Source: Candidatus Bathyarchaeia archaeon (GTDB lineage Archaea > Thermoproteota > Bathyarchaeia > 40CM-2-53-6). From it: a stretch of DNA of 64,000 nt. Both the position numbers and the translations under genes were made by a program. The notes under the pieces were generated by a model. It saw only the letters and a list, made by a program, of their open reading frames with translations. It ran no database searches and was not told where the DNA came from. The stretch is from positions 256,001-320,000 of the forward strand of contig JBEKVV010000002.1 of assembly GCA_049513715.1 (NCBI GenBank), written 5' to 3'. Shown here in pieces: positions 1 through 64,000 of the stretch (position 1 is its first letter; every line of letters starts with the position of its first letter).

Positions 1-1839
1 TCGGCTGCCGCTGCAGTGATTGGGGGGCGTCCAACGATTATTCCAAGCGCTGAGGGTACATCAGTTGGCGGTAAAGCGTTCCCCTCATTCGTGGCCTTCA
101 CAAAGGACGGCCAGTTGCTCGTTGGTGAACCAGCTAGACGACAAGCAGTCTCTAACCCCGAGGGGACTGTGTACGCAATCAAACGAAAGATGGGAACCGA
201 CTACAAGGTCAACGTATTTGGCAAGGAATACACACCGCAACAGATCTCCGCATTCATTCTTCAGAAAATCAAGCGAGACGCCGAAGCTTTTCTCGGGGAC
301 AAGGTAGAGCAGGCCGTCATTACTGTTCCTGCCTACTTCAACGACAACCAACGCCAAGCAACCAAAGACGCAGGCGCAATCGCGGGCCTCAAAGTTGAAA
401 GAATCATAAACGAACCCACCGCCGCCTCACTCGCCTACGGCCTAGACCGAGCGGAGAAAGAGCTGAAGATATTGGTCTTCGACCTGGGCGGAGGGACCCT
501 CGATGTGACCATAATGGACGTAAGCCGCCCAGACCCGAAAGACCCACCAGTATTCGAGGTCAGGTCGACTAATGGGGACACGCAGCTCGGGGGAACCGAC
601 ATGGACACCGCCTTGATCAACTACATTGCCGAAGAGTTCAAGGCAAGCAACGGAATAGACATCCGAAACGACAAAGTTGCCATTCAGAGGGTCCGTGAGG
701 CCGCTGAAAAGGGGAAAATCGAGCTTTCGACGGTTGTAATTACGGACATCAACCTCCCTTTCATATCCGCTGACGCCGCCGGCCCTAAGCATCTCACCAT
801 GACCTTAACACGCGCCAAGTTAGAAGATCTCGTTCGACCAACAATTGACCGTTGTCGCGGGCCGATGGAGAAAGCCATTGAAGATGCGAAGCTGACACCG
901 AAGGACATTGACAAGATAATCTTCGTGGGCGGACCCACCCGCATGCCCATAGTTCGAAAGTTCGTTGAAGAATACATGGGCAAAGGAGCCGAGAGTGGAG
1001 TTGACCCGATGGAGTGCGTAGCAATGGGCGCCGCAATCCAGGCAGGCGTGATTGCGGGGGAAGTGCGTGACCTTCTCCTCCTGGACGTAACGCCACTTTC
1101 ACTCGGAGTCGAAACGCTGGGAGGCGTGCTCACCAAACTGATTGAGAGAAACGCAACCATCCCGACAAAGCGGAGCCAAACATTCTCAACCGCAGCCGAC
1201 TTCCAAACCACAGTCACAGTCCACGTTCTTCAAGGAGAGCGCCCGATGGCCGCTGACAATGTTTCGCTGGGCATGTTCAACTTGACAGGCATTCCACCGG
1301 CGCCTCGTGGAGTGCCCCAGATTGAAGTCACTTTCGACATCGACACCAACGGAATCATGAATGTTGCAGCGAAGGACTTGGCCACAAACAAAGAACAGAA
1401 AATCACCATAACCGCCTCGACGAAACTTCCTAAGGACGAGATCGAGAAGATGGTTAAGCAGGCAGGCCAATTCGCAGCGGAGGATCAGAAGCGCAAGGAG
1501 GAGGCGGATCTTCGCAACGCGGCTGACAACATGATCTACAGTGGGGAACGATTGACGAAGGAACTTGCAGCAAAGCTCTCTAAAGAGCAGTCTGAGCAAG
1601 TAACGAAGAGTGTGGCGGAGCTTCGGGAAGCCCTAGCAGGGAAGGATGCGGGCGCAATCAAGCAGAAGATGGACGCTCTGCAGAAAGTCTTGCAGGAGAT
1701 AGGCACTGCGGCTTACCAGCAAGTTGCCCAACAACAGCAGGCAGCTACTGGCGGGCCAAGCTCAGCGGGTGCAGTTCCGCAGGGTGAGACGAAAGAAGCG
1801 GTCGATGTGGATTACAAGGTCGTGGACGATAAGAAGTAG
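1..1839 (+). CDS. dnaK: Chaperone DnaK (Hsp70), 5' end lies before the window
   Basis: Hsp70 motifs [42 protein letters not shown]. The frame is open from base 1 (SAAAAVIGG), so the N-terminal DLGT motif is upstream. Confidence 0.98.
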
Positions 1840-1863
1840 ATGTGACAATGCGGCAGATCCTAC

Positions 1864-2952
1864 TTGGCCAAACGTGACTACTACGACATACTCAATGTGC
1901 AGAGAAATGCTACGAAAGACGAGTTAAAGACCCAGTACAGGAAACTTGCCCTTCAATATCACCCAGACCGCAACAAGTCACCCGACGCTGAGGGGCGGTT
2001 CAAAGAAATCTCCGAGGCGTATGCCATTCTTTCGGACGATGAGAAGCGAGCCCAATATGACCGGTTCGGGCATGCCGGCATTGACTCGCAATATTCAACC
2101 GAGGACATATTCCGGGGTGTAGATTTCGATGATATTCTCAGAGACATCGGGTTTGGGGTCGGCGGCGGCTTCGGGTCAATCTTCGACGCCTTCTTAGGAG
2201 GTGGCCGACGAACCCGTGGTCCTGTCAGAGGGCAGGATCTGCGTTATGATTTGGAGATCTCGTTGGAGCAAGCCTATTCAGGGCTCACGACCGAGATTGA
2301 AGTTCCAAGGACTGAGCGCTGCTCTGAGTGTGGTGGCTCAGGAGCGAAACCCGGTACCTCCCCGAAGAAGTGTCCCCAGTGTGGTGGCACTGGGCAGATT
2401 CAGCATGTCCAGACTTCTGGTTTCATGCATTTTGCCAGAATAGAGCCGTGCAACAAATGCCGTGGACGAGGGGTCGTCATCGAGAAACCATGTGCCACGT
2501 GTCGCGGGACAGGAATCATCGAGCGAAGAAGGCGAATCAGCGTAAGGATACCTGCCGGTGTTGATAGTGGGTCTCAACTTGTCATGCGCGGTGAGGGTGA
2601 CGCTCCCAACGGCGATGGGCGAAGAGGTGACTTGTACGTTGTTGTGGACATCAGGCCCCATGAAGTTTTTCGCAGAGAAGGCAACGACCTGATTTGCCGT
2701 GTGGATCTCAATTTCTCAAAGGCCACCCTTGGTGGGGAGGTCGAAGTTTCGACTATTGACGGTGCGGCCAAGATCATGGTGCCGCCTGGAACACAAACCG
2801 GCGCATTGTTTCGGCTCAGGAAGAAGGGTATGCCTGCGTTGCGGGACTCAGGACGAGGCGACGAGATAGTGGTCGTGCAAGTGAAAACCCCGACGAAGCT
2901 GACATCGCGACAACGCGAACTTATCCAAGAACTTTCACGCGACGGCCTTTAG
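1864..2952 (+). CDS. dnaJ: Chaperone DnaJ
   Basis: J domain with HPD, G/F-rich linker, four CxxCxGxG repeats; follows dnaK; TTG start. Confidence 0.98.
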   Translation: MAKRDYYDILNVQRNATKDELKTQYRKLALQYHPDRNKSPDAEGRFKEISEAYAILSDDEKRAQYDRFGHAGIDSQYSTEDIFRGVDFDDILRDIGFGVGGGFGSIFDAFLGGGRRTRGPVRGQDLRYDLEISLEQAYSGLTTEIEVPRTERCSECGGSGAKPGTSPKKCPQCGGTGQIQHVQTSGFMHFARIEPCNKCRGRGVVIEKPCATCRGTGIIERRRRISVRIPAGVDSGSQLVMRGEGDAPNGDGRRGDLYVVVDIRPHEVFRREGNDLICRVDLNFSKATLGGEVEVSTIDGAAKIMVPPGTQTGALFRLRKKGMPALRDSGRGDEIVVVQVKTPTKLTSRQRELIQELSRDGL

Positions 2953-2961
2953 GCTTGAACA

Positions 2962-3798
2962 TCAGTTTGCCTGAACTAATGACAGAAGGCGTCGGTGAAT
3001 TCCTGCACCCCCTGCCAAGATTGACCGTGAGAAGTTCTCCCAAGTTCCGCCATCGGAATCTGTCACTTTCCCACTCGCTTCTTGTACTATGAGGCACCCT
3101 GCTGCTGTCTCGTAGATCGGCGACCGTCGGAAAACCGTCACTATTCCATCAAACTTTCCCGCGGCCACGGAGCAGAGGTTGAGGGCCACACTACCGGGGG
3201 ATCGAATGCTATGAGTGAAATGGTAAAGTTTCTTCTCGAAGCCCAACGGGTCAGGTATTGAAGGCTCTGGGGTCCACCATTCATAAATCAATGATGCGTT
3301 TCGAAGCGCTGTCGTGTTGGAAACATGGATTCGTTTTCCGTTCTTGTAAGCACCTTGCATGCGGGCTGCGGTAAACATTTCATCTAATAGAGGATTGTAG
3401 ATTGCCCCTGCGACGGTCCTGCCGCCAACTAGGACGCCGATAGATACGGAGAAGTATGGGATTCTCTTCGCAAAGTTCAATGTTCCATCCAAGGGGTCCA
3501 CGGCCCATGTTATGTTGTGTGAACCAAAATCATGTGTCCCAGACTCCTCAGACTTCACCATGCCCCTGAACCGGCTTCGCTTGATTCGGGCGAGTATGAG
3601 CCTTTCAGACTCCTTGTCTGCGTTGGTTACGATGCTACCTGGGTAGTCGTATTTGCGCCGGACAGAAAGTTTTCCCTTGCCAAACAGTGCAAGGAGTCGC
3701 CGGCCCGCTTCCTCGGCCGCATGTGAGGCAACTTCCATTAGCTCTATTTCAATTTCCAACAGATCAGCTCCAAGATTACCCAGCTTGTAAGCCATCAA
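2962..3798 (-). CDS. Inositol monophosphatase / FBPase family protein
   Basis: SEE, WAVDPLDGTLNF and GSVALNLCSVAAG motifs; start uncertain. Confidence 0.9.
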   Translation of the reverse strand: MMAYKLGNLGADLLEIEIELMEVASHAAEEAGRRLLALFGKGKLSVRRKYDYPGSIVTNADKESERLILARIKRSRFRGMVKSEESGTHDFGSHNITWAVDPLDGTLNFAKRIPYFSVSIGVLVGGRTVAGAIYNPLLDEMFTAARMQGAYKNGKRIHVSNTTALRNASLIYEWWTPEPSIPDPLGFEKKLYHFTHSIRSPGSVALNLCSVAAGKFDGIVTVFRRSPIYETAAGCLIVQEASGKVTDSDGGTWENFSRSILAGGAGIHRRLLSLVQAN

Positions 3799-4024
3799 CT
3801 AGAGCTGTCTGGCCGCGGGACAACCAAACCTCCATAAGTTCTGTGATCAAAATCAAGGCACCGATCACCAGCAGCACCGCGCCCGTACCTCCTGTAATGG
3901 TCCAATTCAAGGAATAATGCGCGATGAATGAGCCAATGGCCAAAATGACAAGTGCCGTCCCCGTGCAAATCATCGCGATTGCTATGATCATACGCGGCCG
4001 CAATTGAGGTCTGCTCAAACTCAC
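3776..4024 (-). CDS. Small membrane protein (2 TM)
   Basis: Two hydrophobic helices; overlaps the IMPase start. Confidence 0.6.
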   Translation of the reverse strand: MSLSRPQLRPRMIIAIAMICTGTALVILAIGSFIAHYSLNWTITGGTGAVLLVIGALILITELMEVWLSRGQTALVDGLQAG

Positions 4025-4080
4025 AAGTGTAATGTTTTAAACTTCCCTCACCTGCGAGAACGCCAACTCGGGTGGCATTC

Positions 4081-4563
4081 ATGGAGTGGTTTCCAGAATT
4101 CGTCCAAAAGCACCTAAGCTTCGCGGGCAAATGCTACAAACATTGCGACGGGCCAACCTCGTTGAAGTTTCTCTCACAGGGCTCATCTCACGTTATTGGG
4201 GCTTATGTCTGCGCCGACGGCTTTGTTTCCCAAGTGGTCAACTTCAGCGTCAAACCAGACTTGAAAGCATTCCAAGATCTACTCGCCAACCAAGTAGGAA
4301 AGGAGAATGTCAGTTCCCGGGATATTCGAATCGCTACACGCCACGGTTGGGAACTGGGCTCCGACGCAACACAGGTCATTGAATCGAGACTGGGACATGG
4401 CGCCACCGTCACAGAAGCCTATTGGAGAAGGTATCCAAAGACCGAAGAAGAGAAACAGCAGGCAGTCTCTCTTTGCAGGTCCTGCAACGGTCTCTTTATT
4501 CACAGCAGCGATGACGACCAGCGATTGTGTCCTACATGTCAGAGGAAGCGGAGCAGGGCTTAG
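4081..4563 (+). CDS. Hypothetical Cys-rich protein with C-terminal Zn finger
   Basis: CxxHC near the N-terminus and CRSC...CPTC at the C-terminus; fills the space between neighbours. Confidence 0.65.
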   Translation: MEWFPEFVQKHLSFAGKCYKHCDGPTSLKFLSQGSSHVIGAYVCADGFVSQVVNFSVKPDLKAFQDLLANQVGKENVSSRDIRIATRHGWELGSDATQVIESRLGHGATVTEAYWRRYPKTEEEKQQAVSLCRSCNGLFIHSSDDDQRLCPTCQRKRSRA

Positions 4564-4914
4564 TCAGTTTGGAGTCAGCTTTCGGTTGTAGAACTCGCTG
4601 GCGAAGAAGTCGTCCCACCTAGCCTTCGTCACGTCTACGGCCTCCGAGAACCCAGTGAAGACATGCTTCACAGTGCCGTCATCGTACTCAGCAAATACCT
4701 GCGGAATTAAATAGTCCTCAACGAAATCGCCGTACCTCCGCACAAGCTCATCCGCCAATTTCTCCTCCTCAGGATCATCGATATCCAACACACGCAACGG
4801 GACGCTGAGCGCCGTTTCCATTTGGTGGCCCCGTTCCAGTGACAGCGGAACACAATGTGGGCACCATTCCGCAAGCACCATTGTGACCCTCCTCAACAAA
4901 GTGATTCGCCTCAA
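4564..4914 (-). CDS. Thioredoxin/glutaredoxin-like protein
   Basis: WCPHC active site and cis-Pro loop (LIPQV). Confidence 0.8.
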   Translation of the reverse strand: MRRITLLRRVTMVLAEWCPHCVPLSLERGHQMETALSVPLRVLDIDDPEEEKLADELVRRYGDFVEDYLIPQVFAEYDDGTVKHVFTGFSEAVDVTKARWDDFFASEFYNRKLTPN

Positions 4915-5094
4915 TCCTCGCCATCTGTCCTAGACTTAAACCATTCATTGAATTGTTGGACGCACGCTTCCACAGGGGCAATGATAATGGGCCTTGCTTT
5001 GGTCCACATGCATCAAGCTTGGCGTTTGAGGAAGTTGAAGCTCTCTCAAACAGGTTTTATTTGACTATGAAATACGGGTCCTAGGTTGTGCTAG

Positions 5095-5997
5095 TTGATT
5101 ATTGTTGGCGGTTCAACGTCAGAAGCCCTCGCCACTAAAGTGGCAATGGCGCTTGGACAGAAATCTGGAAAACTGGAGATCCGCAGATTTCCGGATGGTG
5201 AAAAGTATCTTCGTGTTTTGGAAGATGTCAAGAATCAGGAAATCGTCGTAGTCCAGTCGATCCACCACGCGCCCGATGAGCTTCTGTTCGAATATTTGCT
5301 CCTCGTGGATGCATTGAAAGACCTCGGTGCGAAGAGGATTGTTAGTTTCATTCCATACTTCGCGTACGCACGGCAGGATGAAAGGTTCCACCCCGGCGAG
5401 GCGTTGAGCTTCAGGACTGTGAGTAAGCTTATGGAGAGTGTTGGGACGGACGAGATCTTCACCATCGACATGCACCAGCACAGAGTACTGAAGTCATCTG
5501 AAGTTTTCAAAATTCCATCCCACAATTTGTCTGCTATGCCACTACTGGCGGAGTATATCGGAAGAACAGTGAAACTGGAGAAACCTCTGGTTATCGGGCC
5601 TGACGCCGAAGCAGAACAATGGGCGAAGTTGGCGGCCGAAAAGCTGGGGGCTGACTTTGACGTGTTCGAGAAAAAGCGGTTCGGGGATAAAGACGTGCAG
5701 GTGCGTCCGCGTAGGGAGAACGCGAATGGCAGGGATGTCCTGATTGTGGACGACATTATCAGCACCGGCGGAACGATCGTTGAAGCGTTGAAGATACTTT
5801 ACTCGCAGGGCGCAAAGAGGGTGAACGTTGCCTGCACTCATCCCATTCTGGCGGGTGGTGCGCTGGCCAGAATCTACGAGGCAGGAGCCCAAAACGTTAT
5901 CGGAACTGACACGGTTCCGAGCCCAATCAGCTATGTCAGCGTGGCTCCGCTAATTTCGGAGCATATTAGGAAGGCGGGGTTAAGTGGCTCTTCCTGA
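5095..5997 (+). CDS. prs: Ribose-phosphate pyrophosphokinase (PRPP synthase)
   Basis: FPDGE, PYFAYARQD and VDDIISTGGT motifs. Confidence 0.97.
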   Translation: MIIVGGSTSEALATKVAMALGQKSGKLEIRRFPDGEKYLRVLEDVKNQEIVVVQSIHHAPDELLFEYLLLVDALKDLGAKRIVSFIPYFAYARQDERFHPGEALSFRTVSKLMESVGTDEIFTIDMHQHRVLKSSEVFKIPSHNLSAMPLLAEYIGRTVKLEKPLVIGPDAEAEQWAKLAAEKLGADFDVFEKKRFGDKDVQVRPRRENANGRDVLIVDDIISTGGTIVEALKILYSQGAKRVNVACTHPILAGGALARIYEAGAQNVIGTDTVPSPISYVSVAPLISEHIRKAGLSGSS

Positions 5998-6973
5998 GCA
6001 AGCTGAGAAAATCGCCGAAGACATTAGGAACATGCGCATTCGCGGCGCGGGGCACATTGCCAGTTCCGCGGTTGAAGCTCTATGCATAGTCGCGAAAAAT
6101 TCCAAGGCTAAGAGCGTCGATGACTTCCTGAAGGAGCTTGATAACAGCGCCCACATTCTGCTCCAAACCAGGCCGACCGCAGTTTCACTACCAAATGCGA
6201 TAAGGTATGTGATGCACCGGGTTAACGAAAAGAAATCTGGCGCTTCCTCTGTGAAGGAAGTTCAGGCAATTGCGATGCATGCTGCTTCAGAATTCATTGA
6301 TAGTACAAGGACTGCGTTGCAACGCATTGGTGAGATCGGAGCTCGAAGAATTCGGGATGGTGATGTCTTGTTAACACACTGCAATAGTAGCGCAGTGCTC
6401 TCGATTATGAAGACTGCATGGAGTCAGGGCAAGCGTTTCGAGGTGATGGTGACCGAAACACGGCCGAGGTTTCAAGGCCGAATTACAGCGCATGAGCTAG
6501 CCAAAGAAGGTATCCCAGTTACGCTGATTCTGGATGATGCGGTTAGGTATTTCATGCAAGATGTCGACAAAGTCATTGTCGGCGCAGACGCGATCACGGC
6601 CAACGGCGCTTTGGTCAACAAGGTCGGAACCTCAGTTGTGGCGTTGGCGGCTCATGAAGCAAAAGTCCGGGTGTTCGTTGCTGCTGAAACCTACAAATTC
6701 AGTCCGGAAACGATGATTGGAGAGCTTGTCAAAATAGAAGAGCGCGACACAACGGAAGTAATCTCACGAGACGAGCTGAAAAAACTCGGAGCTGTTAAGG
6801 TTCGCAACCCATCATTCGATGTCACGCCGTCTGAGTTCATTGACCTGATAATCACTGAACGCGGGATCATTCCTCCGCTTGGCGCATTGTTGATCTTAGA
6901 AGACGTCTTGGGGGTTGTCACACCAGAGGAACTCCGCGGTTACCAAACATACACACTTGAGGAGGAGGCTTAG
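5984..6973 (+). CDS. Ribose-1,5-bisphosphate isomerase (eIF2B-like)
   Basis: IRGA, TRPTAVSLPNA, LTHCNS, ETRP, GADAI, NKVGT, NPSFDVTP; directly upstream of RuBisCO; overlaps prs by 14 bp. Confidence 0.93.
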   Translation: MALPEQAEKIAEDIRNMRIRGAGHIASSAVEALCIVAKNSKAKSVDDFLKELDNSAHILLQTRPTAVSLPNAIRYVMHRVNEKKSGASSVKEVQAIAMHAASEFIDSTRTALQRIGEIGARRIRDGDVLLTHCNSSAVLSIMKTAWSQGKRFEVMVTETRPRFQGRITAHELAKEGIPVTLILDDAVRYFMQDVDKVIVGADAITANGALVNKVGTSVVALAAHEAKVRVFVAAETYKFSPETMIGELVKIEERDTTEVISRDELKKLGAVKVRNPSFDVTPSEFIDLIITERGIIPPLGALLILEDVLGVVTPEELRGYQTYTLEEEA

Positions 6974-7041
6974 GACACGGAGAATTCACGTTGCGCGCGA
7001 TTCTTTATTGAAACCATGCACTTGCTCACACAAGGTGAAGA

Positions 7042-8334
7042 ATGGCAATGACGGAATGGTACCGAGACTTCGTAGACACCAGCCACAAGCCCGGACCAGA
7101 TGAGCTGCTGTGCTTGTTTCGTGTTGAACCTGCAGCGGGCTTTTCGATCGAAGACGCTGCGGGCCGGGTCGCATCTGAGTCGTCGGTCGGGACTTGGACC
7201 GAACTCACCACAATGAGAGACAGAATCCGTCGGTTAATGGCTAAGGCGTACGAAATCCAAGGGAACTTTGTGAAGGTTGCCTATCCACCAGACCTATTTG
7301 AGCCCGGAAACATGCCCCAGATCCTGAGTTCAGTTGCGGGCAATGTTTTCGGAATGAAAGCCGTTCAGAACCTAAGGTTGGAAACTGTTCATTGGCCTAG
7401 GACAGTTCTGAACGGTTTTTCTGGCCCGAGGCTTGGCTTGAGTGGAATACGCAAGCTCTTCGGGGTAAAGAACCGGCCTCTCACTGCCACAGTACCGAAA
7501 CCCAAGCTTGGGCTTACAGCAAAGGGGCATGCGAAAGCGGGGTACGAAGCGTGGGTAGGTGGGGTAGACCTCCTGAAAGATGACGAGAACTTAACCTCAC
7601 AGCCATTCAACAAATTCAAGAAAAGAGTGACCGAGTGTTTCAGACTGCGGGACAAAGCTGAGCATGAAACTGGGGAAAGGAAGAGCTACCTGATCAACAT
7701 AACCGCAGAAACGAACGAGATGCTCCGCCGGGCGAAAACCGTGGCCAAGGCGGGGGGCGAATACGTGATGGTCGACATAATCACCTGCGGATGGGCCAGC
7801 CTTCAAACGCTCCGCGCGACATGTCAGGACCTTAAGCTCGCGATTCACGCCCACCGCGCCTTTCACGCAGCCTTCACCCGAAACCCACTTCATGGCATGT
7901 CCATGCTTGCGGTCTCTGATGTCGCGCGCTTGATTGGCGTAGACCAACTTCACATTGGGACTGTCATTGGGAAGCTCGAATCTCCAAAGGAGGAAGTTCT
8001 AGCGCTCAGGGACAACCTACAGCAAAGGAATGTTAGTCCAGGGAATGCGAGCCTGGGCCAAGATTGGGGCACAAAGAGAGCTGTCTTCCCTGTGTGCTCG
8101 GGTGGCCTCCACCCCGGCCTGGTTCCCGAGCTCGTTAAACTCGTTGGAACTGATGTAGTGATCCAAGCGGGTGGAGGTATCTGGGGGCATCCAGACGGCG
8201 GAAGGGCTGGAGCTATGGCTCTTAGGCAAGCGGTCGAAGTCGCCGTCAGCGGATTAAATCTAGATGACTATGCCCGTGAACATAAGGAACTTCAGAGAGC
8301 AATTGACACCTGGGGCGTTGCCACTTACAAGTAA
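7042..8334 (+). CDS. rbcL: RuBisCO large subunit, archaeal form III
   Basis: ESSVGTW, VPKPKLG, LKDDE carbamylation motif, HAHRA, loop-6 GKLE, SGGLH and QAGGG all present, so a bona fide RuBisCO rather than an RLP. Confidence 0.96.
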   Translation: MAMTEWYRDFVDTSHKPGPDELLCLFRVEPAAGFSIEDAAGRVASESSVGTWTELTTMRDRIRRLMAKAYEIQGNFVKVAYPPDLFEPGNMPQILSSVAGNVFGMKAVQNLRLETVHWPRTVLNGFSGPRLGLSGIRKLFGVKNRPLTATVPKPKLGLTAKGHAKAGYEAWVGGVDLLKDDENLTSQPFNKFKKRVTECFRLRDKAEHETGERKSYLINITAETNEMLRRAKTVAKAGGEYVMVDIITCGWASLQTLRATCQDLKLAIHAHRAFHAAFTRNPLHGMSMLAVSDVARLIGVDQLHIGTVIGKLESPKEEVLALRDNLQQRNVSPGNASLGQDWGTKRAVFPVCSGGLHPGLVPELVKLVGTDVVIQAGGGIWGHPDGGRAGAMALRQAVEVAVSGLNLDDYAREHKELQRAIDTWGVATYK

Positions 8335-8375
8335 GCTGAGTGAACATTCAAGAACCTCCAAAGCTGGTTTAGCGA

Positions 8376-9185
8376 ATGAACCCCAAACGAGACGTCTGTG
8401 TCACATTTGACCTGTGGGAAACGCTCATCGCGGACGAATCGGAACTCGATGTAGCTAGAGGTCGAATGCGAACCGAGGGTATTCACAAAGTACTAGACGG
8501 AATGGGAATCAAGGTTCCATTGGGGGATCTCCAGAAAGCCTACGATGTAACTGACACGCAGCTCGATGCCGCATGGAGCCGTAACGAGAATCCAACGCCG
8601 ATTGAACAGATTGAGCTCCTTCTCAAGACTGCTACCAAAGGCAAGGTCTCGTTGCCGCAGGATTCACAAGCACTTCGAATGTTGGAAAGCGCCTATGTTG
8701 ATCCGATTCTCGTCTCACCTCCCAAATTAAAGGAAGATGCCCTATTCGCTTTGGAGGGCGCGCGCAGCCGAGTAGGCCGAGTGGGCTTGATCAGCAATAC
8801 CGGCCGTAGTCCAGCCGCTTCTTTACGCCAAGTGCTAGAAAAATATGGGCTCTTGAGATTCTTTGACGCGACCATTTTCTCCGACGAGGTTGGAACCCGC
8901 AAGCCAAACAGGCGGATCTTTGAAACAGCCGCAAATGAATTGCAAACCGACCTCACAAAGATGATTCATGTTGGAGATAATCCCGAAGCGGATGTCTGGG
9001 GAGCAAAGCAAGCTGGGATGAGGGCTGTGCTTCTTGAGTACGATGTTCCAGATGATTTCAAGAAACGTCCGACTTCGCTGTTCGCCCTTTCCAGAACGAA
9101 GCATATCTCAGATTCGGAGATTCATCCAGACGCCAGGATCAAATCATTGCGAGAGGTTCTTGATTTCCTGGGCTCTCTGGACTAG
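8376..9185 (+). CDS. HAD-superfamily hydrolase
   Basis: Motif I FDLWETL, ISNT, KP, HVGDNPEADVWGA; co-oriented 41 bp after rbcL. Confidence 0.9.
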   Translation: MNPKRDVCVTFDLWETLIADESELDVARGRMRTEGIHKVLDGMGIKVPLGDLQKAYDVTDTQLDAAWSRNENPTPIEQIELLLKTATKGKVSLPQDSQALRMLESAYVDPILVSPPKLKEDALFALEGARSRVGRVGLISNTGRSPAASLRQVLEKYGLLRFFDATIFSDEVGTRKPNRRIFETAANELQTDLTKMIHVGDNPEADVWGAKQAGMRAVLLEYDVPDDFKKRPTSLFALSRTKHISDSEIHPDARIKSLREVLDFLGSLD

Positions 9186-9209
9186 ACTCATGTCTGGATA
9201 CACGTTGGG

Positions 9210-10151
9210 CTAGGAAACGCTGTCAAGGTGTTTGAGCAGATCAGTTCGATTCGGGCTTCCACGTGTTTCGGGCCTTGTTGCTTTGATTCCGCCAGCGCAA
9301 TTGGCCCATCCGAGAGATTCTTGGTCCGTATGTCCTTCGGAGAGGGCGGCAACGAATGCGCCGAGGAAAGCATCGCCGCAGCCAACTGTGTTCACGGCCC
9401 TCATTCCATGTGAGTTCAAGTCTAACGCTCCAACAACTGTCTTCTTGTTTTCGTGATACATCTGCACACCCTTCGCCCCCAGTTTGGTGACCACTTTCAA
9501 ACGCGCGTTAAGTCTCATGAGCTTTGCAGCGCCTTGTTCAGGGTCCTTTGTTCCAGTCAAGTTTTCGATTTCTGATTGGTTGGCGACAACGTAGTCCGTA
9601 TTCTCGATTAGGTTTCTCACTGATTCAATTCCGAGGGTGGATTTGATGCCCGGGTCCCAGGCCACGGTTTTCCCTAAGCGTTTTGCTTCTTTGGCAAGTT
9701 TCAGTCCCGTCTCGAACGGTGGGTCCATTATCGTGATCACCGCGGCCTCAGAAACCAATCTCCGACGTTCCGCAGTATCCAAGTCCTCGGCGGTAATCGT
9801 TGCGTTAGCACCGAAGTGTGTGTGGATTATGTTCTCTCCCTCTTCATCGATGACGATGTACGCCTGACCGGATTCGACATTTTCGTTGAATTTGAGGCCT
9901 GAAACAACGACACCTTCTTCTTCGAAGATTTTGACCTGCTCGGAAGCAATCGAATCCTTACCTAGCCCGCCGATAATTGCAGCCTGATTAGGGCCAAGTA
10001 GGCGTGCGGCGGCCACAGCGACATTTCCCGCCTTACCGCCAGGTACGCGGGTGATTCTCGTGACCACGACTTCCTCGCCTGGTTGGGGGAATCTCTTCAC
10101 GAACAGGTTAATGTCCCAATTTACAGCGCCAATCACGAGGGTCTTGAGCAA
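9210..10151 (-). CDS. rbsK: Ribokinase (PfkB family)
   Basis: NWD, PGGKAGN and NTVGCGDAF motifs. Confidence 0.8.
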   Translation of the reverse strand: MLKTLVIGAVNWDINLFVKRFPQPGEEVVVTRITRVPGGKAGNVAVAAARLLGPNQAAIIGGLGKDSIASEQVKIFEEEGVVVSGLKFNENVESGQAYIVIDEEGENIIHTHFGANATITAEDLDTAERRRLVSEAAVITIMDPPFETGLKLAKEAKRLGKTVAWDPGIKSTLGIESVRNLIENTDYVVANQSEIENLTGTKDPEQGAAKLMRLNARLKVVTKLGAKGVQMYHENKKTVVGALDLNSHGMRAVNTVGCGDAFLGAFVAALSEGHTDQESLGWANCAGGIKATRPETRGSPNRTDLLKHLDSVS

Positions 10152-10264
10152 GGTAATCGCTCAACTCCTAGCGTCCGCGTTGCAAATTTGCTTTTGCTTC
10201 CCAGCTTTCAATCAACGGTGCCACAGGTTGGTGATGTAGCTAAGATTGCGGTTGCGGCTGCTTC

Positions 10265-11803
10265 TCACTCTGGCGGAATTTCTTTGAAGACTAAGCTTAG
10301 GTTTAGTCCTTCTTTCATAAGTCTACTTTTCGCAGTGATGTAGATTATTGCGCCCAGTATGAAGGTGGCTGTAATGTATCCGTATGCAAGTGTGTTGCCG
10401 CCCCAGATTCTTGGATAGGCTAAGAACTCGGAGGTTAAGTACACGAAGACAAGAGTTTGCAGTACCCCCGCAACGGCCAGAAGAATCCTGGAGCTACCTT
10501 TCTCCCTCTTTACAGCATAGACTGCTGCGCCGAGTCCTACGAAGGCGAAGTAGACCATAGATGCCATCACAGCACCGTAGAGGGAAGAAACGGTTCCATA
10601 GAGGAACGCTGCGAGACCTATCAGAATCACCGACACTACGAGATCAAGTAAGTGCGCTACAACGGGGGAACCGTACTTCGGGCTAACATATGCCAGTTGA
10701 GACGGGAGGAAACTGTCGAAAGCCTGCGCGAGCATGTATCTGGAGATCGTGATTATGCCGAACGCCAAGATCGCTATAGTAAGTACAATCCAACCTAGCC
10801 CAATTATGAATGACTGAACAAAGTTGGATGACACACCCATCGCCAATGTCCAGAAGTTGAAGGAGTAATTGTTCACAAGCGTGGGGTTTGTGAAGGCTGC
10901 AGTTATGAATTGATATCCTCCCACGTAGTACATTGCTGCATAGGGAATTGTCACAACCAAGAAAGCGAATAGGAGCGAGATTGGCACGTTCCATCTGGGA
11001 GCCTTGCCCTTCAACTCGGAGCCAACTGATGGCGCCGCGTTAAACCATGGATAGGTAAAGAGAGCAAAGTAAGGCATCATAAGCAAAGTTGCGTTCAGGT
11101 CGAAGGTTGGTCCGGAGTAGGAATTGGCGAGAGATGCATAGGTGACGTTCGGAATATTCAGATTGTTGATGTAATTCTCCACGCCTTTCGTTCCTGCAGA
11201 AAGCAATGTAACTGTGGCAAGAGCTACGGCGATCACGCCGATCGTCCAGAAGGTTGAGATTATTTTGAACCCAAGCCTCGGTTTCAGGATGTTGATTGCG
11301 ATCAACACAACGAGTATTACTGAAGCCAACAGGAATTGTGAGAATGGGCTCGCGCCAGGTATGTTACCCGGCAGCGCGAGACCGAGCATAGCCGAGTTAC
11401 CGAGTGAAAGCCCTACTGAACCAACTGCGAACACGGCGGATAGGGCGATAAGTGCAAGATAGGGCATGGTCTCAACCGTGATGCCCATGAATGTGACCGT
11501 GCTGCCCACAAAGCCGCCAAGTGAACGCGAGAGCCAAACGTAGTCTCCTCCTGTTCTAGATATTCGTCTCGATAACATTGTGTAAGTTACCATTTGAGGA
11601 ACTGCAAGCAAGGCTGCAATCGCTGAGCCGTATACCAGGTTAACGCCGGATACCGTCGGGAGGGCAAGCATCGTAAACCCGATCAGCGCGAGTGCAGCAC
11701 CAACCGACATGTAGCTCACGTTAATGGCAATCGCGTCAAGCAACGAAACTCTCTTCGTTAACCCGGTGGCGTCTCTTAGGAAGACCTTAGAACGCGATGT
11801 CAT
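10265..11803 (-). CDS. APC-family permease
   Basis: FLRDATGL N-terminus, RTGGDYVWLSR and about 12 TM helices. Confidence 0.9.
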   Translation of the reverse strand: MTSRSKVFLRDATGLTKRVSLLDAIAINVSYMSVGAALALIGFTMLALPTVSGVNLVYGSAIAALLAVPQMVTYTMLSRRISRTGGDYVWLSRSLGGFVGSTVTFMGITVETMPYLALIALSAVFAVGSVGLSLGNSAMLGLALPGNIPGASPFSQFLLASVILVVLIAINILKPRLGFKIISTFWTIGVIAVALATVTLLSAGTKGVENYINNLNIPNVTYASLANSYSGPTFDLNATLLMMPYFALFTYPWFNAAPSVGSELKGKAPRWNVPISLLFAFLVVTIPYAAMYYVGGYQFITAAFTNPTLVNNYSFNFWTLAMGVSSNFVQSFIIGLGWIVLTIAILAFGIITISRYMLAQAFDSFLPSQLAYVSPKYGSPVVAHLLDLVVSVILIGLAAFLYGTVSSLYGAVMASMVYFAFVGLGAAVYAVKREKGSSRILLAVAGVLQTLVFVYLTSEFLAYPRIWGGNTLAYGYITATFILGAIIYITAKSRLMKEGLNLSLVFKEIPPE

Positions 11804-11908
11804 AGTTACTCGGCGACATAATCCCATCCAGTCTTGCTTAAGCGTTTTTTTCGACGCAGGTCAAGTTGTAAAAGCGCTCTGATAAGATTACAGGGAGTGT
11901 CGAAGAGG

Positions 11909-12032
11909 ATGCCTAAGCAAATCATTTTGGACGTCGATACAGGTGTCGACGACACCGAACGCTAAAGTGTGCACAAGCGTCAACGGCGAACGTTTCCTGA
12001 AGGTGTTCATGGATCGCATTGCGCCCTCATGA
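11909..12032 (+). pseudogene. Inosine/uridine-preferring nucleoside hydrolase remnant (internal deletion)
   Basis: ATG 11909 gives MPKQIILDVDTGVDD (DxDxGxDD signature). A +1 frame from 11955 gives PNAKVCTSVNGERFLKVFMDRIAPS*, typical of the family C-terminus. Not in the ORF track. Confidence 0.85.
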
Positions 12033-12127
12033 TGGCCGAGGCGCACGCAATCGTAGTCCAATGGATGGGCCTCTGTGATAGGAGGTGGAGTGCGTGTCTG
12101 TATTTGTAACTGACCTGAGGCCTCTAG

Positions 12128-12868
12128 CTAAAGCGGTCTCGTTTTGTTTGAATACGGACAGATGGTTCTTACTGGGCATATTGGACAGAGTGGTCTTCTG
12201 GCCTTGCACGTTTTTCTTCCGTGGGCCATGAAGAGTAGTGGCACAATCGGATATTCTCTTGGAGAGAAAAGTCGCATTAGAGCAGCCCTGATATCTTCAT
12301 ACTTGGCTTTAGGTGGGGCAAGGCCGAGTCTTTTCGAAACTCGGTTGACGTGTGTGTCAACGGATATTGTTGGCTTTCCCAAGATGTTGAGGAGTACATC
12401 TGCTGTTTTTGGCCCGACCTTAGGCAACACTTGCAGATTTGTGCGAACGACCTCATCCGGGCCGTGCAAGATCAGTGTCAAGTGCCCTGCATATTCTTGC
12501 GCCACTTGCCTCGCGAGGTCTCTGAGCGCTCTGGCTTTTTGCTTGTGCAAACCCGCGACCTTGATCGCTCTCTGAATCATTCTTGCGGGGGCGCCAGCGA
12601 GTCTGGAGACGGTCACCCCGACCAGTCTGTCTAAGTTTCTGTACGCTCTCATTGCGGCTATGTCGGTGCAATTCTGTGAAAGGATCGTGACGACCAGAAC
12701 ACGGAATGGGTCACTCGATTCCTTGGCTACGACCACTGAAGCGAAGTCTTCATCACGGATTGGTAGTGTCTCGCGGAGGATTTTGAGTATCTCCCTGGCA
12801 CGGGCTCTCTCGGATTTTGAGACGTTTGCCGCCTGTTGAGCGGGGGTTTCAGGCGATTGCGTTCGCAA
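12128..12868 (-). CDS. nth: Endonuclease III (HhH-GPD DNA glycosylase)
   Basis: ILSQNCTD, LPKVGPKTA, VDTHV and C-x6-C-x2-C-x5-C FeS motif. Confidence 0.95.
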   Translation of the reverse strand: MRTQSPETPAQQAANVSKSERARAREILKILRETLPIRDEDFASVVVAKESSDPFRVLVVTILSQNCTDIAAMRAYRNLDRLVGVTVSRLAGAPARMIQRAIKVAGLHKQKARALRDLARQVAQEYAGHLTLILHGPDEVVRTNLQVLPKVGPKTADVLLNILGKPTISVDTHVNRVSKRLGLAPPKAKYEDIRAALMRLFSPREYPIVPLLFMAHGRKTCKARRPLCPICPVRTICPYSNKTRPL

Positions 12869-13205
12869 TTAGGATGGTCCTAGTGCCGTACACTAGTAGC
12901 AAGATTCCGGTCACTGCAAGTACCCATGAAACTCCGCGTTCCCACTTGCTGCCTTGGTGGAACTCGAGGAGGATCACTCTGATTCCATTCATTGAATGGT
13001 AGTCGACGAAGATCAATAGCAGTTCCAGTGTGGCCGCCAAAATCAGATTTCTGTAAACCGCGATGACGGAGTATGACCCGCCAATGAACGCAAGATTCTG
13101 CAAGTACGGCCCCGTTAGGAAAACAGTGAAAAGGTGAACTCCACCGACGATTACAATTCCAAGGCCGGTAATGTAATGAAGTAGCATTCTTGTCGATTCT
13201 TTCAT
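12849..13205 (-). CDS. sdhD: Succinate dehydrogenase membrane anchor subunit D
   Basis: LHYITG and HSMNGIRVILLE, 3 TM; adjacent to sdhC. Confidence 0.8.
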   Translation of the reverse strand: MKESTRMLLHYITGLGIVIVGGVHLFTVFLTGPYLQNLAFIGGSYSVIAVYRNLILAATLELLLIFVDYHSMNGIRVILLEFHQGSKWERGVSWVLAVTGILLLVYGTRTILIANAIA

Positions 13206-13208
13206 CTG

Positions 13209-13685
13209 TTAAACCCCGAAGAACACGTTTATTGCGTATACTGCCGTCGCGGCGGCAAAGAGAATGCTGAACCAGAATATCGCCCTTTGAGCTAAGCTGA
13301 AGGCTTGAGGCTCGTACGGGAAGTCAGGACGCTTCGGTTTACCCAATAGAAACCCAAACTCGGTCAGCGTCAGCCTGATTCCGTTGACGGTGTGGTAAGC
13401 GAGCATGAATCCAATTACTACGAGCCCGACATCAAAGAGTGGGTTCTCCAGGAAATGGAAAGTTGCGGTCCAAATGTCGCTAGCAAAGTCAGCAGACGGA
13501 ACGCTCCACACCGCTAACCCACCGACCACGTTTCCGGTCTCTACGATGTGCGCTAGGAAATATCCAGTCACAATAATGCCGGTTATACGTTGAAGGGTGT
13601 ACGCCCACCGTTCCACGTTATATTTGTAAGGAATGAGCCAGCCGCTCAATGCCTTCTTCAATTCGGAAAGTAATGGCTCAGCCAA
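13209..13685 (-). CDS. sdhC: Succinate dehydrogenase cytochrome b subunit C
   Basis: LQRITG...HI and YHTVNGIRL, 3 TM. Confidence 0.82.
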   Translation of the reverse strand: MAEPLLSELKKALSGWLIPYKYNVERWAYTLQRITGIIVTGYFLAHIVETGNVVGGLAVWSVPSADFASDIWTATFHFLENPLFDVGLVVIGFMLAYHTVNGIRLTLTEFGFLLGKPKRPDFPYEPQAFSLAQRAIFWFSILFAAATAVYAINVFFGV

Positions 13686-13832
13686 GGTTCCCGCTCCGTT
13701 CTATTGCCGCAACCAGCGGCCGATGTTGAAGAAAAGTCATTCCCCTTACGAGCTTGTAGGTTTTTTATAGTTAGGGTTGTGTGGTCGTGCCGGTGTGGTT
13801 TCTGTTTGAAGTCTAGGGTTTTGGGGGATTTG

Positions 13833-14050
13833 ATGGGGGCGGGGGAGGGGCTTGGTCATGCGGTGCCTGGGTCGGTTTCGGAGGATGTTCTTAGGGATTT
13901 GGCGTTGAGTCCGTTGGTTCGGGATTGGTTGATTGGGGTCACAGAGTTGGAGGAGACCCGCATGACCTACCTGGGTTGGCTGGGTCGGTTCTTGGTCTGG
14001 AGCGGGTTGACGCCGGAGCGCATCTTCGCGTTGAAGGCTGAGGCAGAATC
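13833..14050 (+). pseudogene. Truncated tyrosine recombinase/integrase N-terminal (SAM-like) domain
   Basis: PLVRDWL...ETRMTYLGWLGRFLVWSGLTPERI resembles the N-termini of archaeal integrases. No catalytic RHRY domain follows; the frame runs into the antisense of the next gene. Confidence 0.6.
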
Positions 14051-14076
14051 AACTTACAGAGCTCCGCCGAAATTTC

Positions 14077-14946
14077 TCAATTCTGCTCCGCTCCGCACTC
14101 GCCGCAGAAACTTGCGGTTGTGGGAAGGCTGGCTCCGCAAGCTATACAGAACTTGTTTCCTTCGACCGCGGGCACTCGCGTGGGAGAGGGTCTGCTCACT
14201 GTTCCCAGTTCTGCGTATACCCCTTTGCTCGCGCGTTTTCTTCGTCGAACGACAAAGACGATCAGTCCGATAATTGCGACTATGGGTAGTACGAGTATTG
14301 AGAGGCCTAATAGGAGGTCTGCCATAGATGCGGTCGTGGTGGTTGTGGCCTCAGACGTTTCCGAAGTTGGTTGCCCGGTTGAAGCGGTCTGAGCGACCAG
14401 GGAGATAGTGAATCCCTGGAGGCTTAACGAACTTCGGATGATGCTGATGTTGTGGACGGGGTCTGACACGAAGGCTGCCGCGACGAGAGAGTACTGCTGA
14501 GGCGGGGCGGTTAATGTGATCGCAAACGAGGCGGACTCAGTTCCAGAAGTTGAGGGTGGAACAAGGCCGCAGATCGCAATGCCAGCCAGAGTCGAACTGG
14601 TCATTAATACGCATTGGTCAGGTGCAGAGGTGCCAGATCCCATAAGGTTGGAGTAATTGCCTGCAGAGTTCAGGTATACCCCAAATATGAGCCCGTCGCC
14701 TGACGTAAGGCCGCTGTAATTCACTGTAAACGTGACCGTGGCCTGAGCCACTTCGTTCTGCAATACGGTCTGCGCGGGGTAGTTGAGAGAGGCGATGGTT
14801 GTGGTGGGTGCCTGTGCACCAGCTGAGGTTGGCATGACTGATAACATTAGAACTCCGAGCAGAACTATGAGCGAGATTGGTTTTGCCGCAATTATCTTTG
14901 ATCCAGTCCAACGCTCTCGTCCGATCACCCAGTTTGAATATTTCAT
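14077..14946 (-). CDS. Single-pass surface protein with C-terminal double zinc ribbon
   Basis: Signal peptide, S/T-rich region, TM followed by RRRK, then FCIACG...FCGECG. Confidence 0.85.
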   Translation of the reverse strand: MKYSNWVIGRERWTGSKIIAAKPISLIVLLGVLMLSVMPTSAGAQAPTTTIASLNYPAQTVLQNEVAQATVTFTVNYSGLTSGDGLIFGVYLNSAGNYSNLMGSGTSAPDQCVLMTSSTLAGIAICGLVPPSTSGTESASFAITLTAPPQQYSLVAAAFVSDPVHNISIIRSSLSLQGFTISLVAQTASTGQPTSETSEATTTTTASMADLLLGLSILVLPIVAIIGLIVFVVRRRKRASKGVYAELGTVSRPSPTRVPAVEGNKFCIACGASLPTTASFCGECGAEQN

Positions 14947-14962
14947 TTTGTCATCCTCGCTT

Positions 14963-15322
14963 CTAAACAATCAGCTGTTTTTTTGCGTCCCATGCGCTGG
15001 CTCCCCGAATCGCAAAGGCTACGAATAGTAACAGTTCTGTAGGCCCGGTGGGCTCAAACGATAACGCGTAAAACGTGAACGCGGGAAGAATAAAAAGCAG
15101 TATGGAGCCGAGGAACCATGCTGCTCCACGCTTCCACTTCCTCAGGTACCATTGGCCAAGCCCTGGAATGAAGAAACTGAGTATCGCTGCCAGCCAGGGA
15201 TTCTTATGACGTACAACGGCACCTACTGCCTTTTTGTTGATATGGGTTCCGCATTCTTCGCACAGCGTAGCATCGCTCGGAAGCCTGGCGCGGCACACTG
15301 GACAAAACGATGGGTTGCTCAA
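14963..15322 (-). CDS. Zinc ribbon + TM2-like membrane protein
   Basis: FCPVC...CEECG, then KNPWLAAILSFFIPGLGQWY. Confidence 0.85.
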   Translation of the reverse strand: MSNPSFCPVCRARLPSDATLCEECGTHINKKAVGAVVRHKNPWLAAILSFFIPGLGQWYLRKWKRGAAWFLGSILLFILPAFTFYALSFEPTGPTELLLFVAFAIRGASAWDAKKQLIV

Positions 15323-15379
15323 GTCGTCGCCTCCAAGAGGTGTTCGAACCGAATGTGAGCCTTCAAGAGCCCAATTCTC

Positions 15380-17428
15380 TTATTTCGGGCGTTGCTGTTG
15401 CCCCCCGCAGTAGGTACAGAATTTTACGGTATCTGGAATTTCCCTACCGCAGTTAGTGCAGAAGGTCGTCTTTTCGCCGGCTGTTGTTCCAGAGGATGTT
15501 TGGAGAGGTGTTGTAAGGGCGGCGTTGGTTTCGTCTGAAATAGGCGGCAGGGTCCACCATTTGTGGAGGATATTGAATGGATCTTGTATTTGCTGTCTCA
15601 AACCTTTTGCCAAATCAACATTTATTTTAGTTGGGCGCCGACCTGCTTTTAGAATTACGCGTTCGCCTGCGTGAATTTCAATAACCTTCAGGTCGTCGCT
15701 TCGCCACAGTTCCGCGCTGCTCTCTTTGGATCCCTCTCCTTCGAGAACTGTTATCGCTGCGGCCGTCCCGTCTTGAACAGCTTCAACAAGCACCATGGTT
15801 CCTTTGATACGGGCAAGCCACCTACTCGTCGTCGCCGCCGCGGCTGCCCCGATCAGGCTGGCAGGGAGAATAATCACAGCCTCTTGCGCTGCCCCCAGCT
15901 CCATCCAGTTGAGTAGCAGTTTCCCAAAATCCAGTCGCAGAAGCAAGCTCCCTAGATTGTAGATCTGCGATAGTCCGGGGAATCTCAACCAGGGAATCGG
16001 CGTCTTGGGATTAGGGTCAAGCCAGCCCACTCTTGAGTCTTGTCCAATTACGGACTGTGAATTGGACGGTATCGGGGTTTGAACGCGGACAAAAGACTGG
16101 GGCCCGGTGTCCACGGTTGTTCCGGGACCAACCTGGTTCAGGTTCTCAGTGGTCAGTTGGGTCTGGGTTCCGTTCGTTCCGGTCAATGTGGCGTTGCCGG
16201 TAACGTTCGGTGGTAAGACCGGTGGCGGTTGTGGCGGCGGTGGGCCTCCTCCTGGTACCCCTCCGAAGGGTCCGAAGACGCGTCTCAAAATCCTACAGAT
16301 TATCCATCGGCCTCGGAAGACCCTGCAGATAACGACGATGATTACTCCGCCCATTATGATGACTATGACTCCGATGAGGATAGCCGGCGTAGCGTAGTCG
16401 TATCTGCATCTTGCGAAGTAGTTTTGGGGCCCGTTCATGACAACACTCGCTGTAGGAGTCTGAAATGCAATGTTCCCAGCAGGTCTTGCCTCCCATCCGT
16501 CAAAAATCAATCTTGCACCTAGCGTTCCCTGCCAGCCGGGTATTGGCACCTGGGGGTCGACTGAGATGGTCGCAGTTTCACCATCGTTGAACCAGCCGCC
16601 CCCTTGTGGATTAAGCTCGTTGCATGCAGCGCCGACTTCCAGAAGATATTGTGTGAGATAGGTGGATGTGGCTTTGTGAGGCGCACACATCGTAACCTGA
16701 TTCGCTACAGATCCTGAATCATCTATCGCCCAACCGTTGAAGGCATGCCGTACGCCAGCGGCGCCTGCAACCGCGTCTGGATGACCTAGAGCGCTATACC
16801 CGCTGGGAGGCAGAAGCGTAACCGATGCACAGGAATCATACCACTCATAAAGCCACACGGAGCTGTACTGATCTTCCCACACCAATCGATACTGGGCTGT
16901 ATACTCGAAGGTGAACTGACATGGTTTGCATGGAGGCGTAAACGTTGTCCGTGTATACGTCTGGGTGGATGTATATGGGTAATACGAGTAGTAGAGGCAA
17001 CTTCCGTGGGAGTCGTAAGACACACAATAAGCGACGTAATCTGTGTACGTCTGTGTATAGGTGTATGTCTGCAGGCTGCCTGCTGGGACCGTCCAAACGT
17101 ATTCCTTGGCGACGAATCTTTTGCCATTTTTCCAGTCAGTAACTTTGCTCCCACACTCCCATCCGCTTTGACAAATCACTTGCAGAACTTGGAATGTGTG
17201 CGACTTTGACCCGTCTAAAGTGACGGTCCTTGTCTTGGAGAAGTCGACCGCTGCTCCACCGTCAACTGAAAGTGTTGTCTTGTCCGCTCCTCTGAGGGAG
17301 ATGGTGTAAGTCACCTGCGTGTTTGCGTATTGGCTAGGGGAGAAGGCGCCTCCTTTCGATGTAGCTAGCGATTGAACTGAGGCTAAAGCCACAACTAGAA
17401 TGAGAACAGTAACGAGACCAGCTCGCAA
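15380..17428 (-). CDS. Surface protein: Tyr-rich + InlB-B-like repeats, TM, Pro-rich linker, FecR-like domain, zinc ribbon
   Basis: Signal peptide; QYLLEV...GGGWF repeat; TM; PPPPQPPP; TVDTGPQS...LRLDFGKL...RIKGT...ITVLEG...IHAGE; FCTNCG...FCTYCG. Confidence 0.85.
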   Translation of the reverse strand: MRAGLVTVLILVVALASVQSLATSKGGAFSPSQYANTQVTYTISLRGADKTTLSVDGGAAVDFSKTRTVTLDGSKSHTFQVLQVICQSGWECGSKVTDWKNGKRFVAKEYVWTVPAGSLQTYTYTQTYTDYVAYCVSYDSHGSCLYYSYYPYTSTQTYTRTTFTPPCKPCQFTFEYTAQYRLVWEDQYSSVWLYEWYDSCASVTLLPPSGYSALGHPDAVAGAAGVRHAFNGWAIDDSGSVANQVTMCAPHKATSTYLTQYLLEVGAACNELNPQGGGWFNDGETATISVDPQVPIPGWQGTLGARLIFDGWEARPAGNIAFQTPTASVVMNGPQNYFARCRYDYATPAILIGVIVIIMGGVIIVVICRVFRGRWIICRILRRVFGPFGGVPGGGPPPPQPPPVLPPNVTGNATLTGTNGTQTQLTTENLNQVGPGTTVDTGPQSFVRVQTPIPSNSQSVIGQDSRVGWLDPNPKTPIPWLRFPGLSQIYNLGSLLLRLDFGKLLLNWMELGAAQEAVIILPASLIGAAAAATTSRWLARIKGTMVLVEAVQDGTAAAITVLEGEGSKESSAELWRSDDLKVIEIHAGERVILKAGRRPTKINVDLAKGLRQQIQDPFNILHKWWTLPPISDETNAALTTPLQTSSGTTAGEKTTFCTNCGREIPDTVKFCTYCGGQQQRPK

Positions 17429-17583
17429 AGCTCAAGCAGTGATTGTATTTGGAGTAGAGAGCACAGATATCTGGGTTATCTTTATTCCCTATGTAATGTT
17501 TGCCTGTGAGCCAGAAATATGGGAATTGAACATTTTTTTCGACTTCCATCCCCGGCTCCCTAATACTAACTCGGTTCCTATCT

Positions 17584-17668
17584 TTTCTTGGTGCGGGAAC
17601 ATTCAATATGAGCGCCATACGATTCTTACGGCTACGACGGTTCAAATTCAGGTGCCCGCACCAGGAAA
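17584..17668. repeat. 17-bp imperfect inverted repeat containing a GGTG-N4-CACC dyad
   Basis: TTTCTTGGTGCGGGAAC (17584-17600) and GTGCCCGCACCAGGAAA (17652-17668). Confidence 0.75.
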
Positions 17669-18051
17669 TATCGCGAACGACCTAGTCCGGGTAAGGAGTA
17701 TGCGCGGCGTGGGCTTTAGCCGGGAATGGCATCAGCTCAGACTCCTAGAAAATTTCGAAGTAACTCTGGACAAGTAAAGTCCAACAGGAGGGTTCTGTGT
17801 GTATCAAACCAACCAGTACCCTCTCGCTCTGGGACCGGAAAGTAATCCACCAACAGTGGAGACAAAATGTTGAAGAAATCAAGCTCTCCTACAAAAACCA
17901 CAACAACCAACAAAACCGACAACTGAAAAGTCATTCTCCTTACGGACCTGATGACTTCTTGCCGTGGATTCGAGGTTCGGATCGGGTACGAGACACCAAT
18001 AAGGAATTGATGGCACCCGTTTCCGAGTTTCACCTCTTCGTCTACGGTTCT

Positions 18052-18663
18052 TCAGATGGGTAGGGTTCCAAGGCCGCGGTGGCGCACGTGTTTCCCGCCT
18101 TGCCCTTTGAAGCGCTCCTCGTCCCAAATGTTTCCACGTTCATGGTATCCAACGTTTTCCCAATACCCGTCTTCGTACTCCGCGAGAAACTCGATTCCGG
18201 TGAGCCATTTCGCGCTCTTCCAACCGTAAAGATGAGGAATGAACGGTCTAACAGGGAAACCCTGCTGAACAGGAATCTGCTTGCCATTCATCTTCAAAGC
18301 TATGAGTGAATCCTCGACCAGGGCATCCTCAAGCGGTACGGGGGTTGTGTAATCGTCAGCGCAACGGAACATTACCCATTTCGCTTCAAGCTTGACGCCG
18401 CTCATTTTGGCAAGCTCGCGAAATGCTACACCCTCCCACACAACATCCTTGATGCTCCAGGTTGTAACACAATGAAAGTCCCTTGTGAGTTTGAGTTGTG
18501 GAAGGTTCTCTAGTTCGGTGAAGCTCAGGTTTAGCTCTCTTTCAACCAATCCACTTGTGGTTAATCGCCAAGCTTCTATGTCAATGCGAGGGACACCAAA
18601 TGCTGCATATATTGCCCACCGCCTCGCTAAGGATTGGCCTGGTGGCACGGGTGTCTGCATCAA
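18052..18663 (-). CDS. Sulfite oxidase-like molybdopterin oxidoreductase
   Basis: [30 protein letters not shown]. Confidence 0.92.
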
Positions 18664-18812
18664 TTGATTCTCCTGGATGTTTTTCAGGCATCTAAATCAT
18701 CACCTTGTGTGGGGTTGCTAAAAACTTCTCTTGGCCCTTATTCTGGGGGTCACACACAGCTATGATTGCATCGGGACTTGATCATGGGTACGTGAAGGCG
18801 CTTCAACCACTA

Positions 18813-18860
18813 TTAGGTGTGGTACACTCAAAAGGGGGTGTGGTACACCCTCACACCTAA
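18813..18860. promoter_or_regulatory. Paired palindromic site (13-8-13) in a divergent intergenic region
   Basis: GGTGTGGTACACT (18816) and GGTGTGGTACACC (18837), 21 bp apart, enclosed by TTAGGTGTG/CACACCTAA. Confidence 0.6.
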
Positions 18861-18877
18861 GCAGCGAGGGCATTCGA

Positions 18878-19441
18878 TTGAAGGTAATCGACCTAACGCA
18901 AGCGTTCTCTTTGGACCTTCTGGTTCATACTCCGCATAGCGGTACTCACGTCGACGCACCCGCGTACCTCTTCAGAAACGGGAAGACAATAGACCAGTTT
19001 GGCCCGGATGCGTTGTTCAAAGACGCTGTACTGCTCGACTTGACGCACACGAAGCCTGGAGAGCAAATTGATGATGAGGACTTGGAGGCGGCTGAAGAAG
19101 AGGCTGGCGTGGGTGTGAGAGAAGGCGAGGCAGTCATACTCTACACGGGCTGGGGCGATGCCGAGCAGAATGATCAGCAGTATCCGTTTCTGAGCGCGAA
19201 CGGCGCGGAGTATTTGGAATTCAAACGCGTCGGCGCTGTGGGTGTGGACACACCCAACCTAGACGACCCATTGGACAAGGGTTCCCCAGCTCACACCGTT
19301 CTACTTCGAAGTGGGATCCTGGTCCTGGAGGAACTGTGTAACTTGGATCTAATTGAAACCGAGAGATTTCGGTTGATCGCCCTACCTCTGAGGATAGGGC
19401 TAGCTTGCTCCCCAGTCCGAGCGGTTGCCGTCGTCGACTAG
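18878..19441 (+). CDS. Cyclase family protein (kynurenine formamidase-like)
   Basis: HSGTHVDAP, GVDT, H..LL...LEEL, LPL...SPVRAVA. Confidence 0.9.
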   Translation: MKVIDLTQAFSLDLLVHTPHSGTHVDAPAYLFRNGKTIDQFGPDALFKDAVLLDLTHTKPGEQIDDEDLEAAEEEAGVGVREGEAVILYTGWGDAEQNDQQYPFLSANGAEYLEFKRVGAVGVDTPNLDDPLDKGSPAHTVLLRSGILVLEELCNLDLIETERFRLIALPLRIGLACSPVRAVAVVD

Positions 19442-19488
19442 AATGAAAGAAAGAAAAAGGCGGGAGAGCAGTAGGCGCGTTTGTTCGC

Positions 19489-20397
19489 TTATTGCTCGGT
19501 TTTTTCGGTTTTTTCCGTGTTTTGTTCAGTGGTCTTGCTTGTTGTTGTCTTGCTTGGGGCTTTCTCTCTTCCTTTGAATACCAGCGCAATTCCAAGTATG
19601 ATCGCTATGATTACCAAAACACCTGATGTGATTCCGAAGGTCAGGACGTTGTTGTGCGTTGAGGCGAGCTGGTTGTTCAAGTCAGAGATTGTGGCGTTTT
19701 TCTGTGAAACCTGGTTCTGTGCGTTTTGCAGGTTCTGTTGGAGTTGTTGGTTTTGAGACTGAGCTTGGCTCAGTTGTTGCTGAAGTGCTTGGTACTGCGA
19801 TTGGAGGCTGATGTATTCGGGAGTCGTGGCGTTGATGTACGAGAGTGAACCTAGACCAGAATCAGTTGAGGATGTATAGGAGGTAGAGTATGATGGGTAT
19901 GAGTAGTAGGGGTACGAATAATAGCTGTCGTAGTATGGGTAATAGTAATTGTAGTCATACGGGTAACTCGAATAGTAGTTGTTGGCATAGCTTGGCATGA
20001 CACTCTCTGACACAAAAGCGATCAGAGAGGTTCTTGGTGCGTCCGCTGGGGCAGTTGCCTGAATGTCCTTGTTGATCTTGTCGCCATTGTTCATGTTCAT
20101 GTTGCTAGCAACAGTGGCTGTGGTCACTGAGTGAAGACTAGTTCCGTCTCCGTAGTAGACTTGGAGCGTTAGGCTTTGAAGGGTGAAAGTGTTCTTCGCG
20201 CTTGCCTGAACATTGACCGTAATTGTTTGACCCGGATTGATTTGTGACGGATATCCCAATTGCACGTTAAGATAGGTCAAGCTAACGTTGTTAGTCACTT
20301 GAGTGGGTTGGGCTTGTGCTGATTGACTCAAAGCGAGTGCGGAAATCGATGACAACGCGATAAGGAGAACGAGAAGTATTGCAGTTTGTGTTTTCAT
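19489..20397 (-). CDS. Membrane-anchored surface protein with Tyr-rich segment and Gln-rich coiled coil
   Basis: Signal peptide, YYSSYPYDYNYYYPYY tract, QQQLSQAQSQNQQLQQ, C-terminal TM. Confidence 0.85.
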   Translation of the reverse strand: MKTQTAILLVLLIALSSISALALSQSAQAQPTQVTNNVSLTYLNVQLGYPSQINPGQTITVNVQASAKNTFTLQSLTLQVYYGDGTSLHSVTTATVASNMNMNNGDKINKDIQATAPADAPRTSLIAFVSESVMPSYANNYYSSYPYDYNYYYPYYDSYYSYPYYSYPSYSTSYTSSTDSGLGSLSYINATTPEYISLQSQYQALQQQLSQAQSQNQQLQQNLQNAQNQVSQKNATISDLNNQLASTHNNVLTFGITSGVLVIIAIILGIALVFKGREKAPSKTTTSKTTEQNTEKTEKTEQ

Positions 20398-20623
20398 GGT
20401 TCTTCACGAGTCGGGCTACTCGCGACCGATATGAAGTTTCCTCTACAAATTCCAAATTGGCACTTTCCACTACAGAGAGCCGGTAGTGTAGATTCAGTGA
20501 AATCCCTGCGACCGCACTGGGAGGGGCGCGGTAAATTCAAAGTTACAGTGCGTCCTACACGAGGTAGTGCCCTTTCACAAAGCCCGAACACTAGGCTGCG
20601 CGTGCTCATTGCTTGTAGACTAG

Positions 20624-21496
20624 TCAGTAGCCCATTGATTGGGCAATGCGGTCAAGGCGGGCAATGCGCTTAGCCGTTGAAGGGTGCGTTGAGAAGATTC
20701 CCGTTAGGAGGGAGCCCTTGAACGGATTGATTATGTACAGTGAGGAGAGTGCAGGGTTAGCCTTACTTTGAACTGGCCTATGTTTGGCATACATCTCTAT
20801 CTTTTCAAGTGCACTCGCGAGAGCTCGGGGCTGTCCTGAGAGTTTGGCGCCACCTTCATCCGCCGAATATTCCCGAGTCCGAGAGACGGCAAGTTGCACG
20901 AGCATAGCGGCAACGGGCGCGAGCACCATCATCAACAACAGGCCGATCACGTTTCCTTGTCTGTCGCGGCTGCTGTAACCTCCACCCCCATAGCCGAAGG
21001 CGCCTCCCATGAACCAGCCCCACTGCGCAAGGTAACTGATTGCACCAGCTACCGTTGCTGCAATGGTTGTGGTCAATGTGTCCCAGTTTCTAACGTGTGT
21101 CAGCTCGTGCGCCAAAACGGCCTCCAGTTCTTGGTCGTTTAGGATGCTCAATAGACTGGTGTGGACTGCGACGGTGGCGTTGTTGGGGCTTCGGCCGGTG
21201 GCGAAAGCGTTCGGAATCGCACTGTTGACCATTGCAACCTTGGGCATCTTCGTTCCCGATGCAGCTGTGAGGCTTCGGAGGGCGGAGTAGACTCGTGGTG
21301 CCTCTTCCTCGGTTACTAAGTGTGCACCACCCATCTTCAAAACGAACTTGTCGCTAAACCAGTAGATGATCAAATTCATGAAAGCTGCAAAACCCAGGGC
21401 TAACAGTGGCGACAACCCTAGCAAGTATGCAACCGCAAACAGTATGCCCGTGAGGATTCCGATTAGTAGAGTGGTTTTGATGAATGTCCAGACCAT
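20624..21496 (-). CDS. htpX: Zinc metalloprotease HtpX
   Basis: PNAFATG, AHELTH (HExxH), SRTREYSAD, STHP. Confidence 0.95.
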   Translation of the reverse strand: MVWTFIKTTLLIGILTGILFAVAYLLGLSPLLALGFAAFMNLIIYWFSDKFVLKMGGAHLVTEEEAPRVYSALRSLTAASGTKMPKVAMVNSAIPNAFATGRSPNNATVAVHTSLLSILNDQELEAVLAHELTHVRNWDTLTTTIAATVAGAISYLAQWGWFMGGAFGYGGGGYSSRDRQGNVIGLLLMMVLAPVAAMLVQLAVSRTREYSADEGGAKLSGQPRALASALEKIEMYAKHRPVQSKANPALSSLYIINPFKGSLLTGIFSTHPSTAKRIARLDRIAQSMGY

Positions 21497-21757
21497 GATG
21501 GTTTTCCCTCTGTTTTTCGTTACCAAAGGTAACAAGATATAAACTTGCCGCCAACTAAGAGCGCGGAACCACGCGTAGTTCTGAAGTTACGGGGCAGTTT
21601 TTGTCGCCCACATTTTGAAAGTGGGGACCGGAAATTGCGATGATGAAAACGCTGTGACTCGCGATTATTCCCCAGAGGTTGTGCTGGGAATCACCAGGAT
21701 TGCGGGAGTATGCGCGTTGGACAGGCATTAGTGAAGGTGGTACGTAGTTTTGCCGTT

Positions 21758-22681
21758 TTACCTTCGGGCTACGATTTTCTCGGCTTCTTGGTAAACTGGT
21801 AAGCCGTCTTTGGGATCGGATCGAATCTTGACGAATGCGTCCATGATTCTCCTTGTCGTCGGGCCTACCTTCCCGTCTCCGATCAATATTCCCTTAACTT
21901 TCACGAGTGGAACTATTTCGGATAGTGTTCCTGTCAGGAATGCTTCGTCTGCGTTTGTCACATCGTAGGGCGTGAGCCCCTTCTCCAACATGTTGAATCC
22001 GAGTTCTCGCGTAAGTTTGATGATGCGTCTTCTCGTGACGCCTGGAAGGATGCCTGCGGTTGAGGGTGGGGTGAAGATTTCGCCGTACTTGATGATGAAG
22101 AGGTTTGTGGTCGTTGCTTCAGACACGAACCCGTTGCGGTCTAGCATGAGCGCATCGTCAGCGCCCGCGTCTAGTGCCTCTTGTTTCGCCAACACGCTGT
22201 TGAGGTAGTTCAGGGACTTAATCTCGTGCGTGGTGGCATCTACGGCGTCGCGGCGCACAGACGATATAATGACCGAGATGCCTTTCTCTTTCGCCATTGC
22301 ACCGAAAGAAGGATCCGCATATTGCGTAATGATTACGACAGAGGGTTTGCGGCATTTTCTAGGGTCGACACCCAAGTCGCCTACACCCCTCGTTACAACC
22401 AATCGAATGTAGGCGTCCTTCAATCCATTCCTTTTGACCGTTTCAACAATTGCCTTCGTCATTTCCTCCGGCGAGAGTGGGAGTTGTAGCCTGATAGATT
22501 TGGCGGAGCTGTATAGGCGTTCGAGGTGTTCCTTGAACCGGAATATTACACCATTGTATACTCTGATTCCTTCGAAGACTCCGTCACCGTAGAGTAATCC
22601 ATGGTCGAAGACGGAAACTGACGCTCGTGATTTGGGCACCCATTCACCATCGACGTATACGATCGGCTCTTTTACGAGCAA
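21758..22681 (-). CDS. ilvE: Branched-chain amino acid aminotransferase
   Basis: YGDGVFEGIR, KSLNYL, ILPGVTR, EAFLTGT. Confidence 0.95.
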   Translation of the reverse strand: MLVKEPIVYVDGEWVPKSRASVSVFDHGLLYGDGVFEGIRVYNGVIFRFKEHLERLYSSAKSIRLQLPLSPEEMTKAIVETVKRNGLKDAYIRLVVTRGVGDLGVDPRKCRKPSVVIITQYADPSFGAMAKEKGISVIISSVRRDAVDATTHEIKSLNYLNSVLAKQEALDAGADDALMLDRNGFVSEATTTNLFIIKYGEIFTPPSTAGILPGVTRRRIIKLTRELGFNMLEKGLTPYDVTNADEAFLTGTLSEIVPLVKVKGILIGDGKVGPTTRRIMDAFVKIRSDPKDGLPVYQEAEKIVARR

Positions 22682-22841
22682 GGGCGGTCCCGTCGGTCTA
22701 AGCGAGAATCGTATAAAATGGTTCCTTCAGTGCGTCGGGGGCACAGCAAAGTTGCGAACGTCTACTTCAGATTCAACCCATGGTTCGCAATGAGGCTCAA
22801 TAAGACAGATTAAACGGGGTGTTGAAAGGCTGCGCTTGCTT

Positions 22842-22986
22842 GGGCCGGTAGTTCAGCTTGGTTAGAAGGCGCTTGCCTGGCCTGAACGTTGCCCTTACAC
22901 GGCAAAGGTCGCCGGTTCGAATCCGGTCGAGTCGCAAAATGGACGAGTCGGCGACAAAACCGGCGAAAGTCCGGTCCGGCCCACCA
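22842..22986 (+). tRNA. tRNA-Val(UAC) with two introns (22866-22884 and 22922-22969) and encoded CCA
   Basis: Acceptor GGGCCGG/CCGGCCC-A-CCA; anticodon stem TTGCC/GGCAA with TAC at 22896-22898; T arm GCCGG-TTCGAA|T-CCGGT; both introns fold into bulge-helix-bulge motifs. Confidence 0.93.
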
Positions 22987-24913
22987 ATTTTCTTTATGAC
23001 AATGAATCGCCGAATCTTTCTAGAACAGTTTGTCTTTGTCCATGAGCATTTCGCTCTCTGAGTATCTTTGGCCATACATTTTCTTTATGATAAGGAAACG
23101 CCTTGCTCTCTCCATGAGTGGTTTCTCGAAGATTTCGATTACTCCGTCGAAGAAGTCGATGATGGTTTGAGTTTCCTCTTTGGTCGTGGTCAATGGGTTG
23201 AGGGTCGCTATGATCGTGAACTCCTCAGCCTTTCGTTTTCCAACAAAATCTGCTAACCACCTCCGGGTTATAATGGACTTATAGCGGAGCAACAGATCTG
23301 ACAAAATGTCTATGATCATGACCCGCTTGGTTGCCTTTTCCTTTGCCAAAATATCCTTGAGGGCTAGACCCAACGATATGGTGGCGTCGCTAAGATTCTC
23401 AATGCTTGGTATCTTCAGCAGGTTCGGGCCATGGGATGAGATCTTGTCGGCCTGCGGGCAGAGAGCGTAGAACCCTTTCGGGTACCTAGACGCCATGTCT
23501 TCTGTCCTGCGAAGATCGTTTGAAACGAGAATCGCTAATCTTCCAGATGATAGGGCTGAGTTCATTACTTTCCTTAGGAGCAGGTCCCTCTCGTCAAAGG
23601 ACGGAGAAACAATGACAATACTGAATTTCTCAGGGATTCCTCCCTCCAGCGCTTTGTCTAAATCCAAGTAGCCTGTCGAGATGATTGGTTGAGCTTGAAT
23701 AGCCTGTGCCTCGGTGGCTGGTTGAGATGCAAAGGCCTTTCTCGGTGACTCTTGGACTGTAGTTGGGTGTTCTTGTTTCGACGTGGCTGCTGGTTTCCTT
23801 CTTCTTGCGAAGACTAAGACGAATGCGACTACCACGACCGCGGCAATCGCTAATAGCAAACCCAAGTTTCCAAATGGAAGACCAATTTGGGAGATCGTGG
23901 TTGTCAGCGTAAGGTTGGTGAGCTTTGTGGTGGGTGCGGTAGCGTAGCTGACGGACGAAACCGTCGTTGGGAAAGGTCTCTGTATTGACCAAGTGCCCGC
24001 AACTGAGTCAAGGTTGAAATTCCAGAGCCATGCAATGAATTTGCCGGCGTTAGGGGCCACCCAGTCAACCGAGCCCATGGGGCCGTTCTTAGAGAGGAGC
24101 ACGGCTGAGGATGAGAAGGAAGGGCCAGTCCCCGCGCTATTACAGCCATAGTCACCTGTGGCAAATTGAGGAAATGCGGTTGTGATGTAGAAATTGACCG
24201 GAAGATTGCTCTTAGTTGTCCACTGCATGTGATAACTCAGCCCCGCTATTGCATTAAATGCCTGATGGGCATTGGCCCCTTGTCCGCAGACATTGAGCGC
24301 GAAGTCAACAGGTGCGGAGACGCCAACATAGCTAGACGTTGTCTTTGTCTCATAAAGGGTCGTGGTCGGGTAGGTGTAGAGTCCTGTGGTCGTGACTTGG
24401 GTTGTGAAGGTTACGTAGCTTTGGCCCGACACGTTCATCGGTGCAACAGTGACTGCTGGAGCTAAAGCGAGAATCAGCATAAAGGCGAACGCAATGCGGG
24501 ACTGCATGAATAGGCCTCCTAGGGATCGCATTAACCATGCTGCATCAAGTTGGATTTCTGATTTGTGTTATGATCGAGGTTGCTAACACTGCAAATGATC
24601 TATTTCTGATATGAAAACCGAGATAAGGTTCGGACTCTTCGTGCGCGCGCCATAAGACCTGCACTGGCCTTGTCAAGTTGAAAGCAGCTAGGAGATTGTC
24701 TGCTCCGTTACCCAGGTTCCCAAATAAATCTGATATTCACCGTTAGCCCTCGATCTGGGAAATGCTTCGCTAATGCCCACCGCAACCAGCGTTCATTGGT
24801 TACGCCAACAAACCGATATGCCAGTTGGAATATTAGTTAGAAAAGTTGTTTGAAATGTCAACCGCTGGGTTGGATGTGACCCAGCGCAAGGGTGAGTCCG
24901 GTCCGGCCCACCA
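22968..24913. mobile_element. Small tRNA-Val-integrated islet bounded by a 19-bp direct repeat
   Basis: AGTCCGGTCCGGCCCACCA at 22968-22986 and 24895-24913; no integrase inside. Confidence 0.7.
23020..24507 (-). CDS. Membrane protein: extracellular beta domain, TM, cytoplasmic degenerate KaiC/RAD55-like ATPase domain
   Basis: ISTGYLDLDKALEGGIP; Walker A region reads SPSFDERD; IIDILS; FDGVIE; IKKM. Confidence 0.85.
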   Translation of the reverse strand: MQSRIAFAFMLILALAPAVTVAPMNVSGQSYVTFTTQVTTTGLYTYPTTTLYETKTTSSYVGVSAPVDFALNVCGQGANAHQAFNAIAGLSYHMQWTTKSNLPVNFYITTAFPQFATGDYGCNSAGTGPSFSSSAVLLSKNGPMGSVDWVAPNAGKFIAWLWNFNLDSVAGTWSIQRPFPTTVSSVSYATAPTTKLTNLTLTTTISQIGLPFGNLGLLLAIAAVVVVAFVLVFARRRKPAATSKQEHPTTVQESPRKAFASQPATEAQAIQAQPIISTGYLDLDKALEGGIPEKFSIVIVSPSFDERDLLLRKVMNSALSSGRLAILVSNDLRRTEDMASRYPKGFYALCPQADKISSHGPNLLKIPSIENLSDATISLGLALKDILAKEKATKRVMIIDILSDLLLRYKSIITRRWLADFVGKRKAEEFTIIATLNPLTTTKEETQTIIDFFDGVIEIFEKPLMERARRFLIIKKMYGQRYSESEMLMDKDKLF

Positions 24914-24963
24914 TCTGGTTCTGATAGTACGCACACTACTTTTCAGCGGTCGCAGATATGTTA

Positions 24964-26376
24964 CTACTCTTCATCTCGTCGTTTTCTGCAGAAAAAGAGG
25001 ACGGCGGCAATTATCGCTATGAATCCGGCGAGTGCCACCACGATCCCTGCAATGGGTTGCAGGATAGTGCTGATGGTGGCTTTCTCGGGAGCGAGACTCA
25101 TGTCGCCGGAGGTTAGAAAGAGATGTTCGGTTTGGCCCACGCCTAGCGTTCCGTCATGGTGTCGCGCTACCAGGGCATTGCCGATATTCGTTGCCTTGCT
25201 CACGAATAGGTGAAACGCAGTGTTGCCTCCGGCCGTTATCACGAGTTCGTAAGTGCCGTTAGGGTTCACGATTAGGAGGTCTTCTGAAGAGTTGTGAGTG
25301 ATCGAAGCATTGGGGATTCCTTCGACACGGTTCCCTGTTTGGGGGTCGATTCCAAGAGCTCTTTGTTTTGCGTCATATATTGTGAGGTAGGCATACAGCG
25401 ACCTGAATTCGGCGTAAAGATAAGTTTCAGCGATGGGATCAGGCAGATGTGGTCTATCCACCACACCGGCTGAGATTGCGGATATGTAGGCACCCTGATC
25501 TGATCCATGTTCAGACCAATGAAATTCCCTGCTCGTATCATTCCATATCAGGTTCATTGAGGATTCGCCTGTAGCTAACAGAGCTGAACAATCACTCAGT
25601 AGGAGGCAGTGAATCGCGCTCACGGAACCATCGTGCCAGAATCCGTCGGCAGATTCAACCAGGATCGGCCCGAAAGTCCCAAAGGTGTCATTCCTGAAAA
25701 CTGCAATTGCCGAATTGACCATCCCGACTATTACTAGCTCGAATGGTGAATGACCCCATGGGGGCGCTTTTTCGAGAACCGTACTAATGTAACATGGGCA
25801 GTTTACTGAACTTGGAATGTCCCAGGTTATCGCTCCGAGATTATTTGACATCTGAAGAACGTACTTTGAGCCTTCGTTCGAAACATGAGAGTAGAAGATG
25901 AGTGATTGAGGGAAGGGAACCGGAGTTGTGTAGAACAGAGCGCGACACTGATCAGTGATGCTCGATTCAGGTTCACATAACACAGGTTGACGTACTGTAG
26001 AGCTGTTCCAAACTTGGAAGGTGAAGGTCCCGTAATAAATCGTACTCGCAAGCTTAGCGAACTCAACCGTGTTCTGGGCCCATAACACAGAGTTCCCTAT
26101 CGAATCAGATATCCAAAAATTCTGCTGGACGGAGAAGCAATCTACACGTTGGGGCCTCAAGCAATCTTCGATCGGACGCTGACCAAATGTAGAATAAGCG
26201 TCCGCTATCCCGATAGTTATCTTACTCCAGACGGAGACCGCTTCATGGCTTGGGGTTGTGAATGGGATTCTTTCGAAGGAAATTGCCGGCTGAAACGAAA
26301 AGAGGACGGCTAACAATAAGAGAGCTCTCTTTCTTCCGGTTGTTCTCGTAAGACTGCTCGAACCCCATCCTTTCAT
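24964..26376 (-). CDS. Thermopsin-like secreted protein with C-terminal TM anchor
   Basis: FSVQQN...WAQNTVEF...VWN...FELVIVG...TGESSMNL pattern recalls thermopsin (peptidase A5). Confidence 0.6.
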   Translation of the reverse strand: MKGWGSSSLTRTTGRKRALLLLAVLFSFQPAISFERIPFTTPSHEAVSVWSKITIGIADAYSTFGQRPIEDCLRPQRVDCFSVQQNFWISDSIGNSVLWAQNTVEFAKLASTIYYGTFTFQVWNSSTVRQPVLCEPESSITDQCRALFYTTPVPFPQSLIFYSHVSNEGSKYVLQMSNNLGAITWDIPSSVNCPCYISTVLEKAPPWGHSPFELVIVGMVNSAIAVFRNDTFGTFGPILVESADGFWHDGSVSAIHCLLLSDCSALLATGESSMNLIWNDTSREFHWSEHGSDQGAYISAISAGVVDRPHLPDPIAETYLYAEFRSLYAYLTIYDAKQRALGIDPQTGNRVEGIPNASITHNSSEDLLIVNPNGTYELVITAGGNTAFHLFVSKATNIGNALVARHHDGTLGVGQTEHLFLTSGDMSLAPEKATISTILQPIAGIVVALAGFIAIIAAVLFFCRKRRDEE

Positions 26377-26459
26377 CCGATGTCACCAAGTGATCTTCAA
26401 GAAGTCTTATACAATGTTGACGTTCAGGCTTTTTCATCAGGGAGTATGGAGGGCCTCAT

Positions 26460-26575
26460 TTGATCGACGAGGATATGCGGGCGATTGTCGGAGGGCAACA
26501 CCATGTTTCGCTGCTACGGTCTCCCATGATGGCCGCCCTAACTTATCGCTAAAGGGAACTATCAGGGTTTGGGAT
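26460..26575 (+). pseudogene. Pyridoxamine 5'-phosphate oxidase family fragment, frameshifted and truncated
   Basis: LIDEDMRAIV, then a frame change to RRATPCFAATVSHDGRPNLSLKGTIRVWD. Confidence 0.65.
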
Positions 26576-26593
26576 CGGCTTATTGTAGTGGTG

Positions 26594-28225
26594 CTATACC
26601 CGAATGTATTCCAAGAGAATTCCGGCTTGGCGTTCTGCGAGCTTCAAAGCCAGCACGAAAACCACGACACCAATCACGAGAGAAACAATCGTCATTTCGA
26701 TAATCAAATCATGGAAGATGAGTAAATTCAGGAATATCGGGACCGCGGTGATCAGCGCGACGGCCACACACGTCACCATGCCGAACATTGAACCCCAGAC
26801 GCTAACAAATCTAGCTCGGACGCTTTCACGAAAGTCAGGGAACTTGAACCCAAAATACAGCCCTAGAGCAGCCTCCTCGAACGCTACAATGGCTCCAAGC
26901 ACCACGAGGACCACGAACATTGGCAGTGGAACCTTCAAGATGAAGTTCAGAATTCCAATCAGAACGGTGCTGAAAACCACACCCAAGCTAATGGGCATGA
27001 TTAGCTTGGCCTTCATAAGCTGACGGGGCAAAATGGGGATTGCATAAAGGTTCCATACAGCCGAGCCTTCTTGGCCGATGCTGGTCATTGCCATCAAACC
27101 GCAGAAGATAGCTATCGGCATCAAGTAAAGCGGCATAAACGCAACGAAATCTGGTCCTCCTGCCATTGATGTGCCACCGATGCTGAAGAGGGGAAGGCTC
27201 ATCGAAATCGCCAAAACGAACGGTATGGCCAGAAACCTAGCCATCTCACGCCTGCGAACGAGGGAGCGCAGGTCTTTTCGGAAAATCGCTGACTCAACCG
27301 CACCGAAACCTGGAAGTCTGGATTCTACTTTGCCGGGAACGTAGGGTCGGCTTGTCAGTTTAATCGAAACTGGAACAGGAACCCAAAAGCGAGTTCGAAA
27401 TTCTACGGCCAAGCCGAACAATGCGAAAAAGAATCCTAGGGATAGCGAGGCAAAGGATAAGGAGGAAAACGCGTTGCCCTGTGAAGTGCTGACAACCGCT
27501 ACGGAAGGCCAAATCACCGGCACAAACCAAGCCACAGTCACCGTGCGGACTATGCTTTGAAGGACGTAGGCCGCAATCTGGCCGCTGAACATGAGTTGAA
27601 CAAAGGCCAAAACAAAAATCGTCATGGCAAGACGAAACGCGATTCCTGACCGGCCGCTTTTCTTGTAGAAACTGGAGGATATCCGGTTCGTCAGCGTGTC
27701 CAAGAACTCGACTACACAAGACCCGATGAAGAGCGAAGTGACCGCCATTAGCGCTGTCGCGACCCAAACGCCGCTCATTCCAAAATACAAGGCGGGTCCT
27801 AGTAGTACGCCCAGAAACAAGCTAAGCATTAATGAGTAGATGTAGGATTCAGAAACGATTGAACCTGCCACATATTCTGAGGGCGAAATCGGCAACCAAT
27901 TCACCAAATCAGTGCTCAGTGATTGGACTGGCTGGCTTATCTCGTACAAGACGCCGAAGACGATTACGGCAAACGCAATTGCTGTCGGCACTCCTACCAA
28001 CGCATTCAATATCGTTGAGTTTATCATCGCACGAAAGTCAGCAAGGTACCCCAAAGAGAGAAAACGATTTCCAAGCAGGCCAAATCCCAGAACAATGGCA
28101 ACGTCTGCAATCAGTATGATGCGTGGGTCGTCGAACAGACGTCGCATGAACTTGGGTCTCTGGGAACCACGCATTTGCGATTTCGTGAGAACAATCGCAA
28201 GCCTGTAAACGGACCTGAGCTTCAT
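26594..28225 (-). CDS. ABC exporter permease
   Basis: Many TM helices in two halves (LPISP, FRKDLR, IGQEG); overlaps the ATPase gene by 4 bp. Confidence 0.85.
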   Translation of the reverse strand: MKLRSVYRLAIVLTKSQMRGSQRPKFMRRLFDDPRIILIADVAIVLGFGLLGNRFLSLGYLADFRAMINSTILNALVGVPTAIAFAVIVFGVLYEISQPVQSLSTDLVNWLPISPSEYVAGSIVSESYIYSLMLSLFLGVLLGPALYFGMSGVWVATALMAVTSLFIGSCVVEFLDTLTNRISSSFYKKSGRSGIAFRLAMTIFVLAFVQLMFSGQIAAYVLQSIVRTVTVAWFVPVIWPSVAVVSTSQGNAFSSLSFASLSLGFFFALFGLAVEFRTRFWVPVPVSIKLTSRPYVPGKVESRLPGFGAVESAIFRKDLRSLVRRREMARFLAIPFVLAISMSLPLFSIGGTSMAGGPDFVAFMPLYLMPIAIFCGLMAMTSIGQEGSAVWNLYAIPILPRQLMKAKLIMPISLGVVFSTVLIGILNFILKVPLPMFVVLVVLGAIVAFEEAALGLYFGFKFPDFRESVRARFVSVWGSMFGMVTCVAVALITAVPIFLNLLIFHDLIIEMTIVSLVIGVVVFVLALKLAERQAGILLEYIRV

Positions 28226-28998
28226 CGGCTCAGGGCCTCGACGATTTCATGTGTGTCGGCCGTTCCAGTCAACTTTAGGAACACCTCTTCCAATGTCGAC
28301 CCACGGGTGCCCGCTTTGGATCTCAAGTCTTGCGTCGTCCCTTCTGCGAGCACGTTTCCCTCGTACATGATCACGATTCTGTCACAGATCGCGTCCGCTA
28401 TTTCCAGAACGTGTGTGCTGAAAATCGTGGGGACGCCGTCGTCCCTCAGCTTGTGAATTAGGTCTTTGACTATCCGCGCTGACCTTGGGTCTAGTGCGTT
28501 TAGGGGCTCATCGAGTACGAGGATACGCGGGCGGTGCAACAACCCAGCAATTATGGCCAACTTCTGTTTCATCCCTTGAGAGTAACCATTGATCAGCTCG
28601 TTCTCACGTCCCTCAAGGTCCAATGCTTTCAAAAATTCGGGAATGCGTTCGCGCTTGGTACTGGAGTCTAGAGCGTGAACGTCGGCAATGAAATCCAAGT
28701 ATTCAATCCCAGTCAGAAACTCGTAGAGCCTAGGGCTTTCTGGGACAAAGCCCACCATCCTCTTGACCGAAACGGGGTCTGTTCCTACGTCGACCCCTAG
28801 GACCTGAATGTTACCCATGTCAGGTTTCAACACTCCCACAATCATTTTCATAAGTGTGGATTTTCCTGAGCCGTTAGGGCCAAGCAACCCAAGGACCTCG
28901 CCGCTACTAAGAGAGAAACTCACCCCATTGACAGCTCTCCTGTTTCCGAAATTCTTCACAACGCCGTTTACCTGGAGAGTCTGCAATGGGGGGTGCAC
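28222..28998 (-). CDS. ABC transporter ATP-binding protein
   Basis: GPNGSGKST, YSQGM, LDEP, STH. Confidence 0.95.
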   Translation of the reverse strand: MHPPLQTLQVNGVVKNFGNRRAVNGVSFSLSSGEVLGLLGPNGSGKSTLMKMIVGVLKPDMGNIQVLGVDVGTDPVSVKRMVGFVPESPRLYEFLTGIEYLDFIADVHALDSSTKRERIPEFLKALDLEGRENELINGYSQGMKQKLAIIAGLLHRPRILVLDEPLNALDPRSARIVKDLIHKLRDDGVPTIFSTHVLEIADAICDRIVIMYEGNVLAEGTTQDLRSKAGTRGSTLEEVFLKLTGTADTHEIVEALSR

Positions 28999-29073
28999 CT
29001 TGTTTGCTAGTTAGTTGCTAGGGAAACCGAAAGAGATTAGAAAAACCTCGCGGTCCACCCTCCTGAAGGAACA

Positions 29074-29244
29074 TTGAACACAACGGAGACTGAAAATGCC
29101 AAAGCCAAGCCGGTATGCAACATAGCGCTATGTGGTAAAGAAGCGGAGTGGGAGGTTGAGCTCTTCGGCAAAGTCGAGCATTACTGCCAAAGGCATCGAC
29201 CGGCAGTTCCCGAGAAGTTCTTCACCAAGCTTAACCACGCATAG
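29074..29244 (+). CDS. Small (56 aa) Zn-finger protein
   Basis: MNTTETENAKAKPVCNIALCGKEAEWEVELFGKVEHYCQRHRPAVPEKFFTKLNHA; C-x4-C...C-x2-H; GAAGGA just upstream; shorter than any ORF in the track. Confidence 0.6.
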   Translation: MNTTETENAKAKPVCNIALCGKEAEWEVELFGKVEHYCQRHRPAVPEKFFTKLNHA

Positions 29245-29268
29245 CCCGGATGACAGAGACTCGGTGAA

Positions 29269-30423
29269 TTACAGTTTCTCGAGTAGTGTGTCAATCTCCC
29301 GTTTTGTGTTATAGAAATGCGGTGAAATTCTGAGGGTATTAACCCTCGGGGCGACGACTACGTTCTGTTCCTGTAACTTCTTAGCCACTCGCCCTGCATT
29401 TTCCACTTCAACAGTTACAATGCCACTTCGCCGTTCCTTTTGCGTTGGCGACGTAACCCGTTTACCCAGTCTCTTCAACCCATCAATCAAATGCTCTGTT
29501 AATTGTTCGATGATGGGTTCTCGTTCTTCAGGCGGATACTTGAGGGTGAACTCTAATGCCGCCTTCGCTCCTGCGACTGCTATCACGGCCCAGGTTCCCC
29601 ATTCGAATCGGGTCGCGTCATTCGCAACTTTGACGTCGGTCAGGTCAAATGGACGGCCAAAGGTATCCTGGTTTGATAGGGCTCTGGAAATAACTGAATC
29701 AGAAATCCCGTGCCAACCAACAATCGCGGGTTGAAGCTCATTCAAGACTTCATGCTTCACGTAGAGGAAAGCTGTTCCATGCGGCCCCATTAGCCATTTG
29801 TATGTCCCGCAAGTCAGGACATCAACGTCGAGTTTGTGAACGTCAACCGGAATGACTCCCAGTGCGTGGAAGGCGTCAACCAACATTAGTGCCCCATGCG
29901 CATGCGCGATCTTGGTGATGTTCCGTATGTCTTCACGACAGCCATTGATCCACGAAACGTAGTCCAGAGAAACGGCTACCGTGTTGTCGTCAATCGCCTT
30001 CTCGAAGTCGGAAAGCGGAACTTCACCATCACTCGCCTTCAATACTCTTACATCTGAGATTTGACCTCTGCGTTTCAACGAATGCCACATGTATACATTC
30101 GTGGGAAAATTCAGCTCACTCACAACAACATTGTTCCTAGGCTTGAGGTCCAGTGCGGTCGCGATTGCAGCCAATCCTGACGTAACGTTTGGAACGTTTG
30201 CAACCTCTTCAACCTTGGCGCCTATCAATTGGGCAAACCGCTCTCTCGCCTTTACGATTTCAAGCAGCCACGCATCCCACTTCTCACCGTAATCCCTCCA
30301 TTCGTCTAGGAAAGATTGCATGGCCTTGTGGACGACGATCGGTGGGGGCCCTGCCCCCGCGTTGTCCAAGTAGACGTTCTTCGAGAGTAGGGGGATTTGG
30401 TCTCTAACCTCGTCGAGGTTCAA
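29269..30423 (-). CDS. Class V PLP-dependent aminotransferase (cysteine desulfurase/lyase-like)
   Basis: YLDNAG, VDAFH, GTYKWLMGP, RFEWGT, LRISPHFYN. Confidence 0.92.
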   Translation of the reverse strand: MNLDEVRDQIPLLSKNVYLDNAGAGPPPIVVHKAMQSFLDEWRDYGEKWDAWLLEIVKARERFAQLIGAKVEEVANVPNVTSGLAAIATALDLKPRNNVVVSELNFPTNVYMWHSLKRRGQISDVRVLKASDGEVPLSDFEKAIDDNTVAVSLDYVSWINGCREDIRNITKIAHAHGALMLVDAFHALGVIPVDVHKLDVDVLTCGTYKWLMGPHGTAFLYVKHEVLNELQPAIVGWHGISDSVISRALSNQDTFGRPFDLTDVKVANDATRFEWGTWAVIAVAGAKAALEFTLKYPPEEREPIIEQLTEHLIDGLKRLGKRVTSPTQKERRSGIVTVEVENAGRVAKKLQEQNVVVAPRVNTLRISPHFYNTKREIDTLLEKL

Positions 30424-30521
30424 GTCTTACCCCGCCCTTGCTTGCGGGATAAGGTCCGTTATAGAGCTTACACCGGGCAGATTGCAAGGTGAGATTGGAA
30501 GAGAAAAAGTGGGGTTTGGGT

Positions 30522-31784
30522 CTACTGTGATGGAGGCGCGTTTGTGTCTTCGGTTGGTGGATTAGGCTTCTTTTTCGTTGGAATCACTCTTTTCTTCGTC
30601 GGTGCTGGTTGGTTTTGGGTTGCTGCTGGTGCGGGCGTGCTTTGTGGGATGGGCTTGAGGGTTGCTTGATTGTTGCGGTTCCTGCTGTTAAGTGCCACGT
30701 ATGCTATGATGCCGGCAGCAATCAGTACCGCTGCGATTATTCCTAAGGCAATCGTCCAGTCCCGAACGGTTGTGTCTGACCGCCACGAAGCGATGACGGT
30801 TTTCGGTTTGTCCATGGGTACGCTTGCAGATTGGCTGTTGGATTGAAGGTCGCCTTGCCATCCATTGAAGAGTATGCTGACTCCGTAGGTTGTGCTAACC
30901 GGGCTTGAAACGTAAATCTGGGCTGTTGTGCCCGCATCGTACCAACCTTCCCCGAACGGCGAGCCCTGATCTGTCATGACCTTCAAGTAGTATTGCTGCT
31001 TGTACTCCGCGGTTACCGCGTGCGGTGTGTCCATTTTGAGCATAAGGGAAGCGTCGGGCTGAGTTGTCTGGCCGTCCACGCTCCATCCTTGTAAGACGAG
31101 TCGGCTCCTATCGTTACCGCTCCCTATCATCTGACCTCCGGATGTTACCGTAACCGTGTCGCCCGCGTTATACCAGCCTGTACCCTGCGGGAGCGGAGCA
31201 CTTTGGGGTTGCACACCCACATCTAGTTTGAACTGTTGTTGGTATGCGGCGGTGATCTTCTTCGCGCCGTTCATCGTTATGGTGCCGCTGTCTCCTACGC
31301 CGGAAAAGTCGCCGGTCCAGTGTGAGAACACGTAGCGAACGTTCGAGGAGACTTGGATTGTGTCTCGCGTAACCGAGAATGGGGCTGACGTGCCCTGAGT
31401 GTATGTTCCTCCTCCACTGACTGTTCCAAGGCTTGCTGGGTCAGTGGTGACTGTCAGTTGATAGTTGGAGGGTGTTGAGTAGTAATTGGTATTGTAGTTG
31501 TAATTGTACGGGTATCCGTAGTAATTTGAGTTGTAGTAGGGATAGTAGTACCCGGAGGAGTAGCCGTAATATCCATAATTGCAGTAGTAAGGCCCGTAGT
31601 AGTCGTAATAGTAGTAAGGGTAGCCGTACCAGTAGTATGAGGAGTCGTAGTAGGCCATTGAGCATCCATACTGGGGAGAGGACGTTGTCGCGGCTGCCTG
31701 AGCAGGTTGCATTGAGAAGAAAACGAAACCGGCGCTTAGAGCAAGTACTATTATCGCTAACTTAGGAAGGTAATTTGTATTCAA
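30522..31784 (-). CDS. Tyr-rich surface protein with InlB-B-like repeats and TM anchor
   Basis: Signal peptide, about 60-aa Tyr-dominated tract, three QY/FxLxV...GxGWY-type repeats, TM, Pro/Lys tail; likely TTG start 31784. Confidence 0.85.
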   Translation of the reverse strand: MNTNYLPKLAIIVLALSAGFVFFSMQPAQAAATTSSPQYGCSMAYYDSSYYWYGYPYYYYDYYGPYYCNYGYYGYSSGYYYPYYNSNYYGYPYNYNYNTNYYSTPSNYQLTVTTDPASLGTVSGGGTYTQGTSAPFSVTRDTIQVSSNVRYVFSHWTGDFSGVGDSGTITMNGAKKITAAYQQQFKLDVGVQPQSAPLPQGTGWYNAGDTVTVTSGGQMIGSGNDRSRLVLQGWSVDGQTTQPDASLMLKMDTPHAVTAEYKQQYYLKVMTDQGSPFGEGWYDAGTTAQIYVSSPVSTTYGVSILFNGWQGDLQSNSQSASVPMDKPKTVIASWRSDTTVRDWTIALGIIAAVLIAAGIIAYVALNSRNRNNQATLKPIPQSTPAPAATQNQPAPTKKRVIPTKKKPNPPTEDTNAPPSQ

Positions 31785-31920
31785 GCGTATCTGGTATCTA
31801 TGGGAATTTCTCCATATTTTTGGCTTTCTGCCAGCCAACGCGCAAATTGTTTGTGTTCGACGCGTGTCTCGATTCCCTTTAAGTAGGCCTTGGTCCCACA
31901 CCTAGAAGCCGTGGGTTTGT

Positions 31921-32151
31921 ATGGTAGTGAAAGCCTACGTTCTCGTTCAAGCGCAGCTGGGCAAGTCCCGGTCAGTTGCCAAAACAATAGCGAAAGCTCG
32001 AGGCGTCAAAATGGTGCATGCCGTCACAGGCGTGTACGATGTGATCGCGTACTTAGAACTCCATGACATGACATCTCTGTCTGAATTTGTCATGAAGAAA
32101 GTACAGGCTGTGAAAGGTGTGGAAAGAACTCACACCGCGATTGTTGTGTGA
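31921..32151 (+). CDS. Stand-alone Lrp/AsnC ligand-binding (RAM) domain
   Basis: AYVLV...VTGVYDVIA...GVERTHT; no HTH. Confidence 0.9.
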   Translation: MVVKAYVLVQAQLGKSRSVAKTIAKARGVKMVHAVTGVYDVIAYLELHDMTSLSEFVMKKVQAVKGVERTHTAIVV

Positions 32152-32188
32152 AGAAACCCCAACCCGCCCTGAACCTTGGGGCAGTTCT

Positions 32189-32974
32189 TTAGCCCCTCGT
32201 TTCCCAATGGCCGTGAAGGTTCCAATCATCTCTTAGATATTTCTCAGCGAGTAGTTTTGTCATTCCGCGTGTTTCGCCCCCTGTCAATTGTCCATCTTGA
32301 AGCTTGAATTGCAGTTGTCGCTCACATGTACTGGTGAGTTCGCGTTTCACAGCAGCCAATTCGACCAGTCTGCCGGTAGCTTCCTGTAGCGTGGTTACCT
32401 GTTGCCATTTGCTGCGGATGAAGTCGGTAGTGTTGGTTGTCCTGCTTGGTGAGAGAGCCTGAATCAGCGTCTGGGTGTCGGTCGAAATCAAGATCGAAGC
32501 GTGCCAAAGGACATTTTGTTTGCCCACCCAAGCTGCTCCTCCTGCAATCTTCTTGCCCAGAACCTGAATCGTATTTGGAGGAGCGAAACTTCCTTGAATG
32601 CCGAAGTTCTTGAGTGCACGCAAGATTATTGTGGTGTAGCCACGGTGTAATTCGGTGAGGGAGCTGCTCTTTGGCCTTGGGGCAGCAATCGTTAGATTTA
32701 GGTTCCCTGGGTCATGGAAAACTGCGCCGCCGCCGGTAAAGCGCCTAGCGATCCTGATACCTCGACTCTCGCAGAATGCAACATCCACCTCATCCGTTGG
32801 GTTCTGGAATCGGCCCACGATCACAGCGGGGGGATTTTCCCAAAGTCTGACAGTTGTACTTGGTGAAGACAAGTCACCTGTCGCCAGCGCCTCTTCGAGC
32901 GCGAGGTTCTGGAAGGCGCTTGGATAGCTTAAGTTGAGAATGCGCCCAGTGACTGGTGGAAGCCGATGCATCAC
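32189..32974 (-). CDS. Lipoate-protein ligase A family
   Basis: NLALEEAL, RRFTGGGAVFHD, KKIAG, WHAS. Confidence 0.9.
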   Translation of the reverse strand: MMHRLPPVTGRILNLSYPSAFQNLALEEALATGDLSSPSTTVRLWENPPAVIVGRFQNPTDEVDVAFCESRGIRIARRFTGGGAVFHDPGNLNLTIAAPRPKSSSLTELHRGYTTIILRALKNFGIQGSFAPPNTIQVLGKKIAGGAAWVGKQNVLWHASILISTDTQTLIQALSPSRTTNTTDFIRSKWQQVTTLQEATGRLVELAAVKRELTSTCERQLQFKLQDGQLTGGETRGMTKLLAEKYLRDDWNLHGHWETRG

Positions 32975-33738
32975 CAAGGACGACATCTGCTGAGTATTCT
33001 CTTGGGTAAGAAGGGCTTCAACTCTCGCCTCCTAAGGAGCGACCCTAACTTTGGGATGAGGCCTACGGCATCAGTACCAAGTTTGCAAAGAAGTGAGTGA
33101 ACTGTCAGCGTCATCGATTCTAGGGCGATGATATCTCTTTCCAACCGGGCTCTTGTTAAAGCAGATTCGACACCCTGCCTTGAGCAGGCGTACACCTGAA
33201 TGCGGTCCAATCCAGTTCTAACCCAATCCGAGAACAGATCAATCTGAGGATCCCCCAACCATCCTTCTGCAACCAATTCATGTCGATCCAACTTCGTTAT
33301 CCTGACCGTAGTCCTACTTTGGGGAAACAAGCAGTAATGTTCTAGGATTTCTCTAGCAGGGAGCGGCCTCCCATCAGCCAACTGGGCCTGTAGAGTTCTG
33401 GGTTTGACCCTTACTTTCAGGGCTGCGGGCGCCTCCACACCGAGGTCAACTTCCAAGTTCCCACCCGTTATGTCGCTGATGGTTGCAGGGTAGGTTTCGT
33501 TGAGGTCGACAGTACTCAGCTCAGTTTGGGCAAGCCCCAGTTCTCTTGAGATAAGTTCCAGGAAAATCTCCATGTCCGGTCCATCCACCTCGAGCTTTGC
33601 CCAACCTCCCCGGGTGAACCCCTCCAGATGCGTGGAAGCGGTGAGTGAGCCTTTGAGGGCTGAGAGCGCAGTCTGAAGGCATATGTTGAAGTCTTCTACC
33701 TTGAGCTCTCCCGGCCTTTGGAGGAGTGTGATTTTCAT
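32971..33738 (-). CDS. DUF2110-family protein
   Basis: Follows tfe as in the conserved archaeal cluster; CKLGTDAVGLIPKLG C-terminus. Confidence 0.75.
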   Translation of the reverse strand: MKITLLQRPGELKVEDFNICLQTALSALKGSLTASTHLEGFTRGGWAKLEVDGPDMEIFLELISRELGLAQTELSTVDLNETYPATISDITGGNLEVDLGVEAPAALKVRVKPRTLQAQLADGRPLPAREILEHYCLFPQSRTTVRITKLDRHELVAEGWLGDPQIDLFSDWVRTGLDRIQVYACSRQGVESALTRARLERDIIALESMTLTVHSLLCKLGTDAVGLIPKLGSLLRRRELKPFLPKRILSRCRPW

Positions 33739-33753
33739 TTTGCTCAGTATTTC

Positions 33754-34260
33754 TTATCTGCTGAGTTCTGCCTCGAGTTTCTCTATCTTTCCTTCAAGGA
33801 CCGTAACAACCTCTGCGTTTTCAGAACTCTCAAGCTGGTTACTGCATTTCGCGCATGCGAACGAACTCTCCATTGCTTCCTCGAAGGTCACACGAACGTC
33901 AGTGTCCGTCTTGCAAATGAAGAAAGTGTGCTTTCGTTCGTAATCTAGGCGTTGTTTCAATTTGTCGAGCGCTCTTTTCTTGCGGCTTCTAATGAATGCG
34001 TCAAGCTGGTCCGGTTGAAGTCTCCAGTAGAAAATGAACCATCCAGTCTTCTCGTCTCTGACACGGGTGCAAGAGACGAGGCCGTGATCATAGAGCTTGT
34101 AGAGAACTTTTCTGACCGTGTTCAGTCTGACTTGGCAGTCGTTTGAGACTGTTTCGTCAGTTCCTTCGCCTAGTTTCTTCAGGCTTTTGACAACTGTGAC
34201 AGCTTCGTCTCCTCCGAAGAGGTTTGCGACTTTGATAAGTTCCTCATCCAGTACTGACAA
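33754..34260 (-). CDS. tfe: Transcription factor E (TFE alpha)
   Basis: TDE..S...LNTVRKVLYKL winged helix, TGWFIFYW, zinc ribbon. Confidence 0.95.
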   Translation of the reverse strand: MSVLDEELIKVANLFGGDEAVTVVKSLKKLGEGTDETVSNDCQVRLNTVRKVLYKLYDHGLVSCTRVRDEKTGWFIFYWRLQPDQLDAFIRSRKKRALDKLKQRLDYERKHTFFICKTDTDVRVTFEEAMESSFACAKCSNQLESSENAEVVTVLEGKIEKLEAELSR

Positions 34261-34404
34261 ACTCTATTCCCTCGAAAAGGTTACGGAGTCCCTTACGTGC
34301 TACATTCAATTAATTCTTCTTGTTAAACAGATTCGCTGGTCGTTCGGGGCAGGTAACTCTTTTATACGATTCAGCTTCGTGTAAGCGTTCGCGGGTCTAG
34401 GAAA

Positions 34405-34593
34405 ATGAAGGAAACACTTGCCACTTTGGGATTTATCTTGTTCTTTGCCGGCTCGATGCTTGACATCGCAGGTTCCACGTTTGTAACCCAAGGTGGGACC
34501 CCAGCCGCAGTTTACTTTAAAGTAGGTATCATGGAGTTACTGGGCTCAGCAATCTTTCTCGTCGGGATTTATCTGATAATCAAAACCCGTTAA
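34405..34593 (+). CDS. Small 2-TM membrane protein
   Basis: Two hydrophobic helices; upstream of trm56. Confidence 0.6.
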   Translation: MKETLATLGFILFFAGSMLDIAGSTFVTQGGTPAAVYFKVGIMELLGSAIFLVGIYLIIKTR

Positions 34594-34603
34594 GCCGGTC
34601 TTT

Positions 34604-35158
34604 ATGGCGAGCATAAACCGACGCCCCAACTGCAATGTGACGGTGTTACGGCTCGGGCACAGGATCCCCCGTGACACCCGGGTTACCACACACGTTTGTC
34701 TGACCGCTCGAGCGCTTGGTGCAAACGGAATCCTCGTCTCCGATACGCACGACAAACAACTTGAGGAGACTGTGAATCGGGTTACCGCAGAGTTCGGTGG
34801 GAAGTTCACAATAGAGACTGGAAGACCATGGCGGTCAATTGTTCATGAATGGAAGCGGATTGGCGGCATGGTCATTCATTTGTCTGCATACGGCTTACCT
34901 CTCCCCAAAGTAATTGATCAAATAAGACAGTCCAAGGTCGACAAATTGGTCGTCGTAGGTGCTGAGAAGGTTCCTGGTGAGATGTTTCGATTAGCTGACT
35001 GGAATGTTTCCATTACAAATCAACCGATCAGCGAGGTGAGTGCTTTAGGAGTATTTCTGGACTGGTTCTTCAAACACAGCCTGCTAGAGGATGATTTCTC
35101 AAATGGGAAGCTGCGAATTGTTCCGAGAGCGCATGGCAAGAAAGTTGAAGGGCTCTAG
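34604..35158 (+). CDS. trm56: tRNA (cytidine56-2'-O)-methyltransferase
   Basis: LRLGHR..RD.RVTTHVCLTARALGA, VGAEKVP, NQP.SEV. Confidence 0.95.
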   Translation: MASINRRPNCNVTVLRLGHRIPRDTRVTTHVCLTARALGANGILVSDTHDKQLEETVNRVTAEFGGKFTIETGRPWRSIVHEWKRIGGMVIHLSAYGLPLPKVIDQIRQSKVDKLVVVGAEKVPGEMFRLADWNVSITNQPISEVSALGVFLDWFFKHSLLEDDFSNGKLRIVPRAHGKKVEGL

Positions 35159-35664
35159 AATTCTGGTTTTGTCTTCCCTTTGATTCGTATGATGTCTCCC
35201 AGGGTGACTTCAGAAGGTGCAGCAGACTTGGGAACGTCATCGGCCTCTCTCCTCGGTACGAGGAGCTTCACTTTCAGTTCGTGTTCCAGCGCTCTGCATA
35301 ACCTAGAGTTGGGAGCCACCTTACCTATCTCAATCTTCTGAATTACGGACAGTTTCTCCTTTACCCTTTTAGCCAAATCCTCCTGGGATAGCCCCAACCC
35401 CATTCGATGCTTTCGAACTAACTCAGAAAAGTTCTCAGCAACATCAAGCTCATTCATCTCCTTAGGAAGGTCCGCCAATCTTCTCGGACTCACTCTGGGT
35501 TGGATGTTCAGCCTAAGGGGGCCTGTCAGTCGCGGCTGTTGGGGCTCTTCTTGGTAGGGTTTGCCCAGTCCCTGGCATTTACTACAGACCAGCATCTTCG
35601 CCCCTTCGACCATCACACGAAATGCTTGATCGACGATTTGTCGCCCACATATGTCACAATTCAA
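35155..35664 (-). CDS. Archaeal multiprotein bridging factor aMBF1
   Basis: CDICG...VEGA...CSKC, HTH, TLGD. Confidence 0.93.
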   Translation of the reverse strand: MNCDICGRQIVDQAFRVMVEGAKMLVCSKCQGLGKPYQEEPQQPRLTGPLRLNIQPRVSPRRLADLPKEMNELDVAENFSELVRKHRMGLGLSQEDLAKRVKEKLSVIQKIEIGKVAPNSRLCRALEHELKVKLLVPRREADDVPKSAAPSEVTLGDIIRIKGKTKPEF

Positions 35665-35707
35665 ATGAAGAGGCTCCCACGGGTTCAGCGGCAGCTGGAA
35701 CCTTAAA

Positions 35708-36256
35708 TTGGTTTCTCGCGAATACTGCCTTCAGGTCGCCTTGGACCACCCTACAAAGCAGCAATTCCGTAAACTGATAGGAATCGCGAACTACCAATTC
35801 GGAAAAGGCGCCGGGGCCGCCCTATTTGACAAGGGCATTAAAATCGCATGCTCACAACGCACGGGTAGGATTAGATACATCTACAGGAAAAGCAAGTTGA
35901 TCGCCACGTTGAGACCAAAAGACGGCTCCTTTGCGCTAACCGTGAGTGGCGCCCAAATCCTGCTCACCAAAATGAAATTCTTTGCTAATCTTGTGATTGC
36001 TCAGGATGACGTTGCCGAATTCATAAGAGTCGGGGGAGATGTTTTCGCGAAACACGTCGTACGCGCAACAAAGAGCCTGAGGCCAGGAGAAGAAGCCATT
36101 GTAACCGGCGAAGATGGGCATCTCATGGGCGTAGGAAGAACATTGCTCAGCGGATATGACATAAAGCACTTCAAGCGAGGCGTAGCGGTCAAAGTCCGTA
36201 AAGGCATTGAAGAGTCGACCGTGCGCGAAGAGAGTGCTTCCACAGATGGCCTTTAG
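35708..36256 (+). CDS. PUA-domain protein (archaeosine TGT C-terminal-like)
   Basis: YQFG.GAG, TGRIR, TLRP.DG, VFAKHV, GVAVKVR. Confidence 0.85.
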   Translation: MVSREYCLQVALDHPTKQQFRKLIGIANYQFGKGAGAALFDKGIKIACSQRTGRIRYIYRKSKLIATLRPKDGSFALTVSGAQILLTKMKFFANLVIAQDDVAEFIRVGGDVFAKHVVRATKSLRPGEEAIVTGEDGHLMGVGRTLLSGYDIKHFKRGVAVKVRKGIEESTVREESASTDGL

Positions 36257-38696
36257 CTCGCAAAACGGAAACCAATGCCACACTGATTATTGCGACCAAC
36301 ACCAATACTATTTCTATGTTTATTTGCGGCAATGTCGGGAATTCTGTCACCCATTCCGCCGTGACCTGTTTGGGTGAATCCATTCTGAGTTCAGCGATTG
36401 GCGATTCTGAATTCGCAGAGCCGGACCAACCTCCGAACCGATGGCCCGAAACCTCAGTAGGGTCAACGCTGACGGTCGCAGTGGAATTCGCATCATACCA
36501 CCCACCCCCCGCGGCAACACCATACTGCGAATTGACCACGAGAAGGTACTGCAATCTGTACTGGAATACTCTGCTACCGCCTGAAGAGACTTGCCAGGGG
36601 GTCCCGTTCACAACGTAACGGGCTCCATCTCTAACCTGTATGACTGTTGAGAGTTCTATGGTGTGCGTCCCATCGCGCTTCAGTTCAAGGATTAACACAT
36701 GCGTCGCATTGAGTGGGACAGGTGCAACATTGTGGCCATCAAGGGTTATGATAGTCTGCGCGTTTCCAATCGTTGGTAACAGTTCAACCTTAACTGAATA
36801 GAGCTTGGGCGCGTCCAAAATTGAGGTCAATGCGTTGACCTTTCCCCAACCCCAAAGCGGAGAACCAGCTTCGCCTATGATCCCGGTGAATGTGTCCCGC
36901 GTGGCGTCGTGAGTCAGGATGTTTTTGATCTCATTGGGGCTCAGATAGGGGTTAACTTGCAGCATTAAGGCGATAACGCCGGTCACATTTGCGGCAGCGA
37001 AACTGGTACCGCGCCAGATCTGGTGGTAGTCATCGGGGTCGCACGCCACACGAGCATTGTTGAACTGGCACATATTGACGGGGGATGTGTTTGCTCTTGC
37101 AGCAATAATGTTCGCGCCGGGTGCCGTTAGTTCTGGTTTCATTCTGCCATCTCGCGTCGGACCAGCTCCACTTCCGGCTTCGAGATCACCGAGAGCTGGT
37201 GCTGGGAGTTCGCCCCAGCGCTGCCCCTTGACACACTTGCTACAGTATGAATACCAGAGTACTCGGCTCAGGTAGCTGCCGACTGTGATGACCCCAGTTG
37301 CCGTTCCAGGGTGGTCGATCGTATCTGATGGATCGATAAGGTATCGCCCAGAAATTGAGTCTTCATTGTTGACATACTGCCCCGGTTCAGTCCAAGCATT
37401 CCATTTGCCGTTTGCTACGATAGCGCCTGTTAAGGTGAACATCCAAGGGCTTTGTTGTAATGTTCTCCCATATGCAGCGGTTATTTGGATCCACCATTCC
37501 CTGCCAGTAGAGCGTTCTCCTGATTGAATTGCGATATTTCCGTCAGGAGTATCAATCCCAGCATCGAGAGTAGGACCTGATATCGTCTCTCCGCTCGGTG
37601 TTTTTACAGAAATCGAAAGAGTATCTGAAACTGAGTACCATATGTCGGTCGTGCTAATTGTTGTTTCTGGATCAAGGATCCAACTCACCGAAACAGCTTG
37701 TTCGGGCGAAAGCCGTCCGCTGACGTGTAGGTCTGCATTACGAGAGTTCCCCGCCGCGACAACTATTGGTACGCCTTCAGCTGCAAAATCCGTCATTGCA
37801 AGTTCGAGTGGCTCCGTACCGTCATGTGACCCAAGAGAGTCGCCATAGCTAAAGTCAATGACCAGGGGGAGACCAAGTTCGCGTGCTTTACCAATTAGAT
37901 AGCTAAATGCGTCAATCTCAAAGTCTTCGGTTCCTTGTTTCAGTTTCACGGCTATTAGGGATGCACCTGGCGCGACGCCAAGATAGTTTCCAGGAGCTTG
38001 ACCCGTGCTCGCGGCCACTGCGGCAACAGCGGTGCCATGCCCTAAAGAACTGTCGACTTCGCTGCAAGTCTTCATCTGAATGTCTGTTGGACCACACTCA
38101 TTGCCGTACCCGAAACCTACTGGATGTATTCCGTCAGAAGATTGGTCCCAAATGTAGATTATTTTGTTGGTTCCGTTCCCGAAATAGAAGTCCTTATGCG
38201 CGTAGTCAATGCCTGTGTCTGCTATTCCAATTATTACATCTGAACCATTGATGGCGTTTCCATGTAAATCTTCTGCAGCACTCCGGAATCGGTTCAACAA
38301 AGATTCAGTGACCTTCAATTCCGCCTGAGGCTTCAATTGCTTCGGTGAGGATATGCGAGCTACGAAGCTAACTCTTGCAAGCTGTTGCAGTGAAGACGGG
38401 GATACTTCCATCGTTGCAACATGGCCCGTGAAGGTTCGGATTCGCCCAATTGAATCGATAATCTGTAGGCCCGCCTGATTCGGTATTTCGGAGAAGACCA
38501 CAATGACGCTCACGGGTTCTTGGATCCCTTGAACATTTCCAGCGAGGAATGTTCGCAGGGTTGGGTCGGACTTAGAACGCAACAGCATCACACCGTCAGG
38601 GAGGGACGATGCTCCAGCGCTTTGGGTTGAAAACAGAACGATTAGCGCTAGAAGAATGGCGAGAAGAAGCTTCTCATGGTTGTGCTTCAGATACAA
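36189..38696 (-). CDS. Subtilisin-like S8 protease, secreted and membrane-anchored
   Basis: Catalytic triad DTGID / GHGTAVA / GTSFAA, AAGN, C-terminal InlB-like repeat and TM. Confidence 0.93.
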   Translation of the reverse strand: MYLKHNHEKLLLAILLALIVLFSTQSAGASSLPDGVMLLRSKSDPTLRTFLAGNVQGIQEPVSVIVVFSEIPNQAGLQIIDSIGRIRTFTGHVATMEVSPSSLQQLARVSFVARISSPKQLKPQAELKVTESLLNRFRSAAEDLHGNAINGSDVIIGIADTGIDYAHKDFYFGNGTNKIIYIWDQSSDGIHPVGFGYGNECGPTDIQMKTCSEVDSSLGHGTAVAAVAASTGQAPGNYLGVAPGASLIAVKLKQGTEDFEIDAFSYLIGKARELGLPLVIDFSYGDSLGSHDGTEPLELAMTDFAAEGVPIVVAAGNSRNADLHVSGRLSPEQAVSVSWILDPETTISTTDIWYSVSDTLSISVKTPSGETISGPTLDAGIDTPDGNIAIQSGERSTGREWWIQITAAYGRTLQQSPWMFTLTGAIVANGKWNAWTEPGQYVNNEDSISGRYLIDPSDTIDHPGTATGVITVGSYLSRVLWYSYCSKCVKGQRWGELPAPALGDLEAGSGAGPTRDGRMKPELTAPGANIIAARANTSPVNMCQFNNARVACDPDDYHQIWRGTSFAAANVTGVIALMLQVNPYLSPNEIKNILTHDATRDTFTGIIGEAGSPLWGWGKVNALTSILDAPKLYSVKVELLPTIGNAQTIITLDGHNVAPVPLNATHVLILELKRDGTHTIELSTVIQVRDGARYVVNGTPWQVSSGGSRVFQYRLQYLLVVNSQYGVAAGGGWYDANSTATVSVDPTEVSGHRFGGWSGSANSESPIAELRMDSPKQVTAEWVTEFPTLPQINIEIVLVLVAIISVALVSVLRAKGHLWKHSLRARSTLQCLYGL

Positions 38697-39025
38697 GCCG
38701 TCATAGCAGCCTTCTTGAATTAGATAGGTGATTGTATAAGTGAAAACCGCAAGCGTTTCACGAATTTTGAGAGGCTACGGTTTAGGGTGTATATAAGTCT
38801 CTGCACCGTAGTTTTTGGTTGGCTGCGATTTGAGAGGAGCTATAGCGAGAGAAGGTTCCAATGATTCGCGAGGATCGCCCCTTGTCGGCTAATATCGAGA
38901 CAGTTGCGACTATTCTCTGATGGTGGTCTGGTCGAGGCGATTGAGGCTGCTGTCGGGCCTCTTGCGTAGCCTCTCCGAAATTTTTATCGGGTTGCGGTAC
39001 CTGAAGCTTCGGCTGTTGATTTAGA

Positions 39026-39412
39026 TTGGCGCACAAAGCTCTGAAAGCAGCGCGAGGTGTTCCGGGAGGGCGGGACGCTATGCGTATGATGCAGAAAATG
39101 GGAATGAAGATTGATGAAATCCAAGGCGTGTCCGAGGTCGTCATAAGGACGTCGACCAAGGATATTGTGATCGTTGAACCCAGCGTCACCGCTGTGGTTG
39201 TTCAGGGTCAGAAGATGTACCAGGTGGCGGGAGGCGAGGTTAGAGAGGCCCAAGCTCAGGCGCAGGTAGCACCCAGCGGGCCTACAGATGCTGACGTCCA
39301 ACTGGTGGCGCAGCAGACTGGAAAGTCAGCGGAGGAATCCAAGAAGGCTCTTCTTGATGCAGGAGGGGATCTCGCCAAAGCCATCCTCCAGTTGAAGAGC
39401 GCAAATCTCTAG
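39026..39412 (+). CDS. nac: Nascent polypeptide-associated complex protein
   Basis: MMQKMG, V.EV.I, YQV.G, and UBA-like DVQLVAQQTG...GDLAKAI. Confidence 0.93.
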   Translation: MAHKALKAARGVPGGRDAMRMMQKMGMKIDEIQGVSEVVIRTSTKDIVIVEPSVTAVVVQGQKMYQVAGGEVREAQAQAQVAPSGPTDADVQLVAQQTGKSAEESKKALLDAGGDLAKAILQLKSANL

Positions 39413-39420
39413 GGCATGCT

Positions 39421-40089
39421 CTAAGCGGTTAGGGCAGATGTCTTCAGCTGTTCTCGTTCCACTTTGGCCATCCTGCTCTTAATTCTCTTAAGCCTGAAGA
39501 AATCCTCTCGCTCCCCCTCTTCCAAATGCATTTCGATATAGCGTATTGTGGCTAACATACGGGGTATGATCACGTATTCGAGCGAGTTAACTCTCCTCTT
39601 CGTTGCAGCTATCGCCTCCGCAAGTTTCTTCACGGCTGCTTCCGCGCTTGAGAGCTCTGCTATGGCCTTGATCGCCTCAGCCATCTTCAAAGTCGCCTCG
39701 TCGAGGGTAATCGATGTGTCATAAATGTCGTAGGGAAATCCCGTGAGAGGTTTTATGTTGACTTGTATGTAGGGTATCGTAACGCCAATCACGTTTCTGC
39801 TCTTCGACTCAATCGTGAAACGATCCTCGACGCCAATCGATGTTTGTTCGAGTTTCATGGATCCCATAGCCATCTGTGCTTCTACAAAGTTGTCGTAAGC
39901 CCCTGCCAAGAGATCCTGTGCTTTGGCACGGAGGACAGAGATTTCTTTGACGAACTGAAAGAACTCTATCATCAAGGCGTCAAGTTTCTGTCTGAGGAGG
40001 TCGCGACCCCTTTCAGCTATTGCTCGTCTCTTGCGTAGTGTGAGTAGTTCCATGCGGGTTGGGTGAACACCTGCGATGAGCTCAGGCAA
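39421..40089 (-). CDS. atpD: A/V-type ATP synthase subunit D
   Basis: [24 protein letters not shown]. Confidence 0.96.
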
Positions 40090-41485
40090 GAGCTTTCCCA
40101 GCCCGGTACTTCGGGTGGAATTGTTTGATCGTCGCGGGGTCGACCCGTTTGAGTTCGCTTTCAGGCAGAGCCGCCAACAAATCCCAACCTAGGTCTAACG
40201 TTTTCTCGATGTCGCGGTTTTCGTACTCGCCTTGGCCTATGAATCGCCTTTCGAAGTCGTCTGCGAATTTGAGGTAAATCTTGTCTCTGGAGGACAGCGC
40301 TTCTTCACCAACGACGGCGACTAGGTCCCTGAATGCTCTTCCTTCGGCATAGGCGTAATAGAGTTGGTCAGACGTCTCCCTATGGTCCTGTCTGGTCCTC
40401 TCCTTGCCTATCCCTTCCCGCATGAGGCGGGATAGCGAGGGTGAAACGTCGATCGGTGGGTAGATGCCTTTTCTATGCAAGCCCCGGTCCACGATCAACT
40501 GGCCTTCGGTAATGTAACCCGTCAAGTTCGGAATGGGGTGGGTGATATCATCATGAGGCATTGTTAGAATCGGCATCTGCGTGATGGAACCTTTAGCGTT
40601 GCGTATTCTACCTGCACGTTCATAAATCGTGGACAGGTCGGTGTACAAGTAGCCAGGGTAACCTCTTCTGCCAGGCACCTCTTCCCGGGCCGCTGAAATC
40701 TCTCGAAGGGCTTCAGCGTAATTCGTCATATCAGTCAAAATGACGAGTACATGCATGTCGAGCCTGAACGCGAAATATTCGGCTGCGGTTAAGGCCATTC
40801 GCGGGGTGAGGATTCTTTCGATTGCGGGGTCGTCAGCCAAATTGATGAACATGGTGACGCGCTCTAAGGCTCCTTGCCGCTCGAAGTCTTCCCGGAAGAA
40901 CCGCGCTTCGTCCGCGGTAATGCCGATGGCCGCAAAGACTGTTGAGAATGGTTCCTCAGTTCCCCTGACTCTTGCTTGTCGGGCCACTTGGGCCGCGACA
41001 CGGTTGTGTGGGAGGCCAGCCCCGGAAAAGAGCGGAAGCTTTTGCCCCCTGACGAGTGTATTCATGCCGTCAATAGCCGATATGCCGGTTTGGATGAATT
41101 CGCGGGGGTAGGTTCTAGCGTACGGGTTGATGGGTGCACCGTGCACATCCAAATATTCTTCGGGGATGATGCGAGGGCCACCGTCTATGGGTGTGCCGCT
41201 TCCGTCAAGGATTCTCCCTAGCAAGTCGCTTGAAACGGGAAGCTTCACGGTTTCTCCCAAGAAGCGGACACTTGTTGAGGGAATATCGAGGCCTGAGGTG
41301 CCCTCGAACACTTGCACGACTGCCAAGTCGCTTCTAACCTCAAGAACTTGACCCCTCCTTTCTTCACCAGTTGGTGTACGTATTCGCACGAGTTCGCCGA
41401 ATCCAACGCCTTTAACGTTCTGAACGAAAAGTAAGGGGCCCGAGATTTCGTTGACGGTAGAATATTCCCTAACTACTACAGACAT
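40082..41485 (-). CDS. atpB: A/V-type ATP synthase subunit B
   Basis: [28 protein letters not shown]. Confidence 0.98.
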
Positions 41486-41495
41486 CTGCTGTTCC

Positions 41496-43286
41496 TCACC
41501 TAGCGACCTCTAGAATTTCTTTGGACAATGCTTGGAATTGTTGCTCCATTCTCGCTTCAATGTCCTTGGCGAAGCTTCGGAATGTTTCAGGTGGATGAAT
41601 CTTCGCGCGAGCAATTTCCTCTTTCGCCGGAACTTCAAGGGCACGTTGGAGCGAGATTCCCTGTTCGACACCGGTTCGCATTTTCTCGTAGAATTTCATG
41701 ATGAGTGACATGAGTAGGAAGGTTTTCTCGGGTGGACAGTAACTGTCGATAGGGTGAAGAGCGCTTTGGATTAGGAAGTCTTCCTTGATCATGCGTGCAG
41801 CCTCAAGGATGACGCGTTGGTTCTCTGATAAGGCGTCGGGGCCGACGAGCATGACGATTTCTCTCAATTCCTCGTCTCGTTGAAGAAGAGCCATCGCTTC
41901 CTTACGTAGCGAGGACCATTGAGGGCCGATTTGTGTGCGATACCAATTCTCGAATGAGTCAACGTATAGGGAGTAGCTGGTTAACCAATCGATGGCTGGG
42001 AAATGCCGCCTCTCTGCAAGTGCCTTGCTCAACGCCCAGAAGACCTTTACAATACGCAGCGTGTTTTGCGTCACCGGCTCCGAGAAGTCACCGCCGGATG
42101 GTGACACCGCCCCGACGACGGAAACTGAGCCCAGTTTGTTTGGATCTCTGCCGAGCACTTTGACGCGGCCTGCTCTTTCGTAGATTTCCGCCAACCTTGA
42201 TGCCAAATAAGCCGGGTAACCTTCTTCGCCAGGCATCTCCTCCAATCTGCCTGAGACTTCACGCAACGCCTCAGCCCAACGCGAAGTTGAATCCGCCATC
42301 AAGGCAACATTGTATCCCATATCTCGGAAGTATTCGGCAAGCGTCACGCCAGTGTACATGCTTGCCTCTCGCGCCGCGATCGGCATGTTTGAGGTATTTG
42401 CAACCAGAAGCGTGCGCTCCATCAAAGGTTGTCCGGATCGCGGGTCCTTAAGCTCTGGGAATGTCTCGAGGACTTCTGTCATCTCGTTCCCGCGTTCGCC
42501 GCAACCTACATAGACTATTACGTCTGCGTCAGCCCATTTCGCTAACTGGTGCTGCGTAATTGTCTTCCCAGTACCGAAGTCTCCAGGGATAGCGGCTGTT
42601 CCGCCCTTCGCAATCGGGAAGAAAAAGTCGATAATCCTCTGCCCTGTTATCAGTGGTATGTCTGAGGGGACTTTCTCTTTCACAGGGCGCGGGATTCGGA
42701 CGGGCCAAGATTGCATCAAGTAAACCTGAACAGTTCCCTGTGCTGACTCAACTTCCCCAATCGGGTCTTCCAGAGTATAACTTCCTTTCGACGCTATGGA
42801 CTTGAGAGTTCCAGTTAGGTTCGGAGGAACCATGATTCTGTGCTTGACTAGAGTGGTTTCGGGTATTTCGCCTAGCACATCTCCGCCCACAACCTTATCA
42901 CCTTTCTTAAGGATTGGAGTGAATTCCCACTTCTTCTTCCGGTCGAGAGGTGTGGTGGTTATGCCTCTTCGGATGAATGCGCCACCCAAGTTTTGAAGAA
43001 CTGGTAATGGCCGTTGTGTTCCGTCGAAGAATTGGTTGATCAGTCCCGGACCTAGTTCCACTGATAGTGGCGCACCAGTGCGCTCAACTACTTCCCCCGG
43101 TTTGATTCCAGTGGTTTCCTCATAGACTTGGATTGTTGCCGTGTCCGCTTCTACTCGGATGATTTCGCCGATGAGCCCTACGGTACCCACTTTCACGAGC
43201 TCGTACATACGAGCGCCTAGCATGTGCGATGCAACAACAACTGGGCCAGCCACTCGCTCAATCCTTCCGGGCTTGAACGTGGACAC
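41496..43286 (-). CDS. atpA: A/V-type ATP synthase subunit A
   Basis: [34 protein letters not shown]; no intein. Confidence 0.98.
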
Positions 43287-43379
43287 CGCAAATTCCTCGA
43301 CTTGATTGGAAGCGGGCTGTGATATCGAAGGTGCTTACTTATTGCTTTCGTTCATTTGAAGGCTCACATCGCGGCGCTG

Positions 43380-44378
43380 TTACTTGATCAGGTGTTCGCC
43401 TTCGTCCATGATTTTCTTTCCGTCAACCCAGACTGAGGATTTCAGGATTATTCCATCTATGTGCGTTTTCGAGTTCCAATCTGCGCCGGTTTCGTCGGGG
43501 TAGGGATCGCCGAAGGCGCAGTGTACCGAAGGGAACTTTTCGTCCTGCAGCAGAACGCCGGACAGTTTTTGGAGGTAGATGTTGGTTCCGATTGCGAATT
43601 CACCTAGCCTATTGCTGTTGGGGTCCGTTCTAAGGTATTCAATCAGTTCCTTTCTCAGCTGCTCATTCTTGCAGGTGACTGTTGATGGGTCCACTCGTGA
43701 GTCGTTGACTTGAAGTGTGACTGGGGTTTCTGTGAGTGCACCATACTTTTGGCTGAACCAGTCCCCCAGCTCATCGATTACAATCCTTCCGTTCGCCTTG
43801 TAGGCAGCTGTGAAGATTTCTCCTTCGGGAAGGTTGCCCCACATCCCCTTGTTGGGGTAGAGTCCGTCACATGGTTTCCATCTCCAATCGGGATGGAATT
43901 CAACATTCAAGTCCGTTCCCGCATTGTTGACGACCTTTGCTTTTCGGCAGCCCTTCACTGCTCGCTCAACTTTCTTGGTGAGCTCCGAGATCTTTTGGTA
44001 ATCAGCGCACATTCCTGTTTCCATAAGCGCCTTCGTCACGCCTGGCATGTGGGCGTGGCGTGCATATTGAAGCGCCGTTCTGATGAATGGACCCCTAACC
44101 GCAAGTTCGCCAGGTTTGCTCCCTGCAGCATAGAATGTTACGTTCGCCCATGGGATTGCATTTAGAATCTGCTTAGGTATTTCTTTCGCAGGGCGTTCCG
44201 TGAAATCTTCCAGGACGAGGAGCTTCACGTTTCCTTTTGAAACCCTCTCGGAGGCTTCTGAGATTGCTCGGCCAACTTCTAGTGTTGTGCGGTCCGTCAC
44301 GATTAGAACGTGTTCACCCTTCTTGACAGACATGCAAACTTCAACGGCGTTACGTGCCCCTTCCTGCAGTGTTCCCAA
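43380..44378 (-). CDS. M29-family aminopeptidase
   Basis: NLPEGEIF, GEFAIGTN, DEK...H.AFG, HIDG. Confidence 0.92.
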   Translation of the reverse strand: MGTLQEGARNAVEVCMSVKKGEHVLIVTDRTTLEVGRAISEASERVSKGNVKLLVLEDFTERPAKEIPKQILNAIPWANVTFYAAGSKPGELAVRGPFIRTALQYARHAHMPGVTKALMETGMCADYQKISELTKKVERAVKGCRKAKVVNNAGTDLNVEFHPDWRWKPCDGLYPNKGMWGNLPEGEIFTAAYKANGRIVIDELGDWFSQKYGALTETPVTLQVNDSRVDPSTVTCKNEQLRKELIEYLRTDPNSNRLGEFAIGTNIYLQKLSGVLLQDEKFPSVHCAFGDPYPDETGADWNSKTHIDGIILKSSVWVDGKKIMDEGEHLIK

Positions 44379-45137
44379 CTACTTTGCCTCCCCACTGACG
44401 AGAGTTCGCTTGTTTTGCCTTCGCCACAGGCCAATAATAAACACCCCTTCCACGATGAACACAACAACAAGAAGTGCCAACCCGAGCGGCTCAAGATATG
44501 TAACGATTAGCCTTGGGTAATATGTTTGGCCTGGAACCTTGTTGTGGGTGAAGAACTGTGTTGAGTAAAGGATTGGTGAATTCTCTTGCGTATCGCGTAT
44601 CACAACTCCATAATTCGGTACTCCCGACCGCCAATCCTTCACCATGTTCGTCACGTCCCAGTCCATCCAGACCAATGGGCCATCCCAGCCTCCTTGAGCA
44701 TTTGGAACGGTAGCCGTCGCGTGACGGTTTTCAGTATAGTTGGGTTGGTTACTCCAGTTTACATCCATCTCCTCCCAAGGTTGTGTGATCTGGTAGGCTC
44801 CGTAAATGCGCCCTGTGCTGTCGCCGATTCCTTGCGAGGGGTCGTTTGTGGTCTTGTGCCAAAGACGGAGCCGCAAGGTGGAACCCAATATCCACGCGTC
44901 CGAAGGAATCTTCTGAATATCGAACTGCACCCACCCACGCATGTTCTTAGGGTTCTTCAGCGACGACATGATCTCGAAGTTATCCGACCCGCCGTTGTTG
45001 GCATTTGGAACAGATTGCCAACTGTAACTGTCCTTCATCGAGTAGATCGTTAAGGTCGCCACCGATGTTGCCCAAAAGATTCCGATGGTCAAACCGTAAA
45101 GAGCTATGATGAGTATTGCAAAGTGGACGCGTTTCAT
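44379..45137 (-). CDS. DNRLRE-domain (disaggregatase-like) membrane-anchored protein
   Basis: DSY...NNG, FDI..IP, W.E..VNW.NQP, WDVT..V..W, NYG, PRL. Confidence 0.8.
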   Translation of the reverse strand: MKRVHFAILIIALYGLTIGIFWATSVATLTIYSMKDSYSWQSVPNANNGGSDNFEIMSSLKNPKNMRGWVQFDIQKIPSDAWILGSTLRLRLWHKTTNDPSQGIGDSTGRIYGAYQITQPWEEMDVNWSNQPNYTENRHATATVPNAQGGWDGPLVWMDWDVTNMVKDWRSGVPNYGVVIRDTQENSPILYSTQFFTHNKVPGQTYYPRLIVTYLEPLGLALLVVVFIVEGVFIIGLWRRQNKRTLVSGEAK

Positions 45138-45208
45138 GGAATCCAACCTGCTGCCGTTGCGGAAGAACAAAAGCCATAGCCATAACTGTTGCCATTGAAC
45201 TTGGTTCC

Positions 45209-45832
45209 CTGAAGGAGGCGCAGGCGATTCTTAATTTCCTTCTAAACATAAGCAAAATGAAATCAATTCCCCGCAGTGGCTGGATTAGCCACGGCATATC
45301 TTTGAATGATGTCGAATCCGTGGCAGAACACTCCTTCTCAACGTCAGCGCTCTCACTGTTGCTTGCAGACCTAGAAGTTGCGCGCGGAGCAAAAGTGGAT
45401 GTTGAACGTGTTCTTAGGATGGCTATCTTTCACGACATGGCGGAGTCATTGACCTTCGACATAAGTAAGGGGTACCTGAATTACTTGGGAAAGAGAGGTG
45501 CCTCCATCAAAAGTGAACTGGAACGCTCAGCGTGGAAGCACCTCGCCGATGGACTCAAGAATGATACCCTAGCCCGCGAGTACACTCGCCTGCAAAAGGA
45601 GTTTGATGCAGATGAGACTCTCGAATCGAAGATCGTGCATGCTGCTGACGGGTTGGACCTACTTCTACAGGTTATTGAATATCGGCGCAGAGGGTACCCA
45701 GAATTACTCTTGAGGGAACTATGGGATGGAACAAACGCCAAACTCAGGCAATCAGAGCTTCTCTCGGTTAGGCGTATTCATCGTGAGATAATCGCCGAGG
45801 CCAAGAGGATTGGTACGACACGAATCAGATGA
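45209..45832 (+). CDS. HD-domain 5'-deoxynucleotidase (YfbR-like)
   Basis: PRSGW, ESVAEHS, HDMAE, ADGLD; start uncertain (CTG 45209 or ATG 45257). Confidence 0.9.
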   Translation: MKEAQAILNFLLNISKMKSIPRSGWISHGISLNDVESVAEHSFSTSALSLLLADLEVARGAKVDVERVLRMAIFHDMAESLTFDISKGYLNYLGKRGASIKSELERSAWKHLADGLKNDTLAREYTRLQKEFDADETLESKIVHAADGLDLLLQVIEYRRRGYPELLLRELWDGTNAKLRQSELLSVRRIHREIIAEAKRIGTTRIR

Positions 45833-46256
45833 TGTGGATATAGTTGGACGGGAGTTGCACGACTCCGATTCCGTTCTCGTATATCCAGATGCCGAATTCC
45901 TCTGATTTGGGGTCAGCCACCAAGGACAGCGCATAAGTGGAGAATTGGTAAAACTGCATGTGCGTTTCTAGGTCAGTCTGTGACAGGAACAGGCCGTGCC
46001 CTGGATGGGAATGGTACCATCCAACGATTCGGCCATTTATCTTGCCTTCAACAATGTCATTCGCGACCTGGGCAAGGCGTTTGGGAGGGAACGCGCAGGA
46101 GACTTCGCTCATTTCACTTCCCCCTGGTATGATATCGTTCACCCAAAGAGAGGTATCCTCTAATGCGCCCATAAGTAGGCCGATTCGTTCGTAGGGCCGG
46201 TTCACGTCACGTGAAATACGTTCCAATACTCGGTTCGTGATGAAGACTTTGAACAA
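45825..46256 (-). CDS. JAMM/MPN+ metalloprotease (Rpn11-like)
   Basis: E.IGLLMG...VGWYHSHPGHGLFLSQTD...VADP. Confidence 0.92.
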   Translation of the reverse strand: MFKVFITNRVLERISRDVNRPYERIGLLMGALEDTSLWVNDIIPGGSEMSEVSCAFPPKRLAQVANDIVEGKINGRIVGWYHSHPGHGLFLSQTDLETHMQFYQFSTYALSLVADPKSEEFGIWIYENGIGVVQLPSNYIHII

Positions 46257-46514
46257 TAGTCGTCACAATTTGGAAGCCTAAGTGAAAAGTGGGGTCAGAT
46301 AAAACTTCATCCGCGAACTCCGATGAAACCTCTGAGCAAATAGTCCGATTTGGCCATATACCTGTCCATTGAACCCGCTTCCACCTGAACCCACCCCTGG
46401 GGACCTATTGACGATTGAGGCTGTTCTAATTTGTGGACTCTCTGTTCGAAAGCGTGGTGTTATTGCACAGAGAACACTCTCTCCAGTCAGTTGCAAGGAA
46501 CGGAGATGCAATAA

Positions 46515-47273
46515 ATGAGTGAGAAATCAGGCCGAAAAGTGTACTACTTGGCCGCCGTCGCGATAGTAGCAATTGTTCTGATCAGCTCCTTAGCCGCAAT
46601 TCGCCCACCAGTACTACAGACAGGGACCGGGATACCCCCAACTCCAAAAACCCTGCAAGTCAGCGGTACCGGAACGGTGACTGCAAATCCTGACCAGGCT
46701 GTCATTTCGCTCGCCGTCATATCACAGGCCCAAACAGCTACCCGGGCCACAAGTGACAATGCGGCAATCATGGCGAAGGTCCTGGATGCTTTGATCGGTG
46801 CAGGCGTGGGCAAAGGCGCTATTGAAACCACAGCGTATTCGCTGACTCCAATATATGAAAACACACCGGACCAGACAAATCCTCCCAAGATTGTAGGTTA
46901 CGGAGTCCGCAACGAAATTCAAATCACACTTCCCATCACAGCAACTGACTACAACATGATTGGCAAGGTTCTGGACGCTGCAATTTCAGCAGGGGCAAAC
47001 GAAATTGGAGGCATCATGTTCACATTCTCTACGGCTACGTACCAGACCCTTCAGAAACAGGCTATGCAGCTGGCACTACAAGACGCAGACGCTCAGGCAA
47101 AGGGCGTTGCTTCAAGTCTCGGTATACGCATAGTTGGTCCAATAGCAGTTACCCCCGGATACGTGTACCAACCAATCTTTAACAGACTAACCGCCTCCGC
47201 AGCCCAGACACCGATACAACCCGGCACACTGCAAGTTACAGCAACGGTCCAGGTGACGTATGAATTCGCCTAG
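46515..47273 (+). CDS. SIMPL/DUF541 domain protein
   Basis: VSGTG.V...PD.A, GY.V.N, GAN...I.F. Confidence 0.9.
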   Translation: MSEKSGRKVYYLAAVAIVAIVLISSLAAIRPPVLQTGTGIPPTPKTLQVSGTGTVTANPDQAVISLAVISQAQTATRATSDNAAIMAKVLDALIGAGVGKGAIETTAYSLTPIYENTPDQTNPPKIVGYGVRNEIQITLPITATDYNMIGKVLDAAISAGANEIGGIMFTFSTATYQTLQKQAMQLALQDADAQAKGVASSLGIRIVGPIAVTPGYVYQPIFNRLTASAAQTPIQPGTLQVTATVQVTYEFA

Positions 47274-47283
47274 ACTGGTGCAA

Positions 47284-47916
47284 TCACAAACCCAGGAACA
47301 TTGGCGTAATGTAAGTCTCAACATACGCTGCCACTGTAAACAGCAGAACAGACAACAACGAAAGCACCAGCGTATCCTTAATCCCCTCAATGAGAAGCGG
47401 TCGGTCAAGACTCCGGCCGCTCAATTTTGTGTAAATGGCTTTCGTCGAAGCCACATGCCAACGCGTCAGTCCAGCGAACTCCAAGATGAACGCTGGAATC
47501 TCGAAGATTCCATGTGGTGCTAACCCTGCAACAGTGTATGCGGCCCCACGTGTTACACTCGCGAACGACGCAACGCCTCCGATAACTATCGCGTTGAGTA
47601 GCAGTTCATATCCCAAGCTGAAGGCACCAACAACAGGGATCCACACCCATACACGGGTGGGGTTCCAGAAATGGCCGATGTTGTTGAGCAAGATTAGCCT
47701 GTACAAGTCAGGTGTGTACGGGGGCGGGATAGCGACAAGCTGCCGTGTCGTCCCAATAGCTGTCTGAAATGTCTTCACCAATTCAGGCGATGTCAGGAGG
47801 AAGATGTATGCGATCATTGCTGAGAGAAAAGTAACCATCAAGAATGTCAACGCGACTACTGAGATCAATAGCTTGTTCCGTACGAAGATCAGGCGGAGCT
47901 CGGTGAGAGCGTTCAT
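47284..47916 (-). CDS. SpoIIM/DUF95 membrane protein
   Basis: ILLNN, PHGIFEIPA, AAYVETYITP. Confidence 0.9.
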   Translation of the reverse strand: MNALTELRLIFVRNKLLISVVALTFLMVTFLSAMIAYIFLLTSPELVKTFQTAIGTTRQLVAIPPPYTPDLYRLILLNNIGHFWNPTRVWVWIPVVGAFSLGYELLLNAIVIGGVASFASVTRGAAYTVAGLAPHGIFEIPAFILEFAGLTRWHVASTKAIYTKLSGRSLDRPLLIEGIKDTLVLSLLSVLLFTVAAYVETYITPMFLGL

Positions 47917-47925
47917 CAGCCTCGC

Positions 47926-48837
47926 CTAGGTCTGTTGCGATTTCCCGCAGAACGGACAAAACTTGGCCTCTTCCGGAACTGGTCCACTGCAGCTATGGCA
48001 CTGCTTGCTTGGGATCTTTGGTTTGAGTGAGGCAAGGACTTGGTCTTCGAACAAAGCTTGGTCTTGGAAGTGTTCGTTGTAATCTTCCAGCAACTTATAG
48101 AACCAGTAGATCCAAAAAAGTCCCCCGGTAATTGCCGTCAATATGAGAAATAGGAACGGGTCCCGTCTGTGGAGCCTCCCTGGGGGAAGTGGCGAAAGAG
48201 AAATACTCATCTGGTTTAGTGTACTCGTAAGCATCACTTGGTAATTCTGCTGCCGGTCTTCGTGTTTGCGTAGGTCTTGGGTTAGGCTAAAGGCTGCAAT
48301 GAGGCTCACAATAGGCGAAACGAAAAAGTTGAGTATCGCCCATATAACCGCGGGTCTGTTTTCCTCTTCAGTTAGGTCGTCTTCAGTCATCTCTGCCAGT
48401 CTGGAAGCATTTTCGACTGGTACGGTCGAACAAGCTGTAAGGTACCTCGGCAGCATGGCGAAGAGTTGCTGTTGGCGCTTGAAGTGATTGTTTCTGCGGT
48501 CTAACAGGTAATAAATTGAGACGGAGTCGATGAGCAGTACCATGTAAAGTGCGACAATTCCAAGGAAATAGAGGGAGAGAATAGCTGCGACCGCTGGGAC
48601 GGCGGTTTCGGAACCTTGAAGGGACTGGAGATTCAGGAAGTTGGACAAAACGATTCGGATGATTGAGAGGACCAGCGTGATTCCTATTATTATGGGAAGT
48701 ATTGGGGCAAGCATCCAGATTTTCCCCATCCTACGATCACTCGTTGAACGCCTCCGAACGAGTTCCCCAATGCGCCTTAGCGAAGAATCAAGTTCTGTCA
48801 GCGGCCGCACCCTACCCTCCCCTGTCAAGACCAGCAA
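47926..48837 (-). CDS. DUF4234-like membrane protein with zinc ribbon
   Basis: RDPFLFLILTAITGGLFWIYWFYKL; CHSC...FCPFCG. Confidence 0.8.
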   Translation of the reverse strand: MLVLTGEGRVRPLTELDSSLRRIGELVRRRSTSDRRMGKIWMLAPILPIIIGITLVLSIIRIVLSNFLNLQSLQGSETAVPAVAAILSLYFLGIVALYMVLLIDSVSIYYLLDRRNNHFKRQQQLFAMLPRYLTACSTVPVENASRLAEMTEDDLTEEENRPAVIWAILNFFVSPIVSLIAAFSLTQDLRKHEDRQQNYQVMLTSTLNQMSISLSPLPPGRLHRRDPFLFLILTAITGGLFWIYWFYKLLEDYNEHFQDQALFEDQVLASLKPKIPSKQCHSCSGPVPEEAKFCPFCGKSQQT

Positions 48838-49003
48838 GCAACATATTCATTGCTCTCGTGTTCTCAGGCCACGCTACGTATGGCCTCTGACAACGGGATT
48901 GGGATGTCTGGTTGTGCCTCAAAGCGAGGTCTGTGCTAGGGCAAGTATCCAGCCGGTAATCTCTTAATCTTCATCAGCACTACTGTTTCGTGGTGTTTAG
49001 GGA

Positions 49004-49240
49004 ATGCCAAAGGCCTTCGTTTTCATGAATATTGATGCTGGCTCCGAAATTGAAATACTGAAGAGTCTGCGGGAGGTTCCCGAAGTTAAGGAATCCTTCT
49101 TCGTCTATGGGGTTTACGATGTCATTGCCAAGATTGAGACGGACTCGATGGACCGCCTGAAAGAAGTGATCACCTGGAAGGTCCGCAGGCTAGACAAAGT
49201 CCGGTCGACCCTGACAACCATCGTCAGTGAAGGCAAATAG
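49004..49240 (+). CDS. Stand-alone Lrp/AsnC ligand-binding (RAM) domain
   Basis: AFVFMN...VYGVYDVIAKI...VRSTLT. Confidence 0.9.
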   Translation: MPKAFVFMNIDAGSEIEILKSLREVPEVKESFFVYGVYDVIAKIETDSMDRLKEVITWKVRRLDKVRSTLTTIVSEGK

Positions 49241-49293
49241 CACTCTGAAGGCCGCCTGATCTCGGCGACCTATTAGAGTACTCAGTCTGGAAT

Positions 49294-50442
49294 CTAGCGG
49301 TAGGGCAGATATTCCTTTCCCAGAAGTTCCCGTGCCACAACTATTTTGTTGATGTCCGTTGTACCGTCGCCAATCATGGCCCCCCGAATTTCCCTCAAAC
49401 GGTACTCATCCATGCATTCCGTTGTAAAGCCTGTCGCTCCGTGATTCTGAAGGCAGTCGTTGACGATGTGGAATGTCAGCTGGGGGACATACCATTTGAT
49501 CATCGCAGAGTCTTTCGTTATCTTACGCCCCCTATCTTTCAACCACAGAGTCCTGTAGCAGAGTAACTTAGCGGCTTCAAGGGTCGTATAGCCCTCAACA
49601 ATCCGTCCTTGCACAGACTCGTACTTGGCAATCGGCCGACCGAACGCCCTACGCTGCTTTGCATATTCCACATTCTCTTCAAGCGCCGCTTCGGCTATGC
49701 CGACGCACCACACTGCGATGAGGGAGCGCATAAGGTCGAAAGTTTCCATGACGTAATAGAACCCGTGATTTTCCTCTCCGATCAAGTTCGATGCAGGAAT
49801 GGTCACATCCTTCAGAACTAATCCACCAAACGAGAAGAGTCTCCAACCCAGAGCATCGAAATTGTACTTCTCAATTCCTGGCCTGTTCGTTTCGACGAAA
49901 AACATGCTCACGCCTTTAGATCCCTTGTCCGGGTCTGTTTTTGCAAGAAGGCAATAGGCTCCGAACTCGTTCACACCAGTGATGAATTGTTTTTCCCCGT
50001 TCAGAACATAATTATCCCCCTTCCTAACCGCGCGGGTCGTAATAGCGGCAGCATCAGACCCAGCAGAAGGCTCAGTATTTGCTATCCCAAGCAGGCGCTC
50101 TCCCCTCGCAATTTCGGGGAGCCATTCTCGCTTCAAATGCTCTGGCCCATGCAATGCCAGAATCTCAGCCATGATGTCGGTGAGTGGGATTTGCCATCCC
50201 GCACGCCCGAGTTCTTCTGTAACAATTCCCATGGTGACGGCGTCAATTTCTTGACCCCCATATTGCTTGGGTATCCTTAACGCTAACAGGCCTTGCTTGC
50301 CCAGCTTTCTGTAGAGTTCCCACGGAAACTCGCCTTTTCCTTCGGCCTCCCGTATGTATGGTGTAATCTCCTTTCGTGCGAATTCGCGTACGGTTCGGCG
50401 GAGGAGTTCCTGTTCTTCGCTGAAATTGAAGTCTAATGTCAT
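49294..50442 (-). CDS. Acyl-CoA dehydrogenase (cyclohexanecarboxyl-CoA dehydrogenase-like)
   Basis: TEPSAGSD, LNGEKQFIT, R.AFG.PI, HGATG, IGDGT. Confidence 0.92.
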   Translation of the reverse strand: MTLDFNFSEEQELLRRTVREFARKEITPYIREAEGKGEFPWELYRKLGKQGLLALRIPKQYGGQEIDAVTMGIVTEELGRAGWQIPLTDIMAEILALHGPEHLKREWLPEIARGERLLGIANTEPSAGSDAAAITTRAVRKGDNYVLNGEKQFITGVNEFGAYCLLAKTDPDKGSKGVSMFFVETNRPGIEKYNFDALGWRLFSFGGLVLKDVTIPASNLIGEENHGFYYVMETFDLMRSLIAVWCVGIAEAALEENVEYAKQRRAFGRPIAKYESVQGRIVEGYTTLEAAKLLCYRTLWLKDRGRKITKDSAMIKWYVPQLTFHIVNDCLQNHGATGFTTECMDEYRLREIRGAMIGDGTTDINKIVVARELLGKEYLPYR

Positions 50443-50833
50443 TGATTTTCACGAGGTAAAACTGATGTATTGAGTTCTCTTCTTAAGGTTGACGAGAAGC
50501 AAGTAAAACGTGCGCCCAGTCCAATACGCCTGTAGGCCTACTGATGAGTGCTGGTGACCCCGAGTGAGTTCTATCATCGACCGAATTCAAGAGACGATCC
50601 TCGCACAGGAGAGCATTATCCTTGAACTCATCAAGTATGGCAGGGTAGTTGCTGCTTATGAGATATCAATCGAATGGCGTCGGAGGTAAGTCAAAAGTTT
50701 CTGGTTGAAGTTGTGAGTTTCAGGAAGAGCCGGCAACTCATAGATTTCAAATGAACTGGCGCAAAACATTTGTGAGAACTTTCAGAACGCCTTCGCGGCC
50801 TTCGACACCATTACGTAGGTCTGTAGAATTCCG

Positions 50834-51247
50834 CTAATGAAGTGTCTTGAGACTCCATTCTCCTTTCTTCAGCTTCAGGCCTTCGATGCCCATACTCCAA
50901 GAAACTTTCGCGGTTATTCGCAGGTACTTTCCAGAACCAAACATCCCTTTGCGTTCCACAACCTCCGCAGTTCCATACACCCTGATTGCTCTGGGTCTCC
51001 ACGGGTCAACGGATTGCAAATCGTCGATAGCGAGAGCCACCATGTTTTTGCCGTCTCTCACATTCTTGTATTTACGTGTCCTGAGGAAGATGTCCTGGCT
51101 GTGGCTTCCAACGTAGAAGTATTCGCCGTCGAATTCGAAGGCTACGGGAACAACGTCAGGCTGACCATCTGGGGAGACCGTCGCAAATCTACACAAGCGC
51201 TGGCCCTTCATATACTCAATCTCAAGCTGCGAAAACAAACTAGACAC
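50834..51247 (-). CDS. PPOX-class F420-dependent oxidoreductase
   Basis: RFATV..DGQPDVVPV, KYKNV, DDL.S.DPW.PR. Confidence 0.88.
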   Translation of the reverse strand: MSSLFSQLEIEYMKGQRLCRFATVSPDGQPDVVPVAFEFDGEYFYVGSHSQDIFLRTRKYKNVRDGKNMVALAIDDLQSVDPWRPRAIRVYGTAEVVERKGMFGSGKYLRITAKVSWSMGIEGLKLKKGEWSLKTLH

Positions 51248-51382
51248 CGAAAACCCGAAGGTGACGACCGAATATAAGTTGACTGAGTTGCCGGAATTTC
51301 CTGTGAGATGTTGTCAGCATAGTGCCTCCATACGATAACGCATGTCTCTTAGCTCGTTTGTACGCGTGTTGTGATCTAAACC

Positions 51383-51676
51383 TTGGCACATTGTGATAAG
51401 ATTCACGAGGAATACGATCGTTACGCTAACGCTCACGTGCAGGTGGGGCAGCTTCCGGCCTGGATGCACGTTGATGGCAAGGTTGCTTGGTATGTTTTTC
51501 AGGGCCCATACAGAAAGCTGCCCGAAGGTTGGGGCGAGTTCATGAAGAAAGCCCAAGCTTCGAACCCGGGTGGATTTGCTGGACCACCGGGGGACGTTTA
51601 TGCCTGCGACCCTCAGGACCACAAAGGCAACGAACAAAGACTGATAACGATTTTATGGGCCCCTCTAAAGCCGTGA
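51383..51676 (+). CDS. GyrI-like small-molecule-binding protein
   Basis: A...F.GPY..L..GW..F, P.DVY..DP, TILWAP. Confidence 0.75.
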   Translation: MAHCDKIHEEYDRYANAHVQVGQLPAWMHVDGKVAWYVFQGPYRKLPEGWGEFMKKAQASNPGGFAGPPGDVYACDPQDHKGNEQRLITILWAPLKP

Positions 51677-51688
51677 AATTGCCACTGA

Positions 51689-52052
51689 TGGGTGGGCACA
51701 CCCAATAGAGGGTGAACACGCCACTGCCGTTCATGGGTGCATTACACCCAAACATCGGATGCATTGCACCTTGAGGCGATGCTCGAGAAACAGTAACACG
51801 GTATAGAATTGTACAGGTCAAGGTAGGTGTCATCACCTAATTATTGGGTGACTACACCCCGCAAATATCACGCGTAACGCCTGACAGTCTACAAAAACGT
51901 GCATTAGTGCTTGGGCTCTCACCCGGGTCGCCTAATTCTGTCTGACCCTAAAGTCTTGGTGTCCGACAAAATTCATTCGGTTCCGGCAGTAAGGCCCGGC
52001 GTTCTTCTCATCTACAGAGTGCGCGCACCCCCCCGCAGGGGTGTTAGACACC
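51689..52052. repeat. Array of four pairs of GGTG-N4/5-CACC palindromes
   Basis: Dyads start at 51691/51711, 51736/51758, 51826/51847 and 52018/52040; five are perfect and three have one mismatch. Confidence 0.8.
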
Positions 52053-52184
52053 TTACCCTTCCTGACCATGTAGTTGGTCGCCGGCCACCATCTACAGGGT
52101 CGGAGTTCCCCAGCAGAAACACGGAACTGTGAGACCAAGAAAACTACAAAGAACGCCCGGATGCGAGACTGAAATACAAATTTC

Positions 52185-52735
52185 GCAGGCTCCTGATTTC
52201 CTTATCGACTTGAGTCCCGCTTCGCAATCAGCCGCACAAGGCCAGACCGCATCCTATTCCATCAATGTTGTGAGCATCAACGGTTTCAACTCAAGTCTCT
52301 CTTTCAGTTACTGGGCTGCCATCTGGAGCGAACGGCGTTTTCAGCACAAGTTCAGGAACGCCTAGCTTCCCTGCCACTCTGACGGTCACCATACCGGGCA
52401 ACACGCCGTCAGGGTCGTACACTCTCGTGGTTCATAGTACGGGCGGCGGACTTGAAAGGGCGGCCAACGCTGTGCTAACGATAACAGCGACAATCACTCA
52501 GAGTGCAACAACCACGACAGGTGGACTGATGGAAACTTTGCAGCAGAACAGTTTGATCATGATTGGTGCTCTTGCACTGTTGGTGATTGTGCTTGCTGCA
52601 CTTGCGATGAGAGGCCGATCCCAACATGTTCGGGGGCACGTCTCGCAAGCGATCGTCATTACCTCGAAGGACAAAATTCTTAGAAAACCCCTGCGAATTT
52701 ACCTCAATGCAAGAATCACTTGGGTTTGGGCATGA
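52185..52735 (+). pseudogene. C-terminal fragment of an Ig-like surface protein, frameshifted
   Basis: PDFLIDLSPASQS...GFNS, then a frame change near 52293 to SLSVTGLPSG...TPSGSYTL..., a Thr-rich linker and TM; no signal peptide or N-terminus. Confidence 0.75.
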
Positions 52736-52948
52736 AGGCATTCGCGCGGACCTTGACACAGGCCGTTTGACAATTCAGCGTCGCGCAGTGCACATCTGGT
52801 GCCAAATAGATGGCAGAGTCCGTGAGTTTCTCGATGGGCTCTTCGCCGGCGCGTATGACATCGAAGGTAACGCCGTTTGAATTAGTTACGGGGTAACCTT
52901 ATAACGAAAGGGACCTTTGAGCGTGAAGCTCCTGCATGAGGTCCAACC

Positions 52949-53338
52949 ATGGACGAACTTGGGGATATACGAGTAAAGAAGATGCGTGAACTAATGGATC
53001 AAGGGTCCACACCAAGCATTGACAAACCAATCATTGTAAGCGACCGTAATTTCGATCAGACAATCAAGAACTATCCACTCGTTGTGGTTGATTGTTGGGC
53101 TGCTTGGTGCGCGCCATGCCGGGCAATAGCACCAGTGGTCGAGCAACTCGCGAAGGAGTACAGTGGAAAGGTGGTTTTTGGCAAACTGAATGTCGACGAG
53201 AACCCTGAGACCCAACAGAAATTTGGCATAATGGCCATTCCGACGTTGCTCGTCATGAAGAATGCCAAGGAAGTTGACCGGATAGTCGGTGCCCTTCCAA
53301 AGAGCGAACTTCAGGAAAAGATAAGCGCCTACGCTTAG
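52949..53338 (+). CDS. trxA: Thioredoxin
   Basis: WAAWCAPC, LNVDEN, IPTL. Confidence 0.95.
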   Translation: MDELGDIRVKKMRELMDQGSTPSIDKPIIVSDRNFDQTIKNYPLVVVDCWAAWCAPCRAIAPVVEQLAKEYSGKVVFGKLNVDENPETQQKFGIMAIPTLLVMKNAKEVDRIVGALPKSELQEKISAYA

Positions 53339-53378
53339 TCCGGCCTTATTCTAAGACGTTAGCCACTGGTTCTTGACG

Positions 53379-53909
53379 CTAGACAGAGCGCGGCCAAGGG
53401 GCATAGGAGAACTGCGCAGGAGCGAAGTTCGGATGTGGCGGAGGGACCCCAAAGCCGTGTTTGACGCACAACGATCGCGCAAATGGGTCCGGTGTGTCTT
53501 CCTCACTCCAACCTTTCATGATGCAGTCAACCAAGTGTTTCGTTTCATGAAATATGACGTATTCAGGGTAGCGTGAGTAGGCCTCCTCAGAAACGTGAAT
53601 CGTGTACGGATCAGCTGGTGAGTAGTAGCCCTTCAAAGGGCCCGAGCTTCTGTAGATGTCCACTCGAATGGATTGGTCCAGACTGATTTCCATGTCTGAC
53701 AAAGCCAGATTGACGAGCCGGCAGGTTTCTACGTTGTGGGACCAAGAAAGGCCGTTGGAGGTTTCATGTATTACATGAGATCCGCAGCATGGGCAAAACA
53801 GCTGTTCAGCCTGACCCCCCTGTCTCGTCCCTTCGGGACCTTGATTTGAGTTCGCTGGTGTAGTTTGAAGGTAATTGTACTCGTTCTCAGGGGCGCCATT
53901 CCCAGCCAT
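53379..53909 (-). CDS. Hypothetical zincin-like (HExxH) protein
   Basis: GYY...I.V...IFHETKH...E; N-terminal CPCC. Confidence 0.65.
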   Translation of the reverse strand: MAGNGAPENEYNYLQTTPANSNQGPEGTRQGGQAEQLFCPCCGSHVIHETSNGLSWSHNVETCRLVNLALSDMEISLDQSIRVDIYRSSGPLKGYYSPADPYTIHVSEEAYSRYPEYVIFHETKHLVDCIMKGWSEEDTPDPFARSLCVKHGFGVPPPHPNFAPAQFSYAPWPRSV

Positions 53910-54150
53910 GTCTGAGGCTGCTCTGGGCGACCAGCGTCCATTCATCAGTAGTTTCTTCAAATCGCCAAACGTATTCGTTCAACTGTTACGCATTTGGATT
54001 GCTCGTATATCTGTTTTTTATCAAAATGGCATCAACGTGAACAAGAAGTGGGGGAAACAATGGACAACTGCATGGAGAAATATCATACGTAGCATCATGC
54101 ACATTAATGAGCCACCATTTCTCAAGGTCATTTTGCTAGGCGAGTTTAGA

Positions 54151-54675
54151 ATGGGAGTATTCGAGTTCGAGGGAAGGGTCCCGAAGATTTCGCCTAAAGC
54201 GTACGTTGATGAAGACGCCAGCGTCGTGGGAGATGTAACCATTGGAGTTCAATGCTATATTGGGCCGGGTGCAAGGATCCGAGGGGATTATGGTACTGTA
54301 ACCATCGGCGACAAGACCAGTATCCAAGAAAACTGTGTTCTGCACGCTCGTATCAATGAGAAATGCGAAGTAGGCAGCCACGTTCAAATCGGGCATGGGG
54401 CCCTGCTTCACAACTGCGTCGTCAAAGACTATGCCGTCGTGGGAGTTGGGGCGGTCGTAAGTGACTACGCGACCGTAGGGGTCTGGAGCATCGTAGGAGA
54501 AGGCGCCGTCGTAACAAGTGGCCAAACAGTGCCCGACGGGAAAGTGGCCGTCGGAATTCCCGCCAAAATAATCAGAGACGTCACCGATGCTGATAAGCAG
54601 CTTTGGGGCAAATACAAGGACGCGTACGCTGACTTGGCTCTAAGGTATCCCAAAGGGTTGAAGCGCATCAGCTAG
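54151..54675 (+). CDS. Gamma carbonic anhydrase family protein
   Basis: Hexapeptide repeats, RGD, QEN..LH, GH...H; ATG 54151. Confidence 0.92.
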   Translation: MGVFEFEGRVPKISPKAYVDEDASVVGDVTIGVQCYIGPGARIRGDYGTVTIGDKTSIQENCVLHARINEKCEVGSHVQIGHGALLHNCVVKDYAVVGVGAVVSDYATVGVWSIVGEGAVVTSGQTVPDGKVAVGIPAKIIRDVTDADKQLWGKYKDAYADLALRYPKGLKRIS

Positions 54676-54723
54676 CACTGACAAGGTTAATGCAAGGAGT
54701 CCCATACTACTATCTGATGGGCG

Positions 54724-56259
54724 ATGCCGAAAGAACTAATCGCCGTTTTGGATTTCGGTGGCCAATACTCACACCTCATAACCAGGCGCATCAGGGAATG
54801 CGAGGTATACTCGGAACTACTTCCATACGACATTGCCCCGAAGCATTTGTTGGAGCTTAACGCCAAAGGCATCGTTTTGTCGGGAGGCCCCTCTAGTGTC
54901 TATGATGACGGCGCTCCAAAGTGTAATTCAGAAATCTTCCAACTGGGCATCCCTGTGCTTGGCATTTGTTATGGAATGCAGTTAATGATCCAAACGCTGG
55001 GGGGCCACGTCCAAGCAACAAGACGCCGCGAATATGGAAAAACACAGCTGGAAATCAAAGACACTGCCGACCTCTTTAGAGGTATGAAGAGTCAAATCAC
55101 TTCGTGGATGAGCCACGGGGACTACGCTGACATACTGCCCGAAGGATTCGAGATAATCGGCAGCTCAGTGAACTGCCCAATCGCAGCTGTTCGTGATTCC
55201 ACCCGCAGGCTTTACGGAACTCAGTTTCATCCAGAGGTTGCCCATACAGAGAATGGGATTCAGATCATAAGGAATTTCGCTAGCACCATAAGCAACTGCG
55301 CACCAAACTGGAACCCCAAATCAATCATCGAAACCTCAACTCAACAAATACGCTCGGAAGTTGGCGAAGATGAGGTTCTTTCTGCGGTGAGCGGAGGTGT
55401 AGATTCAACTACAGCGGCTGTTCTAATCCAAAGGGCCCTCGGAGGCAAACTGACCTGCGTCTTTGTGAACCACGGCTTGCTGAGAAAGAATGAGGAAGAA
55501 CGAGTTCTCAAAGCGCTGAGGGATTTGAAACTGAACGTTCATTATGTTGACGCTTCCGAGCAGTTCCTAGGAAGGTTAAGAGGCGTAGTCGACCCCGAGC
55601 AGAAGAGGAAGATCATTGGTGAAGAATTCATCAGGGTCTTTGATGAGGAAAGTTCCAATGTTGGACGCTTCAAGTACCTCGCCCAGGGCACATTATACCC
55701 TGATGTGATTGAGAGCGCGGGTACAGGGAGTCCCGCTTCACGCATCAAAACGCACCACAATGTGGGCGGTATACCGGAATGGTCAAAATTCAAAATTGTT
55801 GAGCCACTCAGATTTCTCTACAAAGATGAAGTCCGAAGGATAGCAAAAGAGCTTGGTTTACCAGATTTTATCGTGAAAACCCACCCGTTTCCAGGCCCAG
55901 GGCTGGCTGTTCGAATTGTGGGCGAGGTGACGAAAGAGAAGTTGCGCATATGCAGAGATGCCAGCGCAATAGTTGAGGACGTTCTAAGGCAGCGCGGCCT
56001 CTATGATTCTGTTTGGCAAGCTTTTGCGACAGTTGGGGATGACAGGGCTGTTGGTGTTCTTGGGGATCAAAGAAACCTAGGCTACATGGTCACGGTCCGA
56101 GTCATCGAATCCTTGGACGGTATGACTGCGGACTGGGCAAGGCTTCCAGATGACGTGCTGGAGGAAATCAGTAACCGCATAACTGGAGAGGTTCCCGGGG
56201 TCACGTGGGTTAGCTACGCGGTGACATCCAAACCACCATCCACAATAGAGCCTTGCTAA
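54724..56259 (+). CDS. guaA: GMP synthase (fused glutaminase + synthetase)
   Basis: LDFGGQY, GICYGMQ, FHPEV, SGGVDS, KTHHN, PFPGPGL. Confidence 0.98.
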   Translation: MPKELIAVLDFGGQYSHLITRRIRECEVYSELLPYDIAPKHLLELNAKGIVLSGGPSSVYDDGAPKCNSEIFQLGIPVLGICYGMQLMIQTLGGHVQATRRREYGKTQLEIKDTADLFRGMKSQITSWMSHGDYADILPEGFEIIGSSVNCPIAAVRDSTRRLYGTQFHPEVAHTENGIQIIRNFASTISNCAPNWNPKSIIETSTQQIRSEVGEDEVLSAVSGGVDSTTAAVLIQRALGGKLTCVFVNHGLLRKNEEERVLKALRDLKLNVHYVDASEQFLGRLRGVVDPEQKRKIIGEEFIRVFDEESSNVGRFKYLAQGTLYPDVIESAGTGSPASRIKTHHNVGGIPEWSKFKIVEPLRFLYKDEVRRIAKELGLPDFIVKTHPFPGPGLAVRIVGEVTKEKLRICRDASAIVEDVLRQRGLYDSVWQAFATVGDDRAVGVLGDQRNLGYMVTVRVIESLDGMTADWARLPDDVLEEISNRITGEVPGVTWVSYAVTSKPPSTIEPC

Positions 56260-56652
56260 CGCACCCTCCGCGCACGCCTGAGTCGGCGTTTCAATGTGTG
56301 GTGTAGTTTTGTGGGGACAACGTGTTACTTTGGTTAGTGATTGTGGTTTGGAAGGAGATGGGAAGCTGGAGCTTTGGGCTGTTTTAGGTTGCTTGCCCAA
56401 TAAAGTGTGAAGGGGGCAATTGCTTGAGTCGTAGCTGTCTGCGACACCGATGACTCGCTTAATCTCAGAGGCCGGTGGAGGTGGAGAAAGGTCGTTTCTG
56501 TGCCGGACTAGGCAACTGAGGAATCCGAACGCGTTTCGTTTCTCGCGTTAGCTTTCGCCCATGTAGAATTGCCTGGGAAGAAATGGATGCCAAACTAGGG
56601 GTGGCCGTTGGCTCACGGAAAAGAGAGGATTTTGAAGGCTTACTTGAGGCTT

Positions 56653-57000
56653 CTACTTGGGTTTGAAGGAGTGCCCGCAACCGCATGTCTCTGTTGCGTT
56701 GGGGTTGTTGACTTGAAACCCTTCACCCATCACGGACTCAACGTAATCCACTTCGGATCCGTCTAGGTAGGGCGCGCTTTGTTCATCCACGAGTACTTGG
56801 ACACCATGAGCTTCGATGACGCGGTCGCCCTCGTTCTTTTGGTCGAATGCGAGGCCATATTGGAAACCACTGCAGCCGCCCCCAGAAACGTAGAGGCGTA
56901 GTCCTGCGTCCTTCTTGCCTTGTTTCTCCATGGCGGCCTTCACTTTCTCTGCGGCTTTGTCCGTCAGCGAAATCTTGAGCGTACTTGGTGATTGCAGCAT
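56653..57000 (-). CDS. A-type Fe-S carrier (IscA/ErpA/HesB)
   Basis: GGCSGFQY, CGCGHSF. Confidence 0.95.
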   Translation of the reverse strand: MLQSPSTLKISLTDKAAEKVKAAMEKQGKKDAGLRLYVSGGGCSGFQYGLAFDQKNEGDRVIEAHGVQVLVDEQSAPYLDGSEVDYVESVMGEGFQVNNPNATETCGCGHSFKPK

Positions 57001-57115
57001 CTTATGGCACTAGCTCGCCGTTATGACTTATGGATTATTTAAGTTTGGGCTAACCAAAATCGGAGGCAAAGACCCACGCATAAAAGCCTACGGCGGAGAG
57101 TAGTCAACAGAGGGG

Positions 57116-58261
57116 TTGACGCTGACTCAGACGCTCGGGTTCGTTTATAGCGACTCGTTCCAGCAATATGATTTCGGCCCCACGCACCCATTGAAACCCA
57201 CACGGCTGAAGCTAACTTACGAGCTGATGAGAGAAACCAAACTGCTCGAAAACCCCAACATTAAGGTGAGTGAGCCCCGTGCAGCCAATCGCGATGAACT
57301 ACTCCTCTTTCATGATGAAGAATACCTGAAACTCGTCGAACGCATGAGCAAAGCAGGAACGGGTTTTCTCGACATGGGCGATACGCCCGCATTCAAGGGC
57401 TGTTATGAGGCTTCAGCACTTGCCACAGGAGCAACCTTGACGGCCATAGATTTGGTCATGTCTGGAAAAGCCACGCACGCCATGAATATCGCAGGAGGCT
57501 TGCACCACGCCCACCCCGGCCGCGCTTCAGGGTTTTGCATTTTCAACGACCCCGCCGTTGGCATAGCATACTTGGAGAAGAAGTACTCAACCGAGAGGGT
57601 TCTCTACTTGGACGTGGACGCCCACCACGGAGACGGCGTAATGTATGGGTTCTACGCTGACGAGGGCGTCTTGGACGTCGACTTTCATGAGGATGGCCAC
57701 CACTTGTTTCCCGGCACCGGGTTCATTCATGAGATCGGTGAAGGGCCCGCCTCAGGGATCAAGGTCAACATTCCTCTTCCACCTTTCACCGGTGACGAGA
57801 TGTACTTGCGATTGTTTCGAGAAATTGTCCCAACCGCAGTGAGGCGGTTTCGACCACAAGTGTTGCTGTGTCAATTTGGCGTTGATTCCCACGCAAACGA
57901 TCTCCTCGCCCACCTGCAGCTAACGAGCAAGGCGTATCGCGAAATAGCTAGGACTGTACATGATTTGGCTCATGAAGTAGCCGAAGGGCGCCTTGTAGTC
58001 GTCGGGGGAGGCGGATACAACGTTGCCAACGTGGCACGGACATGGGCTCTTGTTGCCGCAACGCTCGCCGACCTCAACATCCCAGAGTCAGTTCCCGCGA
58101 ATTGGCAGAAGATGTTTGAGGCCATGATCGGAGAAAAGGCTCCGAGCACAATCGGAAGCGAGCACGAGGCCAGAGAAGCGCTGTCAGGAAACATTCCGCA
58201 GAACCACGCAGTCGAAATACTACGGGACCTGAGAAAGAGGCTGCCGTTGCTCGCGGCTTGA
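57116..58261 (+). CDS. acuC: AcuC / histone deacetylase family protein
   Basis: HPLKP.R, GGLHHA, GFC, DVDAHHGDG, FPGTG, GGGGY. Confidence 0.92.
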   Translation: MTLTQTLGFVYSDSFQQYDFGPTHPLKPTRLKLTYELMRETKLLENPNIKVSEPRAANRDELLLFHDEEYLKLVERMSKAGTGFLDMGDTPAFKGCYEASALATGATLTAIDLVMSGKATHAMNIAGGLHHAHPGRASGFCIFNDPAVGIAYLEKKYSTERVLYLDVDAHHGDGVMYGFYADEGVLDVDFHEDGHHLFPGTGFIHEIGEGPASGIKVNIPLPPFTGDEMYLRLFREIVPTAVRRFRPQVLLCQFGVDSHANDLLAHLQLTSKAYREIARTVHDLAHEVAEGRLVVVGGGGYNVANVARTWALVAATLADLNIPESVPANWQKMFEAMIGEKAPSTIGSEHEAREALSGNIPQNHAVEILRDLRKRLPLLAA

Positions 58262-58275
58262 GCCGCATTCAGCAA

Positions 58276-59181
58276 CTATGCCGAATTTTGGGCAGTGGCC
58301 TCTCGGGGGTTGAATACGCCTGTTAGGAGATCTTTCTGCACACGCAAATAATCATCCGGGGTGCCCACGTCCGCCCAGTACCCTTCATGCTTGAAACCGC
58401 GAATAGTTCCTTCGCGCATTAACTTGGGGAACACGTCCGATTCCAATGACACTCTTCGTCCCTTTGGAATCTTTGCGAAGATTGAGGGGCGCACAACGTA
58501 GATGCCCGCACTCACCCATGACTCCCCCGCTAATTGTTTGCGGGGCTTTTCAATGAAACTCACAACTCGATTCTCAGAGTCCAATTCTACTGCGCTGAAC
58601 CTGGCGGGGGTTGTCGATTTTGCAAGGACGATCGTCGCCAGAGCCTCAGACTTTTTGTGTGCGTAGATTAGTTTGTCCAGATCCAATCCAGAAAATATCA
58701 CGTCGCCGTTCAGTGTCAAGAAATCAGAGCCGATCATTGCCTCGGCGTTCTTGATTGCCCCTCCAGTGTCAAGAGGTTCTTTTTCGAAACTGTAACGTAG
58801 GCGAATGCCGAGCTTGTGTTCATCTAGGTAGCGTACTATCTGCTCCTGAAGGAATCCTATGGCTAAAATGATCCGGTCGAATTCGTAACGCTTCAAGTAT
58901 TCGATCTGGTACTCCAACAATGGCTGGTAGCCTATCGGGAGCAGTGGTTTTGGTGTGGAGAAGGTTGTTGGCTTCACGCGGGGCTCAAGACCGCCGCAGA
59001 GAATTAGCGCCGTTCTTTCTGGGCGGAATTGTTCCATCCCAAGCTTAAGGAGGAACTCCGCTGTCTGAGAGCGGTTAGTGAACCGGGTGCCATCGACTAG
59101 CAGGTCTATCTTATGCATCAATGACGGGTCGAGCGTCATACTGAAACGGCGTTTCATGGCTACTGGAGTATTACTGGACAT
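58276..59181 (-). CDS. Ribbon-helix-helix + sugar-phosphate nucleotidyltransferase fusion
   Basis: KRRFSMTLD...ID...NRS RHH; LCGGLEPR..P, PKPL, NGD, EKP, WADVGT. Confidence 0.85.
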   Translation of the reverse strand: MSSNTPVAMKRRFSMTLDPSLMHKIDLLVDGTRFTNRSQTAEFLLKLGMEQFRPERTALILCGGLEPRVKPTTFSTPKPLLPIGYQPLLEYQIEYLKRYEFDRIILAIGFLQEQIVRYLDEHKLGIRLRYSFEKEPLDTGGAIKNAEAMIGSDFLTLNGDVIFSGLDLDKLIYAHKKSEALATIVLAKSTTPARFSAVELDSENRVVSFIEKPRKQLAGESWVSAGIYVVRPSIFAKIPKGRRVSLESDVFPKLMREGTIRGFKHEGYWADVGTPDDYLRVQKDLLTGVFNPREATAQNSA

Positions 59182-59224
59182 CCTTTAATTGTATTACGGT
59201 ATTCTACTAACCGTGGTGGCAACA

Positions 59225-59377
59225 TTGGCGGAAACATGCCCAGCCTGTGGAAGCAGAGAGAAAACGTTCGAACAGAGAGACACCTCGGAGATACGCTTAG
59301 AATACGTATACGCCTTCGAAGAAGTCGCTCTACTAAGATGCACCAACTGCCAGAGCCTATGGTGGGATTACAGCTAA
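59225..59377 (+). CDS. Small CPxCG zinc-finger protein
   Basis: CPACGS...CTNC. Confidence 0.65.
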   Translation: MAETCPACGSREKTFEQRDTSEIRLEYVYAFEEVALLRCTNCQSLWWDYS

Positions 59378-59420
59378 CTTCCAGTACCTGCTGGACACCA
59401 TTCCCCGACGTGTCTTCGCT

Positions 59421-61784
59421 TTATTCTGAATCTTCCTTGCACTGTTTTCTTGCCGCGTCGAGCAGAACTCTCTGCTCAACCTGCGCAACGAGCCTTCGAG
59501 TGTGAACTATCACGTCCGGGTTTACTGATACACTGTCTATGCCCGCGTACACTAGGAACTTCGCAAAATCAGGGTAGACGCTAGGTGCTTGGCCGCAGAT
59601 GCTGACGGTCTTTCCGAATTTGTGGGCTGTTTGTATCAGGTCTTTGATTGCACGCTTCACTGCTAGGTTGCGTTCGTCGAATAGAGGTGCAAGAGCCTCG
59701 TTGTCCCTATCGGCCCCAAGTATGAGCATGGTTAGGTCGTTGCTGCCTATCGAGAACCCGTCTACTCCGGCCTTGCAGAATTCGTCAGCTAGGATGATGT
59801 TGCTGGGGATTTCGGCCATGATCCAGAGTTTGAAATCCTCCGATTGCACCAAGCCTTCTTGACGGAGTAGTTCGCGGATTTTCGTGAATTCGTCTACGGT
59901 TCGATTGAAAGGAATCATGCACCACAGGTTCTTCATTCCCATCTCGTTTCTGACTTTCTTAACAGCGGCGATTTCCAGTCTGAAGGCTGGTTCGAATCTT
60001 GGGTCTGTATAGCGGCTTGCCCCACGCCAGCCGATCAATGGATTAGCCTCTTTTATGCCGCCCTCATACTTTTCTCCGCCCTCGAGTTTGGCATACTCGT
60101 TGGTCTTGAAGTCACTGAATCGTAGCACGACTGGCCTCGGGTAGAATGCTCTGCAGATCGTTTCGAGGCCAGCCGCGAGTTTGTTCACGAATTCTTCCGG
60201 ATGCTTGTTTTCGATGAGCATCAGCGGATGTTTCTTGACGTGGTCACTTACGATGAACTCCATTCGCAGTAGGCCAACTCCGTCGACAGGCAGCTGGGAA
60301 ATTCTGTTGGCTAACTCGGGCTCGCCAAGGTTGACGAAGATTTTTGTTCCAGTCACGGTTGGGTCTACGAAACCCGCTAACCCGTCCTTCGTGGCTTGTT
60401 GGGCTTCGGCCTTGGGAGTCTCCAAAACGATGCCCTGATACACTACGCCCATCTTAGCGTCGACTGTGACTTCTTGACCGGTCTCGATGGTCTTTGTGCC
60501 AATCTTAGTTCCTGTAATGCATGGGATGCCGAGTTCGCGGCTGACGATAGCTGCGTGACAGGTCATTCCACCTGCATCCGTGACAATGGCTCTGGCTTTC
60601 TTCATTGTCGGAACCCAGTCAGGCGTAGTCATCTCAGTAACAAGTATCTCGCCGCTCTGGAACTCGCTCACGTGGTCAACGGACAAAATCACATGTGCCT
60701 TACCCGACCCAAGCCCGGGTGATGATGGTAGACCTTTGAGCAGAATCTTCTTCTCAGTCGTGACAGCAGCCGTTTTTTCGATTGGGCTTTTCTTCAAAGA
60801 CCAAACCGTTTCGGGTCTCGCCTGAAGTATCAGGAGTTTTCCTGTCTGCTTGTCAACGCCCCATTCGATGTCCATCACACGCCCGTAATGCTGTTCAATG
60901 GTCAGTGCATACTTGGCAAGTTCTGAGACTTGCTCATCTGTGATTACTTGGCGGTCCTTCAGCTCATCGGGGACATTCTTTTCTTCAGTTCCGCCATCGG
61001 GTTTCCGAACGAGCATGATGGTCTTGCTGGGGATGGTTTTGCGGATAATTTTCAACGTGCCCTTATCTACGTAATAGTCGTCGGGGGTGACGCTTCCTTT
61101 GACAACATATTCTCCCAATCCGTAAGATGCTTCCACCAATACGAGAGAATCGTCGCCGTTCGTCGGGTCCATAGTGAACATGACTCCGCTGGAATCTGAG
61201 AAGCACATCATTTGCACAATCGCTGAGAGGGCTACGTCCATGTGATTGAAGCCTTTTTGTACTCTATAGAAGATTGCGCGGTCAGTGAATAGGCTCGCGT
61301 AGCATTCTTTCACGCTCTGAATCACGTTATCTGCTCCAGTTATGTTCAGGTAAGTTTCTTGTTGACCTGCGAAGCTTGCGTTCGGCAAATCTTCTGCAGT
61401 AGCAGAGCTTCTGATTGCGACGAACGGGTTCTTCACTTTCTCATGGGCGGCCAGTTGCTGATAGGATTCCGCGATAAGCTTCTCAAGGGTCCGTGGAACG
61501 GGTGCCGAAGTTATCATTTTCCTGATTTCAGCACCAACCTTCTGAAGAGTCGCGGTATCATTGAGGTCCTTCAGTCGACCTAGTGAGTTTGCGATTTTCT
61601 CTTCCAGCTTGTTCTCCTTGAGAAAGAGCCTGTACGCATCCGCGGTCAGGGCGAAGCCATATGGTACTGGAATCCTTGTTTTGGAGGTCATCTCCCCCAA
61701 GCTCGCTGATTTGCCGCCCACGAGTGGGACGTCTTGTCTTCCAATCTGGTCGAACCAGAGCATCAGAGCACCCATAGTTATCAC
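59421..61784 (-). CDS. ppsA: Phosphoenolpyruvate synthase (pyruvate, water dikinase)
   Basis: GGKSASLGEM, RSSATAED, QARPET, GGMTCHAAI, SIGSNDL. Confidence 0.97.
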   Translation of the reverse strand: MITMGALMLWFDQIGRQDVPLVGGKSASLGEMTSKTRIPVPYGFALTADAYRLFLKENKLEEKIANSLGRLKDLNDTATLQKVGAEIRKMITSAPVPRTLEKLIAESYQQLAAHEKVKNPFVAIRSSATAEDLPNASFAGQQETYLNITGADNVIQSVKECYASLFTDRAIFYRVQKGFNHMDVALSAIVQMMCFSDSSGVMFTMDPTNGDDSLVLVEASYGLGEYVVKGSVTPDDYYVDKGTLKIIRKTIPSKTIMLVRKPDGGTEEKNVPDELKDRQVITDEQVSELAKYALTIEQHYGRVMDIEWGVDKQTGKLLILQARPETVWSLKKSPIEKTAAVTTEKKILLKGLPSSPGLGSGKAHVILSVDHVSEFQSGEILVTEMTTPDWVPTMKKARAIVTDAGGMTCHAAIVSRELGIPCITGTKIGTKTIETGQEVTVDAKMGVVYQGIVLETPKAEAQQATKDGLAGFVDPTVTGTKIFVNLGEPELANRISQLPVDGVGLLRMEFIVSDHVKKHPLMLIENKHPEEFVNKLAAGLETICRAFYPRPVVLRFSDFKTNEYAKLEGGEKYEGGIKEANPLIGWRGASRYTDPRFEPAFRLEIAAVKKVRNEMGMKNLWCMIPFNRTVDEFTKIRELLRQEGLVQSEDFKLWIMAEIPSNIILADEFCKAGVDGFSIGSNDLTMLILGADRDNEALAPLFDERNLAVKRAIKDLIQTAHKFGKTVSICGQAPSVYPDFAKFLVYAGIDSVSVNPDVIVHTRRLVAQVEQRVLLDAARKQCKEDSE

Positions 61785-62313
61785 ATTCTCCTTTCGCCGC
61801 GTTCCGCCGTACTACTTTTTGTAGAAAACCATTGGAATAAGTAATATCTATCTATGGTATATACACCCTCTTACGAAGTCGAAGAATTCTCAGTAGCGAG
61901 TTCCCTGCACTTCGACTTCTGTGTTACACGTCTCCCGAGGTTTGTAGCGCCTTGTATCAAGGCTTTGATATTCGTTGGTGCGTTCCCCAGTAGTTGCCGA
62001 GCTGTTTACAAGAAACCGATTCAACGCGCACAGCGAAAGCGGAACGTTGGAAAGAAAGGTTGAAACAAGGCACGTGTTGTCCCTGGTACCATTTCAAGAA
62101 CAACTTCAAGCGCATGTGAACGAAAATTGCCCCTACTACAGCGGTCGAGAAGGCACGAAAAAACATGCTCAAGCGTTTGGTTTCACCGTTCCCAGGTTTT
62201 GATGGTTATTTGAACAATCACCGTTGCCGAACAGCCACAAACAGCAATATTACGAACTAAATCTAGTGGGGGCGGCTCTGGTTAGGGGCCTTTGAATTTG
62301 GAGGAGAAGTAAG

Positions 62314-64000
62314 CTGTACGTTTACCTTTTCGATGAGGGCAACACGAGGCTGAGGGGCCTCTTGGGTGGCAAAGGCGCTGATCTGGCGGAGATGACGGGC
62401 CTAGGCCTGCCCGTCCCACCCGGACTGACCGTTACCACAGAGGCGTGCAACCATTACAGTTCCCACGGGTTCAAGTTTCCTGAAGGCCTGGAAGAAGAAA
62501 TCGCTTCGAAGATGAAAGTCATAGAGTCCAAGACAGGTAGGGTCTTCGGGTCAGCTGAGAACCCACTCTTGGTATCTGTTCGATCAGGGGCACCCATCTC
62601 CATGCCCGGAATGATGGACACCGTGCTCAATCTCGGCCTGAACGACAAGACCGTGCAAGGGCTGATTGCTCAAACGAAGAATGAGCGCTTCGCCTACGAT
62701 TCCTACAGACGCTTCGTTCAGATGTTTGGCAAAGTCGTCCTCGGCATAAAAGGGGAAAAGTTCGAGGCGATCATTCAGAAACACAAACAGAGTCTGAACC
62801 TCAAGTTAGATACTGAGCTTGACGCACACACTCTTCTCGCAATCGTACAAGAGTTCAAGCAAATCGTGAAAGAAGAAACCCAGAGCGAGTTTCCTGCAGA
62901 TCCTTTGACCCAACTGCATTTGGCAGTGGCAGCAGTCTTCCAATCATGGAATGGTAACCGGGCTGTCGTCTATCGCCAAGCGAACAGGATTTCAGACACG
63001 TTGGGAACAGCAGTCAACATTCAGGCCATGGTATTCGGGAACATCGGGCCAAATTCGGGGACTGGGGTTTGTTTTACGAGGAATCCCTCAACAGGCGAAC
63101 CGACACTATTCGGGGAATTTCTGATCAACGCCCAAGGCGAAGACGTTGTATCAGGAGCTCGGACACCTCAACCTATTTCCCAGCTCCTGGACGAAATGCC
63201 TGACGCATATTCGAAACTAATCGGTGCCTGTAAGCTCCTTGAGCAACATTTCAAGGACATGCAAGATATTGAGTTCACCATTGAGAGAGGAAAGCTGTTC
63301 CTCCTTCAGACCCGTTCGGGAAAGCGTACGGCTTCTGCTGCGATGAGAATTGCCGTTGACATGGTAAAGGAGGGGTTGTTCACTAAGGAAACGGCGTTGC
63401 TTCGAGTGCAACCTCCGCAGGTGGATCAACTCGTCCACCCGCAGATAGATCCGTCCCATCATGGACGACCGATTGCCACGGGCCTGCCAGCCTCGCCGGG
63501 GGCTGCAACGGGGAAGGTTATCTTCGATACAGATGAAGCCCACAGGCTCGGGTCCAGCGGGGAAGCTGTCATTCTCGTCAGGGAAGAAACGACGCCCGAA
63601 GATATACATGGAATGATCGCGGCAAAAGGAATGCTGACCTCCAGAGGAGGGATGACGTCTCATGCTGCAGTTGTGGCTCGCGGCATGGGCAAGCCTGCCG
63701 TCGTGGGTTGCGAACAGGTCAAGATTGATTTGGGCAGTGAGACGTTCAGCACCCGAAAAGTCACTGTGAAGAAGAATGATGTCATAACGATTGACGGTAC
63801 CACAGGTAACGTGCTCTTGGGTGCCGTGCCGACTATTGCCCCCAAACTGAGCGGGGAAGCCCAACAAATATTGAAGTGGGCTGATGAGACCCGTAGGCTA
63901 GGGGTTAGGGCCAACGCTGACACCCCTGATGGTGCCGCCCAGGCGATTCAGTTCGGCGCTGGAGGAATCGGCCTCTGCAGAACCGAGCGCATGTTCAACG
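62314..64000 (+). CDS. ppdK: Pyruvate, phosphate dikinase (3' end beyond the window)
   Basis: YVYLFDEG...GGKGADLAEM, SVRSGA..SMPGMMDTVLNLG, AQGEDVV, GGMTSHAAVVARG, GLCRTE; open to the window end; absent from the ORF track. Confidence 0.96.
   Translation, partial: MYVYLFDEGNTRLRGLLGGKGADLAEMTGLGLPVPPGLTVTTEACNHYSSHGFKFPEGLEEEIASKMKVIESKTGRVFGSAENPLLVSVRSGAPISMPGMMDTVLNLGLNDKTVQGLIAQTKNERFAYDSYRRFVQMFGKVVLGIKGEKFEAIIQKHKQSLNLKLDTELDAHTLLAIVQEFKQIVKEETQSEFPADPLTQLHLAVAAVFQSWNGNRAVVYRQANRISDTLGTAVNIQAMVFGNIGPNSGTGVCFTRNPSTGEPTLFGEFLINAQGEDVVSGARTPQPISQLLDEMPDAYSKLIGACKLLEQHFKDMQDIEFTIERGKLFLLQTRSGKRTASAAMRIAVDMVKEGLFTKETALLRVQPPQVDQLVHPQIDPSHHGRPIATGLPASPGAATGKVIFDTDEAHRLGSSGEAVILVREETTPEDIHGMIAAKGMLTSRGGMTSHAAVVARGMGKPAVVGCEQVKIDLGSETFSTRKVTVKKNDVITIDGTTGNVLLGAVPTIAPKLSGEAQQILKWADETRRLGVRANADTPDGAAQAIQFGAGGIGLCRTERMFN

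Follow-up and report, generated by a model that had tools for sequence, protein, structure and literature searches.

Genes and features of the locus

The locus described here occupies positions 5095..12032 of a 64,000-nt stretch of DNA (hereafter the window) from Candidatus Bathyarchaeia archaeon (GCA_049513715.1, contig JBEKVV010000002.1, 256,001-320,000, forward strand; GTDB lineage Archaea; Thermoproteota; Bathyarchaeia; 40CM-2-53-6). The genes listed in Table 1 had all been proposed in an initial annotation of the window, and each is present where that annotation placed it. Furthermore, the identities of Prs, R15Pi and RbcL are borne out by curated NCBIfam cut-offs. The prs and R15Pi genes overlap by 14 bp, gaps of 68 bp and 41 bp separate R15Pi from rbcL and rbcL from the HAD gene, and the kinase gene is convergent with the HAD gene, 24 bp beyond its end. 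A promoter and terminator scan, for which the models were of the wrong type for archaea, gave signal at the level of chance.

Table 1. Features of the locus (window positions)
Feature	Position	Strand	Assignment and evidence
prs	5095..5997	+	PRPP synthase, archaeal type; NF002095 332 bits (cut-off 296)
R15P isomerase (R15Pi)	5984..6973	+	ribose-1,5-bisphosphate isomerase; TIGR00511 426 bits (cut-off 314)
rbcL	7042..8334	+	form III RuBisCO large subunit; TIGR03326 608 bits (cut-off 497)
HAD hydrolase	8376..9185	+	helical cap, motif I DLWET; passed 0 equivalog cut-offs
PfkB-family kinase	9210..10151	-	PF00294; most likely ribokinase
APC-family permease	10265..11827	-	PF13520
Nucleoside hydrolase (NH) pseudogene	11909..12032	+	~15 first and ~25 last codons

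The Prs motifs (FPDGE, YARQD, DxH, KxR and DDIISTGGT), whose functional roles we presume, are intact, and the top PDB match, 1U9Y (245 bits over the full length), is to an ordinary PRPP synthase. R15Pi retains the THCN and GADA motifs, which we take to be catalytic through their Cys and Asp; these align to 3A11, the best PDB match (375 bits), which is followed by 5YFJ, a "ribose 1,5-bisphosphate isomerase" (358 bits). The active-site motifs of RbcL (KPK, KDDE, HRA, HIGT, SGG and GGG) are likewise intact, with 2CWX as the best PDB match (493 bits). A paralog of the isomerase is found on contig C3 of the window genome.

The NH gene is a pseudogene, as had been suggested. The N-terminal ~15 codons are fused out of frame to the C-terminal ~25, with ~270 codons deleted, and each fragment can be aligned with intact NHs from relatives (best E 2e-6). 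No intact NH was found anywhere in the window genome, so that the NH, initially cast as the source of ribose, represents a dead step in this organism. In two relatives (G001 and G007) the corresponding position is occupied by an intact NH and an ECF transporter. The APC permease is inverted compared to relatives, where the permease diverges from the kinase; its candidacy as the transporter of the pathway is unsupported, as the transporter linked to NH in relatives is of the ECF type.

The kinase and the HAD hydrolase

The kinase possesses the motifs N11-x-D13 and G38-G39-K40-x-x-N43. The side chains K40, A97 and D143 align with K43, A98 and E143 of E. coli RbsK, positions occupied by S/K/S in the ribose-1-phosphate (R1P) kinases of Haloferax, the R1P kinases used for this residue-by-residue comparison. 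Equivalents of the RbsK site residues N14/D16, G42-K43-x-x-N46 and D255 are present, with E143 replaced by Asp. Among kinase homologs K40 is invariant (120/120) and D143 is retained in 118/120, which agrees with the strict conservation of K43 and E143 reported for ribokinases (PMC7797080). Given this K43/E143-type site and the missing S/K/S residues of the R1P kinases, the original assignment holds, and the enzyme is most likely a ribokinase as judged from its sequence. Its best model is the bacterial TIGR02152, yet the score of 174 bits is below the cut-off of 300; the R1P kinase models NF053626 and NF041134 score 139 (cut-off 330) and 67 bits (cut-off 500). Pairwise phmmer scores are 97 bits to RbsK and 76-91 bits to R1P kinases, and the NWD and NV motifs are shared with the Haloferax R1P kinases. 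In the sister genus g5 a uridine-phosphorylase-like gene adjoins the kinase, and one g5 copy favours the R1P kinase model (159 versus 143). Co-occurrence was surveyed in 59 genomes of the family, 19 with and 40 without R15Pi, and the kinase is found in 32 of the 40 without it.

The HAD hydrolase is less readily classified. Its motif I (DLWET) lacks the second Asp, with D12, W14 and T16 invariant in 96/96 sequences, and Arg28, Arg32, Arg144 and Arg240 are conserved basic residues. The predicted structure (pLDDT 95) has best fold matches that are ~20% identical and of the YfnB/PH0459/NANP type, and searches of PDB sequences, Atlas and Foldseek returned generic HADs only; CbbY does not appear among the sequence or fold matches listed. 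Scores against the NCBIfam models for RuBP 5-phosphatase (44 bits, cut-off 330) and phosphoglycolate phosphatase (46 bits, cut-off 180) are low.

The initial annotation had tentatively assigned this enzyme the conversion of PRPP to R15P, bypassing AMP phosphorylase. The distribution of the HAD argues otherwise. It follows prs immediately in 7/22 other orthologous loci and adjoins rbcL in just one of the 22; it thus tracks prs and the kinase and is not syntenic with the RuBisCO module in relatives. It occurs in 12/40 family genomes without R15Pi, and in four of the seven genomes with a prs-HAD pair R15Pi, form III rbcL and AMP phosphorylase were not found (G018, G021, G004 and G017, which are 98%, 95%, 75% and 73% complete). 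Conversely, searches detected no ortholog in 10/10 g5 genomes or, using a 96-sequence profile, in 5/5 other prs-R15Pi genomes (best 101 bits). Each of the 11 same-genus genomes that encode R15Pi does, however, have the HAD, and these include the two in which AMP phosphorylase was not detected. A literature search by title and abstract found no report of a HAD acting on PRPP. On synteny, co-occurrence and the profile search, the PRPP to R15P step was rejected as the main reading, and we regard the HAD as a passenger of the prs-kinase block, probably a clean-up hydrolase for sugar- or nucleotide-phosphates.

AMP phosphorylase and a second Prs clade

The absence of AMP/NMP phosphorylase is correct for the window and incorrect for the genome. 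A stop-free AMP phosphorylase gene lies on the same contig (G000:C2:329901-331394), 9.9 kb past the end of the window, and scores 659 bits against TIGR03327 (cut-off 535). Furthermore, AMP phosphorylase occurs in 17/19 family genomes with R15Pi compared to 2/40 without, which argues against the suggestion that the pathway is independent of this enzyme; in 32/80 wider rbcL loci it lies within 8 kb of rbcL. With the lack of HAD-RuBisCO synteny in relatives, this makes two of the three observations that the initial annotation had set as grounds for refuting its model, the third being HAD inactivity on PRPP. AMP phosphorylase was not detected in two genomes with R15Pi and rbcL, G005 (93% complete, 180 contigs) and G008 (76% complete). 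An APRT-family gene is also present (PRK08558, 252 bits, cut-off 184). It encodes an HTH-PRTase fusion with PDB matches that include PurR besides APRTs, and a second purine PRTase is equally close to Sulfolobus GpT-2 and GpT-1; the two PRTase genes lie on C4 (~136.6-137.4 kb) and C2 (~215.6-216.2 kb) of the window genome. UPRT was not found in five genomes searched, which gave weak matches to other PRTases. Base recycling consequently remains putative.

The window Prs is the sole Prs of its genome, which also carries purF and pyrE. It falls in a clade separate from the order-wide housekeeping Prs, with SH-aLRT 100 in quick, midpoint-rooted IQ-TREE trees that lack bootstrap and clade tests and in which the direction of Prs replacement is unreadable. 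In all seven relatives that possess both types, the second-clade prs adjoins R15Pi, and this pairing recurs in three families of Bathyarchaeia, with RuBisCOs of two forms. The g5 operon has the order paralog-R15Pi-prs-rbcL, and its Prs is the sister of that in the window's genus; in G013 a prs remnant survives in the gap that separates R15Pi from its paralog. Among 74 metagenome loci, many of them short, 10 pair second-type Prs with R15Pi or the R15Pi paralog, whereas none pairs it with AMP phosphorylase, and neighbours include genes for TKT, RPE, PGK, PGI, 6PGD and HxlB. Second-type Prs scores 262-278 bits against PRK07199 compared to 182-194 for two housekeeping copies. Literature searches found nothing on PRK07199 or on operons joining AMP phosphorylase and PRPP synthase.

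The arrangement in the window is reproduced in part elsewhere. G007 shares the gene order and adds the ECF transporter and NH. G001 contains the same genes in a different order over ~11 kb, and in G038, from another family, prs-R15Pi has ECF, NH and a kinase resembling ribokinase as neighbours. Within the window's genus, just 3/11 genomes with R15Pi have prs next to or close to rbcL. In genera g2 and g3, where rbcL, R15Pi and AMP phosphorylase were not found, prs lies next to or close to the kinase gene, and prs was near rbcL in 0/80 wider rbcL loci. The Prs clade and the clusters of G007, G001 and G038 support the idea that a ribose/R5P to PRPP module is tied to the R15Pi/RuBisCO module. What survives of the earlier reading is this second Prs clade, which is linked to the isomerase and ribokinase genes.

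Proposed pathway, alternatives and relation to known systems

We favour an AMP-phosphorylase-dependent pentose bisphosphate pathway with an inlet on the PRPP side, to which we assign a probability of roughly 0.58. We infer the following activities and direction of flux from the gene identities, from the AMP phosphorylase gene in the genome, and from the patterns of synteny and co-occurrence. The kinase would convert free ribose to R5P, for which the oxidative pentose phosphate pathway, represented by 6PGD and RpiA, might be a second source. Prs would then form PRPP from R5P with release of AMP, and a putative phosphoribosyltransferase would join PRPP and a base to give an NMP. The NMP would next be cleaved by AMP phosphorylase, whose gene lies 66 kb downstream, to yield R15P and return the base, such that the middle steps sum to R5P + ATP + Pi -> R15P + AMP + PPi. 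Finally, R15Pi would isomerize R15P to RuBP for carboxylation by RuBisCO to two molecules of 3-PGA. As transketolase and hexulose-phosphate synthase (Hps) were undetected in the window genome, the RuBisCO route may be the sole way in which this organism converts pentose phosphates to C3 compounds. Family-wide replacement of transketolase by this route was considered and set aside: TKT occurs in 12/19 genomes with R15Pi and 27/40 without, and its absence is untied to the presence of RuBisCO. A counterpoint to the favoured pathway is that the sole Prs must serve biosynthesis regardless.

The genes could instead be neighbours only, with prs and the kinase serving anabolic ribose salvage, R15Pi and RuBisCO clearing NMP-derived R15P via AMP phosphorylase, and little cross-flux. 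This would fit the g2/g3 arrangement, the frequent kinase in genomes without R15Pi, the absence of prs from the wider rbcL loci and the loss of NH. We regard it as rather unlikely since a dedicated second prs adjoins R15Pi in all seven genomes that hold it alongside a housekeeping copy, across families and RuBisCO forms, and overlaps the isomerase gene in the window. Assigning the kinase to R1P (or nucleosides), fed by nucleoside phosphorylases in the known nucleoside branch with prs incidental, draws on the motifs shared with the Haloferax enzymes, near-equal overall similarity, Asp at position 143, the g5 neighbour and model score, and two nucleoside phosphorylases in the genome. The conserved Lys/Asp pair, the missing S/K/S residues, retention without R15Pi and the pairing with prs, whose substrate is R5P, make this assignment doubtful.

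It is comparably improbable that R15P arises from PRPP or R5P with neither AMP phosphorylase nor the HAD, through abiotic breakdown, a Nudix enzyme or a side activity of the Prs clade. Such chemistry has been proposed, as an abiotic or Nudix step, for thaumarchaea lacking AMP phosphorylase (bioRxiv 2019.12.22.886556, PMC7300363), and the metagenome partners, sugar-phosphate neighbours and PRK07199 scores of second-type Prs are consistent with it. However, this genome and most relatives with R15Pi encode AMP phosphorylase, the Prs motifs and structural match are those of an ordinary PRPP synthase, this sole Prs coexists with purF and pyrE, and PhnN was not found in 5/5 genomes searched. Similarly, we think it unlikely that the second clade serves specifically as an inlet for catabolism and supplies the isomerase without AMP phosphorylase, with R15P made from R5P/PRPP or labile PRPP channelled. 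If true, in this genome with 6PGD but no detected transketolase or Hps, glucose or ribose would pass via R5P and RuBP to two 3-PGA with refixation of oxidative-pentose CO2, and the inlet might explain both RuBisCO-bearing thaumarchaea that lack AMP phosphorylase and Prs-like genes beside bacterial AMP phosphorylases. Removal of the PRPP beta-phosphate by the HAD is the least credible source of R15P. Its position after prs, its constancy in same-genus genomes with R15Pi and its conserved Arg residues are compatible with this role, and the absence of a second Asp from the motif might be tolerable where the leaving group is good. AMP phosphorylase is nonetheless present, the HAD was not found in other prs-isomerase operons and seldom adjoins rbcL, and in the four genomes where the RuBisCO module was not detected the reaction would be a mere PRPP drain.

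As AMP phosphorylase lies shortly beyond the window, the locus most likely represents a version of the nucleotide-to-RuBisCO pathway already known from archaea, in which the isomerase is repeatedly accompanied by Prs of a second type. Similar to the AMP/NMP pathway of T. kodakarensis (PMC9700705, PMC5113843) and Bathyarchaeia (PMC8407382, which reports APRT, AMP phosphorylase and R15Pi across the group), the window genome has intact AMP phosphorylase, R15Pi and form III RuBisCO. In contrast to that pathway, AMP phosphorylase is unlinked, R15Pi and rbcL lie inside a prs-HAD-ribokinase-(NH) block, and the kinase resembles a ribokinase rather than an R1P kinase. A PRPP -> AMP -> R15P -> RuBP route has been proposed (PMC5113843), as has an abiotic or Nudix conversion of PRPP to R15P (Finn & Tabita 2004 as cited in PMC5113843; bioRxiv 2019.12.22.886556; PMC7300363). 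PRPP-fed routes from R5P through R15P and RuBP to 3-PGA (PMC5113843, PMC7300363, bioRxiv 2019.12.22.886556) follow the same logic as the initial annotation; as presented there, they came without a cluster in which ribokinase and NH take part, and in the thaumarchaeal cases the AMP phosphorylase found here is missing.

The Gagatemarchaeaceae have adjacent rbcL, R15Pi and prs with a type III RuBisCO, as in the window (PMC10640624), which differs in lineage, in the addition of ribokinase, HAD and NH remnant, and in a Prs placed in a clade distinct from the housekeeping copy. The halophile non-carboxylating pathway likewise has a PfkB kinase, R15Pi and a HAD in one neighbourhood (PMC9700705), whereas the window has RuBisCO and its HAD and kinase score well below the RuBP 5-phosphatase and ATP-R1P kinase cut-offs. 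The bathyarchaeal form I-alpha RuBisCO with tandem R15Pi genes (bioRxiv 10.64898/2026.09.21.753380) matches the g5 operon; in the window genome RuBisCO is of form III and the isomerase paralog has moved to another contig.

The cluster shows neither new HAD chemistry nor a pathway free of AMP phosphorylase. Archaeal RuBisCOs may function purely in nucleotide salvage or may be fed by sugar phosphates as well, and the cluster and the second Prs clade specify which enzymes to combine in a reconstitution of the PRPP inlet that has long been proposed.

The gene cluster and its AMP phosphorylase

All of the genes named in the initial annotation were found in the window (Table). The Prs, R15P isomerase and form III RuBisCO score above the curated NCBIfam cut-offs (332 versus 296, 426 versus 314 and 608 versus 497 bits, respectively), and no equivalog cut-off of the NCBIfam models is reached by the HAD or the PfkB kinase. 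The RuBisCO and isomerase motifs are intact, and the nearest RuBisCO relatives carry the GTDB label Ca. Bathyarchaeia. The prs and isomerase genes overlap by 14 bp, followed by intergenic gaps of 68 bp (isomerase–rbcL) and 41 bp (rbcL–HAD). A nucleoside hydrolase (NH) was proposed as the first step of the path; both pieces of the window's NH gene can be aligned to the intact NHs of relatives. Because this gene is a remnant and no intact copy was found in the source genome (G000), the NH step is dead in this organism. The conserved context upstream of prs in the window's genus (g1) consists of dnaK, dnaJ and an inositol-monophosphatase-family gene. Neither Pfam nor NCBIfam gives a match for two small ORFs, which encode a 163-aa protein ending in CxxC…CxxC and a 116-aa protein containing a CPHC motif.

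Coordinates of the features discussed
Feature	Location	Remarks
prs	window 5095-5997	
R15P isomerase	window 5984-6973	
rbcL	window 7042-8334	
HAD hydrolase	window 8376-9185	
Kinase	window 9210-10151 (-)	
NH remnant	window 11909-12032	first ~15 and last ~25 NH codons, out-of-frame junction
AMP phosphorylase, intact	C2:329901-331394	TIGR03327 659 bits, cut-off 535
R15P isomerase paralog	G000:C3:52358-53302 (L376:6359-7306)	~48% identical
dnaK, dnaJ, inositol-monophosphatase-family gene	window 16-3798	
Two small ORFs	window 4072-4914	
Hydantoinase/oxoprolinase-like pair	L054:5669-9402	by eye
Short rbcL and R15P isomerase duplicate fragments	L043:9266-9571 (G014)	
Locus L389	G038:C25:5053-13874	

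The premise of a missing AMP phosphorylase fails: a genome search located an intact gene on the window's own contig (C2, of which the window spans 256001-320000), 9.9 kb beyond the window and ~66 kb from rbcL. Across 59 genomes of the family, R15P isomerase occurs in 19, and AMP phosphorylase in 17 of these 19 and in 2 of the 40 others, counts that, like the locus counts, are descriptive only because the kin are not independent. The isomerase-bearing genomes with no detected AMP phosphorylase are G005 (93% complete, 180 contigs) and G008 (76% complete). Of 80 wider loci retrieved through RbcL, 32 have AMP phosphorylase and 38 have R15P isomerase within 8 kb, and prs, HAD, kinase and NH are near none. 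The hydantoinase/oxoprolinase-like pair is divergent from an AMP phosphorylase gene, and the duplicate fragments in G014 lie between intact genes of an AMP phosphorylase–R15P isomerase–rbcL operon.

The HAD hydrolase and the kinase

The HAD had been proposed to remove the beta-phosphate of PRPP to yield R15P. This shortcut does not hold given the presence of AMP phosphorylase, the occurrence of the HAD in prs loci of genomes without isomerase, and the failure to find it in other prs–isomerase genomes; action of the HAD on PRPP is very improbable. Of the 59 genomes, 23 have a HAD ortholog (E ≤ 1e-25): 11 of the 19 with isomerase and 12 of the 40 without, but none of ten genomes of the sister genus (g5). 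The HAD directly follows prs in 7 of 22 other orthologous loci, some of which are short contigs, and in four of these seven genomes (G018, G021, G004 and G017; 98%, 95%, 75% and 73% complete) no isomerase, form III rbcL or AMP phosphorylase was found. It adjoins rbcL in one of the 22 (G007) and lies ~4 kb away in another (G001); prs and the HAD are separated by the isomerase and rbcL both in the window and in G007. Furthermore, a 96-sequence HAD profile recovered only distant HADs (≤101 bits) in five genomes with a prs–isomerase operon. We read the HAD as a passenger of a prs–kinase block, although its presence in 11/11 isomerase genomes of the window's genus versus 8/12 without isomerase counts against this reading. 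Motif I of HAD enzymes usually contains a second Asp. Here it is D12-L-W14-E-T16, with D, W and T invariant in 96/96 sequences and no second Asp, and the closest folds to the predicted model (pLDDT 95) are generic capped HADs with ~20% identity. The HAD scores below cut-off on the models for RuBP 5-phosphatase (44 bits, cut-off 330) and phosphoglycolate phosphatase (46 bits, cut-off 180).

The kinase was compared, in an alignment, with RbsK of E. coli and with four ATP-R1P kinases of Haloferax. Its K40, A97 and D143 occupy the positions of K43, A98 and E143 in RbsK, where the R1P kinases have S/K/S; K43 and E143 are strictly conserved in ribokinases according to PMC7797080. Among 120 homologs listed of 2173 matches, K40 is present in all and D143 in 118. 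The kinase is present in 32 of the 40 family genomes without isomerase and adjoins or neighbours prs in g1 and two other genera (g2, g3). An R1P kinase would be consistent with the Asp at the E143 position, with roughly equal global similarity to the RbsK and R1P kinase groups, and with a uridine-phosphorylase-like gene beside the kinase in g5; this identity is unlikely, and ribokinase, as initially assigned, is the likelier call. The conserved g5 cluster (L162-L167, L178) comprises the kinase, a 340-aa unknown protein, the uridine-phosphorylase-like gene, an ECF transporter and NH. In one g5 genome (G081) the kinase occurs twice, and one of the copies gives a higher score with the R1P kinase model.

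A second Prs clade and an isomerase paralog

The window Prs, the only Prs in G000, has canonical motifs and 1U9Y as its best structure match. A quick midpoint-rooted tree of 30 sequences separates a 16-member clade that includes the window Prs from 14 housekeeping-type sequences (SH-aLRT 100), placing this Prs by sequence as other than the order's housekeeping copy. Inspected housekeeping copies adjoin, by eye, THUMP-like and RNase Z-like genes. Both types co-occur in seven genomes (five g5, G038 and G049), and window-type prs adjoins the isomerase in all seven; G094, with two housekeeping-type copies, and G033, with a weak second match containing stops, were left out. Window-type prs is absent from three other g5 RuBisCO loci (G026, G029, G079). 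The g5 RuBisCO (L334, L337, L360-L365) matches PDB 7QSV at 562 bits and 6URA at 505, with form III entries at ≤441, and fills the same operon type as the window's form III enzyme. As this RuBisCO is form I-related, the prs–isomerase pairing spans two RuBisCO forms. In G007 the order is paralog–prs–isomerase–rbcL–HAD, and the kinase, ECF transporter and NH follow across two contig ends. These genes are rearranged in G001, and G013 retains a prs fragment between isomerase paralog and isomerase. Within the window's genus, prs is close to rbcL in only 3 of 11 isomerase genomes.

By a rough bit-score split, 74 of 80 metagenome loci are closer to the window Prs. These 74, many of them short, contain isomerase or paralog in 10, the kinase in 23, the HAD ortholog in 1 and AMP phosphorylase in none. 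Other neighbours are often sugar-catabolic (48 of 105 listed ORFs scanned). One metagenome locus (L462) has TKT, RPE, R15P isomerase, window-type Prs and PGK in a row. In L389, prs–R15P isomerase faces away from genes for an ECF transporter, a 338-aa protein, a ribokinase-like kinase, a BtpA/SgcQ protein and NH; the 338-aa protein is ADP-ribosylglycohydrolase-like by eye, with no NCBIfam match at 1e-30.

The isomerase paralog, also found at L045, L046, L049, L050, L053 and L360-L363, usually heads the isomerase operon and is displaced in G000. In g1 it has THSY and GAEA replacing THCN and GADA, and in g5 CYG[HY] with the Asp retained. Its role may be that of a regulatory or non-catalytic subunit.

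The proposed path and its standing

The most economical path, to which we assign a probability of about 0.58 with all activities inferred, would convert ribose or 6-phosphogluconate to R5P and then, via PRPP, to an NMP. AMP phosphorylase would yield R15P from the NMP, the step earlier given to the HAD, followed by RuBP and two 3-PGA. G000 (99.4% complete, 8.8% contamination) encodes 6PGD and RpiA, and transketolase, Hps, UPRT and PhnN were not detected in it. The weak point of the path is its PRTase step; besides an APRT-family gene that scores above the PRK08558 cut-off, G000 carries a second purine PRTase. Co-location of the prs–kinase and isomerase–rbcL blocks with not much flux between them is rather unlikely, and a direct AMP-phosphorylase-free route that bypasses the window HAD is improbable.

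The literature contains close precedents. PRPP → AMP → R15P → RuBP was proposed in PMC5113843, which also refers to Finn and Tabita for an abiotic route from PRPP, and PRPP → R15P was proposed for thaumarchaea without AMP phosphorylase (bioRxiv 2019.12.22.886556; PMC7300363). Bathyarchaeia with APRT, AMP phosphorylase, R15P isomerase and form III RuBisCO (PMC8407382), three Gagatemarchaeaceae genomes with adjacent rbcL, R15P isomerase and prs (PMC10640624), a bathyarchaeon with form I-alpha RuBisCO and tandem isomerases (bioRxiv 10.64898/2026.09.21.753380), and the HAD and R1P kinase of halophiles (PMC9700705) have been described. In texts mainly from outside subscription journals, no publication was found on the ribokinase/NH-linked version or on the second Prs clade; supplementary gene tables could list further clusters of this kind. 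Overall, the observed cluster was confirmed and its interpretation partly supported, with the claims of a missing AMP phosphorylase and a HAD shortcut failing. The cluster is a variant of a known pathway, and the repeated linkage of this Prs clade to the isomerase offers a modest lead that can be tested.
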